DNA of 47,745 nucleotides from an uncultured Eubacteriales bacterium (GTDB taxonomy: Bacteria > Bacillota > Clostridia > Oscillospirales > Oscillospiraceae): NCBI GenBank assembly GCA_905202605.1, contig CAJKSU010000001.1, forward strand, positions 1 to 47,745, given 5' to 3'. Of the stretch, positions 1 through 47,745 are shown in pieces; the first letter of the stretch is position 1, and each line of letters opens with the position of its first letter. The notes beneath the pieces are model-generated. The model was not told the DNA's origin. It worked only from the letters and a program-made list of their open reading frames with translations, and did no database searches. A program made the translations under genes and the position numbers.

Positions 1-27
1 AGACCTTTTTGGAACAGGAGCAGAATT

Positions 28-957
28 ATGAAGTATTTAAGAGAATTTATTACGCTTCTCCAGCTGGCGGACATCGACCTCAAGCAGGGTGAGCCCATGT
101 GCCGGCATACCTCTTTTCAAATCGGCGGGCCGGTGGCGGTGATGACGTTCCCGAAGAATGCCGAGCAGGTAAAGGAGATCCTGCGGATCGCCCGGCAGTT
201 CCAGATCACGCCGATGATTCTGGGAGCGGGCAGCAATATTCTGGCTCCGGATCAGGGGCTGGATACGGTGATGATCGAAACACGCACCGCCATGAATCAG
301 GTGGAAGAGCTGGGGAATGGCGTGTTTACGGCGCAGGCTGGTGCAACCATGGCGCGGCTTGCGGCCTTTGCCATGGAGCGAGGCTATACCGGACTGGAAT
401 TTGCCCATGGCATTCCCGGCACGGTAGGCGGTGGCGTTTATATGAATGCAGGTGCATACGGCGGCGAAATGTGTCAGGTGGTGACCGGTGTAACTGCTAT
501 GGACTGCATGGGCAATCTTCTGGAGCTTCCGGCCTCAGAGCTGGAACTCAGCTATCGACACAGCCGATTCATGTCGGAGGATCTGGTGATTCTCTCCGCC
601 ACGGTTCAGCTGAAAAAAGGCAACCGGGAGGAGATCCGTGCGAAAATGGCAGAGCTGATGAACCGCCGCCGCACCTCTCAGCCGCTGGAATTCCCGTCTG
701 CGGGCAGCACGTTCAAACGCCCGAAAACAGGCTATGCAGCGGCGATGATTGAAGAGGCCGGACTCAAGGGGCTGCGGATTGGCGACGCACAGGTGTCGGA
801 GAAGCATGCGGGCTTTGTGATTAACCGGGGACGGGCCACCAGCCGGGATGTGCTGGCACTGATGGGAAAAATACAGGATAAGGTACAGGAGAACACCGGC
901 ATTCGGCTGGAGCCGGAGGTCAGAATACTGGAGGTGCAGAAGCCGTGCGCTTTTTAA
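28..957 (+). CDS. murB: UDP-N-acetylenolpyruvoylglucosamine reductase (MurB)
   Basis: 309-aa ORF preceded by GGAG. N-terminal FAD-binding motifs (CRHTSFQIGGP, ILGAGSNIL) and C-terminal MurB motifs (SAGSTFKRP, SEKHAGFVIN). Lies in the Firmicutes murB-rapZ-yvcK-whiA block. Confidence 0.93.
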   Translation: MKYLREFITLLQLADIDLKQGEPMCRHTSFQIGGPVAVMTFPKNAEQVKEILRIARQFQITPMILGAGSNILAPDQGLDTVMIETRTAMNQVEELGNGVFTAQAGATMARLAAFAMERGYTGLEFAHGIPGTVGGGVYMNAGAYGGEMCQVVTGVTAMDCMGNLLELPASELELSYRHSRFMSEDLVILSATVQLKKGNREEIRAKMAELMNRRRTSQPLEFPSAGSTFKRPKTGYAAAMIEEAGLKGLRIGDAQVSEKHAGFVINRGRATSRDVLALMGKIQDKVQENTGIRLEPEVRILEVQKPCAF

Positions 958-1802
958 TTGTTACCGGGCAGTCCGGCGCGGGGAAAAGCCGGACTGCGTC
1001 CACATTGGAGGATCTGGGCTATTACTGCGTGGACAATCTCCCGCCGGAGCTGATTACGCAATTCGCGGAGGTGTGTCTGGCAACCACCGGACGGTTCGAC
1101 CGGGTAGCATTGGTCAGCGATGTTCGGGCGGGGCAGAACTTTGACGGGCTGCTCACCAGTCTGGATGCGCTGGACGCCATGGGCTGCAAGTATTCCATTG
1201 TCTATGTGGAGGCAGAGACAGATGCTATCATCAAACGCTATAAGGAGACGCGGCGCTCCCACCCTCTCAGCAAGGACGGAACGCCGCTGGCGGAAGCGGT
1301 GGTCAAGGAAAAGCAGCTGCTCAGCAAGGTACGGGCCAGAGCGAACTTTATCATTGACACCACCTCCATGTCCACCGCACGGCTGCGCGGTGAGCTGATC
1401 CGACTGTTTGAGGAGCAGCCCAAGCGGGCAATGGTGGTGAATATCCTGTCCTTTGGGTTTAAGTATGGCATTCCGCTGGACGCGGATCTGGTGCTGGATG
1501 TGCGCTTCCTGCCCAACCCCTATTATATTGCAGAGCTGAAGCCCAAAAGCGGGCTGACCCCAGAGGTCAGGGACTTTATCTTCTCCTATCAGCAGACTCA
1601 GGACTATCTGCAGAAGCTGGAGGATCTTTTGGCCTATACGCTGCCGCTCTACTTTGAGGAGGGCAAAACGGGGCTGGTAATCGCAGTGGGCTGCACTGGC
1701 GGTCGGCATCGCTCGGTGGCGGTGGCAAAGGAGATCGGCGATTTTGTGATGAAGCGTGGCTACCCCACTGTGGTCAACCATCGGGACATTGCCCGTGGAT
1801 AG
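945..1802 (+). CDS. rapZ: RNase adapter / nucleotide-binding protein RapZ (YvcJ)
   Basis: Walker A GQSGAGKS near the N-terminus and C-terminal CTGGRHRSV motif. GTG start with GGAGGTG RBS, overlapping the murB stop. Confidence 0.92.
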   Translation: MRFLIVTGQSGAGKSRTASTLEDLGYYCVDNLPPELITQFAEVCLATTGRFDRVALVSDVRAGQNFDGLLTSLDALDAMGCKYSIVYVEAETDAIIKRYKETRRSHPLSKDGTPLAEAVVKEKQLLSKVRARANFIIDTTSMSTARLRGELIRLFEEQPKRAMVVNILSFGFKYGIPLDADLVLDVRFLPNPYYIAELKPKSGLTPEVRDFIFSYQQTQDYLQKLEDLLAYTLPLYFEEGKTGLVIAVGCTGGRHRSVAVAKEIGDFVMKRGYPTVVNHRDIARG

Positions 1803-1806
1803 CCGG

Positions 1807-2847
1807 ATGAACCTCCAGCAGGAGGAGGAAATCCGCCTGTATTCTCCCGGCGGCGCGCCAAGGATCGTTGCTATTGGCGGCGGTCATGGGCTGTCTACCA
1901 TGCTGCGGGGGCTCAAGCGGTATTCCAGAGATATTACCGCCATTGTGACCATGGCGGACGACGGTGGCGGCAGCGGTATGCTGCGGCAGGATCTGGGCAT
2001 GCTGCCTCCCGGCGATGCGCGGGACTGTGTGCTGGCCCTCGCCAATACCGAGCCGGTGATGGAGCAGCTGATGACCTATCGGTTTCAGGAAGGCTCTCTG
2101 GAGGGGCAGAATTTCGGGAATCTGTTGCTGGCGGCGTTGAACGGCATCTGCGGCAGCTTTGCCGAGGCGGTACGCCAGATGGGTGAGGTGTTGGCAATCA
2201 CCGGCAGGGTCTTGCCGGTGACGGAGGAGAGTATTCACCTTCAGGCGCAGTTTGAGGATGGATCCACCGTATTTGGAGAAAGTGCGATATTCTATCATAA
2301 GAAGGACACCAGAAAGCGTATTCGCCGGGTGGTGCTGACGCCGGAGCATCCCAGCGCGTTCCCGGAGAGCTTGGAGGCGATTCGGCGGGCAGATCTTATC
2401 CTCATCGGCCCCGGAAGCCTGTACACCAGCATCATCCCGAATTTTCTGGTATCCGGTATCACCGAGGCGGTGGAGCAGTCCGGCGCATATAAGCTTATGG
2501 TGATGAATCTCATGACTCAGGACGGGGAGACCGAGGGCTATACTGCGGCAGATCACCTGCGGGAGCTGCTGCGCCATGGAACCAAAGGCATGGTGGACGG
2601 CTGCCTTGCGAACTCCAGTCCGGTTCCGGAGCATCTGAAGGAGGAATACCTTCGGGAGGGCGCTGACGTAATGGCGGTGGATCGGGAGCAGGTAGAGGCA
2701 CTGGGGGTGAGGCTCTATACGGCACCGCTGCTCAGTAGTCAGTGCGAATATGCGCGGCATGATCCAAGACTGCTGGCGGCGGCGATCATGGGAATTTGGA
2801 ACGGACAGAGCAGGCGGAGAGGCCGCCGGAACGGACGGAGAGAATAG
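1807..2847 (+). CDS. yvcK: YvcK/CofD-like gluconeogenesis factor (UPF0052)
   Basis: IVAIGGGHGLSTMLRGLK and MADDGGGSG motifs. Start set at ATG 1807, just after the rapZ stop, rather than the ORF-track start 1756, which overlaps rapZ. Confidence 0.88.
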   Translation: MNLQQEEEIRLYSPGGAPRIVAIGGGHGLSTMLRGLKRYSRDITAIVTMADDGGGSGMLRQDLGMLPPGDARDCVLALANTEPVMEQLMTYRFQEGSLEGQNFGNLLLAALNGICGSFAEAVRQMGEVLAITGRVLPVTEESIHLQAQFEDGSTVFGESAIFYHKKDTRKRIRRVVLTPEHPSAFPESLEAIRRADLILIGPGSLYTSIIPNFLVSGITEAVEQSGAYKLMVMNLMTQDGETEGYTAADHLRELLRHGTKGMVDGCLANSSPVPEHLKEEYLREGADVMAVDREQVEALGVRLYTAPLLSSQCEYARHDPRLLAAAIMGIWNGQSRRRGRRNGRRE

Positions 2848-2858
2848 GAGGTGCAGGG

Positions 2859-3758
2859 ATGTCCTTTGCATCAGAAGTGCGGAATGAGCTATGCCGGATT
2901 TTGCCGGATAAACGTTGCTGCCGTATTGCGGAGTGCTATGGCATTCTCATGTACTGTAACACCTGCTCCAAACAGGAAATCAAGGTAGTCACGGAGAGCA
3001 AGAGCTTTGCGGAGCTGCTGCCCCGGCTGTTCCGGCGCACCTTTGGACTGGAGTTTGATCAGTTCCCTTCGCTGGAGCAGCCGGGAAAAATGACATTTGT
3101 GATTGACGATCCCGAAAAACTCGATGACATCTTCTCTGCCTACGGGCAGGAACACGAGGCATTGGCACTCCATGTGAACTTTGGCCTGCTGGAGGGGGAT
3201 TGCTGCCGTCAGAGCTTTATGCGGGGGGCATTTCTGGCAGGGGGCAGTGTGACTGATCCAGACAAACGATATCATCTGGAGCTGGTCACCTCCCACCAGA
3301 AGGTCGGGGACGAAACCTATCAGCTGCTGCTGGAGATGGGCTTTTCTCCCATGGACGCTCAGCGGAGCGGCAGCCGGATTTTATACTTTAAGCGAAGCGA
3401 CATGATCGTAGATTTCCTCACTGCTGCCGGCGCACCGGTGTGCGCCATGAAGATCATCGAAGCGAAGATGGAAAAGGAGCTGCGCAACGGTGTAAACCGC
3501 CGCTGCAACTGCGATACGGCGAATCTGGGCAAGGCGGTGGACGCGGCGCAGCAGCAGCTGATCGCCATTCGGCGGCTCCGGGACAGCGGAAAAATGGATA
3601 GCCTGCCGGAGAAGCTGCGAGACGCGGCAAGGCTACGGGAGGAGAACCCGGAGGCTACGCTCAGCGAGCTGGCGGCTATGGCGGCTCCGCCACTGAGCAA
3701 GCCAGCGATGAGTCATCGGATGCGAAAGCTGATAGAACTGAGCTGTACGGAAGGATAG
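2859..3758 (+). CDS. whiA: DNA-binding protein WhiA
   Basis: MSFASEVRNEL N-terminus, LAGLIDADG-like core (FLAGGSVTDPDKRYHLE) and C-terminal HTH. GGAGG RBS 7 nt before ATG 2859. Conserved position after yvcK. Confidence 0.9.
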   Translation: MSFASEVRNELCRILPDKRCCRIAECYGILMYCNTCSKQEIKVVTESKSFAELLPRLFRRTFGLEFDQFPSLEQPGKMTFVIDDPEKLDDIFSAYGQEHEALALHVNFGLLEGDCCRQSFMRGAFLAGGSVTDPDKRYHLELVTSHQKVGDETYQLLLEMGFSPMDAQRSGSRILYFKRSDMIVDFLTAAGAPVCAMKIIEAKMEKELRNGVNRRCNCDTANLGKAVDAAQQQLIAIRRLRDSGKMDSLPEKLRDAARLREENPEATLSELAAMAAPPLSKPAMSHRMRKLIELSCTEG

Positions 3759-3764
3759 ATACTT

Positions 3765-4196
3765 ATGTTAGAGCGCTCCTGCGGCGCTGTGGTATACACA
3801 GAAAAGGAAAACCAGCGGCGCTATGTGCTGGTGAAGGGCGGCTATATCGGGCTGCCAAAGGGACATATGGAACGGGGTGAATCCGAGCGGGAAACGGCGG
3901 TACGGGAGATATGGGAGGAGACATGCGTCAAAACGCAGCTCATTCCGGGCTTTCGGCGGGTGGTGACCTACCATATGCCCAACGGGAACGACAAGCGTGT
4001 GGCCTATTTTCTGGCGCACTATTCCCATCAGGAGGCACATCAGAACCCGGAGGAGTTTTTGAAGGTGCTGGTGCTGGGGTATTATGATGCGCTGCGGGCG
4101 TTGACTTTTGAAAATGACCGGGTTACGCTCCGTGAGGCGGAGCGGTTTCTGCGGCGCCGCGCCGCTGCCGATGCGGCCAAAGCGGCGGAACGGTAA
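3765..4196 (+). CDS. NUDIX hydrolase (Ap4A-hydrolase-like)
   Basis: Nudix box GHMERGESERETAVREIWEETCV in a 143-aa ORF. Confidence 0.85.
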   Translation: MLERSCGAVVYTEKENQRRYVLVKGGYIGLPKGHMERGESERETAVREIWEETCVKTQLIPGFRRVVTYHMPNGNDKRVAYFLAHYSHQEAHQNPEEFLKVLVLGYYDALRALTFENDRVTLREAERFLRRRAAADAAKAAER

Positions 4197-4216
4197 ACGG
4201 GGAAGGAGGGACATCT

Positions 4217-7200
4217 GTGGCATTTGTGCATCTTCACGTTCATACGGAATACAGTCTGCTGGACGGCGCGTGCCGGATCAAGCAGCTGATGGGACGGGTA
4301 AAGGAGCTGGGACAGTCTGCTGTTGCCGTGACCGATCACGGGGCAATGTATGGTGTCATCGACTTCTATAAGGCGGCAAAGGCGGAGGGGATTAAGCCAG
4401 TCATTGGGTGTGAAGTATATGTAGCTCCCAGAGACCGGGAAAACCGGGTGCATGGCATTGACAACGACAACCATCATCTGGTACTGCTGTGTGAAAACAT
4501 GACAGGCTATCAGAACCTGTGCTATATGGTGTCTCAGGCGTACCTTAACGGCTTTTATGGAAAGCCGAGGGTAGACTATGCGCTGCTGGAGCAGTACCAC
4601 GAGGGACTGATCGCCCTGTCGGCCTGTCTGGCAGGAGAGATCCCCCAAAAGCTGATTCAGGATGACTATGAGGGGGCGCTGCAAGCTGCCCAGCGCATGG
4701 CGGCAATTTTCGGGCCGGAGCATTTCTATCTGGAGATGCAGGACCACGGGCTGGAGCTTCAGCCTGCGGTGAATCGCGGACTTCGGCGCATCGCACGGGA
4801 AACCGGCCTTCCCATGGTGGCAACCAATGACGCTCATTATATCCGGAAGGAAGACGCGGCCATGCAGGATGTGCTGATGTGCATCCAGATGCAGAAAACC
4901 GTGGATGACCCCGGACGAATGAAGTTTGAGACACAGGAATTCTACATCAAAAGTGAGGAGGAAATGACCTCGCTGTTCCCCGGCGATGCGGAGGCGCTGG
5001 AAAATACCCAGAGAATTGCAGATCGCTGCAATGTGGAATTTGAGTTCGGCAACTATCATCTGCCGGATTTCTTCCCGCCGGAGGGCTACACCAACGACCA
5101 GTACTTTGAAAAGCTCTGCTGGGACGGCTTTGCGGTGCGCTATCCTCAGGGAGGAGAAAAGGAGAAAAAGCAGCTCCGCTATGAGATGGAAATGATCCGG
5201 AAGATGGGCTTTGTGAACTACTTTCTGATCGTGTCGGACTATGTGGACTATGCCAAACGCAGCGGCATTCCAGTTGGACCCGGACGCGGCAGCGCAGCGG
5301 GCAGTATGGTATCCTACTGCCTGTATATTACGGACATTGACCCGCTGAAATACAGCCTGTATTTTGAACGTTTCCTGAATCCCGGACGCGTGACCATGCC
5401 GGATATTGATATCGACTTCTGCGTCAATCGGCGGCAGGAGGTCATTGACTATGTCACCCGGAAATACGGCAAGGACAATGTGGCCCAGATCGTCACCTTT
5501 GGCACCATGAAGGCCAAGGGCGCAGTGCGGGACGTGGGGCGTGCGCTGGGCATGAGCTACGGCGAGGTGGATCAGGTGGCGCGGCTGGTGCCGGGGACCC
5601 TGAACATCACACTGGCGGAGGCGCTGAAGCTCTCTCCCCAGCTGAAGGAGCGGTATGATGCGGATCCCAAGGTGAAGAAGCTCATTGATACCGCCATGGG
5701 CGTGGAGGGCATGCCTCGGAATACCTCTACCCATGCGGCGGCGGTGGTCATCACCAAGGAGCCGGTGTACCATTATGTCCCCCTGAGCAAGAACGATGAT
5801 ACGGTGGTCATTCAGTATACTATGACCACTGTGGAGGAGCTGGGTCTCCTGAAAATGGACTTTTTGGGCCTCCGCAACCTGACGGTGATTGACGACGCCG
5901 AAAAGCTGATTCACAGGCGGGAACCGGAGTTCAATATCCATACGGTTCCTGATGGGGACGAGGCTACCTATCAAATGATCTCCGCAGGCAGAACCTCCGG
6001 CGTGTTTCAGATGGAGTCCACGGGCATGACCGGGGTGTGCGTCAGTCTGCATCCCCAGAGCATAGAGGATCTTACCGCTATTGTGTCCCTCTATCGCCCC
6101 GGCCCCATGGACAGCATTCCGAAGTTTATTGCAAGCAAGCACAATCCCAAGTCTGTGAAGTATACCGACCCTGCGCTGGAGCCAATTTTGTCGGTCACCT
6201 ACGGCGTTATGGTATATCAGGAGCAGGTCATTGATATTTTCCGCTCTCTGGGCGGCTACAGCCTGCCGCAGGCGGATAATATCCGACGGGCAATCTCCAA
6301 GAAGAAGCAGGCAGTGATTGAAGCGGAACGCCAGACCTTTGTGCATGGCGACCCGGAGCGGGGAATTTCCGGTGCTGTGGCAAAGGGGGTGCCGGAAAAG
6401 GCTGCCAATGAGATCTACGATCAGATTCTGGACTTTGCCAGCTATGCGTTCAATAAGGCGCACGCAGTGTGCTATGCTCAGGTGGCCTATGAAACGGCCT
6501 ACCTCAAGTGCCATTATCCGCGGGAGTATATGGCGGCGCTGATGACCTCGGTGCTGGACAGCACCACCAAGATCTCCGAGTACATTGGGGAATGCCGGGA
6601 GCTGGGCATTGCGGTTCTGCCGCCGGATGTAAATCAGTCGGACGATCAGTTTACCGTTACCAACGAAGGCATTCGCTTTGGCCTGGGCGCGGTGAAGAAC
6701 ATCGGCATGGGCTTTGTGGCGAATCTCATGCGGGAGCGGAAGGAAAACGGGCCGTTTACCTCACTGGAGGATTTTTGCCAGCGAATGAGCGGAACGGATC
6801 TCAATAAGCGCACCGTGGAAAACCTCATCAAATGCGGCGCCATGGATTGCTTTGGCGCATACCGCAGCCAGCAGCTTCGGGTCTATGAAATGGTCATGAG
6901 CGCAGTGGCGGACGCTAAGAAAAACAATGTGGATGGACAGCTGGGGCTGTTCGATTTAGTGGAAACTCAGACTGCTGCACCGGTTTCCGTGCCGCTGCCG
7001 GACATTCCGGAGCTGAGCGCGCGGGAGAAAATGCAGCTGGAGAAGGAAACCACCGGCCTGTATTTGTCCGGGCATCCCATGGATGAATACCGCCAGAGCG
7101 TGAAAAAGGCCGGGGTAGTGCCTGTTGGCGATATTCTGGAGTCCTTCTCCGGGGAGGAGCCGGGGCGCTATCAGGACGGTCAGCAGGTCGCGGTGGCGGG

Positions 7201-7711
7201 CATTGTCACCAAGGTAAAGAGCAAGACCACCAAGAATGGCTCGCTGATGGCCTATATCACCTTGGAGGACGATACCGGCGCTATGGAGCTGCTGTGCTTT
7301 TCCAGAGTGCTGGGGCAGTACGGCAGCTGCTTACAGGAAAACAGCGCCGTGCTGGTGAAGGGACGCATCTCCGCGCGGGACGAAAAGGAACCCCAGCTGA
7401 TGACGGACAGCGCCATTCCGCTGGAGGATGCAGCGCTGGGGCTGTCGCCGGAGGCACAGCCGGTGCAGGATCGCCGTCCCATCCGTTCCATTGCCCAGCC
7501 TGGACAGACCCTGTATCTAAAGCTGGAGAACATGGAGGGGCGGCAATTCCGGAAGCTCAAGCCGATCCTCAAGATGTTCCCCGGACAAACAAAAACAGTG
7601 CTGTTTTTTGCGGATAGCAAGAAGCGAATGGGTACCGCCTGCCTTGCGGCAGAACTGCTGCTGGACGAGCTGCGGGAGCTGCTGGGGAAGGACTGCGTGG
7701 TGCTGAAATAA
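4217..7711 (+). CDS. dnaE: DNA polymerase III alpha subunit (DnaE type)
   Basis: 1164 aa. N-terminal PHP domain (HLHVHTEYSLLDG), polymerase core, HhH and a C-terminal OB-fold region. GTG start after GGAAGGAGG. Confidence 0.95.
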   Translation: MAFVHLHVHTEYSLLDGACRIKQLMGRVKELGQSAVAVTDHGAMYGVIDFYKAAKAEGIKPVIGCEVYVAPRDRENRVHGIDNDNHHLVLLCENMTGYQNLCYMVSQAYLNGFYGKPRVDYALLEQYHEGLIALSACLAGEIPQKLIQDDYEGALQAAQRMAAIFGPEHFYLEMQDHGLELQPAVNRGLRRIARETGLPMVATNDAHYIRKEDAAMQDVLMCIQMQKTVDDPGRMKFETQEFYIKSEEEMTSLFPGDAEALENTQRIADRCNVEFEFGNYHLPDFFPPEGYTNDQYFEKLCWDGFAVRYPQGGEKEKKQLRYEMEMIRKMGFVNYFLIVSDYVDYAKRSGIPVGPGRGSAAGSMVSYCLYITDIDPLKYSLYFERFLNPGRVTMPDIDIDFCVNRRQEVIDYVTRKYGKDNVAQIVTFGTMKAKGAVRDVGRALGMSYGEVDQVARLVPGTLNITLAEALKLSPQLKERYDADPKVKKLIDTAMGVEGMPRNTSTHAAAVVITKEPVYHYVPLSKNDDTVVIQYTMTTVEELGLLKMDFLGLRNLTVIDDAEKLIHRREPEFNIHTVPDGDEATYQMISAGRTSGVFQMESTGMTGVCVSLHPQSIEDLTAIVSLYRPGPMDSIPKFIASKHNPKSVKYTDPALEPILSVTYGVMVYQEQVIDIFRSLGGYSLPQADNIRRAISKKKQAVIEAERQTFVHGDPERGISGAVAKGVPEKAANEIYDQILDFASYAFNKAHAVCYAQVAYETAYLKCHYPREYMAALMTSVLDSTTKISEYIGECRELGIAVLPPDVNQSDDQFTVTNEGIRFGLGAVKNIGMGFVANLMRERKENGPFTSLEDFCQRMSGTDLNKRTVENLIKCGAMDCFGAYRSQQLRVYEMVMSAVADAKKNNVDGQLGLFDLVETQTAAPVSVPLPDIPELSAREKMQLEKETTGLYLSGHPMDEYRQSVKKAGVVPVGDILESFSGEEPGRYQDGQQVAVAGIVTKVKSKTTKNGSLMAYITLEDDTGAMELLCFSRVLGQYGSCLQENSAVLVKGRISARDEKEPQLMTDSAIPLEDAALGLSPEAQPVQDRRPIRSIAQPGQTLYLKLENMEGRQFRKLKPILKMFPGQTKTVLFFADSKKRMGTACLAAELLLDELRELLGKDCVVLK

Positions 7712-7732
7712 GGAAAACTATATTGGTATTGC

Positions 7733-7936
7733 TAAGGCAACATCGTACAATTGCGCCTGCGGATTCTGACGGAGCCTTTCCGCCAGAAATGCGTTAGGAA
7801 AACCTTGCAATACACAAAGTATTCCGGCGGTTTTCCACCTTTTTCTGACGCAAATTCTCTCGTCAAACTCTCTTGTCGAATTGTGCGGTATTGCCCTAAA
7901 ACTGACAATCTCAATTGCTTGGGGTTGTCAGTTTTA
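7733..7936 (+). ncRNA. Candidate structured RNA/element downstream of dnaE (unclassified)
   Basis: By hand alignment, 7735-7754 (GGCAACATCGTACAATTGCG) can pair with 7876-7895 (CGAATTGTGCGGTATTGCCC). The enclosed segment of about 120 nt has internal stems (CCGCCAG 7779-7785 with CCGGCGG 7823-7829) and an 8-nt direct repeat TTCTGACG (7763, 7842). It ends in a perfect 13-bp hairpin. The overlapping ORFs have no RBS. Confidence 0.25.
7895..7936 (+). terminator. Perfect 13-bp hairpin (CTAAAACTGACAA / TTGTCAGTTTTAG), possible dnaE or sRNA terminator
   Basis: The two arms are exact reverse complements with a 16-nt loop. The only T-run is the TTTT inside the 3' arm, so intrinsic-terminator status is uncertain. 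Confidence 0.4.
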
Positions 7937-8163
7937 GACTAAATATAGGGGGGGAATTCAAATAAATATATATAACACACAAAAACAGTGGATATTATTG
8001 TATGGTGCGACAATTGCTGATTGAGGGCAAATATGGTATTCTGGAATTGCCAATAGAAAATAATATTCACAACAACAAAGAGTAAATATGTTTGCTCAAA
8101 TTTCCACCTAGGTGATGATAGTGTTATTGGTGCATCGTTTGTTATTAGCTAAGGAGGTCAATA

Positions 8164-8646
8164 TTGAACCACGAAAAAAGATCGAACAAAAGACTCGAAT
8201 ATGTTCTTGGCGTGGTTTCTATCATTCTGGTGGGAATCACCCTGTACGCCCTCTGGCTGGGCTATTCGGTGTGGAAGGATAAGCCCCATGAAATTGCCGA
8301 ATTGCAGCGAGTGGATCTGGAAACGCCGGTGATCGACGGGGTGACCTACGTTCCGGCGGAGTATGGAGAGATCGGGGCAGAGAACCGCGCCGCCATTCCT
8401 GCGGATGCGGCGGTAACGATTGTGGGATATGATATCAACTGCAACTGCTATTACTTTTTCGGAACGGTTTCGGGGACGGACGGCGATTGGCTGCTGAAGT
8501 TTGTCCGCGCCGCAGACGGAGACTATACCGCCATTACCCCAGAAATTGCGGACGAGATCTATCACAGCCAGCAGGCCGGTGCGCCGCCCCAATGGATCGA
8601 GACGATTTTGGAGCAGAATCGGCAGAGCGAAGCGGAAAAATCCTGA
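8164..8646 (+). CDS. Hypothetical membrane-anchored protein (single N-terminal TM)
   Basis: 160-aa ORF with a TTG start 7 nt after a strong AAGGAGG RBS. Hydrophobic segment VLGVVSIILVGITLYALWLGY. I recognise no family motif. A strong hairpin follows. Confidence 0.6.
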   Translation: MNHEKRSNKRLEYVLGVVSIILVGITLYALWLGYSVWKDKPHEIAELQRVDLETPVIDGVTYVPAEYGEIGAENRAAIPADAAVTIVGYDINCNCYYFFGTVSGTDGDWLLKFVRAADGDYTAITPEIADEIYHSQQAGAPPQWIETILEQNRQSEAEKS

Positions 8647-8658
8647 ATCAGACATAAA

Positions 8659-8693
8659 GACAGGCGGCCCGAAGCGTTTTCGGGCCGCCTGTC
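8659..8693. terminator. Bidirectional hairpin between convergent 8164-8646 and glyA
   Basis: Perfect 15-bp stem GACAGGCGGCCCGAA / TTCGGGCCGCCTGTC with a 5-nt loop. T-runs are weak on both sides. Confidence 0.7.
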
Positions 8694-8703
8694 TGCGAAT
8701 TGC

Positions 8704-9957
8704 TTATTCGTACAGGGGGAACTTTGCGGTAAGCGCATCCACGCGGGCGGTAATCTCATCCTTCTTGGTGTCGAAGTGGAAGATGCAGTCGGCGATGCAG
8801 TCGGCAATTTCCTTCATCTCTGCAACACCCATGCCGCGGGTGGTAACGGCGGGAGTGCCGAGCCGCAGACCGGAGGTGACGAAGGGGCTGCGCTTTTCAC
8901 CGGGAACGGTATTCTTGTTGGCGGTGATATGCACCTCGTCCAGATTGTGCTCCAGCTCCTTGCCGGTGCATTCCTCATCGGTGAGATCCACCAGCAGCAG
9001 ATGGTTGTCGGTGCCGCCGGATACCAGCTTTACACCGCGGGCCAGCAGCTCCTCTGCCATAGCCTGCGCATTTTCAATGATCTTTCTGCCGTATTCCTTG
9101 AACTCCGGCTTCAGCGCCTCGCCAAAGCAGACGGCCTTTGCGGCAATCACGTGCTCCAGCGGGCCGCCCTGCGTGCCGGGGAAGATGGCCTTGTTGATCT
9201 TCTTGGAGATCTCCTCGTTATTGGTGAGAATCAGACCGCCGCGGGGGCCGCGGAGGGTCTTATGGGTGGTGGTGGTGACCACGTCGGCATAGGGGACGGG
9301 GCTTTGATGATAGCCCGCCGCCACCAGACCGGCAATGTGCGCCATGTCCACCATCAGCAGCGCGCCGTTGTCATGGGCGATCTGCGCAATGCGCTCAAAA
9401 TCAATGGCACGGGGATAGGCGGAGGCGCCGGCAACCACCAGCTTGGGCTTGACCTCGGCGACCTGCTGGGCCATCTTGTCATAGTCGATGAAGCCCTGCT
9501 CGTTGACACCGTAGGAGACAAAGTGATAGTTCTTGCCGGACATGTTGACCGGGCTGCCATGGGTCAGGTGACCGCCCTGACTGAGATCCATGCCCATAAC
9601 GGTATCGCCCAAATCGAGCAGACCGAAGTAAACCGCCATGTTGGCCTGCGCACCGCTATGGGGCTGTACGTTGGCATAGGCAGCACCGAACAGCTCCTTG
9701 GCGCGGTCAATGGCGATCTGCTCTACCTCGTCTACATACATGCAGCCGCCGTAGTAGCGCTTGCCAGGGTAGCCCTCAGCGTATTTGTTGGTAAGAATGC
9801 TACCCATGGCGGCCATGACCGCCGGGGATACAATGTTTTCGCTGGCGATCAGCTCAATGTTCTGGCGCTGACGGTGCAGCTCACGGTTCATGGCAGCGCC
9901 CAGCTCAGGATCAACAGCGGCAACTGCGCCGATGGTATCTATCATTGTTTCATACAT
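8704..9957 (-). CDS. glyA: Serine hydroxymethyltransferase
   Basis: [34 protein letters not shown] and the PLP-lysine region [14 protein letters not shown]. Start set at ATG 9957 (AAAGGGAG RBS). ATG 9978 is an in-frame alternative. Confidence 0.95.
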
Positions 9958-10045
9958 AGGAATCGGACTCCCTTTCATGTGAATTGCCTTACTGCCTTGG
10001 CAGAGGCAATATTATTTGATGTGGCTAACTTATTGATATGGTAGG

Positions 10046-10074
10046 ATTATACTCCAAAAATCGCCTGCATACAA
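10046..10074 (-). promoter_or_regulatory. Sigma-70-type promoter for glyA
   Basis: Minus strand reads TTGTAT (10074-10069), a 17-nt spacer, then TATAAT (10051-10046). The -35 lies inside the upstream operon's terminator hairpin. Confidence 0.55.
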
Positions 10075-10097
10075 CAGAAAACTGTGCAGGCAGGCGA
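10061..10097 (-). terminator. Rho-independent terminator of the peptidase-like/RelA-SpoT-like operon
   Basis: Imperfect hairpin (CGCCTG/CAGGCG outer stem, ACAG/CTGT inner stem) followed on the minus strand by TTTTT (10060-10056), 56 nt after the stop at 10153. Confidence 0.65.
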
Positions 10098-10152
10098 AAA
10101 TCGGCGGTATGAATAAAAATACAGGGAAATGGCCGGGGAAAAATGTTTCGAT

Positions 10153-11058
10153 TCAGCGCTTCCGGGCGCAGTCATCGATGCTGAGCAGCAACTCCGGTGG
10201 TGTCATGGCGGTGATTTCCGGGTTGTGGATTACCAGCGCATTGGTCAGAAACACCAGATTGTCCAGTGTAAGCAGAAAGCCGTGGAAACGACTGTCTGAG
10301 AGAAAGTCCAAGACGCTGAACCGATCGATTTGATACAGCTCGGCTGCAAGGTCAGGACGCTGATCCAGCAGCCGGCAGAGCGCCGGAGCAAGGGGCTGCT
10401 CCTCTACATGAACCCGGAGCTTGTTTTTCAGCATCGCCGTCCAGTCCTTTTCCCGGTACTTCCGGTCACAGAGCTTGTCAAAGATATTGAGCATGGACCA
10501 GTCGCAGGTGATCAGCGTGGCAAAGATACCGTTGAGAGCACGGCTCAGATCAGCGCTTCCTGCCCAGTCGGCTTTGGACTTGTACCGGAGGTCGTGCTCC
10601 ACCTCATGCCAGCCCTCGGAAAAGACAGTGCGCAGCTGGATCTCCACGGTGGTATCAATGGGGTAGTTGTCATAGATGGCACTGGGCAACTCCTGACGGC
10701 AGCTCATGGGCAGCTTACAGATAAAATTCAGCCGGGTGGGGCTGAAGGTGTCGGCGTCCGGGCGGTCCTCGGTAATGGATACCACGGAGAACCGATCCTC
10801 GATGATCCGGCGGCACAGCGCCTGATCGTCCTGAAAATAGACGGCAATCCGGATGCCAAAGAGATCCTGCATCCGTTTTCCGTCCTGATAGTTTTTCACA
10901 TTGAGCTTTGCGCGGGTGGAAGCAGCGGTTTTGGTTCGGGTAAATAGCCGGTAGTATAGGCCGCACTGCTCCAGACCGTCGGTGAGTCTGGTCGCCATGC
11001 TGCGGACAATGGATTCCGGGATCTCCCGGAAGTCCTGCTCCAGATTTGGATATTCCAT
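10153..11058 (-). CDS. RelA/SpoT-domain (RSH synthetase-fold) nucleotide pyrophosphokinase with unassigned C-terminal domain
   Basis: 301 aa. Core synthetase motifs RTKTAASTRAKL, MQDLFGIRIAVYFQDD, EIQLRT and GWHEVEHDLRYK. The last ~125 aa carry no motif I recognise. The RBS is weak (AAGGA 14 nt upstream). Confidence 0.8.
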   Translation of the reverse strand: MEYPNLEQDFREIPESIVRSMATRLTDGLEQCGLYYRLFTRTKTAASTRAKLNVKNYQDGKRMQDLFGIRIAVYFQDDQALCRRIIEDRFSVVSITEDRPDADTFSPTRLNFICKLPMSCRQELPSAIYDNYPIDTTVEIQLRTVFSEGWHEVEHDLRYKSKADWAGSADLSRALNGIFATLITCDWSMLNIFDKLCDRKYREKDWTAMLKNKLRVHVEEQPLAPALCRLLDQRPDLAAELYQIDRFSVLDFLSDSRFHGFLLTLDNLVFLTNALVIHNPEITAMTPPELLLSIDDCARKR

Positions 11059-11109
11059 GGGGTGATTACATCCTTTTTTCGGGACAGCACCGGACTGGGG
11101 CTGCCCATG

Positions 11110-11607
11110 TTATTTTGCGGTGATGGTCAGGGTCAGCGGGAACTTTACATAATCCCAATAAAACTCCGCCATAGAGATGGTGTGATGGGCATAGCCGGGG
11201 ACTGCGCCGAAAAATCGCAGTCTGCCGTCTGGCTGGCGGGAAAATGCGGCGAAGTGATTGGTCTTCCCGGCGCGGTAAAAGACAATACCTGCCCGGCTGC
11301 TCCGGGCAAGCTCCTGAGCGTGGAAGGGGCGCAGGGCAAATTCCAGCGGCACCCCCTGATGGCGCAGTTCATAAACCATGGCAAAAAAATTCAGCCCCAG
11401 CCGCCCGCCGGGCAGCAGCGTCCGCTCCAGCCGATGGAGCAGCACATCCGGGTCTGGGGCCCGATCCAGTGCTTTCAAAAAGTTATAGGCGGCGATCCAG
11501 CCGCAGCCGTTTTTGCTGGAAGGGCAGCCGCCGAAGGAGATCGACTCCGTTTGACGCTGGTCAATGATATAGCCGTCGTCGCTGAGGGCCTTGGGATCAA
11601 GCTCCAT
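11110..11607 (-). CDS. Cytoplasmic papain-fold (peptidase C39-like) cysteine-peptidase-like protein
   Basis: 165 aa with no signal peptide. The Gln...Cys...His order (IIDQRQ, NGCGWIAAYNFL, GKTNHFAAF) resembles C39-like/BtrH-N-like folds. GGAGG RBS 5 nt before the ATG. The fold call rests on motifs only. Confidence 0.55.
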   Translation of the reverse strand: MELDPKALSDDGYIIDQRQTESISFGGCPSSKNGCGWIAAYNFLKALDRAPDPDVLLHRLERTLLPGGRLGLNFFAMVYELRHQGVPLEFALRPFHAQELARSSRAGIVFYRAGKTNHFAAFSRQPDGRLRFFGAVPGYAHHTISMAEFYWDYVKFPLTLTITAK

Positions 11608-11657
11608 AAAAACCTCCGGTTCTGTGTCGATTTTTACGCAATCCTGTCATTTCATTT

Positions 11658-11686
11658 ATTTTATCACATCTGGGGGACTTTTGAAA
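11658..11686 (-). promoter_or_regulatory. Extended -10 promoter for the 11607-10153 operon
   Basis: Minus strand reads TGaTAAAAT (11666-11658), with TTCAAA/TTTCAA at 16-17 nt spacing. Confidence 0.5.
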
Positions 11687-11700
11687 GAAGAAAAACAGGG

Positions 11701-11720
11701 ACGGTGCAGAACGGTGCAAA
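11701..11720. repeat. Tandem 10-bp direct repeat ACGGTGCAgA ACGGTGCAaA in a divergent promoter region
   Basis: An exact 8-mer repeated with 10-bp periodicity, ending 16 nt upstream of the + strand -35 box. Confidence 0.6.
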
Positions 11721-11736
11721 TTGCTGCTGGATACCA

Positions 11737-11765
11737 TTGACATAAAATGAAACAGATGCTATGAT
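11737..11765 (+). promoter_or_regulatory. Near-consensus sigma-70 promoter for 11881-12624
   Basis: TTGACA (11737-11742), 17-nt spacer, TATGAT (11760-11765). This leaves a leader of about 110 nt. Confidence 0.65.
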
Positions 11766-11880
11766 GGAATCGTGAAATGCCGTGAAAACGGTCACATGGG
11801 TGCCTTGCCGGAACGAATGAAGCTCTCAATTGACGGTCTAAAATAGATCGTCCCCGACCTGCGGAAAAGGAGGAACCGAA

Positions 11881-12624
11881 ATGAAGCGCGTTACGATCAC
11901 AGCCCTGTCTATGGTACTTGTCTCGGTGGTCCTGCTGTTTATTCTGGATGCAGCGGCGAGCCGGGGAGAAGTAGAAGCCGTGTATGAGGCGATGATTGGT
12001 GCAAAAAATGTCCAGCTGGCGCTGGGGGCTTATGTATCGGAGAACGGCACAACGGCGCAGCTGACGGATGCGGAAATTCAGGCGCAGCTTGATGCCTATA
12101 ATGCCGAGGTGGATCGCTATTATGCCCTGGACAATGTATGCCGGGAGGAATATAAGGATTGGAATGAGACGATGCTGCGGGAATCCTATGTGGATGAAAC
12201 ATTTTATCGGCTGGAGGGCGGCGTGCTGGACTATCAAGTTCACAATTTAGAGTTTAATTCCGAGAAGACGGAAGCTACCCTAAAGTTGACTGCAACGCTG
12301 TATAATAAGTGGATTTCGGAAACGGAGGGCGGCGATTATTGGATTCAGTGCTGTGCAGGCAATACGGAAATGACTGCCGTATTGGTCAAGGAAGATGGCG
12401 ATTGGAAGCTGCTGCGCTATGATTCCTATCAGAAGCAGGAGAACTGGATGCCTCAGGATATCCTGTCCGACCACGGCACGGCGGCCTATGCCGCCTCAGC
12501 GGAGGCGGATGCTGAGGCGCTGGAGGCGGGCGAGCTGGCGAATGCGGAGTATGACAATTTTGCGGATGCTGTGGAGGCGGCAAACCGGATCCATGTTGCG
12601 GATATTTGCCCTCTTTCGGCGTAA
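11881..12624 (+). CDS. Hypothetical membrane-anchored/secreted protein (possible NTF2-like domain, acidic Ala-rich tail)
   Basis: 247 aa with AAGGAGG RBS. N-terminal hydrophobic anchor ITALSMVLVSVVLLFIL. A beta-rich segment (TEATLKLTATLYNKWI...TAVLVKEDGDWKLLRYD) is typical of small NTF2-like lipoprotein domains. C-terminus is AEADAEALEAGELANAEYD. Confidence 0.6.
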   Translation: MKRVTITALSMVLVSVVLLFILDAAASRGEVEAVYEAMIGAKNVQLALGAYVSENGTTAQLTDAEIQAQLDAYNAEVDRYYALDNVCREEYKDWNETMLRESYVDETFYRLEGGVLDYQVHNLEFNSEKTEATLKLTATLYNKWISETEGGDYWIQCCAGNTEMTAVLVKEDGDWKLLRYDSYQKQENWMPQDILSDHGTAAYAASAEADAEALEAGELANAEYDNFADAVEAANRIHVADICPLSA

Positions 12625-12656
12625 CCGCTGCGGATTCGACTTGAATAGAATTCCGA

Positions 12657-12690
12657 GGGAAGCTCACGGCAGGAATGCACGGAGCTTCCC
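12657..12690 (+). terminator. Terminator after 11881-12624
   Basis: GGGAAGCTC / GAGCTTCCC 9-bp stem followed by TTT. Confidence 0.6.
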
Positions 12691-12734
12691 TTTGCGCATT
12701 TCGCCATAATTTTGGTATTTTTTTTGATTTCCGC

Positions 12735-12765
12735 TTGACATGGCCCCTGGGGCCAAGGGTAAAAT
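12735..12765 (+). promoter_or_regulatory. MerR-type promoter with 19-bp spacer and operator dyad
   Basis: TTGACA (12735-12740), a 19-nt spacer containing the perfect dyad TGGCCCC-T-GGGGCCA (12741-12755), then TAAAAT (12760-12765), directly upstream of the MerR-family gene. Confidence 0.7.
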
Positions 12766-12794
12766 GAAGCTGGAACAGGAAAGGGGGAACCGGA

Positions 12795-13604
12795 ATGAAG
12801 CTGAAAGAGGTCTGCGAGTCCACGGGCCTGACCCGTAAGACCATCCGATTGTATGAGGAAAAGGGTCTGCTGGTGCCGCACAAGGAATACCGGAACGGAC
12901 GGGAGTACCGGGAGTACACCCCGGAGGACATAGAACAGCTGCGGGAGATTGCCACCCTGCGCCGGGCATGGTTCACCATGGACGAGATTGCACGGATGCA
13001 GCAGAACCCGGAGACCATCGGGGAGATTTTCCCACAGTATCTCCAGTGGCTGGAGGCTCAGCAGCAGACCCTGCGGCAGCTTTTGTCGGCGGCGAGGGCC
13101 ATTGACCCGGAGCAGGTGAAAAGCGTGGCGGAGCTGTCTCACGGGATGAAGGAAGCGGAGAATATGCCGCTGCCTCAGGCGGATATCAAGCCGAAGTTTC
13201 GATATCTGGATGCGCAGGAGCAGCGTCCGCCGCGGGTTTCCATACAGGATACCATGCTGCTGATGGATGGAAAGCCGCTGCTCTGGCCTTGGGTCTTTAA
13301 GACTCGGAGTCAGGCGATGCTGGACGAGACACGAAAACTGGCAACAGAGACGCAGCCCGTGAAGGATCGTGCACCCCAGAAGGAACCGATATGGCTGAAA
13401 GTCGTGCAGATTCCCATTACCGCCTTGACGTTCTGCGCCTTCGGTGTGGCCTGCCTATACGCCATGGGGATGCGGTTTTTCTGGCAGGCATGGCTGGTAT
13501 TTGCCATCAGCGGCGGTCTATGGGCAGGAATCGCACGATGGCGCTACCGGCGGGAGCAAGCGGCCTGGGTTCAGCGCATGGGCTGGGATCGAGAGACACG
13601 GTAG
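12795..13604 (+). CDS. MerR-family transcriptional regulator with C-terminal two-TM membrane anchor
   Basis: N-terminal MerR wHTH (MKLKEVCESTGLTRKTIRLYEEKGLL...YREYTPEDIEQLREIATLRRAWFTMDEI). Two C-terminal hydrophobic helices (IPITALTFCAFGVACLYAMG, AWLVFAISGGLWAGIA). Confidence 0.85.
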   Translation: MKLKEVCESTGLTRKTIRLYEEKGLLVPHKEYRNGREYREYTPEDIEQLREIATLRRAWFTMDEIARMQQNPETIGEIFPQYLQWLEAQQQTLRQLLSAARAIDPEQVKSVAELSHGMKEAENMPLPQADIKPKFRYLDAQEQRPPRVSIQDTMLLMDGKPLLWPWVFKTRSQAMLDETRKLATETQPVKDRAPQKEPIWLKVVQIPITALTFCAFGVACLYAMGMRFFWQAWLVFAISGGLWAGIARWRYRREQAAWVQRMGWDRETR

Positions 13605-13630
13605 CATTTTAGGAGAGGGGAAGAAAGATC

Positions 13631-13714
13631 GTGAAGCTAAAAGAAGTCTGCAAGTCCACCGGCCTCAGCCGGAAAACCATTCGGCTCTACGAGGAAAAGC
13701 GCAAATCGAGATAA
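13631..13714 (+). pseudogene. Truncated MerR-family N-terminal fragment (27 codons)
   Basis: Translates to VKLKEVCKSTGLSRKTIRLYEEKRKSR*. It is collinear with, and clearly related in nucleotide sequence to, the first ~23 codons of 12795-13604, then diverges into the MATE terminator. Confidence 0.55.
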
Positions 13715-13722
13715 CGCAAAAA

Positions 13723-13750
13723 CGGACGCATTCCACGGTGAATGCGTCCG
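13723..13750 (-). terminator. Rho-independent terminator of the MATE gene
   Basis: CGGACGCATTC / GAATGCGTCCG 11-bp stem followed on the minus strand by TTTTT (13722-13718). Confidence 0.75.
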
Positions 13751-13766
13751 TCCTTGCATGATTTCA

Positions 13767-15140
13767 TTATTTCTGTACCGCCAGCTTATGGTGCTCCCAT
13801 CTGCCGGAGAGGTAATAGCCAAAGGCCATCAGCGCCGTGACCCAAATGGCAAGGGCATGACCAAGGAAGAAGCCGTTCAGCCCCATGCCCAGCGTGATGC
13901 CCAGCAGCAGGCTCAGGGAGATTCGCGCTACCACGCTGTCCAGCAGACCAATTGCCATGGACAGAGCGGTAAAGCCGATGCCGTTGATGACGGAGTTAAA
14001 GCTGGAATTGAAAATCGAGGCGGCAAAACCGATGCAGGAGATCCGCAGATAGGTGGGCGCCAGCGCCAGCACCGCCTCATCGGTGGTGAAGATCGTGAAA
14101 ATCTGCCGGGGGAACAGGAGACAGCCCAGAATGAATATCCCATAGACCGTGCCGTTGAGGATAAAGCAGGTATGGACGGACTGTTTTACCCGATCCGGAC
14201 GGCCTGCCGCCATGTTCTGCCCCACCATGGAGGCGTTGGCGGTGGACATGCCATGAGTGATGATGGAGGGAATGTTCTGGAGCTTCAGTCCTGCCCCATA
14301 TACCGCCGAGGCCGCTTCTCCATAGGCGTTGACAAAGGAGTTGACGAACAGCATGGAGATGGAGATTGCCGCCATCTGGAAGGCCAGAGGAACGCCCAGC
14401 TTGGTCAGTATCTTTAGGGTGGGACCGTGGATTTTCAGCGTAGACCGGGAGAAGGTGAACCCGAAGGATTCCCGCTTGACGATCAGATAGATCAGCGCGG
14501 ACAGGAACGAGATCGCCTGAGAGATCACCGTTGCCACAGCGGCGCCTGCGGCGCCCAGTCCGAACCCTGCCACAAAGATCAAATCGAGGATCAGATTGAT
14601 CACCGAGGCAATGGCGACGAACACCAGAGGACGCTTGGAATCTCCCATGCCCCGGAGAATGGAGCACAGAGCGTTATAGCCGAAGATAAAGATGCAGCCG
14701 CTGTTGCAGATCACCATATAGGAGGCGGCCTCCTGAAAGGCTGCTTCCGGGGTGTTCAGCAGCCGGAGCAGGTCATTATGGAATACGATGGAGAGCAGAC
14801 CCAGCACCACGGCGGAAAGCATGGTAAAGGAAAACAGCGTGCCGATGGTTTTCTGCATTTCCTGATGCTTTTTGGCGCCCACCTGCTGCGCCAGCAGAAT
14901 CTGACCGCCGGTACAGAAGCCGGTACAGACAAAGGTCAAAAGATCCACCAGCCGCCCGCCGGTGGATACGGCGGAAAGCCCGGCGGAGCCCATATAATGC
15001 CCCACCACGGACATATCTACCAGATTATAGACCGTTTGCAGCAGGTTCGAGAGCATAAACGGAAAAGCGAAGTATAAGAGCTTCCGTGCAACCGAGCCTT
15101 CTGTCAGATCGTTGATAAAGGACTTACCTTGAGTTGACAT
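13767..15140 (-). CDS. MATE family efflux transporter
   Basis: 457 aa, about 12 TM. N-terminus (LLYFAFPFMLSNLLQTVYNLVDMSVVGHY) is typical of MATE/NorM-like pumps. Confidence 0.9.
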   Translation of the reverse strand: MSTQGKSFINDLTEGSVARKLLYFAFPFMLSNLLQTVYNLVDMSVVGHYMGSAGLSAVSTGGRLVDLLTFVCTGFCTGGQILLAQQVGAKKHQEMQKTIGTLFSFTMLSAVVLGLLSIVFHNDLLRLLNTPEAAFQEAASYMVICNSGCIFIFGYNALCSILRGMGDSKRPLVFVAIASVINLILDLIFVAGFGLGAAGAAVATVISQAISFLSALIYLIVKRESFGFTFSRSTLKIHGPTLKILTKLGVPLAFQMAAISISMLFVNSFVNAYGEAASAVYGAGLKLQNIPSIITHGMSTANASMVGQNMAAGRPDRVKQSVHTCFILNGTVYGIFILGCLLFPRQIFTIFTTDEAVLALAPTYLRISCIGFAASIFNSSFNSVINGIGFTALSMAIGLLDSVVARISLSLLLGITLGMGLNGFFLGHALAIWVTALMAFGYYLSGRWEHHKLAVQK

Positions 15141-15220
15141 AATTCATTCACCCTTTAATAATTAGATGACGAATTATATCATAGCAGAAACGAAGCGGAA
15201 TTGCAATGGGAAAGAAAAAT

Positions 15221-15250
15221 TCTGGACTGCCGGAGAACCGACAGTCCAGA
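15221..15250 (-). terminator. Terminator of 16647-15262
   Basis: TCTGGACTG / CAGTCCAGA stem followed on the minus strand by ATTTTTCTTT. Confidence 0.7.
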
Positions 15251-15261
15251 AGAAAGAGACG

Positions 15262-16647
15262 TTATGCGTTCTTGCTGGGGAGCACGATGGTAGCGCCGCC
15301 CTCCTCATAAATCTCATCATCGTTGATGGTGGTGATCCAGAAGCCCAGCTCTACATAGTGCTTTCCGTCCTTTTCGTACTTGTCATAGACCTGAGAATGG
15401 ATCTTCATGACGTCGTACTGGAGGCCGTGGGTGTTGCACTTCTTGCCGGCCATGGCGGGAATCTTCTCAATCATCTCGCAGACGGCAGTGTTCTTGGGGA
15501 AGCAGAAGCCCTGCTCGGTGGGATCGGTCATAATGCCCCAGCGGATATTCTGAATCCAGCCATGGGAGCCCATCCAGTTATTGATATGATGGATTGCGAA
15601 GTCCCGGCCAAGGAAGTTGATGAAGATGGAGCGCTTTTCCTCCTTGGGAGGAGCACCGGCTCCGGGAGGGGGACCCATTTTTGCGCGGGGATCGTCATAG
15701 GGCGGAACCTCCGGATCCCACTCTTTCATATCTGCGGGAACATAGACGCCGTACTTGGGGTCGCGGGTCATCTTGGCGCGAACCTCGGGGTCAGAGAGCT
15801 CCTTCATGGTGCGGCTGCCGCCCACTGCCATGCCATAAGGAGGCGTGGGGTTGCAGGAGGCATGAATGGGGCCGTCGATGGTCACATTGGGCATATCGCC
15901 CACGTTGACATCCTCCCAGTAAAGGGGCTTGTCACCGCGGTAATCCTCCTTGGCCCATGTGTCAAAGATCTGCTGCCAATCCTCGTCGGTGTAGCAGTGA
16001 ATGGGACGTGTCCACCAGTCGGGGCTTTCCCATGCACGGGTGCCGGGGGTCATATCAGCGGGATCCTCATAGCTCTTGAGATTTTCTCTTGCGGAGAACA
16101 TCACACCCAGAACCTTTTCCCCCTTCTGGTTGTAGACGGAGCCGGTGCATTTGAGCACCAGATTCCGGTAGATGCTGCCCTCCTTGGGGGTCAGGTCAAC
16201 GAGCTCCAGCTTGTCCTTGACCAGATAGAGCGTATCACCTGCATAGACAGGGGCAAGCTGCTCAATTTCGTGGTGAAGGCCGGTAACGGCGAGAAAATCA
16301 CGTGCCTTGCCGTTGAAGGCAGTGAGAAAGCTATCATCATGGGCAGCAAAAGCTGGCATGGCAATCTTCCCGGCATAGCCCAGAGATTTTGCATACGCAT
16401 CATCGGTGTAAAGCTTATTGTCAGGGTCGTACTTCTTCGCGTTGTAGAGCATCATATCTTCCTTGACTTCCAACACGTTGGAGAAGCCCTGCGTGCCCTT
16501 TTCAATCTTACCGGAGATCAGCGCCTGTACGTCGATGGGGCCGCGATCCTCCAGCTCTTTGATTTTGGCGAAATATTCCTCAGCATAGGGTTTTTCCCGT
16601 TCCGTCCATACGCCGGGATAGACGGTGACAAACTTACCAGTTCCCAT
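15262..16647 (-). CDS. Uncharacterised 461-aa protein, possibly MaoC-like double hot-dog fold
   Basis: Clean ORF with RBS (AGGAAAGGATGG). The segment YDPDNKLYTDDAYAKSLGYAGKIAMPAF loosely resembles a degenerate hydratase-2/MaoC motif (N and L kept, D and H replaced). Pro/Gly-rich insert PPYDDPRAKMGPPPGAGAPPKEEK. The fold call is weak. Confidence 0.4.
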   Translation of the reverse strand: MGTGKFVTVYPGVWTEREKPYAEEYFAKIKELEDRGPIDVQALISGKIEKGTQGFSNVLEVKEDMMLYNAKKYDPDNKLYTDDAYAKSLGYAGKIAMPAFAAHDDSFLTAFNGKARDFLAVTGLHHEIEQLAPVYAGDTLYLVKDKLELVDLTPKEGSIYRNLVLKCTGSVYNQKGEKVLGVMFSARENLKSYEDPADMTPGTRAWESPDWWTRPIHCYTDEDWQQIFDTWAKEDYRGDKPLYWEDVNVGDMPNVTIDGPIHASCNPTPPYGMAVGGSRTMKELSDPEVRAKMTRDPKYGVYVPADMKEWDPEVPPYDDPRAKMGPPPGAGAPPKEEKRSIFINFLGRDFAIHHINNWMGSHGWIQNIRWGIMTDPTEQGFCFPKNTAVCEMIEKIPAMAGKKCNTHGLQYDVMKIHSQVYDKYEKDGKHYVELGFWITTINDDEIYEEGGATIVLPSKNA

Positions 16648-16681
16648 TTATAGTTCCATCCTTTCCTAAAAATGTTTCGTA

Positions 16682-16738
16682 TTCGGAACATAAGGCATTA
16701 TACAACAACAGTTCCGAAAGTGCAATATAATTTCGGAA
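16682..16738. promoter_or_regulatory. Three TTCGGAA-type half-sites (candidate RpiR operators)
   Basis: TTCGGAAC (16682-16689), GTTCCGAAA (16711-16719) and TTTCGGAA (16731-16738). The last two form an 8-bp perfect inverted repeat with an 11-nt spacer. Confidence 0.45.
16697..16725 (-). promoter_or_regulatory. Putative promoter for 16647-15262
   Basis: Minus strand reads TTGCAC (16725-16720), a 17-nt spacer, then TATAAT (16702-16697). The spacer contains the GTTCCGAAA half-site. Confidence 0.45.
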
Positions 16739-16867
16739 AATATAACACCGTTGCACAAAAAGACACAGGGCAGAAACGGGAAACGTCACGCCAACAGTCC
16801 GGAAGCATTGCAATTTCCAAAAAAATATGATTTAATGGAAGGGAATTTGATAAAGGGGGATGGCGAT

Positions 16868-17725
16868 ATGGAGCAGCTGCGGGAGACAATGAAGCATGCC
16901 AAGCTGACGAAAACCAGCCGACTCATAGGAGAGTACGTGCTGGATCATGAGACGGACGCCTGCTTTATGACGTCTACAGAGCTGGCTGCAGTGCTGGATG
17001 TCAGCGAGGCCAGCGTGATTCGGTTTGCACGGGCGCTGGGATATTCCGGCTATATGGACTTTCAGAAAAGCCTGCGCAGATCCCATACGGAGCGGCTGGG
17101 ACGAATCTCCTCTGCCGTGGCAGTACCCTATGAGCGCCTGCAGGCCAGTATGGCGCACAATGACGAGGACTATATTCAGGAGTTCCTGATGAATACCGAG
17201 ACGAATATTACGTCGGTGGTGCGGAATAATCCCAAGGAGACATTTGACGCCGCCATTGAGCTGCTGCTGAATTCCCGACGGAGATATATTGTGGCATCCC
17301 GCGCCAACACTGGCGTGGCGTCCTATTTTAATCTGCTGCTGCGGCATCAGGTGTCGGACGTGATTCCCACATGGGAAAGCTCTGTCAATGTCATCGACCA
17401 TATGTGCGACATTGGGAAGGAGGACTGCGTGATCCTGTTCAGCTTCCCCCGGTATTCAGAGATGGATCGGCAGGCCATGCAGTTGGCGGAGGATGCTGGC
17501 GCCTCGATTATTGTGGTGACGGATCGCCCCAGCGCGCCGCTGGCGCAGTATGCCACGGTGCTTTTGACGGTGGATGTGGATACCAATACCTTCTTCAACT
17601 CCTATGTGGGGGTGCAGCTGGTGATGGAGATCCTGTCTGCGGGACTGAGCCGCCGGGTGGGAGCTGCCAATGCGGAAAAGCTCCAGATGATCGACCGGTA
17701 TATCGGCAAGCTGGGGGTTTACTGA
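16868..17725 (+). CDS. RpiR/MurR-family transcriptional regulator (HTH_6 + SIS domain)
   Basis: TSTELAAVLDVSEASVIRFARALGYSGYMDFQ HTH followed by a SIS-type domain. Start set at ATG 16868 (AAAGGGGGA RBS) rather than the ORF-track start 16751. Confidence 0.88.
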   Translation: MEQLRETMKHAKLTKTSRLIGEYVLDHETDACFMTSTELAAVLDVSEASVIRFARALGYSGYMDFQKSLRRSHTERLGRISSAVAVPYERLQASMAHNDEDYIQEFLMNTETNITSVVRNNPKETFDAAIELLLNSRRRYIVASRANTGVASYFNLLLRHQVSDVIPTWESSVNVIDHMCDIGKEDCVILFSFPRYSEMDRQAMQLAEDAGASIIVVTDRPSAPLAQYATVLLTVDVDTNTFFNSYVGVQLVMEILSAGLSRRVGAANAEKLQMIDRYIGKLGVY

Positions 17726-17733
17726 TTTGCAAA

Positions 17734-17771
17734 GAATTCACTGTGGCGCGGCGTGCTGCGGTGAATTTTTT
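17734..17771 (+). terminator. Probable terminator after the RpiR gene
   Basis: GAATTCAC / GTGAATTT stem with a large loop, followed by TTTTTT. Confidence 0.5.
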
Positions 17772-17857
17772 GAATCCGCGAGAGCCTGCGCAACCTTTAG
17801 AACAGAAAATGCGTCTACATAGATATAGACGATAGCATGAAAAGTGGAGGGAGAACC

Positions 17858-19126
17858 ATGAAAAAGCTGGCTGCATTATGTATGATTTGTGCGCTTCTGG
17901 CGGGCTGCGGCGCTGCGCCGTCTGCGGTGGAACCGTCTGGGAGCGCGGAAGCTGCGCCCACGCCGAGTGCGTGGGGCGTTATGTCTGCGCCGTCCATGAC
18001 CACGACGCCGCAGACCTCTGACCGGGAAAACAGCAGCGAGGAGCACGCTGTGTCCATAGAGGAGTCTTCTGCGGCAGAAACGCCGGAGCCGCCCCAATCT
18101 CTGACTGAGCTGCTGCCTGCCGGGCCAAAGGTGATTGCCGACGGGGTGGAGCTGCCGTCGGTTCTGGTGGATGGGACAGCTTATGTAAATAAGAACGATT
18201 TGGAGTCGGTCTATTCCTGGCTGAATATCCAGACCGACGTGACATCGGCGGTGATGACGGGATATGATGGAACGTCCATTTCCCTGACCGTGGCAGCACC
18301 GGAGGAAGCGGAAGCCTCCGCCGAAGAAAACAAACCCTGCATTCATTTTACGGGGCAGACGGAGGAATACTGGCTGCCCCTGCGGCAGTGCGCAGAGCAG
18401 GCTGGACTGTATGTCCTCTGGGACGGCACGGTTCCTGCGGCCTATGTGACGCTGATGCCGGATACCAGCCTGATCCCGCAGGGCAGAACGGTGCCGGTGT
18501 GGATGTACCATGAGGTGGGCAATGATATCTGGGGCATTGAGTCGCTGTTTGTGTCCCCGGACAATATGCGGGAGCAACTGCAATACCTCAAGGATCACGG
18601 CTACCAGACCATTTTCTTCTCCGATCTGACCCATCTTAGCGACTATGACAAGCCGGTGATTTTGACCTTTGACGACGGCTATCTCGGAACCTATACCGAG
18701 CTGTTCCCGCTGCTGAAGGAATTTGATATGAAGGCCACGGTATTTGTGATTACCGCCTCCATCGGGACGGAGCATGATATTACCGCAGAAGAGGCAAAGG
18801 AAATGAGCGATTCCGGACTGGTTTCCATCCAGAGCCATACCGTGAACCATCCCGCGCTGGCAGAGCTGAGCGCGGAGGAGCAGGAGGAAGAGCTGAAGCA
18901 GTCCCAGCTGGATATTGCCCGGATCACGGGACGGGTTCCCTATGCCCTGTCTTATCCAACGGGAAGCTATAACGCTACCACTATTGAAATTGGAAGAAAG
19001 TACTACAAATTTGGCGTGAAAATGAACGGTGGAAACTGGCGCATTGGCAGCGATTTTTTTGCAGTGGATCGGCTTTATGCGGCGCGCAGCACTACCATTG
19101 AGGGCTATGGGGCGGCGATGCCCTGA
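17858..19126 (+). CDS. Polysaccharide deacetylase (NodB/CE4) lipoprotein with N-terminal copper-amine-oxidase-like stalk domain
   Basis: Lipobox LLAGC after MKKLAALCMICA. NodB motifs TFDDGY and HTVNHP. The N-terminal segment WLPLRQCAEQAGLYVLWDG resembles Cu_amine_oxidN1-type domains. GGAGGGAG RBS before ATG 17858. Confidence 0.85.
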   Translation: MKKLAALCMICALLAGCGAAPSAVEPSGSAEAAPTPSAWGVMSAPSMTTTPQTSDRENSSEEHAVSIEESSAAETPEPPQSLTELLPAGPKVIADGVELPSVLVDGTAYVNKNDLESVYSWLNIQTDVTSAVMTGYDGTSISLTVAAPEEAEASAEENKPCIHFTGQTEEYWLPLRQCAEQAGLYVLWDGTVPAAYVTLMPDTSLIPQGRTVPVWMYHEVGNDIWGIESLFVSPDNMREQLQYLKDHGYQTIFFSDLTHLSDYDKPVILTFDDGYLGTYTELFPLLKEFDMKATVFVITASIGTEHDITAEEAKEMSDSGLVSIQSHTVNHPALAELSAEEQEEELKQSQLDIARITGRVPYALSYPTGSYNATTIEIGRKYYKFGVKMNGGNWRIGSDFFAVDRLYAARSTTIEGYGAAMP

Positions 19127-19182
19127 CTGGCTGGAACGACTCCGGTAAATCTGTGTTTTATGGTGAATATGTATTGGAAGAA

Positions 19183-19211
19183 TTGACAAGTATCCGAACG
19201 GATGATATGAT
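19183..19211 (+). promoter_or_regulatory. Near-consensus sigma-70 promoter for the permease-yaaA operon
   Basis: TTGACA (19183-19188), 17-nt spacer, TATGAT (19206-19211). Confidence 0.6.
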
Positions 19212-19258
19212 AATGTTCACAATATCTTCACAAAATCAACATAAAGGAGTGCGAGGCC

Positions 19259-20701
19259 ATGGCAATCATGACGAAAACAGCCCACAGGGCAGAAGGCGCG
19301 GAGCAGCCCTCCGTGAAACTGGGAATGTTCCGCATCCGCATCCCATTTGTACACGCTCCATGGGAACTGCCGGAAATGATACAGGCTCTGGTGGTATTTG
19401 TTACCGGCGTATCTGCGGTTGCCTATTTACAGGATATTTTTGGGCTGCCCTTTTCCGTGGCATTGTCCATTGTGTGTGTTCATGAGCTGCTGTATGTATT
19501 CCAGAACATCGTAGGCGACCCCATTGTGGGCGGCTGGATCACGCCGGCAATCCCGCTGGTGACCACATGGCTTTTGACGTTCCAGAACACAACGGAGCGG
19601 ATTCAGGCACTTGTAATGCTACAGCTGATTTTGGGACTGCTCTATCTGATTCTGGGCGTTACGGGACTGGCATCCAAGCTGGTACACAAGGTTCCGGTGT
19701 CCGTGAAGGCGGGCATCCTCATTGGCGCAGGCTTTTCCGCGGTCATCGGGAAGTATGGCTTTGCTTCTGTAGAAAACGGCGGCATGGGCTTCTACGGCTC
19801 CCCCATCAGCTTTTCCGTGGGCGTGCTGGCGGCGCTGTTCCTGCTGTTTTCCGCAGGCTTCAACAAGCAGAAAGGAAAGCCCGGACATAAGATCATTAAA
19901 TTTCTGGCGAAGTGCGGGTTCGTTCCGGCGCTGCTGCTGGCCTATCTGATTGGCATGCTGGCGGGGGAAATTTCCACGCCGGTGAACGTGCTGGCGGACG
20001 GCGTGATCTTCAATCCTATTCCGGGACTGAAATATGTGTTCCATAACTTCTGCCTGACGGCACTGGGGCTGCCATCCTGGCATGTAATCTCCTCTGCGGC
20101 GGTGATGGCGGTGGTGGCCTATATCATCTCCTTTGGTGACATTGTTACCGGCACGGAGTTTCTGGAGGACGCCAAGCAGTATCGTACTGACGAGGATGTA
20201 AAGGTAAATCCCAACCTCACCAATATCTGCTGCGGCGTGAGAAATATCATCCAGAGCCTGTTCTGCCCCACGGTCACCCTGTCCGGTCCCCTCTGGTCGG
20301 CAATGATGGTGACCATCTGCGAACGATATAAAACCGGCAAGGAAAATATGTACTCCTTCTTTGGCGGCTGTATCACTTTTAACGTGACGAAATGGGTGTG
20401 CTGTTTGATTTTGCCGTTGGTGGCCCTGATTCGTCCCATCCTGCCGCTCTCCATGAGCCTGACCCTGATGATTCAGGCCTTCGGCTGCTTCTATGTGGCG
20501 CTGGGGCTTTGCAAAAACAATACCCAGCGGGGTGTTGCGGGACTCATCGGCGGTGTGCTGGCGATCACCAATCCTCAAACCGGACTTTTGGTGGGCATCG
20601 TGATATCGTTTATCTGCGAATGGCTGCTGACACGGGATTTTGGTGAGAAGAAGACGGAAGTACAGGAAGCAAAGCCCTGTGAGACAGGCGAGGACGCATG
20701 A
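19259..20701 (+). CDS. Multi-pass integral membrane permease of unassigned family
   Basis: 480 aa with many hydrophobic helices and an AAGGAG RBS. I cannot place it in a named transporter family from motifs. Confidence 0.6.
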   Translation: MAIMTKTAHRAEGAEQPSVKLGMFRIRIPFVHAPWELPEMIQALVVFVTGVSAVAYLQDIFGLPFSVALSIVCVHELLYVFQNIVGDPIVGGWITPAIPLVTTWLLTFQNTTERIQALVMLQLILGLLYLILGVTGLASKLVHKVPVSVKAGILIGAGFSAVIGKYGFASVENGGMGFYGSPISFSVGVLAALFLLFSAGFNKQKGKPGHKIIKFLAKCGFVPALLLAYLIGMLAGEISTPVNVLADGVIFNPIPGLKYVFHNFCLTALGLPSWHVISSAAVMAVVAYIISFGDIVTGTEFLEDAKQYRTDEDVKVNPNLTNICCGVRNIIQSLFCPTVTLSGPLWSAMMVTICERYKTGKENMYSFFGGCITFNVTKWVCCLILPLVALIRPILPLSMSLTLMIQAFGCFYVALGLCKNNTQRGVAGLIGGVLAITNPQTGLLVGIVISFICEWLLTRDFGEKKTEVQEAKPCETGEDA

Positions 20702-21447
20702 AAATCATCATTTCACCGGCGAAGACAATGCAAAGTGATCCGGACGCATTTCCGGTTGCGGAAATGCCGGAATTTCTGGAGGAAACCAAAACCCTGCTGA
20801 CACAGCTGCGGCAATATGACGGCGCAGCGCTCAAGGCGCTGCTGGGGTGCAGCGATGCGCTGGCGGAACTGAATTACCGGCGCTATCAGGAGATGGAGTT
20901 GGAGCGGGAATTGACGCCTGCGCTCTTTGCCTACGGGGGGCTGCAATACCGGCATATGGCACCCGCTGCATTTACAGAGGCGGAGTACTGTTATTTGGAA
21001 GAACATCTCCGAATTATGTCGGCGTTTTATGGTGTTCTTCGACCCATGGACGGCATTGTGCCGTACCGGCTGGAGATGCAGGCTAAGCCGGAGTTTTGCG
21101 GAAGCATGTATCAGTTTTGGGGCGAAAAGCTGGGGGCAAGCTTGGGACGGGACAATGATTTTGTCATCAACTTGGCATCCAAGGAGTACAGCACCGCGGC
21201 AAGGCGGGGACTGCCCGCCTATGTGAAATGGGTCAGCGTATATTTTGGTACGGTGAAGGACGGAAAATTCCGGGAAAAGGGAACGCTCTGCAAAATGGCG
21301 CGGGGAACCATGGTGCGATTTATGGCAGAACGGAACGTGCAAACGGCGGAGGAGCTGCTGGAGTTCCAGTCACTGGGCTTTCAATTTTGCCCGGAACGGT
21401 CCGACTCGGAGCGGCTCTACTTTGTTCAAATGCCCGAAAACCACTAA
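20698..21447 (+). CDS. yaaA: YaaA-family peroxide-stress protein (DUF328/UPF0246)
   Basis: Characteristic N-terminus MKIIISPAKTM, and LASKEY / KMARG motifs. The ATGA start-stop overlap with the upstream permease suggests translational coupling. Confidence 0.85.
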   Translation: MKIIISPAKTMQSDPDAFPVAEMPEFLEETKTLLTQLRQYDGAALKALLGCSDALAELNYRRYQEMELERELTPALFAYGGLQYRHMAPAAFTEAEYCYLEEHLRIMSAFYGVLRPMDGIVPYRLEMQAKPEFCGSMYQFWGEKLGASLGRDNDFVINLASKEYSTAARRGLPAYVKWVSVYFGTVKDGKFREKGTLCKMARGTMVRFMAERNVQTAEELLEFQSLGFQFCPERSDSERLYFVQMPENH

Positions 21448-21474
21448 GATTCTGTTAACTTTTGAGCTTTTTCA

Positions 21475-21503
21475 TTGCCTTCTCTGCAAATCTGGTGTAT
21501 GAT
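21475..21503 (+). promoter_or_regulatory. Putative promoter for the small membrane ORF
   Basis: TTGCCT, 17-nt spacer, TATGAT. Confidence 0.4.
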
Positions 21504-21557
21504 GTAGCCCGGTAATTCATCCGCGGCAGGATACAGCGGAAACAGGAGGATTTGTCT

Positions 21558-21743
21558 ATGAAGGCTCACGAAAAAGAAGCCAGTATCAAGAGGCTGGTTC
21601 TGCGTGCTTTTATCGTGACGGCTCTGGTGCTGGTTCTGCTGACGGTTCTTATGAGATCCGGCGTGATTGTCCGGGGAGAGGACGCCCCGCCCCAGCAGGT
21701 GGAGGAGGTCATGGGAATGCCCCAGGGGACGTTTCAGAAATAA
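21558..21743 (+). CDS. Small (61 aa) single-TM hypothetical protein
   Basis: AGGAGG RBS 8 nt before ATG 21558. TM segment LVLRAFIVTALVLVLLTVLM. A strong terminator follows. Confidence 0.45.
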   Translation: MKAHEKEASIKRLVLRAFIVTALVLVLLTVLMRSGVIVRGEDAPPQQVEEVMGMPQGTFQK

Positions 21744-21756
21744 ATATAAAAAACAG

Positions 21757-21796
21757 AACATGCGGCAAACTCCGAGCTGTGGAGCTGCCGCATGTT
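21757..21796. terminator. Bidirectional rho-independent terminator
   Basis: AACATGCGGCA / TGCCGCATGTT stem flanked by AAAAAA (5') and TTTTT (3'). It serves the small + ORF and the convergent UbiD operon. Confidence 0.75.
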
Positions 21797-21797
21797 T

Positions 21798-22145
21798 TTA
21801 TTTCAGAAGATCGGGGAGCTGAGTGAGCAGCTGAGAAAGCAGCCCGTCGCAGCCCTCCATTACAGCGCTGATCTGCTGGGGCGTGGCGTTATCATAGTGA
21901 ATGCCGCAGACGGTGCAGCAGCGCTGACCGGCAGCATCTGCAATGGCCTTTGACCATGGGACGGCAATATACTGTTCTTTATGCCCCGGCAGGGTCATGG
22001 TTTCCGGGGCAGCGCCCGGATCGCAGACGGAGACTGCGCCGATATGTCCCTTGTCGCCGCCCGCCAAAAGCACATGAATACCGTCGTCCAAAGGGGTGAC
22101 TGTACAGGTGACGGTACGGTTCAGAATGGTCGTTGTCAGCGTCAT
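21798..22145 (-). CDS. Small UbiD-associated subunit (LpdD-like prenylated-flavin chaperone candidate)
   Basis: 115-121 aa ORF directly after ubiX. ATG 22145 forms an ATGA overlap with the ubiX stop; 22163 is the alternative start. The GGDKGHIGAVS motif and the gene position match LpdD/BsdD-type third subunits. Confidence 0.55.
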   Translation of the reverse strand: MTLTTTILNRTVTCTVTPLDDGIHVLLAGGDKGHIGAVSVCDPGAAPETMTLPGHKEQYIAVPWSKAIADAAGQRCCTVCGIHYDNATPQQISAVMEGCDGLLSQLLTQLPDLLK

Positions 22146-22711
22146 AGCGGCATCCCCGTCCATTCCGGCACCTGACCCAGATGAAACCGGGAGAGTACCT
22201 TTTCTGCGATTTGACGGTTCACATCCTCGATGGTCTGGGGATGATTATAGTAGGCGGGAACCGGCGGGATGATATCTGCCCCCAATTCGCTGGCCGTGGT
22301 CAAATTCCGAAGGTGCAGGGTGCTGAAGGGGCATTCTCTTGGCACCAGCACCAGAGGACGGCGCTCCTTCATGGTAACGTCCGCCGCCCGCAGCAGCAGG
22401 GTATCGCAGTAGCCGCTGACCACCCCTGCCAGCGTTTTCATGCTGCATGGAATGATCACCATGCCCAGCGTGTCAAAGCTCCCGCTGGCGGGGCCTGCAC
22501 CGTAGTCCTCGTTGTCATAGAGCCGAAAGCAAAGCCCGCGCAGCTCCTCTCTGGACAGCCCCGCCTCATGGGCGAGGGTCAGCTCGCCGCAGTGGGACAG
22601 GATTACATGCGCCTCCACGTTGGGGAGTGCTTGGAGCTGACGCAGCAGCTCCAAGGCAAGAGGCGCACCGGATGCGCCGGTGATGCCAATCAGCAGTCGT
22701 TCCATGGTCAT
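22142..22711 (-). CDS. ubiX: Flavin prenyltransferase UbiX
   Basis: LLIGITGASGAPLALELL N-terminus and MVIIPCSMKTLAG motif. About 190 aa. Confidence 0.9.
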   Translation of the reverse strand: MTMERLLIGITGASGAPLALELLRQLQALPNVEAHVILSHCGELTLAHEAGLSREELRGLCFRLYDNEDYGAGPASGSFDTLGMVIIPCSMKTLAGVVSGYCDTLLLRAADVTMKERRPLVLVPRECPFSTLHLRNLTTASELGADIIPPVPAYYNHPQTIEDVNRQIAEKVLSRFHLGQVPEWTGMPL

Positions 22712-22721
22712 GGCGGCGCCC

Positions 22722-24197
22722 TCAGGAGAAATCAAAGTCCGGCAGCCAGTGCTTGGGGTCTACCTCCAGAAATTCGGCACGCTGGAACCGATCCTTCAGA
22801 TGGAAGGGAACGGTGCAGTCAAAGATGGTCTTGCAACTGACGCCAATATCGGGAATGGAGGGGGAGTAGGCGGGATTGGAGCTGGGATCCAGCGGGTGGC
22901 AGCGCACACCGGGAATCGTGACGATATCCCGATCCCCCTGAAACCGGGTGTTCATGGCCCAGAGCACGTCTTGACTGTCGAAAATGTCCACATCCTCGTC
23001 CACAAGAATCACATGCTTCAGCTCCGGGAAAGCGGAAAAGGCCAGCAGTGCAGCCTGACGCTGTTTTCCCTCATCGGTATGGACAGTCTTTCGGCACTGG
23101 AGCACCGCCATGTATTTGCCGCCGCCGGAGGGGTGGGCATAGACGTTGGTGACCTTGCCGGGCAGCGCCTTTTCAATCAGATTATAGATGCTGGCCTCTG
23201 TGGGGATGCCGGCCAGATTGACATGCTCCTCTGAGGGGCCGATGACCGTCTGCATAATGGGGTTCTTCCGAGTGGTGACGGCCTTGACCTTGATGAGCCA
23301 GCATTCGTTGGAGGCGCGCCCGTTATAGCCGGGGAACTCCGGCATGGCATAGCCGGTGTGGGAGTTTTGATCTTCCACGACCTTGACACCGGGCTGGATT
23401 TCGCCTTCGATGACGTACTCGGCGTTTGCAATGCAGTTTTCTTCAATGGAGATGCATTTGTGCAGCTCCACCGGGGTGTTCCGGATGGCGCCGGCAATGG
23501 ACAGCTCATTGAAGCCCATGGGCGTTGTGGGTGGCTCAAAGCAGGAACCAATTTCAATGGCAGGATCTACGCCGATGGAGATGGAAATGGGCAGCGGACG
23601 CCCCAGCTCTGTGGCACGCTCTGCCATGGCACCGATGTGCCGAGCACCGGGCATCAGAAAAATGGACAGCTCATCCCTGCTCTGAATGCACATCCGGTGG
23701 ATGGTAACATCGCTGAGACCGGTGTCGGGATGGGTGGCGTAGCACATGCCCATGGTGATGTAGGGACCCGCGTCCTTGGGTGTATTGGTGGGGGCGGGAA
23801 TCAGCCGGTACAGATCAAAATCCGGGTCAGTTGCCAGATGTACGATCTCCTGACAGGGGGCGGGCTCCTCGGTGACCACCGGCTCAATGGGATTCTGAGC
23901 GCAGCGGCACAGGAGCTTTCCCACATCCTCCTTGGTGGTTCCCAGCAGCCGGGCTACCCGCTGACGGTTTGCTAGAAGGCCGATGAGAACACGGGCATCG
24001 GGATGCCCCTTTACGTTGTTGAATATCATGGCGGGGCCGCCCACCTTGGTGGGACGCATGACGGTTCCGCCTGCGCCTACATAGCGGTAAACGCCGGAAA
24101 GCTCGGCGGCGGGATCGACCGCTACGTCGGTGGATACCAGCTGACCGGGCATTGTCTCCAGCAGGGCAAGGGCGCTGCGAAGATCATGTACTTGCAT
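22722..24197 (-). CDS. UbiD-family (prFMN-dependent) aromatic acid decarboxylase
   Basis: 491 aa. N-terminus is UbiD/LpdC-like (DLRSALALLETMPGQLVSTDVAVDP...MIFNNVKGHP) and family resemblance continues along the full length. Start set at ATG 24197 (GGAGTG RBS). Confidence 0.9.
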   Translation of the reverse strand: MQVHDLRSALALLETMPGQLVSTDVAVDPAAELSGVYRYVGAGGTVMRPTKVGGPAMIFNNVKGHPDARVLIGLLANRQRVARLLGTTKEDVGKLLCRCAQNPIEPVVTEEPAPCQEIVHLATDPDFDLYRLIPAPTNTPKDAGPYITMGMCYATHPDTGLSDVTIHRMCIQSRDELSIFLMPGARHIGAMAERATELGRPLPISISIGVDPAIEIGSCFEPPTTPMGFNELSIAGAIRNTPVELHKCISIEENCIANAEYVIEGEIQPGVKVVEDQNSHTGYAMPEFPGYNGRASNECWLIKVKAVTTRKNPIMQTVIGPSEEHVNLAGIPTEASIYNLIEKALPGKVTNVYAHPSGGGKYMAVLQCRKTVHTDEGKQRQAALLAFSAFPELKHVILVDEDVDIFDSQDVLWAMNTRFQGDRDIVTIPGVRCHPLDPSSNPAYSPSIPDIGVSCKTIFDCTVPFHLKDRFQRAEFLEVDPKHWLPDFDFS

Positions 24198-24333
24198 CGT
24201 AATCACTCCAAACAAGTTGTTTTTATGAAATCCGGAGGAAGACCCGGGACAATTGCAGGTTTATTGTATCAGCCGCAGGAATCCTGTGCAATTCTCTTTT
24301 GCGGTAGATCCATTCCTGGCGGGAATATTCGGC

Positions 24334-25224
24334 TTAAGACTCCTGCGCGGCAAGACCCTTTACGAAGTTCCAGAAGCTTTGCCCCATGCGGCTGGGCGGA
24401 GCATTCCGCTGCCGCACCAGACAGATCGTGCTCTCTATGCGGGGGGCAATGTCAATGGTGACAACGTCCTTGAGGTGGATATAGTCCGTGTGCCGCTGCA
24501 TCAGAAGGGCCACGCCCATATTCTGCGCCGCCAGCCCCACGATATTTTCCGGGCGGTGTCCGGTGTAGACAAAATTCGGCCGGAAGCCCGCCTGCAGACA
24601 GAGCTGAGTGCAGAGACTGTAAAGCCCGGTGCGTTGATCCAGACATAACAGCGGCTGATCCTTGAGGTCAGAGAGCCGGAGTTGGGCAGCGCCGGACAGC
24701 GGATGGCTGTGGTGCAGCACAGCAACCAGATGATCCTGAGCAAAGGGGAGATATTCCAGATTGGTATCCCCATCGCCGCTCAGCCGGGTGAAGGCAAGAG
24801 AGCAGCGCCCATCTTGCAGCATGATACCAAGATCGTGCTGCTCGCATTCTGCCACCTCCAGTGTGATTTGGGGATAGCGCTGCTGAAACTTTGCCAGAGC
24901 ACCGGTGATGTTATACTGAGCCATTACCGGAATGGAGGCAATGGTAAGAATATGACGATCCTTTTGGCTTTCCTTGGCGGCGGCAACGCGAATCTTGTTG
25001 CCCAGTGTGAAAATTTCCGCTGCTATAGGGAGAATCTGCGCCCCAGCGGGGGAAAGCGCTACATTTCGGGGGTTTCGGATCAGCAGCGGCGTGTCCAGCT
25101 CCCGCTCCAAAGCGGCAATGTGCTTGGACAGGGCGGACTGCGAAATGCAAAGCTCCTCAGCGGCGCGGGAAAAGCTGCCCAGATTGGCGATGACGGTGAA
25201 TTCGTGCAGATATTCGATTTCCAT
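24334..25224 (-). CDS. LysR-family transcriptional regulator
   Basis: N-terminal HTH (FTVIANLGSFSRAAEELCISQSALSKHIAALEREL) plus a LysR substrate-binding domain. Confidence 0.9.
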   Translation of the reverse strand: MEIEYLHEFTVIANLGSFSRAAEELCISQSALSKHIAALERELDTPLLIRNPRNVALSPAGAQILPIAAEIFTLGNKIRVAAAKESQKDRHILTIASIPVMAQYNITGALAKFQQRYPQITLEVAECEQHDLGIMLQDGRCSLAFTRLSGDGDTNLEYLPFAQDHLVAVLHHSHPLSGAAQLRLSDLKDQPLLCLDQRTGLYSLCTQLCLQAGFRPNFVYTGHRPENIVGLAAQNMGVALLMQRHTDYIHLKDVVTIDIAPRIESTICLVRQRNAPPSRMGQSFWNFVKGLAAQES

Positions 25225-25311
25225 AAATAAGCCCCCAGTATTGGTTCGGCATTGTTTTTTCTATTATCTTACGGGATGACAGGATGACTGTCAAGCCCGG
25301 CAGAATCGAAA

Positions 25312-25340
25312 CGTGCCTGCCGCCGGGGGCAGCAGGCACG
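25312..25340 (-). terminator. Terminator of the beta-helix lipoprotein gene
   Basis: CGTGCCTGC...GCAGGCACG stem with inner GCC/GGC pairs, followed on the minus strand by TTTCGATTC. Confidence 0.6.
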
Positions 25341-25353
25341 AATTACTATGAGA

Positions 25354-27321
25354 TTAGAATCCGGGAGGAGGTCCACCGGGACCGCCGCCAAAGCCGCCGC
25401 CAAAGCCACCGAATCCGCCGGAACCGAGGGCGGTGATGGTATCGGTCAGCTCTGCGTCTGCGGACGTATCCCCGCAGGTAAGGGTGTAGGTTTCGCCCAC
25501 CTGCATATCGGGGGTGGAAATGACGATGCTGCTAAAGCTCTTTGCCATCTCCGCCTCAAACAGTACCGTACCGCTGGCGTCAGTGAGGGCGACGGTTGTG
25601 CCGCCCTGAATGGTTTCGCCCAGATTGTAGAGCAGGGAGCACTGGGTGGAGGAGCTGTCAAGGTTCTGAGCCATGCCGGATGCACCGCAGGCAATCAGCG
25701 TGCCTCCGGTAATTTGACCGGTGGTGGTGTAGTCCAGCGCACCGTTCATGGAGTCCTCCGGGCCGGAGACAATGACCGTGCCGCCCTGCATAAAGAATGC
25801 GCCGTTGGAATCGAGACCATCGCCCCCCGCATCCACATTCAATGTGCCGCCGGTGATTAGAATGTAATAGCTGGCATCCTCCAATGTTTCAGCGGTTCCT
25901 TCACCGCCCGGAGGACCCATGAATTCAAAATCAGTGTCAGCGGAGCTGCCGCCTGCGGCATTCAGGCCGTCGTCAGAGGCCACCAGAGTGATATCGCCGC
26001 CGGAAATGGTGATAAATACTGCCTCCAGTCCCTCGTAGCTCTGGGTAATGTCAATGGTGCCGCCGGAGATGTCCAGCGTATCGTCGGAATGAATGCCGTC
26101 ATCGCCGGAGGCAATGGTCAGCTTCGCTTCATCGGAGATGGTCAATTTGCCCGTGCAGTGCAGCCCGTCGTCCATGCAATCCAGCGTGACGCTGTCGCCG
26201 GAGATGGTCATATCGCCGCCGGACTTGAGACCCTTGGCGCTGGAGGAGGTTTCCTCAGAGGAATCCTCCTGTGTGTCGAACCAGCCGGGGAAGCCGAATC
26301 CCTCCACATGCTCTGGGGCATTGGCGGCGCCGCCGCCGGTGACCGCAGAAATGCTGCCGGACAGCAGTGTGAGGTCGGTGCCGGACTGAATGCCGTCGCA
26401 CTGGGCGGTGATGTCTAGGGTGGGGGCGGCACTGCCGTCCTCACTGCCGAGGGTGACAGAGGTTCCGGCATGCAGACCGTCCTCCTGAACATCGATGGTC
26501 AGACTGCCGTCCAGAATGGACAACGCGGTTTCCGACTTGATGCCGTGCTTTCCGGCGGTGATGGAGACGGTACCGTATTCTATGGTGACAGTACCCAGTG
26601 AAGCGTCCGTGCTGTTGCTGGACTGAATGCCGTCTTCTCCAGCGGTGATGCTCAGGGTGATGGCAGCGCCGGAAATCAGTACGCTGTCCTTGCCTTTGAT
26701 GCCGTCCCCGGCAGAGAGCACTTCATAGGTGCCGCTGTCGTAGAAAAACAGGGAATCCTTACTGTGGATGGCCATATCATAATTGCCCTCCACGGTCAGC
26801 TTACCGTCACCGGAGAAGCTCAGGTCGGCCTTGGAGAAAATCGCTGCATCCGGCTCATCCTCGCCCTCCTCCAGTACATAGCCATCGCTGTCGGAGACAT
26901 AGTTTTCCGTGCCGCTCGCGGCGTAAATATTTACGGAAGCTGCTTCTTTGACATAAATGGGGGCGCTGGTGGAGCAGGAAATGGAAGCGCCGGAGAGGAT
27001 CAGCGTAATGTCCGCGTTCTTGTCCGCATCCACGATGATCTGCCCATCGGAAAGGGTGCCGGTGATCTCATAGCTGCCGCTCTTTGTAATGGTGACAGCG
27101 GCATCGTCGGCCTTGACTCCGCTGCCGCTGAGCTTCACGCCGTCATCACTGAGGGTGATCTGAGCGGAAACGGCGTTCACTGCGGCGGATTCCGTCTCTG
27201 CGCTGCTGGCGGCCTCTGCTGCGGTGGGAGCCGCCTCAGCGGCAGAGGACTGCTGCGGTGCGCCGCATGCGCTCAGCAGCATCAGACCGGAAAGCAGCAG
27301 AGCCAGTTTCTTATTTGTCAT
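25354..27321 (-). CDS. Cthe_2159-family carbohydrate-binding beta-helix lipoprotein
   Basis: Lipobox LLSACG after MTNKKLALLLSGLM (start 27321). Reiterated beta-helix repeats with family-typical strings (SDGQIIVDA, SAPIYVKEA, DAAIFSKADL, DGIKGKDSV, DGIHSDD). C-terminal tail is GGFGGFGGGFGGGPGGPPPGF. Confidence 0.8.
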   Translation of the reverse strand: MTNKKLALLLSGLMLLSACGAPQQSSAAEAAPTAAEAASSAETESAAVNAVSAQITLSDDGVKLSGSGVKADDAAVTITKSGSYEITGTLSDGQIIVDADKNADITLILSGASISCSTSAPIYVKEAASVNIYAASGTENYVSDSDGYVLEEGEDEPDAAIFSKADLSFSGDGKLTVEGNYDMAIHSKDSLFFYDSGTYEVLSAGDGIKGKDSVLISGAAITLSITAGEDGIQSSNSTDASLGTVTIEYGTVSITAGKHGIKSETALSILDGSLTIDVQEDGLHAGTSVTLGSEDGSAAPTLDITAQCDGIQSGTDLTLLSGSISAVTGGGAANAPEHVEGFGFPGWFDTQEDSSEETSSSAKGLKSGGDMTISGDSVTLDCMDDGLHCTGKLTISDEAKLTIASGDDGIHSDDTLDISGGTIDITQSYEGLEAVFITISGGDITLVASDDGLNAAGGSSADTDFEFMGPPGGEGTAETLEDASYYILITGGTLNVDAGGDGLDSNGAFFMQGGTVIVSGPEDSMNGALDYTTTGQITGGTLIACGASGMAQNLDSSSTQCSLLYNLGETIQGGTTVALTDASGTVLFEAEMAKSFSSIVISTPDMQVGETYTLTCGDTSADAELTDTITALGSGGFGGFGGGFGGGPGGPPPGF

Positions 27322-27559
27322 AGTAACACATCCAATCTTCCGGCGTTCGCCGGGGAAGCTGCGGGGAGTTCCGCAAAACTTTACGTCATTATAGCATGGA
27401 TTTTCCAAATAAAAAGGCAGTTCGCCGTATCTCCGCGGAAAATTAACCATTCGGAAACAAATCCAACATACCTGTGCGGCACAATGACAGGAAAACACTG
27501 CGCATAGCTGAAATTCCGCTATTTCCCGAACGCAGGGGGTTTCCCGGACTTCAAAAGTG

Positions 27560-27568
27560 TGGTATAAT
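27560..27568 (+). promoter_or_regulatory. Extended -10 element (TGgTATAAT) upstream of the U32 gene
   Basis: TGGTATAAT at 27560-27568. The -35 is poor. Confidence 0.4.
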
Positions 27569-27635
27569 ATAAATTCACAATAGAAATACTGCGCCCTGAC
27601 GGCAGTTTTCGGGCGCTTTCAGTGAGGAACGAGAT

Positions 27636-29720
27636 ATGCTAGAAGTATTATCCCCTGCCGGTTCCAGCGATGCGCTGGTGGCGGCGGTACAAAATGGCGC
27701 GGACGCCGTATATTTGGGCTGCGGCAGCTTTAATGCCCGCATGAATGCCAAAAACTTTACGATCGAGCAGCTGCGGCAGTGGGTCAGCTATTGCCACCTG
27801 CGGGGCGTAAAGGTCTACCTGACGCTCAATACGCTGGTGCTGGATCGGGAACTGAAAAACGCTGCTGCGGAAATTCTGGAGGCCTCCAGAGCCGGGGTGG
27901 ACGCGATTCTGGTGCAGGATCTTGGGGTATGTCAGCTGGTAAAGAGCCTTGCGCCCGATGTCCCCATCCATGCCAGTACCCAGATGGCGGTGCATAATCT
28001 GGACGGCGTACTCCGGGCGGCGGAGATGGGGATCACCCGCGTGGTGCTGGCAAGAGAGCTGAGCCACGATCAGATCGCGTATATCTGCAAAAACAGCCCC
28101 ATTGAGATCGAGGTGTTCGTCCACGGCGCACTTTGCATGTGCTATTCCGGGCAGTGCTATCTTTCCGCCATGATCGGGCGGCGCAGCGGCAACCGGGGGC
28201 AGTGCGCCCAGCCCTGCCGGCTCAACTACGGCTATGACCGGGAGGAAAACCGCTATCCCCTGAGCCTCAAGGACAACTGTCTGGTGGGCTATCTCCGGCA
28301 GCTGGAGGAAATGGGCGTAGCCTGCGTAAAGATCGAAGGACGCATGAAGCGGGCGGAATACGTTGCCATTGCCACAAAAATCTATAAGGATGCGGCGCTG
28401 GGCAGACCGGTTACGCCTCAGGCTTTAAAGGAACTGGAAAAGGTCTTTTCCCGTCAGGGCTTTACCGACGGCTACTATGCCGGGCAGAAGGGGACGCATA
28501 TGTTCGGCACCCGGCAGGAGGAAGCGCCGGACCGCAGCCTGATGGCGCGAGCCAGAGCCACCTATGAAAACGCAGAGACACAGCGGGTTCCGGTGGGCTT
28601 CCGGATTCAGCTGTATCCCGGCATGGAGTCGGTGCTGCATGTCTGGGATCATGACGGGCATGCTCTGACGGTACAGGGGCCGATGCCGGAGCTGGCAAGG
28701 ACTGTGCCGCTGACTCAGGAGGCGCTGCGGCAGCGCCTTGGAAAAACCGGCGGCACGCCCTATTACCTCGAAGAATTGCAGGTAGAGCTGACACCGGGAC
28801 TGACATTGTCGGCGTCGGCAATCAACGGCCTGCGGCGGGACGCGCTGTCCATGCTCTCTGCGGTGCGGGGGCAGGTTCCAACCCGGCGGGAAGGGACGCT
28901 GACGCTTCCTCAGGTGTATCGCGGCAGCCGGTCGACGCCGGTATACACCGTGGAGATCCAGTCCTTTTCACAGATTACAAAGGGCATGATCGCACTGAAG
29001 CCGCATACAGTCTACGTGCCGCTGCACCTGCTGAATCCTTCGGATCCCATGGCGCAGGCGGTGTGCGGGGCGTTCCGGGTCTGTGCGGTGCTGCCCAGAG
29101 TAATCTGGGATCGGGAATGGCCTCAGGTGCTGACCCGGCTTTCTCAGGCACGGCTGCTGGGGGTCGATGAGGTACTGGCGGGGAATATCGGTATGATCGA
29201 TCCGGTGCAGCGGGCCGGATTTCAGGTGCGGGGCGATTTTGGGCTGAACGTGTTCAATTCCGGCAGCGCCAACTGGTATGCTGCCATGGGGCTGACCGGG
29301 CTGACGGCGTCCTTTGAGCTGACGCTGCCCCAGATCCGGGATATTTCCAAGCCGATTCCCATGGAGATGATCGCCTACGGCAGACTGCCGCTGATGATCA
29401 CGGAGAACTGCATCATCCACGGGCGGGCGGGAACCTGCATCTGCGGCAGCACCAAGACCAATCTGGTGGATCGCACCGGCAGCCGCTTCCCGGTGCTGCG
29501 GGACGGTGATACTTGCCGCAGTCAGCTTTATAACAGCAAACGACTCTATTGGGGTGATAAGCTCTCCTCCCTGAGGGGACTGGGGCTGTGGGCGCTGCGG
29601 CTGAGCTTTACCACGGAAACACCACAGCAGGTGGATGCCGTTCTGGCGGACTATCATGGCGGCGGGAGCTTTGACCCCGGCGTGTCCACCCGAGGACTGT
29701 ATGTCCGGGGCGTAGAATAA
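27636..29720 (+). CDS. Peptidase U32 family protein (long form with C-terminal extension)
   Basis: N-terminus MLEVLSPAGS...AVQNGADAVYLG and a conserved Cys-rich core (HGALCMCYSGQCYLS...RSGNRGQCAQPCR). Confidence 0.88.
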   Translation: MLEVLSPAGSSDALVAAVQNGADAVYLGCGSFNARMNAKNFTIEQLRQWVSYCHLRGVKVYLTLNTLVLDRELKNAAAEILEASRAGVDAILVQDLGVCQLVKSLAPDVPIHASTQMAVHNLDGVLRAAEMGITRVVLARELSHDQIAYICKNSPIEIEVFVHGALCMCYSGQCYLSAMIGRRSGNRGQCAQPCRLNYGYDREENRYPLSLKDNCLVGYLRQLEEMGVACVKIEGRMKRAEYVAIATKIYKDAALGRPVTPQALKELEKVFSRQGFTDGYYAGQKGTHMFGTRQEEAPDRSLMARARATYENAETQRVPVGFRIQLYPGMESVLHVWDHDGHALTVQGPMPELARTVPLTQEALRQRLGKTGGTPYYLEELQVELTPGLTLSASAINGLRRDALSMLSAVRGQVPTRREGTLTLPQVYRGSRSTPVYTVEIQSFSQITKGMIALKPHTVYVPLHLLNPSDPMAQAVCGAFRVCAVLPRVIWDREWPQVLTRLSQARLLGVDEVLAGNIGMIDPVQRAGFQVRGDFGLNVFNSGSANWYAAMGLTGLTASFELTLPQIRDISKPIPMEMIAYGRLPLMITENCIIHGRAGTCICGSTKTNLVDRTGSRFPVLRDGDTCRSQLYNSKRLYWGDKLSSLRGLGLWALRLSFTTETPQQVDAVLADYHGGGSFDPGVSTRGLYVRGVE

Positions 29721-29754
29721 ACGACAATGAATGAATGGATGGAGGATGTCCAAT

Positions 29755-30336
29755 ATGAAACTGATTTTAGCTTCCGGCTCGCCCCGTCGGGCGGAGCTGC
29801 TGGAGAAGATGGGGCTGACCTTTCAGGTGGAGCCCTCCAATACAGATGAAACTCTGAAGCCGGGTCTGACGCCCCAGCAGGAGGTGGTACACCTTTCTCT
29901 GGGAAAGGCGAAGGCGGTGGCAGCGGGGCATTCGGAGCCTGCTGTTGTGCTGTCCGCAGATACCGTGGTGGAGCTGGACGGGAAAATTCTGGGCAAGCCC
30001 CACAGTGAGGCGGAGGCGGCGGAAATGCTCCGCGCCCTCAGCGGCAGAAGCCATCGGGTACTCACCGGTGTTACCGTAATGGGATCGGAGGGAACCATGA
30101 CCCACTGCGAGGAGACGGAGGTATATTTTCGGCCTCTTACTGAGGAAGAAATTCAGTGGTATGTGGGGACTGGAGAGCCCATGGACAAGGCGGGGGCCTA
30201 TGGCATTCAGGGCTACGCCGCCATGTTTATCGAAAAGATCCACGGTGACTACTACAATGTGATGGGTCTTCCGGTGTGCCGGGTGGGGCTGATGCTCCGT
30301 CAGGCGGGAATTCCGCTGCTGGGGGCTGAGGCATGA
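29755..30336 (+). CDS. maf: Maf-like nucleoside triphosphate pyrophosphatase
   Basis: MKLILASGSPRRAELL N-terminus, and AGAYGIQG motif. GGAGGA RBS before ATG 29755. Confidence 0.92.
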   Translation: MKLILASGSPRRAELLEKMGLTFQVEPSNTDETLKPGLTPQQEVVHLSLGKAKAVAAGHSEPAVVLSADTVVELDGKILGKPHSEAEAAEMLRALSGRSHRVLTGVTVMGSEGTMTHCEETEVYFRPLTEEEIQWYVGTGEPMDKAGAYGIQGYAAMFIEKIHGDYYNVMGLPVCRVGLMLRQAGIPLLGAEA

Positions 30337-31175
30337 AGAAGTTTTTCACCACACGGAACCGCGTGGTGCTGGTGCTTGCCGCGCTGGCGGCGCTGATTAC
30401 CATTGGCAGCATGTTCCTGTGGCCGGGAAAAGCCGGGGCGTTCAACAATGCGGTATCCCTTGTGGTCAACCCGGTGAAGAACGGCGTGACGCTGCTGGTC
30501 AATAAGGCCGAGCGGCTGTATGATTACCTGTTTGGGTATGAGCTGCTTCAGGCGCAGAATGAGCAGCTTCAGGAGGAACTGGCGAATATGAATCAGGACA
30601 TCCGGGATGCTCAGACCTATAAGGCGGAAAATGAGCGGCTGAGAAGTCTGGAAAACCTGACGGATAAGCATACAGACTACCAGCTGGAGATTGCCAATGT
30701 GGTATCCTGGGGCGGCAGCGGCTATGGCAGTACCATGACCATCTCCCAAGGCTCCTCGGTGGGGCTGGATACCGGCATGTGCGTGATTACAGAAACCGGG
30801 CAGGTTATCGGGATCATCACCGAGGTGGGAACCAACTGGGCCACGGTGACCACGATCCTCGACACCACCTCGGAAATCGGCGCGTATATTTTCGGCAGCG
30901 GCTACAGCTGCATTGCTCAGGGCGATTTTACGCTGATGAAGGAGGGAAACCTGCGTGCCAGCTATCTCAGCTCCTCGGCAACCATTCGGAACTCGGATCA
31001 GCTGCTGACCTCCGGTGACGGTGATATTTATCCTCCCGGACTGGTGATCGGCACGGTGACCGATGTGGGTGACGATGAAACAAACGTTGCCAAGTACGCA
31101 GTCATTACGCCCACGGTGGAAATTGACAAAGTCGAGCAGGTGTTCGTCATCAAGTCCTATGATATCAAGGACTGA
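30333..31175 (+). CDS. mreC: Rod shape-determining protein MreC
   Basis: N-terminal TM, a coiled coil (LQAQNEQLQEELANM) and a C-terminal beta-barrel region (SGDGDIYPPGLVIGTV). Precedes mreD. Confidence 0.9.
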   Translation: MKKFFTTRNRVVLVLAALAALITIGSMFLWPGKAGAFNNAVSLVVNPVKNGVTLLVNKAERLYDYLFGYELLQAQNEQLQEELANMNQDIRDAQTYKAENERLRSLENLTDKHTDYQLEIANVVSWGGSGYGSTMTISQGSSVGLDTGMCVITETGQVIGIITEVGTNWATVTTILDTTSEIGAYIFGSGYSCIAQGDFTLMKEGNLRASYLSSSATIRNSDQLLTSGDGDIYPPGLVIGTVTDVGDDETNVAKYAVITPTVEIDKVEQVFVIKSYDIKD

Positions 31176-31192
31176 GGGGAGGCGGCAGACTT

Positions 31193-31705
31193 ATGCCAAG
31201 TAAATGGCAGTTTCGTATGAAAATGACCCTGTACGCAGCAGTTCTGTTGGCGGCGCTTCTTTTGGATGAGGCAGTGTTCAGCGCGCTGGCGCTCTGGTTT
31301 CGGCCCTGCGTGATGCCCGTTGCCGTGGCCTGTATCGGCTTGTGGGAGGGTACCGAAAAGGGGAGCATCTTCGGACTGGCGGGCGGCTGCCTTTGGGCAT
31401 GGAGCGGGCCGCTTTCTATTCTGGGGGCGTGGCATATTGTTGCATTGACACTGGTGGGCTTTGGCTGCGGCCTGCTGGCACAGCGGTTCCTGCTCCAGAG
31501 CTGGAAAACGATTTTTAGTGTCAGCGTTCCTGCTGTGATTCTGACAGAGGGACTTTATGTCCTTGCCCGGATTTCCTCCGGGACATTGCCCGGCATGGTG
31601 CTGATTACGGACTTTGTGCCGGAATGCCTGCTGTCTGCGGCCTTTTGTCTGATTTTTTATCCCGTTACACAGCATATTTCCCGGATTGGAGGATTCCATG
31701 GATAG
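31193..31705 (+). CDS. mreD: Rod shape-determining protein MreD
   Basis: 170-aa polytopic membrane protein in the conserved position between mreC and PBP2. Confidence 0.8.
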   Translation: MPSKWQFRMKMTLYAAVLLAALLLDEAVFSALALWFRPCVMPVAVACIGLWEGTEKGSIFGLAGGCLWAWSGPLSILGAWHIVALTLVGFGCGLLAQRFLLQSWKTIFSVSVPAVILTEGLYVLARISSGTLPGMVLITDFVPECLLSAAFCLIFYPVTQHISRIGGFHG

Positions 31706-33791
31706 AACCTATCGGTTTCGCAACGGCGTTATCGTTTTCCTGATTGTACTGGTGGCGGCGATCTATGCCATTCGTCTGTTTTCCATCCAGCTTACAAAGG
31801 AAGATGAAGCGTCCTACAGCAGCTCTAACACCACCACCTATACCCAGTATGTGTCGGCGGCACGGGGAGAGATTCTGGATCGGCACGGCAATGTGCTGGT
31901 GAGCAACCGGGCAACCTATAATGTGACGCTGCAAAGCTTCGTGCTGTTCAACTCCGACGATCCCAACGGGTATCTGCTCCTTTTGGCGCAGACCTGTATG
32001 AAAAACGGCATTGAGTATGAGGAGAATCTGCCGCTGTCCGATACCACACCCTATGTGTACACTACGGACGAGCTTTCTTCCACCGATCAGTATTATTTCC
32101 GCCGCTTTTTGCTGAATCGTGGCTGGGACGCGGATATGACGGCGGAGAATCTTGCAAAGAAGCTGAAGGATGCCTATCGCATTTCCGATGAATACACTGA
32201 GGAAGAGGCGCGGCTGATCATGGGGCTGCGCTATGAACTGGATCTTCCCAACTACGCCTACGCCGACACCTATACGCTGGTTGCGGATATTTCCGCCGAC
32301 CAGTTGGCAATTTTGAAGGAACTTGGCATTCCCGGCATGGATGTGGTCACCACAACGGTGCGGGAGGTCAACACCGGCTTTGCGGCGCAGATTTTGGGTC
32401 ATGTAGGCCTGATGGATTCAGAGGAGTATGAAAATACCTATAAAGATCAGGGCTATAGCATGAACGCCTCTGTGGGTAAGGATGGTATGGAGGCGGCCTT
32501 TGAGGAATATCTCCATGGCACTGACGGGCAGAAGGTGGTAACGGTCACCTCGGACGGCACAGTGGTGGATGAATACTGGGAGGTCGAGCCGAAAAGCGGC
32601 GCAAACGTTGTTACTACCATTGACATTGGCATGCAGGAGGTTGCGGAGAATTCTCTGGCGAAGTACGTACAGGCCATGAGCGAGCAGGGCAAGGCAAAGA
32701 ACGGAAACAGCACCACGGCACTCCATGGCTCCGATGCTAAATCCGGTGCAGTGGTGGCGATGAACGTCAACACCGGCGAGGTGCTCTGCGCCGCCAACTA
32801 TCCCACCTATGACCCCAGAGAATACGCAGAGAAGTATAACGAGCTGGCGGTAGCGGATGGAGATCCTCTGGCAAACCGCGCACTGAACTACGCACTGGCT
32901 CCCGGTTCTACGTTTAAGATGGTTACGGCGCTGGCGGCAATGCGGGACGGGGTAGATCCCGGCTTTACAGTCAACGACACGGGACAGTATACGAAATACT
33001 CTGAAGACGGCTTTACCGGTAAGTGCTGGATTTATACAGCGACAAACCCCATTGGTCACGGCGTATTGGACATGCGGGGCGCCTTGGCGAATTCCTGTAA
33101 CGTTTACTTCTACACGGTGGGCGATATGATGACCATTGACCAGATCGATGCGGTAGGCGAGGCCTTTGGCTTTGGGCAGCACAGTGGCTCGGAAATCGCT
33201 GACACGGAGGGAATTCTGGCCTCTGAGGCCAATAAGGAGAAGCTTTATACCGGACATGATGCCACATGGTTTAAGGCGGATACTCTGATGGCATCCATCG
33301 GTCAGTCCATCACCACGGCCACCCCCATTCAGCTCTGCCGCTATGTGGCGGCGCTGTCCACTGGCGGAATTCTTCATAACGCCACCTTCCTGCGACGGGC
33401 GGTATCCTCAGACTTCCAGACGCTGGTGACGGAAAATGATTTTACCCCTGCGGCAACGAATCTTATGAGCGACACGGAGTATCAGGTTATCAAGGAGGGC
33501 ATGGTACAGTGTGCAACGGAAGGAACCGCCAAGGGCTACTTTACGAATTTCGGCTACACGGTTGCCTGTAAAACCGGTACTGCGCAGCATGGTAACGGCG
33601 GCTCCGATAACGCATCCTTTGTATGCTGGGCGCCGGCGGATAATCCGGAGATTGCAGTTGCGGTTTATGTAGAGCACGGTGACACCGGCGGCTTTTTCTC
33701 GCAGGTAGCCAAGGATATTATGGAATATTACTTTGACAGCAAGGATCTGGCACAGGAGGTAGAGCCGGAGAATGCCCTGCTGGTAGATTGA
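31698..33791 (+). CDS. mrdA: Penicillin-binding protein 2 (peptidoglycan D,D-transpeptidase)
   Basis: Transpeptidase motifs STFK (PGSTFKMV), SCN (ANSCNVYF) and KTG (ACKTGTAQ). N-terminal TM. ATG 31698 after GGAGGA. Confidence 0.92.
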   Translation: MDRTYRFRNGVIVFLIVLVAAIYAIRLFSIQLTKEDEASYSSSNTTTYTQYVSAARGEILDRHGNVLVSNRATYNVTLQSFVLFNSDDPNGYLLLLAQTCMKNGIEYEENLPLSDTTPYVYTTDELSSTDQYYFRRFLLNRGWDADMTAENLAKKLKDAYRISDEYTEEEARLIMGLRYELDLPNYAYADTYTLVADISADQLAILKELGIPGMDVVTTTVREVNTGFAAQILGHVGLMDSEEYENTYKDQGYSMNASVGKDGMEAAFEEYLHGTDGQKVVTVTSDGTVVDEYWEVEPKSGANVVTTIDIGMQEVAENSLAKYVQAMSEQGKAKNGNSTTALHGSDAKSGAVVAMNVNTGEVLCAANYPTYDPREYAEKYNELAVADGDPLANRALNYALAPGSTFKMVTALAAMRDGVDPGFTVNDTGQYTKYSEDGFTGKCWIYTATNPIGHGVLDMRGALANSCNVYFYTVGDMMTIDQIDAVGEAFGFGQHSGSEIADTEGILASEANKEKLYTGHDATWFKADTLMASIGQSITTATPIQLCRYVAALSTGGILHNATFLRRAVSSDFQTLVTENDFTPAATNLMSDTEYQVIKEGMVQCATEGTAKGYFTNFGYTVACKTGTAQHGNGGSDNASFVCWAPADNPEIAVAVYVEHGDTGGFFSQVAKDIMEYYFDSKDLAQEVEPENALLVD

Positions 33792-33806
33792 CAGGAGGAA
33801 CGTGCT

Positions 33807-34733
33807 TTGACACTGGATTATATCACCCTGACGCCGGAGGAGTTGGGGAAGCTTCTGTCGGCGGGAAGCGGCGATGCGGCGATGGTATACCTCTATATGA
33901 AGTCTACCGGGGACATCACGCTAAAGCAGGCGGAGCAGCAGCTCCACATGACCAATCAGGCATTGGGGTGGGCGGAGAGCTTGCTCAAGCGGCTGGGGCT
34001 GATGGATGCGGTGGTGCCGAAGGAGCGGTTTGACCGCCAGCAGGCGCCGGTGTATACCGGGGAGGAGGTTACGGCCTTCTCTGCCAGAGACCCCAGCTTC
34101 CAGCTGCTGCAGGGAGAGGTCAGCCGCCGAATGGGGCGGGTGCTGACAACGGAGGAGCTGAAAATGCTGTTGTCCCTGCGGGATTATTTAAAGCTTCCGC
34201 CGGAGGTAATCAGCATGGCACTGACGCATTGTCTGCAAAAGCTGGAATACTATAATAAAACTAGCGGAAAAAACCGTACCATGACCATGCGGATGCTGGA
34301 GAAGGAATGCTATCAGTGGGCCAACAACGGCATCCAGACACTGGAGCAGGCCTCGGCCTATATTAGCCACAGTCTGGAGCTGCTGGCACCGGAGAGTCAG
34401 GTCAAAAAGGCCATGGGGCTGGACCGGGCGCTGGTGGATTCGGAGCGACAGTACATACATGCATGGCTGGATATGGGCTTTGACGTGGATGCCATCCGAC
34501 AGGCCTATGAGAAGACTGTATTGGCAACCGGCAAGCTGGCATGGCGGTATATGAATAAGATTCTGCTGAACTGGCACGAGAAGAACCTGCATTCCGGACG
34601 GCAGGTATCTGCGGAGGATCGGCAGCCACGGACGCAGCCAGTACAGCCGTCCAACAGCGGCTTTACCCCCGGTGCGGGCGAAAAGGCGGCGGTCAGCAAT
34701 TTGCAGCGATTCCGTGAGAGTTTGAAGGAGTGA
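33807..34733 (+). CDS. DnaD-domain replication initiation/helicase-loading protein (DnaB/DnaD-like)
   Basis: TTG start after AGGAGG. C-terminal DnaD-type repeats (CYQWANNGIQTLEQA; YMNKILLNWHEKNLHS). Followed by a DnaC/DnaI-like ATPase. Confidence 0.65.
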   Translation: MTLDYITLTPEELGKLLSAGSGDAAMVYLYMKSTGDITLKQAEQQLHMTNQALGWAESLLKRLGLMDAVVPKERFDRQQAPVYTGEEVTAFSARDPSFQLLQGEVSRRMGRVLTTEELKMLLSLRDYLKLPPEVISMALTHCLQKLEYYNKTSGKNRTMTMRMLEKECYQWANNGIQTLEQASAYISHSLELLAPESQVKKAMGLDRALVDSERQYIHAWLDMGFDVDAIRQAYEKTVLATGKLAWRYMNKILLNWHEKNLHSGRQVSAEDRQPRTQPVQPSNSGFTPGAGEKAAVSNLQRFRESLKE

Positions 34734-34737
34734 TCCC

Positions 34738-35727
34738 ATGGGCTATGAAAAAGAGGCTCTGGCCAGAGCCAGAGCAAGATATCAGGAGGCAGTGGATCGG
34801 TACCAGCGAGTGCAGCAGGAGCGCCGGGAGCGGGTCTACCGGGAATATCCCAGAGTGCAGGAGCTGGATCAGCAGCTGCGCCGCACCATGGCGGAGTTCA
34901 TGGCGGAGACATTCCGGAATGGACAGAACCCCAAGGAGGCAGTGGAGCTTTTGCGCCGGGAAAATCTCCATTTGCAGCAGGAGCGGCGGGATATTCTGCG
35001 CCGCAGCGGCTATGGGGAGAATTATCTCACGGATGGCCCCATGTGCCGGATTTGCAGCGATACCGGCTATGTGGGGGAAAAAATGTGCAGCTGTCTGGAG
35101 AAGTTTTGTCAGGAGGAGCAGCGGAAGACCCTGACCAGCCTGCTCTCCGGCAATCTTAGCAGCTTTGACGATTTTTCTCTGGATTATTATAATACCATTC
35201 CTGATCCGGCGCTGGGCATCAGCCCCAGAGAACAGATGGAGATGGTTTATGAGACGTGCGTGGACTATGCCCGAAAGTTTTCCCTGCACTCCAGAAGCCT
35301 TTTGATGAACGGCGGAACCGGGCTGGGGAAAACATTCCTCTCGGCGTGCATTGCACGGCAGGTGGTCTCCATGGGCTTTTCCGTGGTCTATGATACGGCA
35401 ATCCATGTGTTCTCGTGCCTTGAAAAGCAGAAGTTCGGCAATGCCGATCAGGAGGAAAAGCGCATGACCCAGCGGATTATGGAGTGCGACCTGCTGATTT
35501 TGGATGATCTGGGAACGGAAATGGCCACCAGCTTTATTTCTCCGGCACTCTATGGAATCGTCAACGGCCGGATTCTGTCGGGGAAGCCTACGATCATTTC
35601 CACTAATTTGACGCTGGGCGAGTTGTCTCGGCGATACACGCCGCAGATTGCCTCTCGTCTGATGGGGGAATATATCTCGCTGGTGTTTATCGGGCAGGAT
35701 ATCCGGCTGCAAAAAACACAGAGATAA
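34738..35727 (+). CDS. DnaC/DnaI-like AAA+ helicase loader
   Basis: Walker A GGTGLGKT, Walker B LLILDDLG, and an N-terminal Cys cluster CRICSDTGYVGEKMCSC. Confidence 0.8.
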   Translation: MGYEKEALARARARYQEAVDRYQRVQQERRERVYREYPRVQELDQQLRRTMAEFMAETFRNGQNPKEAVELLRRENLHLQQERRDILRRSGYGENYLTDGPMCRICSDTGYVGEKMCSCLEKFCQEEQRKTLTSLLSGNLSSFDDFSLDYYNTIPDPALGISPREQMEMVYETCVDYARKFSLHSRSLLMNGGTGLGKTFLSACIARQVVSMGFSVVYDTAIHVFSCLEKQKFGNADQEEKRMTQRIMECDLLILDDLGTEMATSFISPALYGIVNGRILSGKPTIISTNLTLGELSRRYTPQIASRLMGEYISLVFIGQDIRLQKTQR

Positions 35728-35736
35728 GATGGAAAA

Positions 35737-35766
35737 TGGCTGCTGCACCCAGATGTGCAGCAGCCA
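35737..35766. terminator. Bidirectional terminator between the loader gene and the PaaI thioesterase
   Basis: TGGCTGCTGCAC / GTGCAGCAGCCA 12-bp stem with TTTT downstream on + and a T-run on -. Confidence 0.7.
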
Positions 35767-35771
35767 CGGTT

Positions 35772-36227
35772 TTAATGTTCCGGCTTTCGGATGACGGCAT
35801 AGGTGCCAATGGCGGTGCAGGCCACCTTGCCGGAGCTGGGAATCACAGCCTCACAGTAGGCGGTGGCATTCCGACGGCCCAGCGAGGTCAGCCGGGTACG
35901 GATCTGTACCGTACCCTCCATGGGGATGGGGCGCAGGTAATTGACGGTCATGGAGACGGTCGGGGGAATGGTCTCACGTGAGAAGCAGTAGACGGCGATG
36001 CTCATGGCGAGATCCATCATGGTATAGGCCATGCCGCCATGGAGAGTTCCGAGGCCATTGACCTGCCAGCCCTCCAGTGGGAATTCCAGCACCAGCTCCT
36101 GAGTGGTATCGTCACAGGAGACGAACTGCGCTTTGAGCTGACCGTTGAGCGTGTGCGCCATGGTGGTGTTGATAAAGCTCAGCTCCTGCTGGAGCCACTG
36201 CTGAGTGGTAACGGGTGCATCAGTCAT
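35772..36227 (-). CDS. PaaI-family hot-dog thioesterase
   Basis: 151 aa with the LGTLHGGMAYTMMDLAMS motif typical of PaaI/YbgC-like thioesterases. Confidence 0.8.
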   Translation of the reverse strand: MTDAPVTTQQWLQQELSFINTTMAHTLNGQLKAQFVSCDDTTQELVLEFPLEGWQVNGLGTLHGGMAYTMMDLAMSIAVYCFSRETIPPTVSMTVNYLRPIPMEGTVQIRTRLTSLGRRNATAYCEAVIPSSGKVACTAIGTYAVIRKPEH

Positions 36228-36302
36228 TACGATGCCTTCTTTCTATGTAGGATTAGGGAAAACATAGCATATTTTATCGAAGAATGTCAATGGGGGAAGG
36301 GT

Positions 36303-36794
36303 ATGAAACGCGAATTTTATGAATCCCTGCACAAGGCGATCCTGTCGAGACCCGGCGTAAAGCGTGGGGTGGAGATTTCTGTAAAGCTGCTGCCGGGGCT
36401 GGTCTATGTGGCGTATCCGCTGCTGGCAGCTTACCTGCTGGTGTGGAAGCGGACGATGCTGCTTCGGGGGATTTTGGTTCCGGCAATCGGATTCCTCCTT
36501 GTGACGGTGCTGCGGGCTGCAATCAATGCGCCGCGTCCCTATGAGAGCATGGGAATTCCGGCGATTACCCCAAAGGAGACGAAGGGGAAGTCGTTTCCTT
36601 CCCGCCATGCGGCCTGCGGGGCAGTGATCGCGGTGACGGCAGTATTTACCGCACCGCCGCTGGGATGGGTGCTGCTGGCGGTCAGCCTGCTCATTGCAGC
36701 TTCCAGAGTGATGGCAGGGGTGCATTTTATAAAGGATGTGCTGGCGGGCTGGTGCATGGGGGCGCTGGTGGGCGCAGCAGGTTTTTTGCTGTGA
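36303..36794 (+). CDS. PAP2-family phosphatase (paralogue 1)
   Basis: PAP2 motifs APRPY, FPSRHAA and SRVMAGVHFIKDV. Start set at ATG 36303 (GGGGGAAGGG RBS), because the longer ORF-track start overlaps the thioesterase gene. Confidence 0.82.
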   Translation: MKREFYESLHKAILSRPGVKRGVEISVKLLPGLVYVAYPLLAAYLLVWKRTMLLRGILVPAIGFLLVTVLRAAINAPRPYESMGIPAITPKETKGKSFPSRHAACGAVIAVTAVFTAPPLGWVLLAVSLLIAASRVMAGVHFIKDVLAGWCMGALVGAAGFLL

Positions 36795-36827
36795 TGAAGC
36801 CATAACATATAAGAAGGAGAGAATACT

Positions 36828-37370
36828 GTGATAACCAATCTTGACCTTTCTATCCTCGACTGGATTCAGCGAACCCTCCGATGCGGCGTTTTGGATCATA
36901 TTGTACCCGCAATCACGTTTTTAGGGGAGGCCGGATGGATCTGGATCCTGCTGGCGGCGGTGCTGCTGGCACAAAAAAAGACCAGAGCATGGGGCATCGC
37001 GGTATCGGCGGCGCTGCTTGTGGATCTGCTGCTGTGCAATGTGCTGCTCAAGCCGCTGGTGGCGCGGCCACGGCCCTATACCTTCCGTCCGGAGCTGACA
37101 CTGCTGGTGAAGGCCCCGCGGGATTTTTCGTTCCCCTCCGGGCATGCTGCGGCGTCCTTTGCGGCGGCATCTGCACTGCTGTATTCAAAGTGCAGGGGAT
37201 GGATTCCAGCAACGGCGCTGGCGGCGGCCATCGCCCTGAGCCGGCTGTACCTCTACGTCCACTATCCCAGCGATGTAATCTGCGGGGCGGTGCTGGGAAT
37301 ATTATGCGGATGGATTGGAGCATTTCTTGCCAAAAAAGCAGGTGATTTCTCCAAAAAATCCGAAAAATGA
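36828..37370 (+). CDS. PAP2-family phosphatase (paralogue 2, undecaprenyl-diphosphatase/PgpB-like)
   Basis: PAP2 motifs KPLVARPRPY, FPSGHAA and SRLYLYVHYPSDV. GTG start after AAGGAG. Confidence 0.85.
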   Translation: MITNLDLSILDWIQRTLRCGVLDHIVPAITFLGEAGWIWILLAAVLLAQKKTRAWGIAVSAALLVDLLLCNVLLKPLVARPRPYTFRPELTLLVKAPRDFSFPSGHAAASFAAASALLYSKCRGWIPATALAAAIALSRLYLYVHYPSDVICGAVLGILCGWIGAFLAKKAGDFSKKSEK

Positions 37371-37466
37371 AGACGCTGATTCATTTGCAGACGGAACAGG
37401 ATAAAACATACAAAAGAACAGAAAAAATGCATGAAAATTCGGTGCAAAATGGTTCCGGCGTCCCGC

Positions 37467-37496
37467 TTGACGAATGGGGCTGTAGTGTGGTAAAGT
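37467..37496 (+). promoter_or_regulatory. Promoter of the liv-type ABC operon
   Basis: TTGACG (37467-37472), 18-nt spacer ending in TGg, then TAAAGT (37491-37496). Confidence 0.5.
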
Positions 37497-37554
37497 ATTA
37501 ATGCATTGTAAATGACATAGACGTCATTACAACACACGATTGGAGGAACCAATA

Positions 37555-38793
37555 ATGAAAAAATTCAAGAAGGGCGCCGCACTGGTCCTGTCTCTGGCTA
37601 TGGTCATGAGCATGGCAGCGTGCGGCTCTGATAGTTCCAGCACCTCCGCCGTAGCTGAGGCTGCCGGTTCCGAGGCTGCTGCAAGCACCGCCGAGAATGC
37701 CGCTGGCAACACCGGCGCTACAATTAAGCTGGGCGGCATCGGCCCCCTGACCGGCGCTGCTGCCATTTACGGCAACGCCACCAAGAACGGCTCCGAGCTG
37801 GCTGTGGAAGAGATCAACGCTCTGGGCGGCATTCAGTTCGAGATCAAGTGGGAAGACGACGAGCACGATCCTGAGAAGTCCGTCAATGCCTACAACAACC
37901 TCAAGGACTGGGGTATGCAGATGCTGGTTGGTACTACCACCACTGCTCCCTGCGTGGCGGTTTCTGCTGAAACCAATGCGGATCATATGTTCCAGCTGAC
38001 TCCCTCCGCTTCTTCCACCGATGTCATCGGTGCGGATGATGCCCGGAAGGACAACGTGTTCCAGATGTGCTTCACCGACCCCAACCAGGGTACTGCATCT
38101 GCTGAGTACATCTCCGAGAAGAAGCTGGGCACTAAGATCGCTGTAATCTACAACAACTCCGACGCTTACTCCACCGGTATCTACAACAAGTTTGCTGCCG
38201 AGGCTGAGAAGCTGGGTCTGGAGGTTGTATCCGCTACTACCTTCACCGACGACACTGCCAACGACTTCTCCGTCCAGCTGGGCGAGGCAAAGAGCGCTGG
38301 CGCTGACCTCATCTTCCTGCCCATCTACTACACCCCTGCTTCTCTGATCCTGAAGCAGGCGGCGGATATGGGCTATGATCCCGAGTTCTTCGGCGTAGAC
38401 GGCATGGATGGAATTCTGGATCTGGAGGGCTTTGATACCTCCCTGGCTGAGGGCTTGATGCTGCTGACTCCCTTCTCTGCCGACGCTTCCGATGAGAAGA
38501 CGCAGAACTTCGTTTCCAAGTACAAGGAGAAGTACGGCGACACTCCCAACCAGTTTGCGGCTGACGCTTATGACTGCGTCTATGCAATCTATGAGGCTTG
38601 CCAGAAAAACGGCGTTACTGCTGATATGAGCGTTTCCGACATCTGCGACAAGATGATCGAGACCTTCACCTCCGGCGATTTCACCTTTGACGGTCTGACC
38701 GGCGGCGGAATGACTTGGGCTGCTACCGGTGAGGTTTCCAAGGAGCCTAAGGGCATGGAGATCAAGGACGGCGCATACGTCGGCATGGACTAA
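37555..38793 (+). CDS. livJ: Branched-chain amino acid ABC transporter substrate-binding lipoprotein
   Basis: Lipobox MAACG. Periplasmic-binding-protein type I (Peripla_BP_6-like) sequence. First gene of the livHMGF-type operon. Confidence 0.88.
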   Translation: MKKFKKGAALVLSLAMVMSMAACGSDSSSTSAVAEAAGSEAAASTAENAAGNTGATIKLGGIGPLTGAAAIYGNATKNGSELAVEEINALGGIQFEIKWEDDEHDPEKSVNAYNNLKDWGMQMLVGTTTTAPCVAVSAETNADHMFQLTPSASSTDVIGADDARKDNVFQMCFTDPNQGTASAEYISEKKLGTKIAVIYNNSDAYSTGIYNKFAAEAEKLGLEVVSATTFTDDTANDFSVQLGEAKSAGADLIFLPIYYTPASLILKQAADMGYDPEFFGVDGMDGILDLEGFDTSLAEGLMLLTPFSADASDEKTQNFVSKYKEKYGDTPNQFAADAYDCVYAIYEACQKNGVTADMSVSDICDKMIETFTSGDFTFDGLTGGGMTWAATGEVSKEPKGMEIKDGAYVGMD

Positions 38794-38887
38794 TTGCCCC
38801 TATATCGTAAACATCTACGGGGGTTGCCACCTGGCAACCCCCGTTTGCCGATTTCAAGAAAACTAAGTTGAAAGGGAGGTGTGTGGT

Positions 38888-39769
38888 ATGAACCTGCTTT
38901 CCAATTTGATCAACGGCATCAGCCTGGGAAGTGTTTATGCCATCATCGCACTGGGCTACACCATGGTTTATGGTATCGCTAAGATGCTGAACTTCGCCCA
39001 CGGTGACGTTATCATGGTTGGTGCCTATGTTTGTTTCTGCACCATGAGCTATTTGAATCTGCCCCCGGTGGTTGGCGTCATTTTGGCAATTGTGGTTTGT
39101 ACCCTGCTGGGCATTGTGATTGAGCGACTTGCCTATAAGCCCCTTCGCTCTGCTCCATCTCTGGCTGTGCTGATTACTGCCATTGGCGTCAGCTATTTCC
39201 TCCAGAATGCAGCCCTGCTGATTTGGAAGTCTGATCCTAAGGTATTTACCTCCGTAATCAACCTTCCGTCTCTGGAGTTGGGCGGCGGCAAGCTGACTAT
39301 TAGCCCTGTTGCCATTGTTACGGTACTGGCCTGTGTGATTATTATGGTTGCGCTGACCCTGTTTACCGGCAAGACAAAGATGGGCAAGGCCATGCGCGCC
39401 GTATCCGAGGATAAAGGCGCCGCACAGCTGATGGGCATCAATGTCAATAGCACGATCTCCCTGACCTTTGCCATTGGTTCCGGCTTGGCGGCAATTGCTG
39501 GTGTGCTGCTCTGTTCTGCGTATCCCACACTGATGCCGACTACCGGCTCCATGCCCGGCATCAAGGCGTTTACCGCTGCTGTTCTGGGTGGCATAGGCTC
39601 CATTCCCGGCGCTATGCTGGGCGGCATTCTGCTGGGTGTTATTGAGATTTTCAGCAAAGCATATATTTCCACTCAGCTCAGTGACGCAATTGTGTTTGCG
39701 GTTCTGATCGTTGTCCTGCTGATTAAGCCTGCGGGTCTGCTGGGCAAAAAGGTCAGAGAGAAAGTGTGA
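38888..39769 (+). CDS. livH: Branched-chain amino acid ABC transporter permease
   Basis: LINGISLGSVYAIIALGYTMVYG N-terminus typical of LivH. About 8 TM. Confidence 0.9.
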   Translation: MNLLSNLINGISLGSVYAIIALGYTMVYGIAKMLNFAHGDVIMVGAYVCFCTMSYLNLPPVVGVILAIVVCTLLGIVIERLAYKPLRSAPSLAVLITAIGVSYFLQNAALLIWKSDPKVFTSVINLPSLELGGGKLTISPVAIVTVLACVIIMVALTLFTGKTKMGKAMRAVSEDKGAAQLMGINVNSTISLTFAIGSGLAAIAGVLLCSAYPTLMPTTGSMPGIKAFTAAVLGGIGSIPGAMLGGILLGVIEIFSKAYISTQLSDAIVFAVLIVVLLIKPAGLLGKKVREKV

Positions 39770-39779
39770 GGTGGCTGAT

Positions 39780-40859
39780 ATGAAAAAACTCAGTAAGAAC
39801 ACCCGCAGCAATATTATCACCTACGGCATTGTCATTGCCGCGTTTGTGGTGATGCAGATCCTTGTTTCGGGCGGAAAGGTGTCCAATTCCCTGTCCGGTC
39901 AGTTGATTCCTATTTGCGTTTACATTTGTATGGCGGTCAGCCTGAACCTGACGGTTGGAATTCTGGGCGAGCTGAGCCTTGGTCATGCGGGCTTTATGAG
40001 CGTGGGTGCATTTTCCGGCGTCATTCTCGCTATGAGCATTCAGGACGCCGTCCCCAGCGGACCGGTTCGTCTGCTCCTCGCGATTATCGTGGGCGGCATT
40101 ATGGCGGCGATTGCCGGCATCATTGTCGGTGTGCCGGTACTTCGTCTGCAGGGTGACTATCTGGCGATTGTAACGCTGGCCTTTGGCGAGATCATCAAGA
40201 ACATTCTCAACAACCTCTACGTAGGTGTAGACGGCGCCGGCCTTCATTTCAGCATGAAGAGCACGGACGCACTGGGAATGGTGGATGGCAAGGTGCTGAT
40301 TAACGGCCCCATGGGTGCAACTGGCGTGACGAAGCTATCGACCTTTGTGGCTGGCTTTATTCTGGTACTGGTGGTGTTGACGGTGACCCTGAACCTGATT
40401 CGCAGCCGTTCCGGACGCGCAATCATGGCAATCCGTGACAATCGAATCGCCGCAGAGTCCGTTGGCATCAATATCACCAAATATAAACTCATGGCTTTTG
40501 TTACCTCCGCTGCGCTGGCGGGCATGGCGGGCGCACTGTATGCCATGAACTATTCTACCATCGTTCCTAAAAAGTTTGACTTCAACACATCAATCCTGAT
40601 TCTGGTATTCGTGGTTCTGGGCGGCATGGGCAATATCCGCGGCAGCATCATTGCCGCAACGGTGCTGACCATTCTGCCGGAGGCACTGCGTGCCATGAAT
40701 GATTACCGGATGCTGATCTATGCGATCGTCCTGATTCTGGTCATGCTGGTCACGAATAACCCAACCCTGAAGAGCGGATGGGAGAGAGTAAAGAACGCGC
40801 TGAAGTTCTGGAAGAAAGCAGACAAAGCAACTGCGGAAGGAGGCGGCGCAAATGAGTAA
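39780..40859 (+). CDS. livM: Branched-chain amino acid ABC transporter permease
   Basis: LNLTVGILGELSLGHAGFMSVGAF motif typical of LivM. Confidence 0.9.
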   Translation: MKKLSKNTRSNIITYGIVIAAFVVMQILVSGGKVSNSLSGQLIPICVYICMAVSLNLTVGILGELSLGHAGFMSVGAFSGVILAMSIQDAVPSGPVRLLLAIIVGGIMAAIAGIIVGVPVLRLQGDYLAIVTLAFGEIIKNILNNLYVGVDGAGLHFSMKSTDALGMVDGKVLINGPMGATGVTKLSTFVAGFILVLVVLTVTLNLIRSRSGRAIMAIRDNRIAAESVGINITKYKLMAFVTSAALAGMAGALYAMNYSTIVPKKFDFNTSILILVFVVLGGMGNIRGSIIAATVLTILPEALRAMNDYRMLIYAIVLILVMLVTNNPTLKSGWERVKNALKFWKKADKATAEGGGANE

Positions 40860-41682
40860 GATGGTTCCCGTACCCAGCGACAGTATTATTCCGGAACGTG
40901 ATCTGGGTAAGGCACCGGTTCTGGAGGCAAAGCATCTGGGGATCGACTTCGGCGGCCTGACTGCCGTAGACGACTTTAATCTGACGGTGGGGCGCACCGA
41001 GATCGCCGGACTGATCGGCCCCAATGGCGCAGGCAAAACCACTGTGTTCAACCTGCTCACCAAGGTTTATCAGCCCACCCGGGGTACCATTCTGCTGGAT
41101 GGCAAGGAAACCCATGGCATGAACACTGTGCAGGTCAACAGAGCTGGTATTGCCCGTACCTTCCAGAATATCCGCCTGTTCACCGATCTGACCGTTGAGG
41201 AAAACGTCAAGGTCGGCTTGCATAACAACATGAAGGGCGGCATGATTTCCGATATCCTGCGGCTGCCCCGGTACTGGAAGAGCGAAAAGCAGGCGCATGA
41301 GCGTTCCATGGAGCTGCTCAGCATCTTCGATATGGAGAACTTGAAGGATCATAAGGCCGGTTCGCTCCCCTACGGCGCGCAGCGTCGGCTGGAAATCGTC
41401 CGTGCGCTGGCAACCAATCCGTGCCTGTTGCTGCTGGACGAGCCCGCCGCCGGTATGAACCCTTCGGAGACGGCGGAGCTGATGGAGAATATCCGGAAGA
41501 TCCGGGATACGTTCCATATTGCGATTATGCTCATTGAGCACGACATGAATCTTGTCATGGGCATCTGCGAGGGCATTGCGGTGCTGAACTACGGCAAGAT
41601 CATTGCCAAGGGTACGCCTCAGGAAATTCAGGCCAATCCTCAGGTTATCGAGGCATATCTGGGCAAGAAGAAGGAGGGCTAA
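40852..41682 (+). CDS. livG: Branched-chain amino acid ABC transporter ATP-binding protein
   Basis: Walker A GPNGAGKTT, signature LPYGAQRRLE, Walker B LLLLDEP, and a C-terminal LivG-type extension. 8-nt overlap with livM. Confidence 0.92.
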   Translation: MSKMVPVPSDSIIPERDLGKAPVLEAKHLGIDFGGLTAVDDFNLTVGRTEIAGLIGPNGAGKTTVFNLLTKVYQPTRGTILLDGKETHGMNTVQVNRAGIARTFQNIRLFTDLTVEENVKVGLHNNMKGGMISDILRLPRYWKSEKQAHERSMELLSIFDMENLKDHKAGSLPYGAQRRLEIVRALATNPCLLLLDEPAAGMNPSETAELMENIRKIRDTFHIAIMLIEHDMNLVMGICEGIAVLNYGKIIAKGTPQEIQANPQVIEAYLGKKKEG

Positions 41683-41685
41683 GCC

Positions 41686-42393
41686 ATGAGTCTGCTGAAG
41701 GTGGAGGATCTCCACGTATATTATGGCAGTATCCATGCCATTAAGGGCATCTCCTTTGAGGTAGAAGAAGGAGAGATCGTGACCCTGATCGGCGCCAACG
41801 GCGCAGGTAAATCTACCACTCTGAATACGGTGTCCGGCCTGCTCAAGCCCAGAAGCGGCAGCATCGAGTTTGAGGGAAAGAACATCATCAACGTTCCCGC
41901 GCACAAGGTTGTTTCCCACGGAATGGCTCTTTGCCCGGAGGGACGCCGGGTGTTCCTCCAGATGACCGTACAGGAGAATCTGGAGATGGGCGGCTTTACG
42001 CGGGACGCCAGCGAGATTGCCGGTTCCATTGAGGATGTCTACCAGCGGTTCCCGCGGCTGAAGGAGCGCTATAAGCAGACCGCAGGTACCCTGTCCGGCG
42101 GCGAGCAGCAGATGCTTGCCATGGGACGCGCCATGATGAGCAAGCCCAAGCTGCTGATGCTGGACGAGCCTTCCATGGGTCTGGCTCCCATTCTGGTGGA
42201 GCAGATCTTTGATATCATCAAGGAGCTGCATCAGGCAGGGACTACCATTCTGCTGGTAGAGCAGAACGCACAGGTAGCGCTGTCCATTGCGGACCGTGCC
42301 TACGTGCTGGAAACCGGTATGATTTCCATGAGCGGCGACGCCAAGGAGCTGCTCAGCGATCCCAGAGTGCAGAAGGCCTATCTGGGCGGTTAA
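41686..42393 (+). CDS. livF: Branched-chain amino acid ABC transporter ATP-binding protein
   Basis: Walker A GANGAGKST, signature LSGGEQQ, Walker B LLMLDEP. Confidence 0.92.
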   Translation: MSLLKVEDLHVYYGSIHAIKGISFEVEEGEIVTLIGANGAGKSTTLNTVSGLLKPRSGSIEFEGKNIINVPAHKVVSHGMALCPEGRRVFLQMTVQENLEMGGFTRDASEIAGSIEDVYQRFPRLKERYKQTAGTLSGGEQQMLAMGRAMMSKPKLLMLDEPSMGLAPILVEQIFDIIKELHQAGTTILLVEQNAQVALSIADRAYVLETGMISMSGDAKELLSDPRVQKAYLGG

Positions 42394-42404
42394 ACGAAAT
42401 GCAG

Positions 42405-42439
42405 AAAGGGCGGAAACGTGTCTTGCGTTTTCGCCCTTT
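42405..42439 (+). terminator. Terminator of the liv operon
   Basis: AAAGGGCGGAAACG / CGTTTTCGCCCTTT stem with the T-run at the 3' end. Confidence 0.75.
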
Positions 42440-42463
42440 TCCTGACAACAAGGAGAGATTTGT

Positions 42464-43276
42464 ATGGGAATATTCGATGGCGTTCTGCTGGTGTCGGACT
42501 TTGACGATACGCTGGTGGATCGGAAGAAGCGCCTCCCGGAGCGGACGAAGGCGGCGCTGAGCCGGTTTGTTACGCAGGGCGGAAAATTTACGCTGGCCTC
42601 CGGACGGGGGCTGGAATCCGTGCGACAGCAGGCGCCGGGACTGCCCATCGGCGCGCCGGTGATCGTGGCAAACGGCACGCAGATCTATGACCTTTCTGCG
42701 GAAAAGCTACTGTTTGAAGCGGAATTCCCGGAGACGGCACAGGCGGATTTTGCTGCAACACTGGCGGCATTTCCAACCTCGGCAGTGGAAATCTTCGGAG
42801 CTGGGCAGCTCTATGCGGTGCGGCCCAATGAGGTGACGAAGGTCCATTTGGAGATCACCGGACAGCACGCCCATACGGCGGCGCTGGAGGACATTCCAAT
42901 GCCGTGGGTCTATGCCAAGTTTGAGGATGAACACGAGCGGCTGGCGGAGATGCAGCGGTGGATGAAGGAACGCTTTGGGGATCGGTATGGAATCTTCTTC
43001 TCCCATCCCATGCTGCTGGAGATTACCCCCGGCGGCTGCAATAAGGGGACGGGTGTATGCAAGCTGGCGGAGCTGCTGGGTATTCGCCGGGAACATATCT
43101 ATTGCGCCGGAGACAATGAAAACGACCTTGCCATGCTGGAAGCGGCAGCGGTTGGATTTACGCCTGCCGGGAGCACTCAGGCGGCGCTGGATGCGGCGGA
43201 TGTGGTTGTATGCGACTGTGATCAGGGAGCCATAGCTGACGTGGTGGAGTATTTGGAGCGGAAATATGGAGTGTGA
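42464..43276 (+). CDS. Cof-type HAD-IIB family hydrolase
   Basis: DxDxT motif (VSDFDDTLVD) and GDNENDL motif. Confidence 0.85.
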   Translation: MGIFDGVLLVSDFDDTLVDRKKRLPERTKAALSRFVTQGGKFTLASGRGLESVRQQAPGLPIGAPVIVANGTQIYDLSAEKLLFEAEFPETAQADFAATLAAFPTSAVEIFGAGQLYAVRPNEVTKVHLEITGQHAHTAALEDIPMPWVYAKFEDEHERLAEMQRWMKERFGDRYGIFFSHPMLLEITPGGCNKGTGVCKLAELLGIRREHIYCAGDNENDLAMLEAAAVGFTPAGSTQAALDAADVVVCDCDQGAIADVVEYLERKYGV

Positions 43277-43312
43277 AAATCCGAGCACCGGTGCGTTCCG
43301 GTGCTCGGATTT
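43277..43312. terminator. Bidirectional terminator between the HAD gene and aroE
   Basis: AAATCCGAGCACCGG / CCGGTGCTCGGATTT 15-bp perfect stem followed by TTTCTTGTTTT. Confidence 0.85.
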
Positions 43313-43318
43313 CTTGTT

Positions 43319-44188
43319 TTATCCATTCCCACGTGGGTCCACGCCGCAGGCGCTTTGCAGCAGCGCACCAAGGTGCAGAACAGTTTCCTGAGAAAGCCTG
43401 CGATCCAGAAAGAATTCCAGTGCGAAAATTGCCTGATAGATCAGCATGCCGATGCCGTTTCCGGCTTCGTGACCGGTTCTGCGGGCCTCCTCCATAAAGG
43501 ACGTCATGGCGGGAGCATAGATGCAGTCCATGCACAGTGCGCCGGGCTTGAGGGCGTCCAGACACGGGACGCTGCTTCCGCCCACGCCGGACATACCCAC
43601 AGGAAGGGTGCTGATCAGGAGGTCGGTCTGGGGAAGCACCGAATCCAGCTGCTCCAAAGACAGCGCTTCCATGATCGGCTCATTTCCGCAGAGCTGCTGC
43701 GCTCGTGACAGGGTACGGTTTGCGATATAGACCTTGGCGGCTCCGCTGTCTGCGGCGGTCATGGCGATGGATTTCGCTGCGCCGCCTGCCCCAAGAATGG
43801 TCACGGTCTGACCGGGAAAGTCGCGGGAAAAGGCCGCAAGGGACTGACGGAAGCCCAGCCCGTCGGTGGAATGCCCCTCCAGCCTGCCGTCCCGAATGCG
43901 CACGGAATTGACGGAGTGACAGCGCTCCGCCTCCGGGGTCATGCGGGAGAGATAGGGGAGGATATCCTCCTTGTGGGGCATGGTCAGGTTAAAGCCCTGA
44001 ATGCCGATGGTTTTTGCGGCGGAAACAAAGTTGCCTACCGTGCCGCCGGGAACCGGTACCGCCAGATACAGCGCGTCCTCATGAAGCTCCCGGAGCATGG
44101 TGTTGTGGAGCAGGGGGGAAAGACTGTGACCGATGGGATCGCCGATGACGCAGAGCAGCTTTGTGCCGTTGTGATACTCAATCTGCAT
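43319..44188 (-). CDS. aroE: Shikimate dehydrogenase
   Basis: IGDPIGHSLSPLLHN and GAGGAAKS (NADP) motifs. Confidence 0.92.
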   Translation of the reverse strand: MQIEYHNGTKLLCVIGDPIGHSLSPLLHNTMLRELHEDALYLAVPVPGGTVGNFVSAAKTIGIQGFNLTMPHKEDILPYLSRMTPEAERCHSVNSVRIRDGRLEGHSTDGLGFRQSLAAFSRDFPGQTVTILGAGGAAKSIAMTAADSGAAKVYIANRTLSRAQQLCGNEPIMEALSLEQLDSVLPQTDLLISTLPVGMSGVGGSSVPCLDALKPGALCMDCIYAPAMTSFMEEARRTGHEAGNGIGMLIYQAIFALEFFLDRRLSQETVLHLGALLQSACGVDPRGNG

Positions 44189-44621
44189 GGCTGCTCAGCT
44201 TCTCAATGAGGTATCCCATGGCTGCCACATAGCCAAACTGCCCAAGGCCGCAGATCTGACCGTCACAGCCTGCGGCGGTGACCGACTTATGCCGGAATTC
44301 CTCCCGCTTGTGGATGTTGGAAAGATGCACTTCCACTGCGGGGAGATCCACCGCCTTCAGCGCATCGAGGATGGCATAGCTGTAGTGGGTGTAAGCGCCG
44401 GGATTGATGATGATGCCGTGGAACGCGCCCTTTGCCTTGTGAATCGCATCGATGATTGCGCCCTCGTGGTTGGTCTGCATGCACTCCACTTCCACGTTCA
44501 TGCTGGCAGCGGATTCCCGGATCCGGGCAACCAGCGCGTCATAGCCGCTATTTCCATAGATCTCCGGCTCACGGGAGCCGAGCAGATTCAGATTGGGGCC
44601 GTTGATGACTAAAAATCTCAT
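44178..44621 (-). CDS. aroQ: Type II 3-dehydroquinate dehydratase
   Basis: MRFLVINGPNLNLLGSREPEIYG N-terminus and the HLSNIHKREEFRH motif. Confidence 0.94.
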   Translation of the reverse strand: MRFLVINGPNLNLLGSREPEIYGNSGYDALVARIRESAASMNVEVECMQTNHEGAIIDAIHKAKGAFHGIIINPGAYTHYSYAILDALKAVDLPAVEVHLSNIHKREEFRHKSVTAAGCDGQICGLGQFGYVAAMGYLIEKLSSHAD

Positions 44622-45118
44622 AGCTTTCCCTCCAATTTGGTTAAGATCTCCGCCACGGTGGCCTCCGGGCTGGAGAAATCGTGAATGATGATATGTGAAA
44701 ATTCCTGATAAATGGGTTCCCGCTGGGCAAACCGGGAAAGAAAAGCGTCCCGGCCCTGCTGCCCCAGAGGGCGGGCGGACATATCGGCGGTGTCGTAGAT
44801 CTCGCCGGGATCCCGCCGGAGGAATACCACGATGCCGGTATTCCGGAGAAGCCGCCGGTTTTCCTCCCGCAGGGGAAGACCGCCGCCGGTGGCGATGATG
44901 AGATCGCTTCTCCGGCTCAGCTCACGGGCAACCTCTGTTTCCAGATCCCGCATGGCGGTTTCGCCCTGTGCGGCAAACAGCTCGGATATGCTCATGCCCG
45001 CCTTTTTGACCACCAGATCATCGGTGTCTACCACCTGCCGACCAAGCTTGCCTCCCAGCAGATTGGCACAGGTGGTTTTTCCGCAGCCCATCATGCCGCA
45101 AAGTATAATGTTCTCCAT
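44618..45118 (-). CDS. aroK: Shikimate kinase
   Basis: Walker A GMMGCGKTT. 166 aa. 4-nt overlap with aroQ. Confidence 0.92.
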   Translation of the reverse strand: MENIILCGMMGCGKTTCANLLGGKLGRQVVDTDDLVVKKAGMSISELFAAQGETAMRDLETEVARELSRRSDLIIATGGGLPLREENRRLLRNTGIVVFLRRDPGEIYDTADMSARPLGQQGRDAFLSRFAQREPIYQEFSHIIIHDFSSPEATVAEILTKLEGKL

Positions 45119-45121
45119 GGC

Positions 45122-46279
45122 CTACTCCAGATTGCTTTTAAAGTTGCCCAGTACCCGGAAATCCCCGGCGGTCTGGGAAATTTCATGGAGAATGCCGTCC
45201 ATCTCCGGAGCCTGCAGGCTGCCGGTGAACTCCAGAAAGAACATGTACTCCCAGGTGTGACCCGGAATGGGGCGGGATTCCAGCTTGACCATGTTCAGGC
45301 CGTTAACGGCGAAAATGGTCAGAATTTCGTGGAGGCAGCCGGATTCATGGGGGGTGGTGACAATGGTGCTGATCTTATCCGCACCCTCCCGCAGCTCCAC
45401 ATAGGGGGAAACCACCACAAAGCGGGTGGTGTTGACGTCGCTGTAGTTGACCCCGGTGACCAGAATGTTCAGTCCGTACAACTCGGCGGCGCGGGCGGAG
45501 CAGATGGCAGCTTTTGTGGTGTCACCGGATTCCGCCACATATTTTGCGCTGCCTGCGGTGTCAGCTAGAGGCGTCTGAATCCAGTCCGGATGGGTATTTA
45601 AGTACTTTTCTGACTGAAACAGCCCCTGTTCATGGCTGTAGACATGGGTAATGGTGTCCAGCGTGGCGCCGGGCGGTGCCATCAGGCAGTGCTCCACCCG
45701 AACGGTGGTTTCGCCTACCAGATAGAATTCGTACTGGGACAGCAGATCATAAATCTGCCGGATCGCACCGGTGGAGGTGTTCTCGATGGGGACAACGCCG
45801 TAATCCGCCTTGCCCTCTTTGAGGGCAACAAATACGTCCTCAAACTGCCGAAGCCCCACCGGCTCGATATCCGTGCCGAAGAAATTCCGTGCCGCCTGCT
45901 CGCTGTAGGCGCCGGGGCAGCCCTGATAGACAATGCGGGGGTTCTGCACCGGCTGCCGCCGCTGGTCATAGGCGTGCTGAAACCGGGCGAAATTAGGATC
46001 GTCTGCCCCTTCCCGGACGATCTCCCGCTGCTGACGGCGGGAGATGCCCATGATGGTTTCATACAGCAGGGTGACGCTGGTTTTCAGCCGGGGATCAGTG
46101 ACAAGCGCCGCCTTCCCGGCAAGCACCTCCCGCTCACGGGCGGTGTCCAGAACCGGCATGGAGATTTTTTGCTTATATTCGCCTACCTGACGGGTAACTG
46201 CCATGCGGCGCTCAAACAGATGTACGATCTGATTGTCGATTTCATCAATTGCGCCGCGCATCATATCCAGTTCGCTCAT
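45122..46279 (-). CDS. pheA: Bifunctional chorismate mutase / prephenate dehydratase
   Basis: N-terminal CM_2 helix (IDEIDNQIVHLFERRMAVTRQVGEYK), a PDT domain, and a C-terminal ACT domain with LESRP. Confidence 0.9.
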   Translation of the reverse strand: MSELDMMRGAIDEIDNQIVHLFERRMAVTRQVGEYKQKISMPVLDTAREREVLAGKAALVTDPRLKTSVTLLYETIMGISRRQQREIVREGADDPNFARFQHAYDQRRQPVQNPRIVYQGCPGAYSEQAARNFFGTDIEPVGLRQFEDVFVALKEGKADYGVVPIENTSTGAIRQIYDLLSQYEFYLVGETTVRVEHCLMAPPGATLDTITHVYSHEQGLFQSEKYLNTHPDWIQTPLADTAGSAKYVAESGDTTKAAICSARAAELYGLNILVTGVNYSDVNTTRFVVVSPYVELREGADKISTIVTTPHESGCLHEILTIFAVNGLNMVKLESRPIPGHTWEYMFFLEFTGSLQAPEMDGILHEISQTAGDFRVLGNFKSNLE

Positions 46280-46295
46280 AAGGATCGCCTTCTTT

Positions 46296-47351
46296 TCAGA
46301 GTTTCAGCAGCCGGAGGGATGCAAGTGCGGCTGCCGCTTCGACCACCGGAACAGCCCGGTGGACGATGCAGGGGTCATGCCGCCCCTGTACGGTGATTTC
46401 CGCATCCCTTTGGGCAGACATGTCAATGGTGTGCTGGGGCTGGGCAATGGAGGGGGTGGGCTTTACCGCCACCCGGAACAGGAGCGGCATGCCGGTGGTT
46501 ATGCCGCCCAAAATGCCGCCGTTGTGATTGGAGGTGGTAACGGGAACGCCGCCCTCCATGGTCCACGGGTCGTTGGCTTGACTGCCCCGTAGGGCGGCAA
46601 GGCCGAAGCCGTCACCGAATTCCAGCCCCTTTATGGCGGGGACAGCAAACAGCTGCCGGGCAAATTCCGTCTCGGCATTCCGGTCAAAATCTGGCGCACC
46701 AAGCCCCATGGGCAGTCCGGTGACGGCGCATTCAATGACGCCGCCGATGGAATCCAGCTGGGATTTTGCTTCCAGAATCAGTGCCTGCATCTGCTCGCCT
46801 TTTGTGTCGGAGAGTACCGGGAAGGGCTTTTGCCCGCAGGCGGTCAGTGCCGCCATATCGGGATGCACGGGGTCAATGGGCGTGTCCCAAACGCTTCCCA
46901 CCGCGGCAATGTGTGCCGCAGCCTGTACGCCATTTTCCCGCAGGATCAGCTTGGCAACGGCACCGGCGGCCACAAGGGGTGCGGTGAGCCGCCCGGAAAA
47001 ATGCCCGCCGCCGCGGTAGTCGTTATAGCCGCCGTAACGGACAAAGCCAGTGAGATCCGCATGACCGGGACGGGCCAGATAGCGAATGGCGGCGTAGTCC
47101 TTGGAGTGCTGGTCGCCGTTGCGGATCATCATGCAGAGGGGCGTACCGGTGGTTTTTCCTTCAAAGACGCCGGAGAGCACCTCAACCCGATCGGCTTCCT
47201 TCCGGGGGGTGGAGAGAGGGCTGTTTCCGGTGGCACGGCGGCGCAGCTCTGCGGCGATAAAGTCCATATCCATGGGGACTCCGGAGGGGAGATCCTCCAG
47301 CACAACGCCGATGGCGGGGCCGTGGCTTTCCCCAAAGATGGTATAGTTCAC
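46296..47351 (-). CDS. aroC: Chorismate synthase
   Basis: FGESHG N-terminal motif, RPGHAD, and GGGHFSGR-type motifs. Confidence 0.93.
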   Translation of the reverse strand: MNYTIFGESHGPAIGVVLEDLPSGVPMDMDFIAAELRRRATGNSPLSTPRKEADRVEVLSGVFEGKTTGTPLCMMIRNGDQHSKDYAAIRYLARPGHADLTGFVRYGGYNDYRGGGHFSGRLTAPLVAAGAVAKLILRENGVQAAAHIAAVGSVWDTPIDPVHPDMAALTACGQKPFPVLSDTKGEQMQALILEAKSQLDSIGGVIECAVTGLPMGLGAPDFDRNAETEFARQLFAVPAIKGLEFGDGFGLAALRGSQANDPWTMEGGVPVTTSNHNGGILGGITTGMPLLFRVAVKPTPSIAQPQHTIDMSAQRDAEITVQGRHDPCIVHRAVPVVEAAAALASLRLLKL

Positions 47352-47745
47352 AGCGACACCTCCTGTATACAGCCGCCGAGACGGCAGTAATCATCCCAGA
47401 AGCCGGGATAGGATTTGCGGACGCTTTCCGCACCGGTGAGGGTGATGGGGCTTTGACAGACTGTTGCCGCCATGGCTGCCATCATGGCAATCCGATGGTC
47501 GCCCCAGCTGTCTACGGCAGCGCCGCCACGGAGTGAGGAAACACCGTGGATGGTCAGACGGTCGCTGCCCTCGTCGATTTCTGCGCCCATGGCGCCCAAA
47601 ACGGTGGTGACAGAGGCCAGACGGTCGCTTTCCTTGAGCCGCAGCCGTGCTGCGCCGGAGATCACCGTGGTTTCCCCGGCACGGAGGGCGGCGCGGAGCG
47701 CCAGCGGCGGCACCAGATCCGGGCAGTCCCGAACATCCAGATCCA
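47348..47745 (-). CDS. aroA: 3-phosphoshikimate 1-carboxyvinyltransferase (EPSP synthase), C-terminal part; 5' end lies outside the window
   Basis: LKESDRL motif and a C-terminal GDHRIAMMAAMAA motif. The reading frame stays open to the window edge. 4-nt overlap with aroC. Confidence 0.9.
   Translation of the reverse strand, partial: DLDVRDCPDLVPPLALRAALRAGETTVISGAARLRLKESDRLASVTTVLGAMGAEIDEGSDRLTIHGVSSLRGGAAVDSWGDHRIAMMAAMAATVCQSPITLTGAESVRKSYPGFWDDYCRLGGCIQEVSL

Follow-up and report, generated by a model that had tools for sequence, protein, structure and literature searches.

In the 47.7-kb window considered here, the whole stretch of DNA analyzed from a gut Oscillospiraceae bacterium, two genes occupy the minus strand between glyA (8704-9978, minus strand) on their downstream side and a divergent ORF (11881-12624, plus strand) on their upstream side. 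The first (11110-11607) encodes a 165-aa papain-like (clan CA-type) Cys-His protein without a signal peptide. The second (10153-11058, stop codon counted) is a complete gene for a 301-aa RSH protein, and the 51-nt spacer between them (11059-11109, minus strand) carries an AAGGA RBS-like motif ahead of the RSH ATG and, according to the terminator scan, no terminator-like site on the minus strand. A sigma-70-type promoter upstream of the pair (11658-11685, minus strand) is composed of a -35-like TTCAAA, a 16-nt spacer, and a TG-extended -10 TAAAAT, and it matches the consensus at 9 of 12 positions, with 4 such sites in the 2-kb region against 1.3 expected. The pattern TTTCAAA...TGATAnAAT is kept upstream of the 165-aa gene in 10/10 related pair-bearing loci, and a GGAGG-type RBS, which in the window can be read from the sequence at 11613-11617 (minus strand), 5 nt ahead of that gene's ATG, recurs in nearly all of the 10. 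Downstream of the RSH gene, RNA folding yields an intrinsic-terminator-like structure (10054-10097, minus strand) comprising a hairpin at 10097-10061 (-27.2 kcal/mol, z = -5.3 against shuffled sequences) that is followed by AUUUUUG, with its U-run at 10060-10054. Because its stem is imperfect, this hairpin was not picked up by the simple terminator scan; a terminator-like hairpin lies 3' of the RSH gene in 9 of the 10 related loci, in which the spacer between the two genes ranges from ~18 to 64 nt. The preliminary description of this DNA, which had proposed two co-directional minus-strand ORFs 51 nt apart, served by their own extended -10 promoter, GGAGG RBS, and hairpin/T-run terminator and set between glyA and a divergent gene, is borne out on each of these features. 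The GC content of the locus is unremarkable and lends no support to recent transfer as judged from composition, and Rfam returned zero matches to the whole window. Judged from substitution patterns, both genes are real and under purifying selection, with median dN/dS values of ~0.13 for the RSH gene (at dS ~1) and ~0.2 for the 165-aa gene, as compared with 0.07 for glyA.

Fold and intact motifs identify the 301-aa protein as a pyrophosphokinase of the RSH fold. Its residues 40-162 match Pfam RelA_SpoT (PF04607; E = 6e-14, with 52.7 bits where the cut-off is 27), and the SYNTH core (residues ~36-165; 10564-10953, minus strand), as outlined by Pfam, the family alignment, Foldseek, and a profile search against PDB sequences, combines the domain profile with the donor-ATP and catalytic motifs that mark the RSH synthetase superfamily. 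These motifs, among them all of those quoted in the preliminary description, are R41/K43/S47/K51, D65-x-x-G68-x-R70, and E139-x-Q141-x-R143-T144. In 26 aligned RSH family members R41, K43, K51, D65, G68, R70, E139, Q141, R143, and T144 are invariant, and S47 is kept in at least 90%. The best fold matches are RelP and RelQ (Foldseek, E ~4e-6, residues ~36-195), which are also the closest solved proteins by sequence and have the donor-ATP and catalytic motifs in common with the window protein. Given these resemblances and a chromosomal setting adjoining glyA, the gene could be taken for an ordinary housekeeping (p)ppGpp synthetase of the RelQ/RelP type that merely stands beside an unrelated gene. 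We regard this as very improbable. The NCBIfam GTPPhKinYjbM model, the RelQ equivalog, scores the protein at 27.6 bits, far under its cut-off of 320, and the RelQ G-loop is replaced by a non-canonical F105-x-P107-x-R109-L110-N111 in which, according to the family alignment and the profile against PDB sequences, the Tyr falls opposite the variable position 108 and the His opposite an invariant Asn (N111). Further, unlike RelQ and RelP, the protein has an additional conserved C-terminal domain of ~100 aa and belongs to a family whose context is overwhelmingly mobile and NACHT-linked, and its gene is dispensable in close relatives.

The C-terminal domain (residues ~201-301; 10156-10458, minus strand) is predicted from AF2 secondary structure to be all-helical. 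It coincides with the unassigned C-terminal stretch (~100-125 aa) to which the preliminary description had drawn attention, is kept across the RSH family, and lies outside every PDB fold match obtained with Foldseek. By analogy with fused toxin-antitoxins of the CapRelSJ46 type (solved as 7ZTB and 9ERV, 'Salmonella tRNA pyrophosphokinase CapRel'), the window protein is a single-chain RSH with a C-terminal extension that may be autoinhibitory or sensing. The similarity is weak overall (Foldseek, E = 2-4e-3, against 4e-6 for RelP/RelQ): in contrast to CapRelSJ46, the window domain is a helical bundle without a fold match, and the RSH family is as a rule accompanied by a NACHT sensor encoded separately. 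The profile search against PDB sequences gave no match to solved toxSAS proteins, and none to CapRel at E <= 1. PADLOC found only a weak match of PDC-S33 to the RSH N-terminus (E = 1e-4). The family may be the cloRel or fpRel of PMC3153485.

The 165-aa protein itself has zero matches in Pfam, NCBIfam, PADLOC, or PHROGs, and a profile of its family finds no match among PDB sequences. In an alignment of 30 homologues with identities as low as 28%, Q17, N33-G-C35-G-W37, and H118 are invariant, and Q17, C35, and H118 are kept in homologues with and without an adjoining RSH gene. In the AF2 model (pLDDT 91.8) C35 begins a helix (35-46) and H118 lies in a strand (116-124); Foldseek matches the model to C39, Josephin, and CDI papain-like toxins (E = 3e-5 or weaker, TM 0.5-0.58) and to phage lysin peptidase domains (TM up to 0.70). 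From this model a papain-like Cys-His fold of the clan CA type can be assigned confidently, in agreement with the papain fold first proposed for the protein. The narrower proposal of a C39-like peptidase holds for the fold and fails for the sequence, the only hints of C39 membership being sub-threshold Pfam matches to Peptidase_C39 (E = 0.077) and C39_2 (E = 0.33), each in 1 of the 30 aligned members. Likewise, no named family emerged from Pfam, NCBIfam, PADLOC, PHROGs, PDB searches with the single sequence and the profile, or Pfam searches with the 30 members. In common with clan CA peptidases (C39 of ComA and PCAT1, Josephin-type clippases, CdiA-CT toxins, and phage lysins), the protein has, besides the fold (TM 0.5-0.7), a Cys at a helix N-terminus, a His in a beta-strand, and a conserved Gln upstream of the Cys. 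Unlike them, it has this Gln 18 residues ahead of the Cys rather than about 6, offers no conserved third (Asp/Asn) residue that could be identified, and is cytoplasmic and stand-alone, without significant sequence membership. The family is large (1,212 clusters at 50% identity) and distributed through Clostridia and Erysipelotrichia. Its neighbors vary by lineage and include HK+RR, NUDIX, Ppx/GppA+PPK1, membrane proteins, and acyltransferases; since the conserved neighbors are lineage-specific, a universal partner is ruled out. Relatives of 265-300 aa have an N-terminal extension without annotation, and one relative forms a fusion with a GNAT acetyltransferase; as clues to function, the fused relatives were uninformative.

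How far the two genes belong together was assessed in loci sampled by peptide patterns. Among those seeded on the 165-aa gene (best 80 matches per scan), an RSH gene lies within 6 kb in 11 of 80, all from one Oscillospiraceae clade and all with at least 62% identity to the window 165-aa protein, and the remaining 69 have no RSH. Seeding on the RSH gene places the 165-aa gene upstream in 9 of 96 loci, again in the window clade only. The co-occurrence across genomes on which the preliminary description had staked its proposal is thus largely lacking. Inside the window clade, each RSH gene seen, in 11 genome and 9 metagenome loci, has the 165-aa gene directly upstream. In three loci of the clade (L010, L011, and L012) the 165-aa gene runs directly into glyA and the RSH gene is absent, and in a further one (L009) the pair is retained though both flanks differ. 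Literature searches found no description of an RSH protein paired with a cytoplasmic papain-like protein, as had been surmised. The broader suggestion of a toxSAS-like module is upheld in folds and operon anatomy and founders on conserved co-occurrence. Like the toxSAS families (FaRel, FaRel2, PhRel, PhRel2, and CapRel; Jimmy et al. 2020, PMC7229694), the locus presents a stand-alone RSH with an intact active site in a tight bicistron with a small unrelated partner. Unlike them, it shows a pairing limited to one clade rather than a partner kept subfamily-wide, and that partner has an enzyme fold, conserved catalytic residues of its own, and a wide distribution.

The usual partner of the RSH family is of quite another kind. 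A gene for a ~708-aa NA-iREase2-NACHT-pentapeptide protein, its domains verified by Pfam, lies immediately upstream in 78 of the 96 RSH-family loci (best 80 matches per scan), which amounts to 78 of the 82 informative loci (95%) outside the window clade. None of these 78 loci has a small partner for the RSH. The module is widespread: it is found in gut Firmicutes and in Treponematales, IncF plasmids of Klebsiella and Yersinia carry it, and two IMG/VR contigs contain it too. Alarmone synthetases are among the predicted effectors of NACHT proteins and pentapeptide repeats among their sensors (Kibby et al., 10.1101/2022.07.19.500537), and the NACHT-RSH architecture belongs with the NLR-like antiphage architectures of bacteria. 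As with those bNACHT proteins, the RSH family is associated with an NA-iREase2/NACHT/C-terminal pentapeptide protein, directly behind which it is encoded, differing in that the RSH is a separate gene rather than a fused N-terminal effector; the window locus differs again in being without any NACHT gene. No PADLOC v2 model covers the ~708-aa protein and, with nothing beyond the weak PDC-S33 match for the RSH, a PADLOC system assignment was dropped. Searches of the literature on NA-iREase or NACHT together with RelA/SpoT found no specific description of the module.

A NACHT homologue is absent from the window and from the 11 pair-bearing genome loci (~6 kb per side). Given that the stretch inspected of this genome is 47.7 kb, that NACHT pairing is so general outside the clade, and that the C-terminal domain and indeed the entire RSH are strongly conserved, the protein might still serve a NACHT sensor encoded elsewhere, its place beside the papain-like gene being incidental. 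This too is improbable. A gap of just 0-56 nt separates the RSH and NACHT genes in each of the 78 NACHT-linked loci, a tightness that suggests that cis linkage matters. Further, K239 and R243, invariant basic residues of the C-terminal domain in NACHT-linked RSH proteins, are replaced by Ala and Gln, respectively, in the window clade only, and on our reading the replacement may reflect the loss of an ancestral interface. Some other members of the RSH family also lack a NACHT gene and sit in ordinary chromosomal settings, which indicates that the enzyme is able to persist without a sensor.

The trees, built by neighbor-joining on short proteins, place the window RSH within this history. With outgroup rooting, 200/200 bootstraps of the RSH tree recover the window clade as monophyletic; in 181/200 the sister closest to it is purely NACHT-linked, and in 160/200 this holds for both of its successive sisters, so that by these bootstraps the clade appears nested within the NACHT-linked radiation. 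The window RSH is therefore a descendant of the NACHT module that itself stands outside it. Within the clade, L012, which has no RSH, groups as sister to L013, which has one, in 300/300 bootstraps; the RSH gene has been lost at least 2 times with the 165-aa gene retained, and the opposite loss was never seen.

A different reading of these data gives the papain-like protein an active part. After loss of the NACHT gene it would have become the controller of the RSH, either as an antitoxin acting by binding or enzymatically or as a protease that cuts off or remodels the helical C-terminal domain, which would make the locus a new toxSAS-like type confined to one Oscillospiraceae clade. The anatomy resembles that of toxSAS operons (PMC7229694), with a small partner gene in first place, 18-64 nt between the genes, and a single conserved promoter and terminator. 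That every RSH of the clade follows the 165-aa gene, that losses are one-sided, and that L009 keeps the pair in altered surroundings all fit a dependence of the RSH on the first gene and count against simple capture, while purifying selection on both genes and the altered C-terminal residues are also in keeping with a new controller. Even so, we consider this reading unlikely. The 165-aa family is far bigger and older than the pairing, it keeps Q17, C35, and H118 regardless of RSH, and it has other conserved neighbors; the NACHT-linked RSH genes do without a small partner. Comparison of the 165-aa protein, the NACHT partner, and the C-terminal domain of the RSH for homology or a shared EAD-type adaptor domain gave hhalign probabilities of <=2%, and such a link was rejected; the RSH sequence, read directly, contains no Gly-Gly or other recognizable cleavage motif, and adjacency within one clade can equal plain inherited synteny.

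Since the RSH gene lies almost everywhere else behind a NACHT gene, the locus looks as if it houses a captured immune effector rather than a demonstrated new toxin-antitoxin pair. We somewhat favor the view that the transcription unit of an older papain-like gene took up the effector, though not the sensor, of a mobile NACHT-RSH module. The locus would accordingly be a lineage-specific two-gene operon with components of different origin, the first drawn from an old and large family of cytoplasmic papain-like Cys-His proteins and the second from ancestors that held second place in a mobile module, behind the gene for the ~708-aa NA-iREase2/NACHT/pentapeptide sensor. The data show that the RSH gene arrived at its place between the 165-aa gene and glyA in a common ancestor of one Oscillospiraceae clade, and that its NACHT gene did not come with it. 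Since then it has been inherited vertically and co-transcribed with the first gene from the conserved extended -10 promoter, under purifying selection, with its donor-ATP and catalytic residues intact, and with at least two losses. The enzyme presumably still moves pyrophosphate from ATP onto the 3'-OH of an acceptor, and as its G-loop has neither the Tyr nor the His, that acceptor is probably recognized otherwise than GDP/GTP is in RelQ and RelP. Deprived of its sensor, it may be an accessory enzyme that the cell can do without, governed chiefly by its helical C-terminal domain and by expression of the operon. The papain-like protein, in turn, would be a co-expressed neighbor and no obligate antitoxin; a direct coupling of the two proteins is possible.

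The implications differ with the relation between the two proteins. If they interact, the locus would represent a new kind of toxSAS control; otherwise it is an instructive yet ordinary gene capture. The more far-reaching idea, that a papain-like Cys-His enzyme took over the RSH effector from a lost NACHT sensor to yield a protease-gated or protease-neutralized toxin, is in our estimation rather doubtful, yet if true it would reveal a mode of toxSAS regulation that is undescribed and would mean that an immune effector can pass from the control of a STAND sensor to that of a peptidase partner. The analysis also exposes two families without a database name, namely the NA-iREase2-NACHT-pentapeptide and RSH module and the large cytoplasmic papain-like family. 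Finally, the locus would represent the effector of a mobile NLR-like module that became detached from its sensor, was fixed in the chromosome, and has long been under selection in abundant gut Oscillospiraceae, and as such it may provide a concrete case for studying how immune effectors become domesticated and which acceptors non-canonical RSH enzymes select.

The 165-aa gene (11110-11607) and the RelA/SpoT homologue (RSH) gene encoding 301 aa (10153-11058) lie on the minus strand, in the same direction and 51 nt apart, and the two-ORF layout with promoter, ribosome-binding site and hairpin plus T-run terminator proposed in the preliminary description is borne out, as the coordinates match and the signals are conserved. 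A promoter-like TTCAAA-16 nt-TG-TAAAAT element (11685-11658, minus strand) lies upstream of the 165-aa gene, a GGAGG ribosome-binding site stands five bases ahead of its ATG, and a hairpin (10097-10061; RNA fold -27.2 kcal/mol, z = -5.3) with a U-run behind it lies downstream of the RSH gene. Given that the TTTCAAA...TGATAnAAT promoter is kept in ten related loci, that almost all of these keep the GGAGG-type site, and that 9/10 show a terminator-like hairpin 3' of the second gene, these signals are not chance occurrences. Downstream of the operon lies glyA (8704-9978, minus strand), and a MerR-family regulator with a C-terminal hydrophobic extension (12795-13604, plus strand) is the conserved divergent neighbour in related loci L001, L003, L004, L006 and L007. 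In related loci the MerR-like gene faces the operon directly; the divergent 247-aa ORF that precedes the operon in the window (11881-12624, plus strand), with a hydrophobic N-terminus, has neither a family match nor a counterpart in those loci and looks like a strain-specific insertion. The contigs of L001, L002, L012 and L040 are titled Barnesiella intestinihominis, Flexilinea sp., Bacteroidaceae and Succinivibrio; their genes are Clostridia-type, glyA in L001 and L002 is 96-97% identical to that of the window, and they are probably mis-binned contigs of 'cleanbin' assemblies.

The RSH fold of the 301-aa protein is likewise confirmed. Pfam RelA_SpoT covers residues 40-162 (E = 6e-14), and the AlphaFold2 model (pLDDT 89.5), SAS-like in its N-terminal part, matches RelP and RelQ in Foldseek (E ~4e-6) and CapRel only weakly (E 2-4e-3), while its all-helical C-terminal domain (residues ~201-301) is without a structural match. 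Homologues of ~300 aa are numerous, forming 1,865 clusters at 90% identity, and match full-length down to ~40% identity. A 26-member alignment shows no variation at R41, K43, K51, D65, G68, R70, E139, Q141, R143 or T144, and at least 90% of the members keep S47; this set comprises donor-ATP and catalytic residues of the RSH family. The protein shares the SAS-like fold of RelQ but lacks its G-loop Tyr and His, the former aligning with a variable position and the latter with an invariant Asn within an invariant F-x-P-x-R-L-N motif. RelQ equivalog identity was rejected (27.6 bits, where the cut-off is 320), and with this score and the missing G-loop residues an ordinary RelQ/RelP role is very improbable. 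With dN/dS ~0.13 at dS ~1, the gene is not decaying.

For the 165-aa protein, by comparison with the C39-like papain-fold peptidase first proposed, the predicted papain-like fold stands and C39 membership falls, because fold matches were found but no library searched recognised the protein, whether as a single sequence or a profile. Foldseek with its model (pLDDT 91.8) retrieved CDI papain-like toxins, Josephin-type clippases, C39 peptidase domains and staphopain, along with phage lysin and tail peptidase domains (TM up to 0.70). The model places C35 at a helix N-terminus and H118 within a strand; homologues down to 28% identity show no change at Q17, N33-G-C35-G-W37 or H118. The family is large (1,212 clusters at 50% identity), and many members bear an unannotated N-terminal extension.

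Neighbourhood conservation did not favour the pairing. All scans found loci by peptide patterns and kept the best 80; seeding on the 165-aa family, with one genome per species, gave loci from Oscillospiraceae, Lachnospiraceae, Peptococcaceae, Christensenellaceae and Erysipelotrichaceae, and an RSH gene was present in only 11 of these best 80 (tblastn and profile HMM agree), always beside a 165-aa homologue at least 62% identical to the window protein. Neighbours of distant homologues differ by lineage and include membrane or acyltransferase genes, histidine kinase plus response regulator (directly upstream in Peptococcaceae), a NUDIX hydrolase (directly upstream in Erysipelotrichaceae) and Ppx/GppA plus polyphosphate kinase 1 (directly upstream in CAG:302-like genomes); the three contexts with a directly upstream partner are represented at L050 3636-4897, L030 3495-6531, L040 1863-6621 and L036 5212-5916. 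Counting RSH, three contexts of the family involve nucleotide or polyphosphate enzymes, which may be chance. In the close relatives L010, L011 and L012 the 165-aa gene is followed directly by glyA, without RSH. Neighbour-joining on the joined 165-aa and glyA proteins groups L012 with the RSH-bearing L013 as its sister in 300/300 bootstraps, so RSH was lost at least twice within the clade.

Seen from the RSH family, the usual partner is a different protein. Among 96 RSH-seeded loci, assembled from encoding-contig look-ups and from metagenome and IMG/VR scans (best 80 kept per scan), a ~708-aa gene lies immediately upstream on the same strand in 78 (gap 0-56 nt); the 165-aa gene does so in nine, all within the window clade, five loci are truncated by the end of their contig and four have other contexts. 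By Pfam the ~708-aa protein combines an NA-iREase2 domain ('NACHT-associated inactive restriction endonuclease 2'), a NACHT/NPHP3_N P-loop region and pentapeptide repeats. With three distant RSH proteins as the root, neighbour-joining trees recover a monophyletic window clade in 200/200 replicates; the sister group nearest to it contains NACHT-linked members only in 181/200, and its two successive sisters do so in 160/200. This nested position makes the window RSH gene a descendant of a NACHT-linked effector. Neither the 47.7-kb window nor the pair-bearing loci contain a NACHT homologue, and a NACHT sensor acting in trans on the window RSH is improbable. K239 and R243, both basic and both in the C-terminal domain, are invariant in NACHT-linked relatives and replaced in the window clade, which fits loss of an ancestral interaction.

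Other family members are NACHT-less too, in ordinary contexts (L170, L169). At L169 (1700-4152) the gene ahead of a divergent RSH (~40% identity) encodes, in place of NACHT, a 464-aa protein that matches NUDIX weakly at its C-terminus, which recalls hydrolase-type partners of alarmone synthetases. Another NACHT-less derivative is a 609-aa fusion in Lachnospira eligens ATCC 27750 (L179 3992-5821; NC_012780.1), with an N-terminal RSH domain of this family (35% identity) and a C-terminal half without known family; its gene lies 4 nt behind the one for adenosine deaminase and ahead of a response-regulator gene.

The novel, self-contained toxSAS-like pair originally envisaged finds only partial support: its layout and folds hold, but the pairing is confined to one clade and the RSH is usually NACHT-linked. 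That the two proteins form a genuine new regulatory pair is unlikely. Several observations do favour coupling: inside the window clade each RSH gene seen comes with the 165-aa gene, losses go one way (RSH goes, the 165-aa gene stays), operon signals are conserved, and the pair persists amid entirely different genes on both flanks at L009 and beside a different downstream gene at L007. This pattern would agree with RSH depending on the 165-aa gene, but also with inherited synteny in one family-level clade, and no domain shared by the two proteins was found. We lean towards capture, in which the RSH effector of a NACHT module would have been taken, without its sensor, into a transcription unit headed by an older papain-like gene.

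NACHT-RSH modules are spread over gut Firmicutes and Treponematales, occur on two IMG/VR contigs and are carried by IncF plasmids of Klebsiella and Yersinia, on which neither gene has a name; they often sit amid recombinases, integrases, AbiU/AIPR and Fic genes. Examples are L082 2875-5885, L087 2861-5921, L093 2294-5355 and L178 2848-5831, with 74 more among L081-L176. On a metagenome contig (L103 910-1807) the RSH gene is split over two frames near residues 167-170, the mark of a frameshifted pseudogene or else of an error in assembly. Kibby et al. (10.1101/2022.07.19.500537) name alarmone synthetases as one kind of predicted NACHT effector and pentapeptide repeats as one kind of sensor. The ~708-aa protein is not covered by any PADLOC v2 model, and a literature search found no paper on this NA-iREase2-NACHT-pentapeptide plus RSH module. 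This widespread, unnamed two-gene module is a more striking by-product than the window locus itself.
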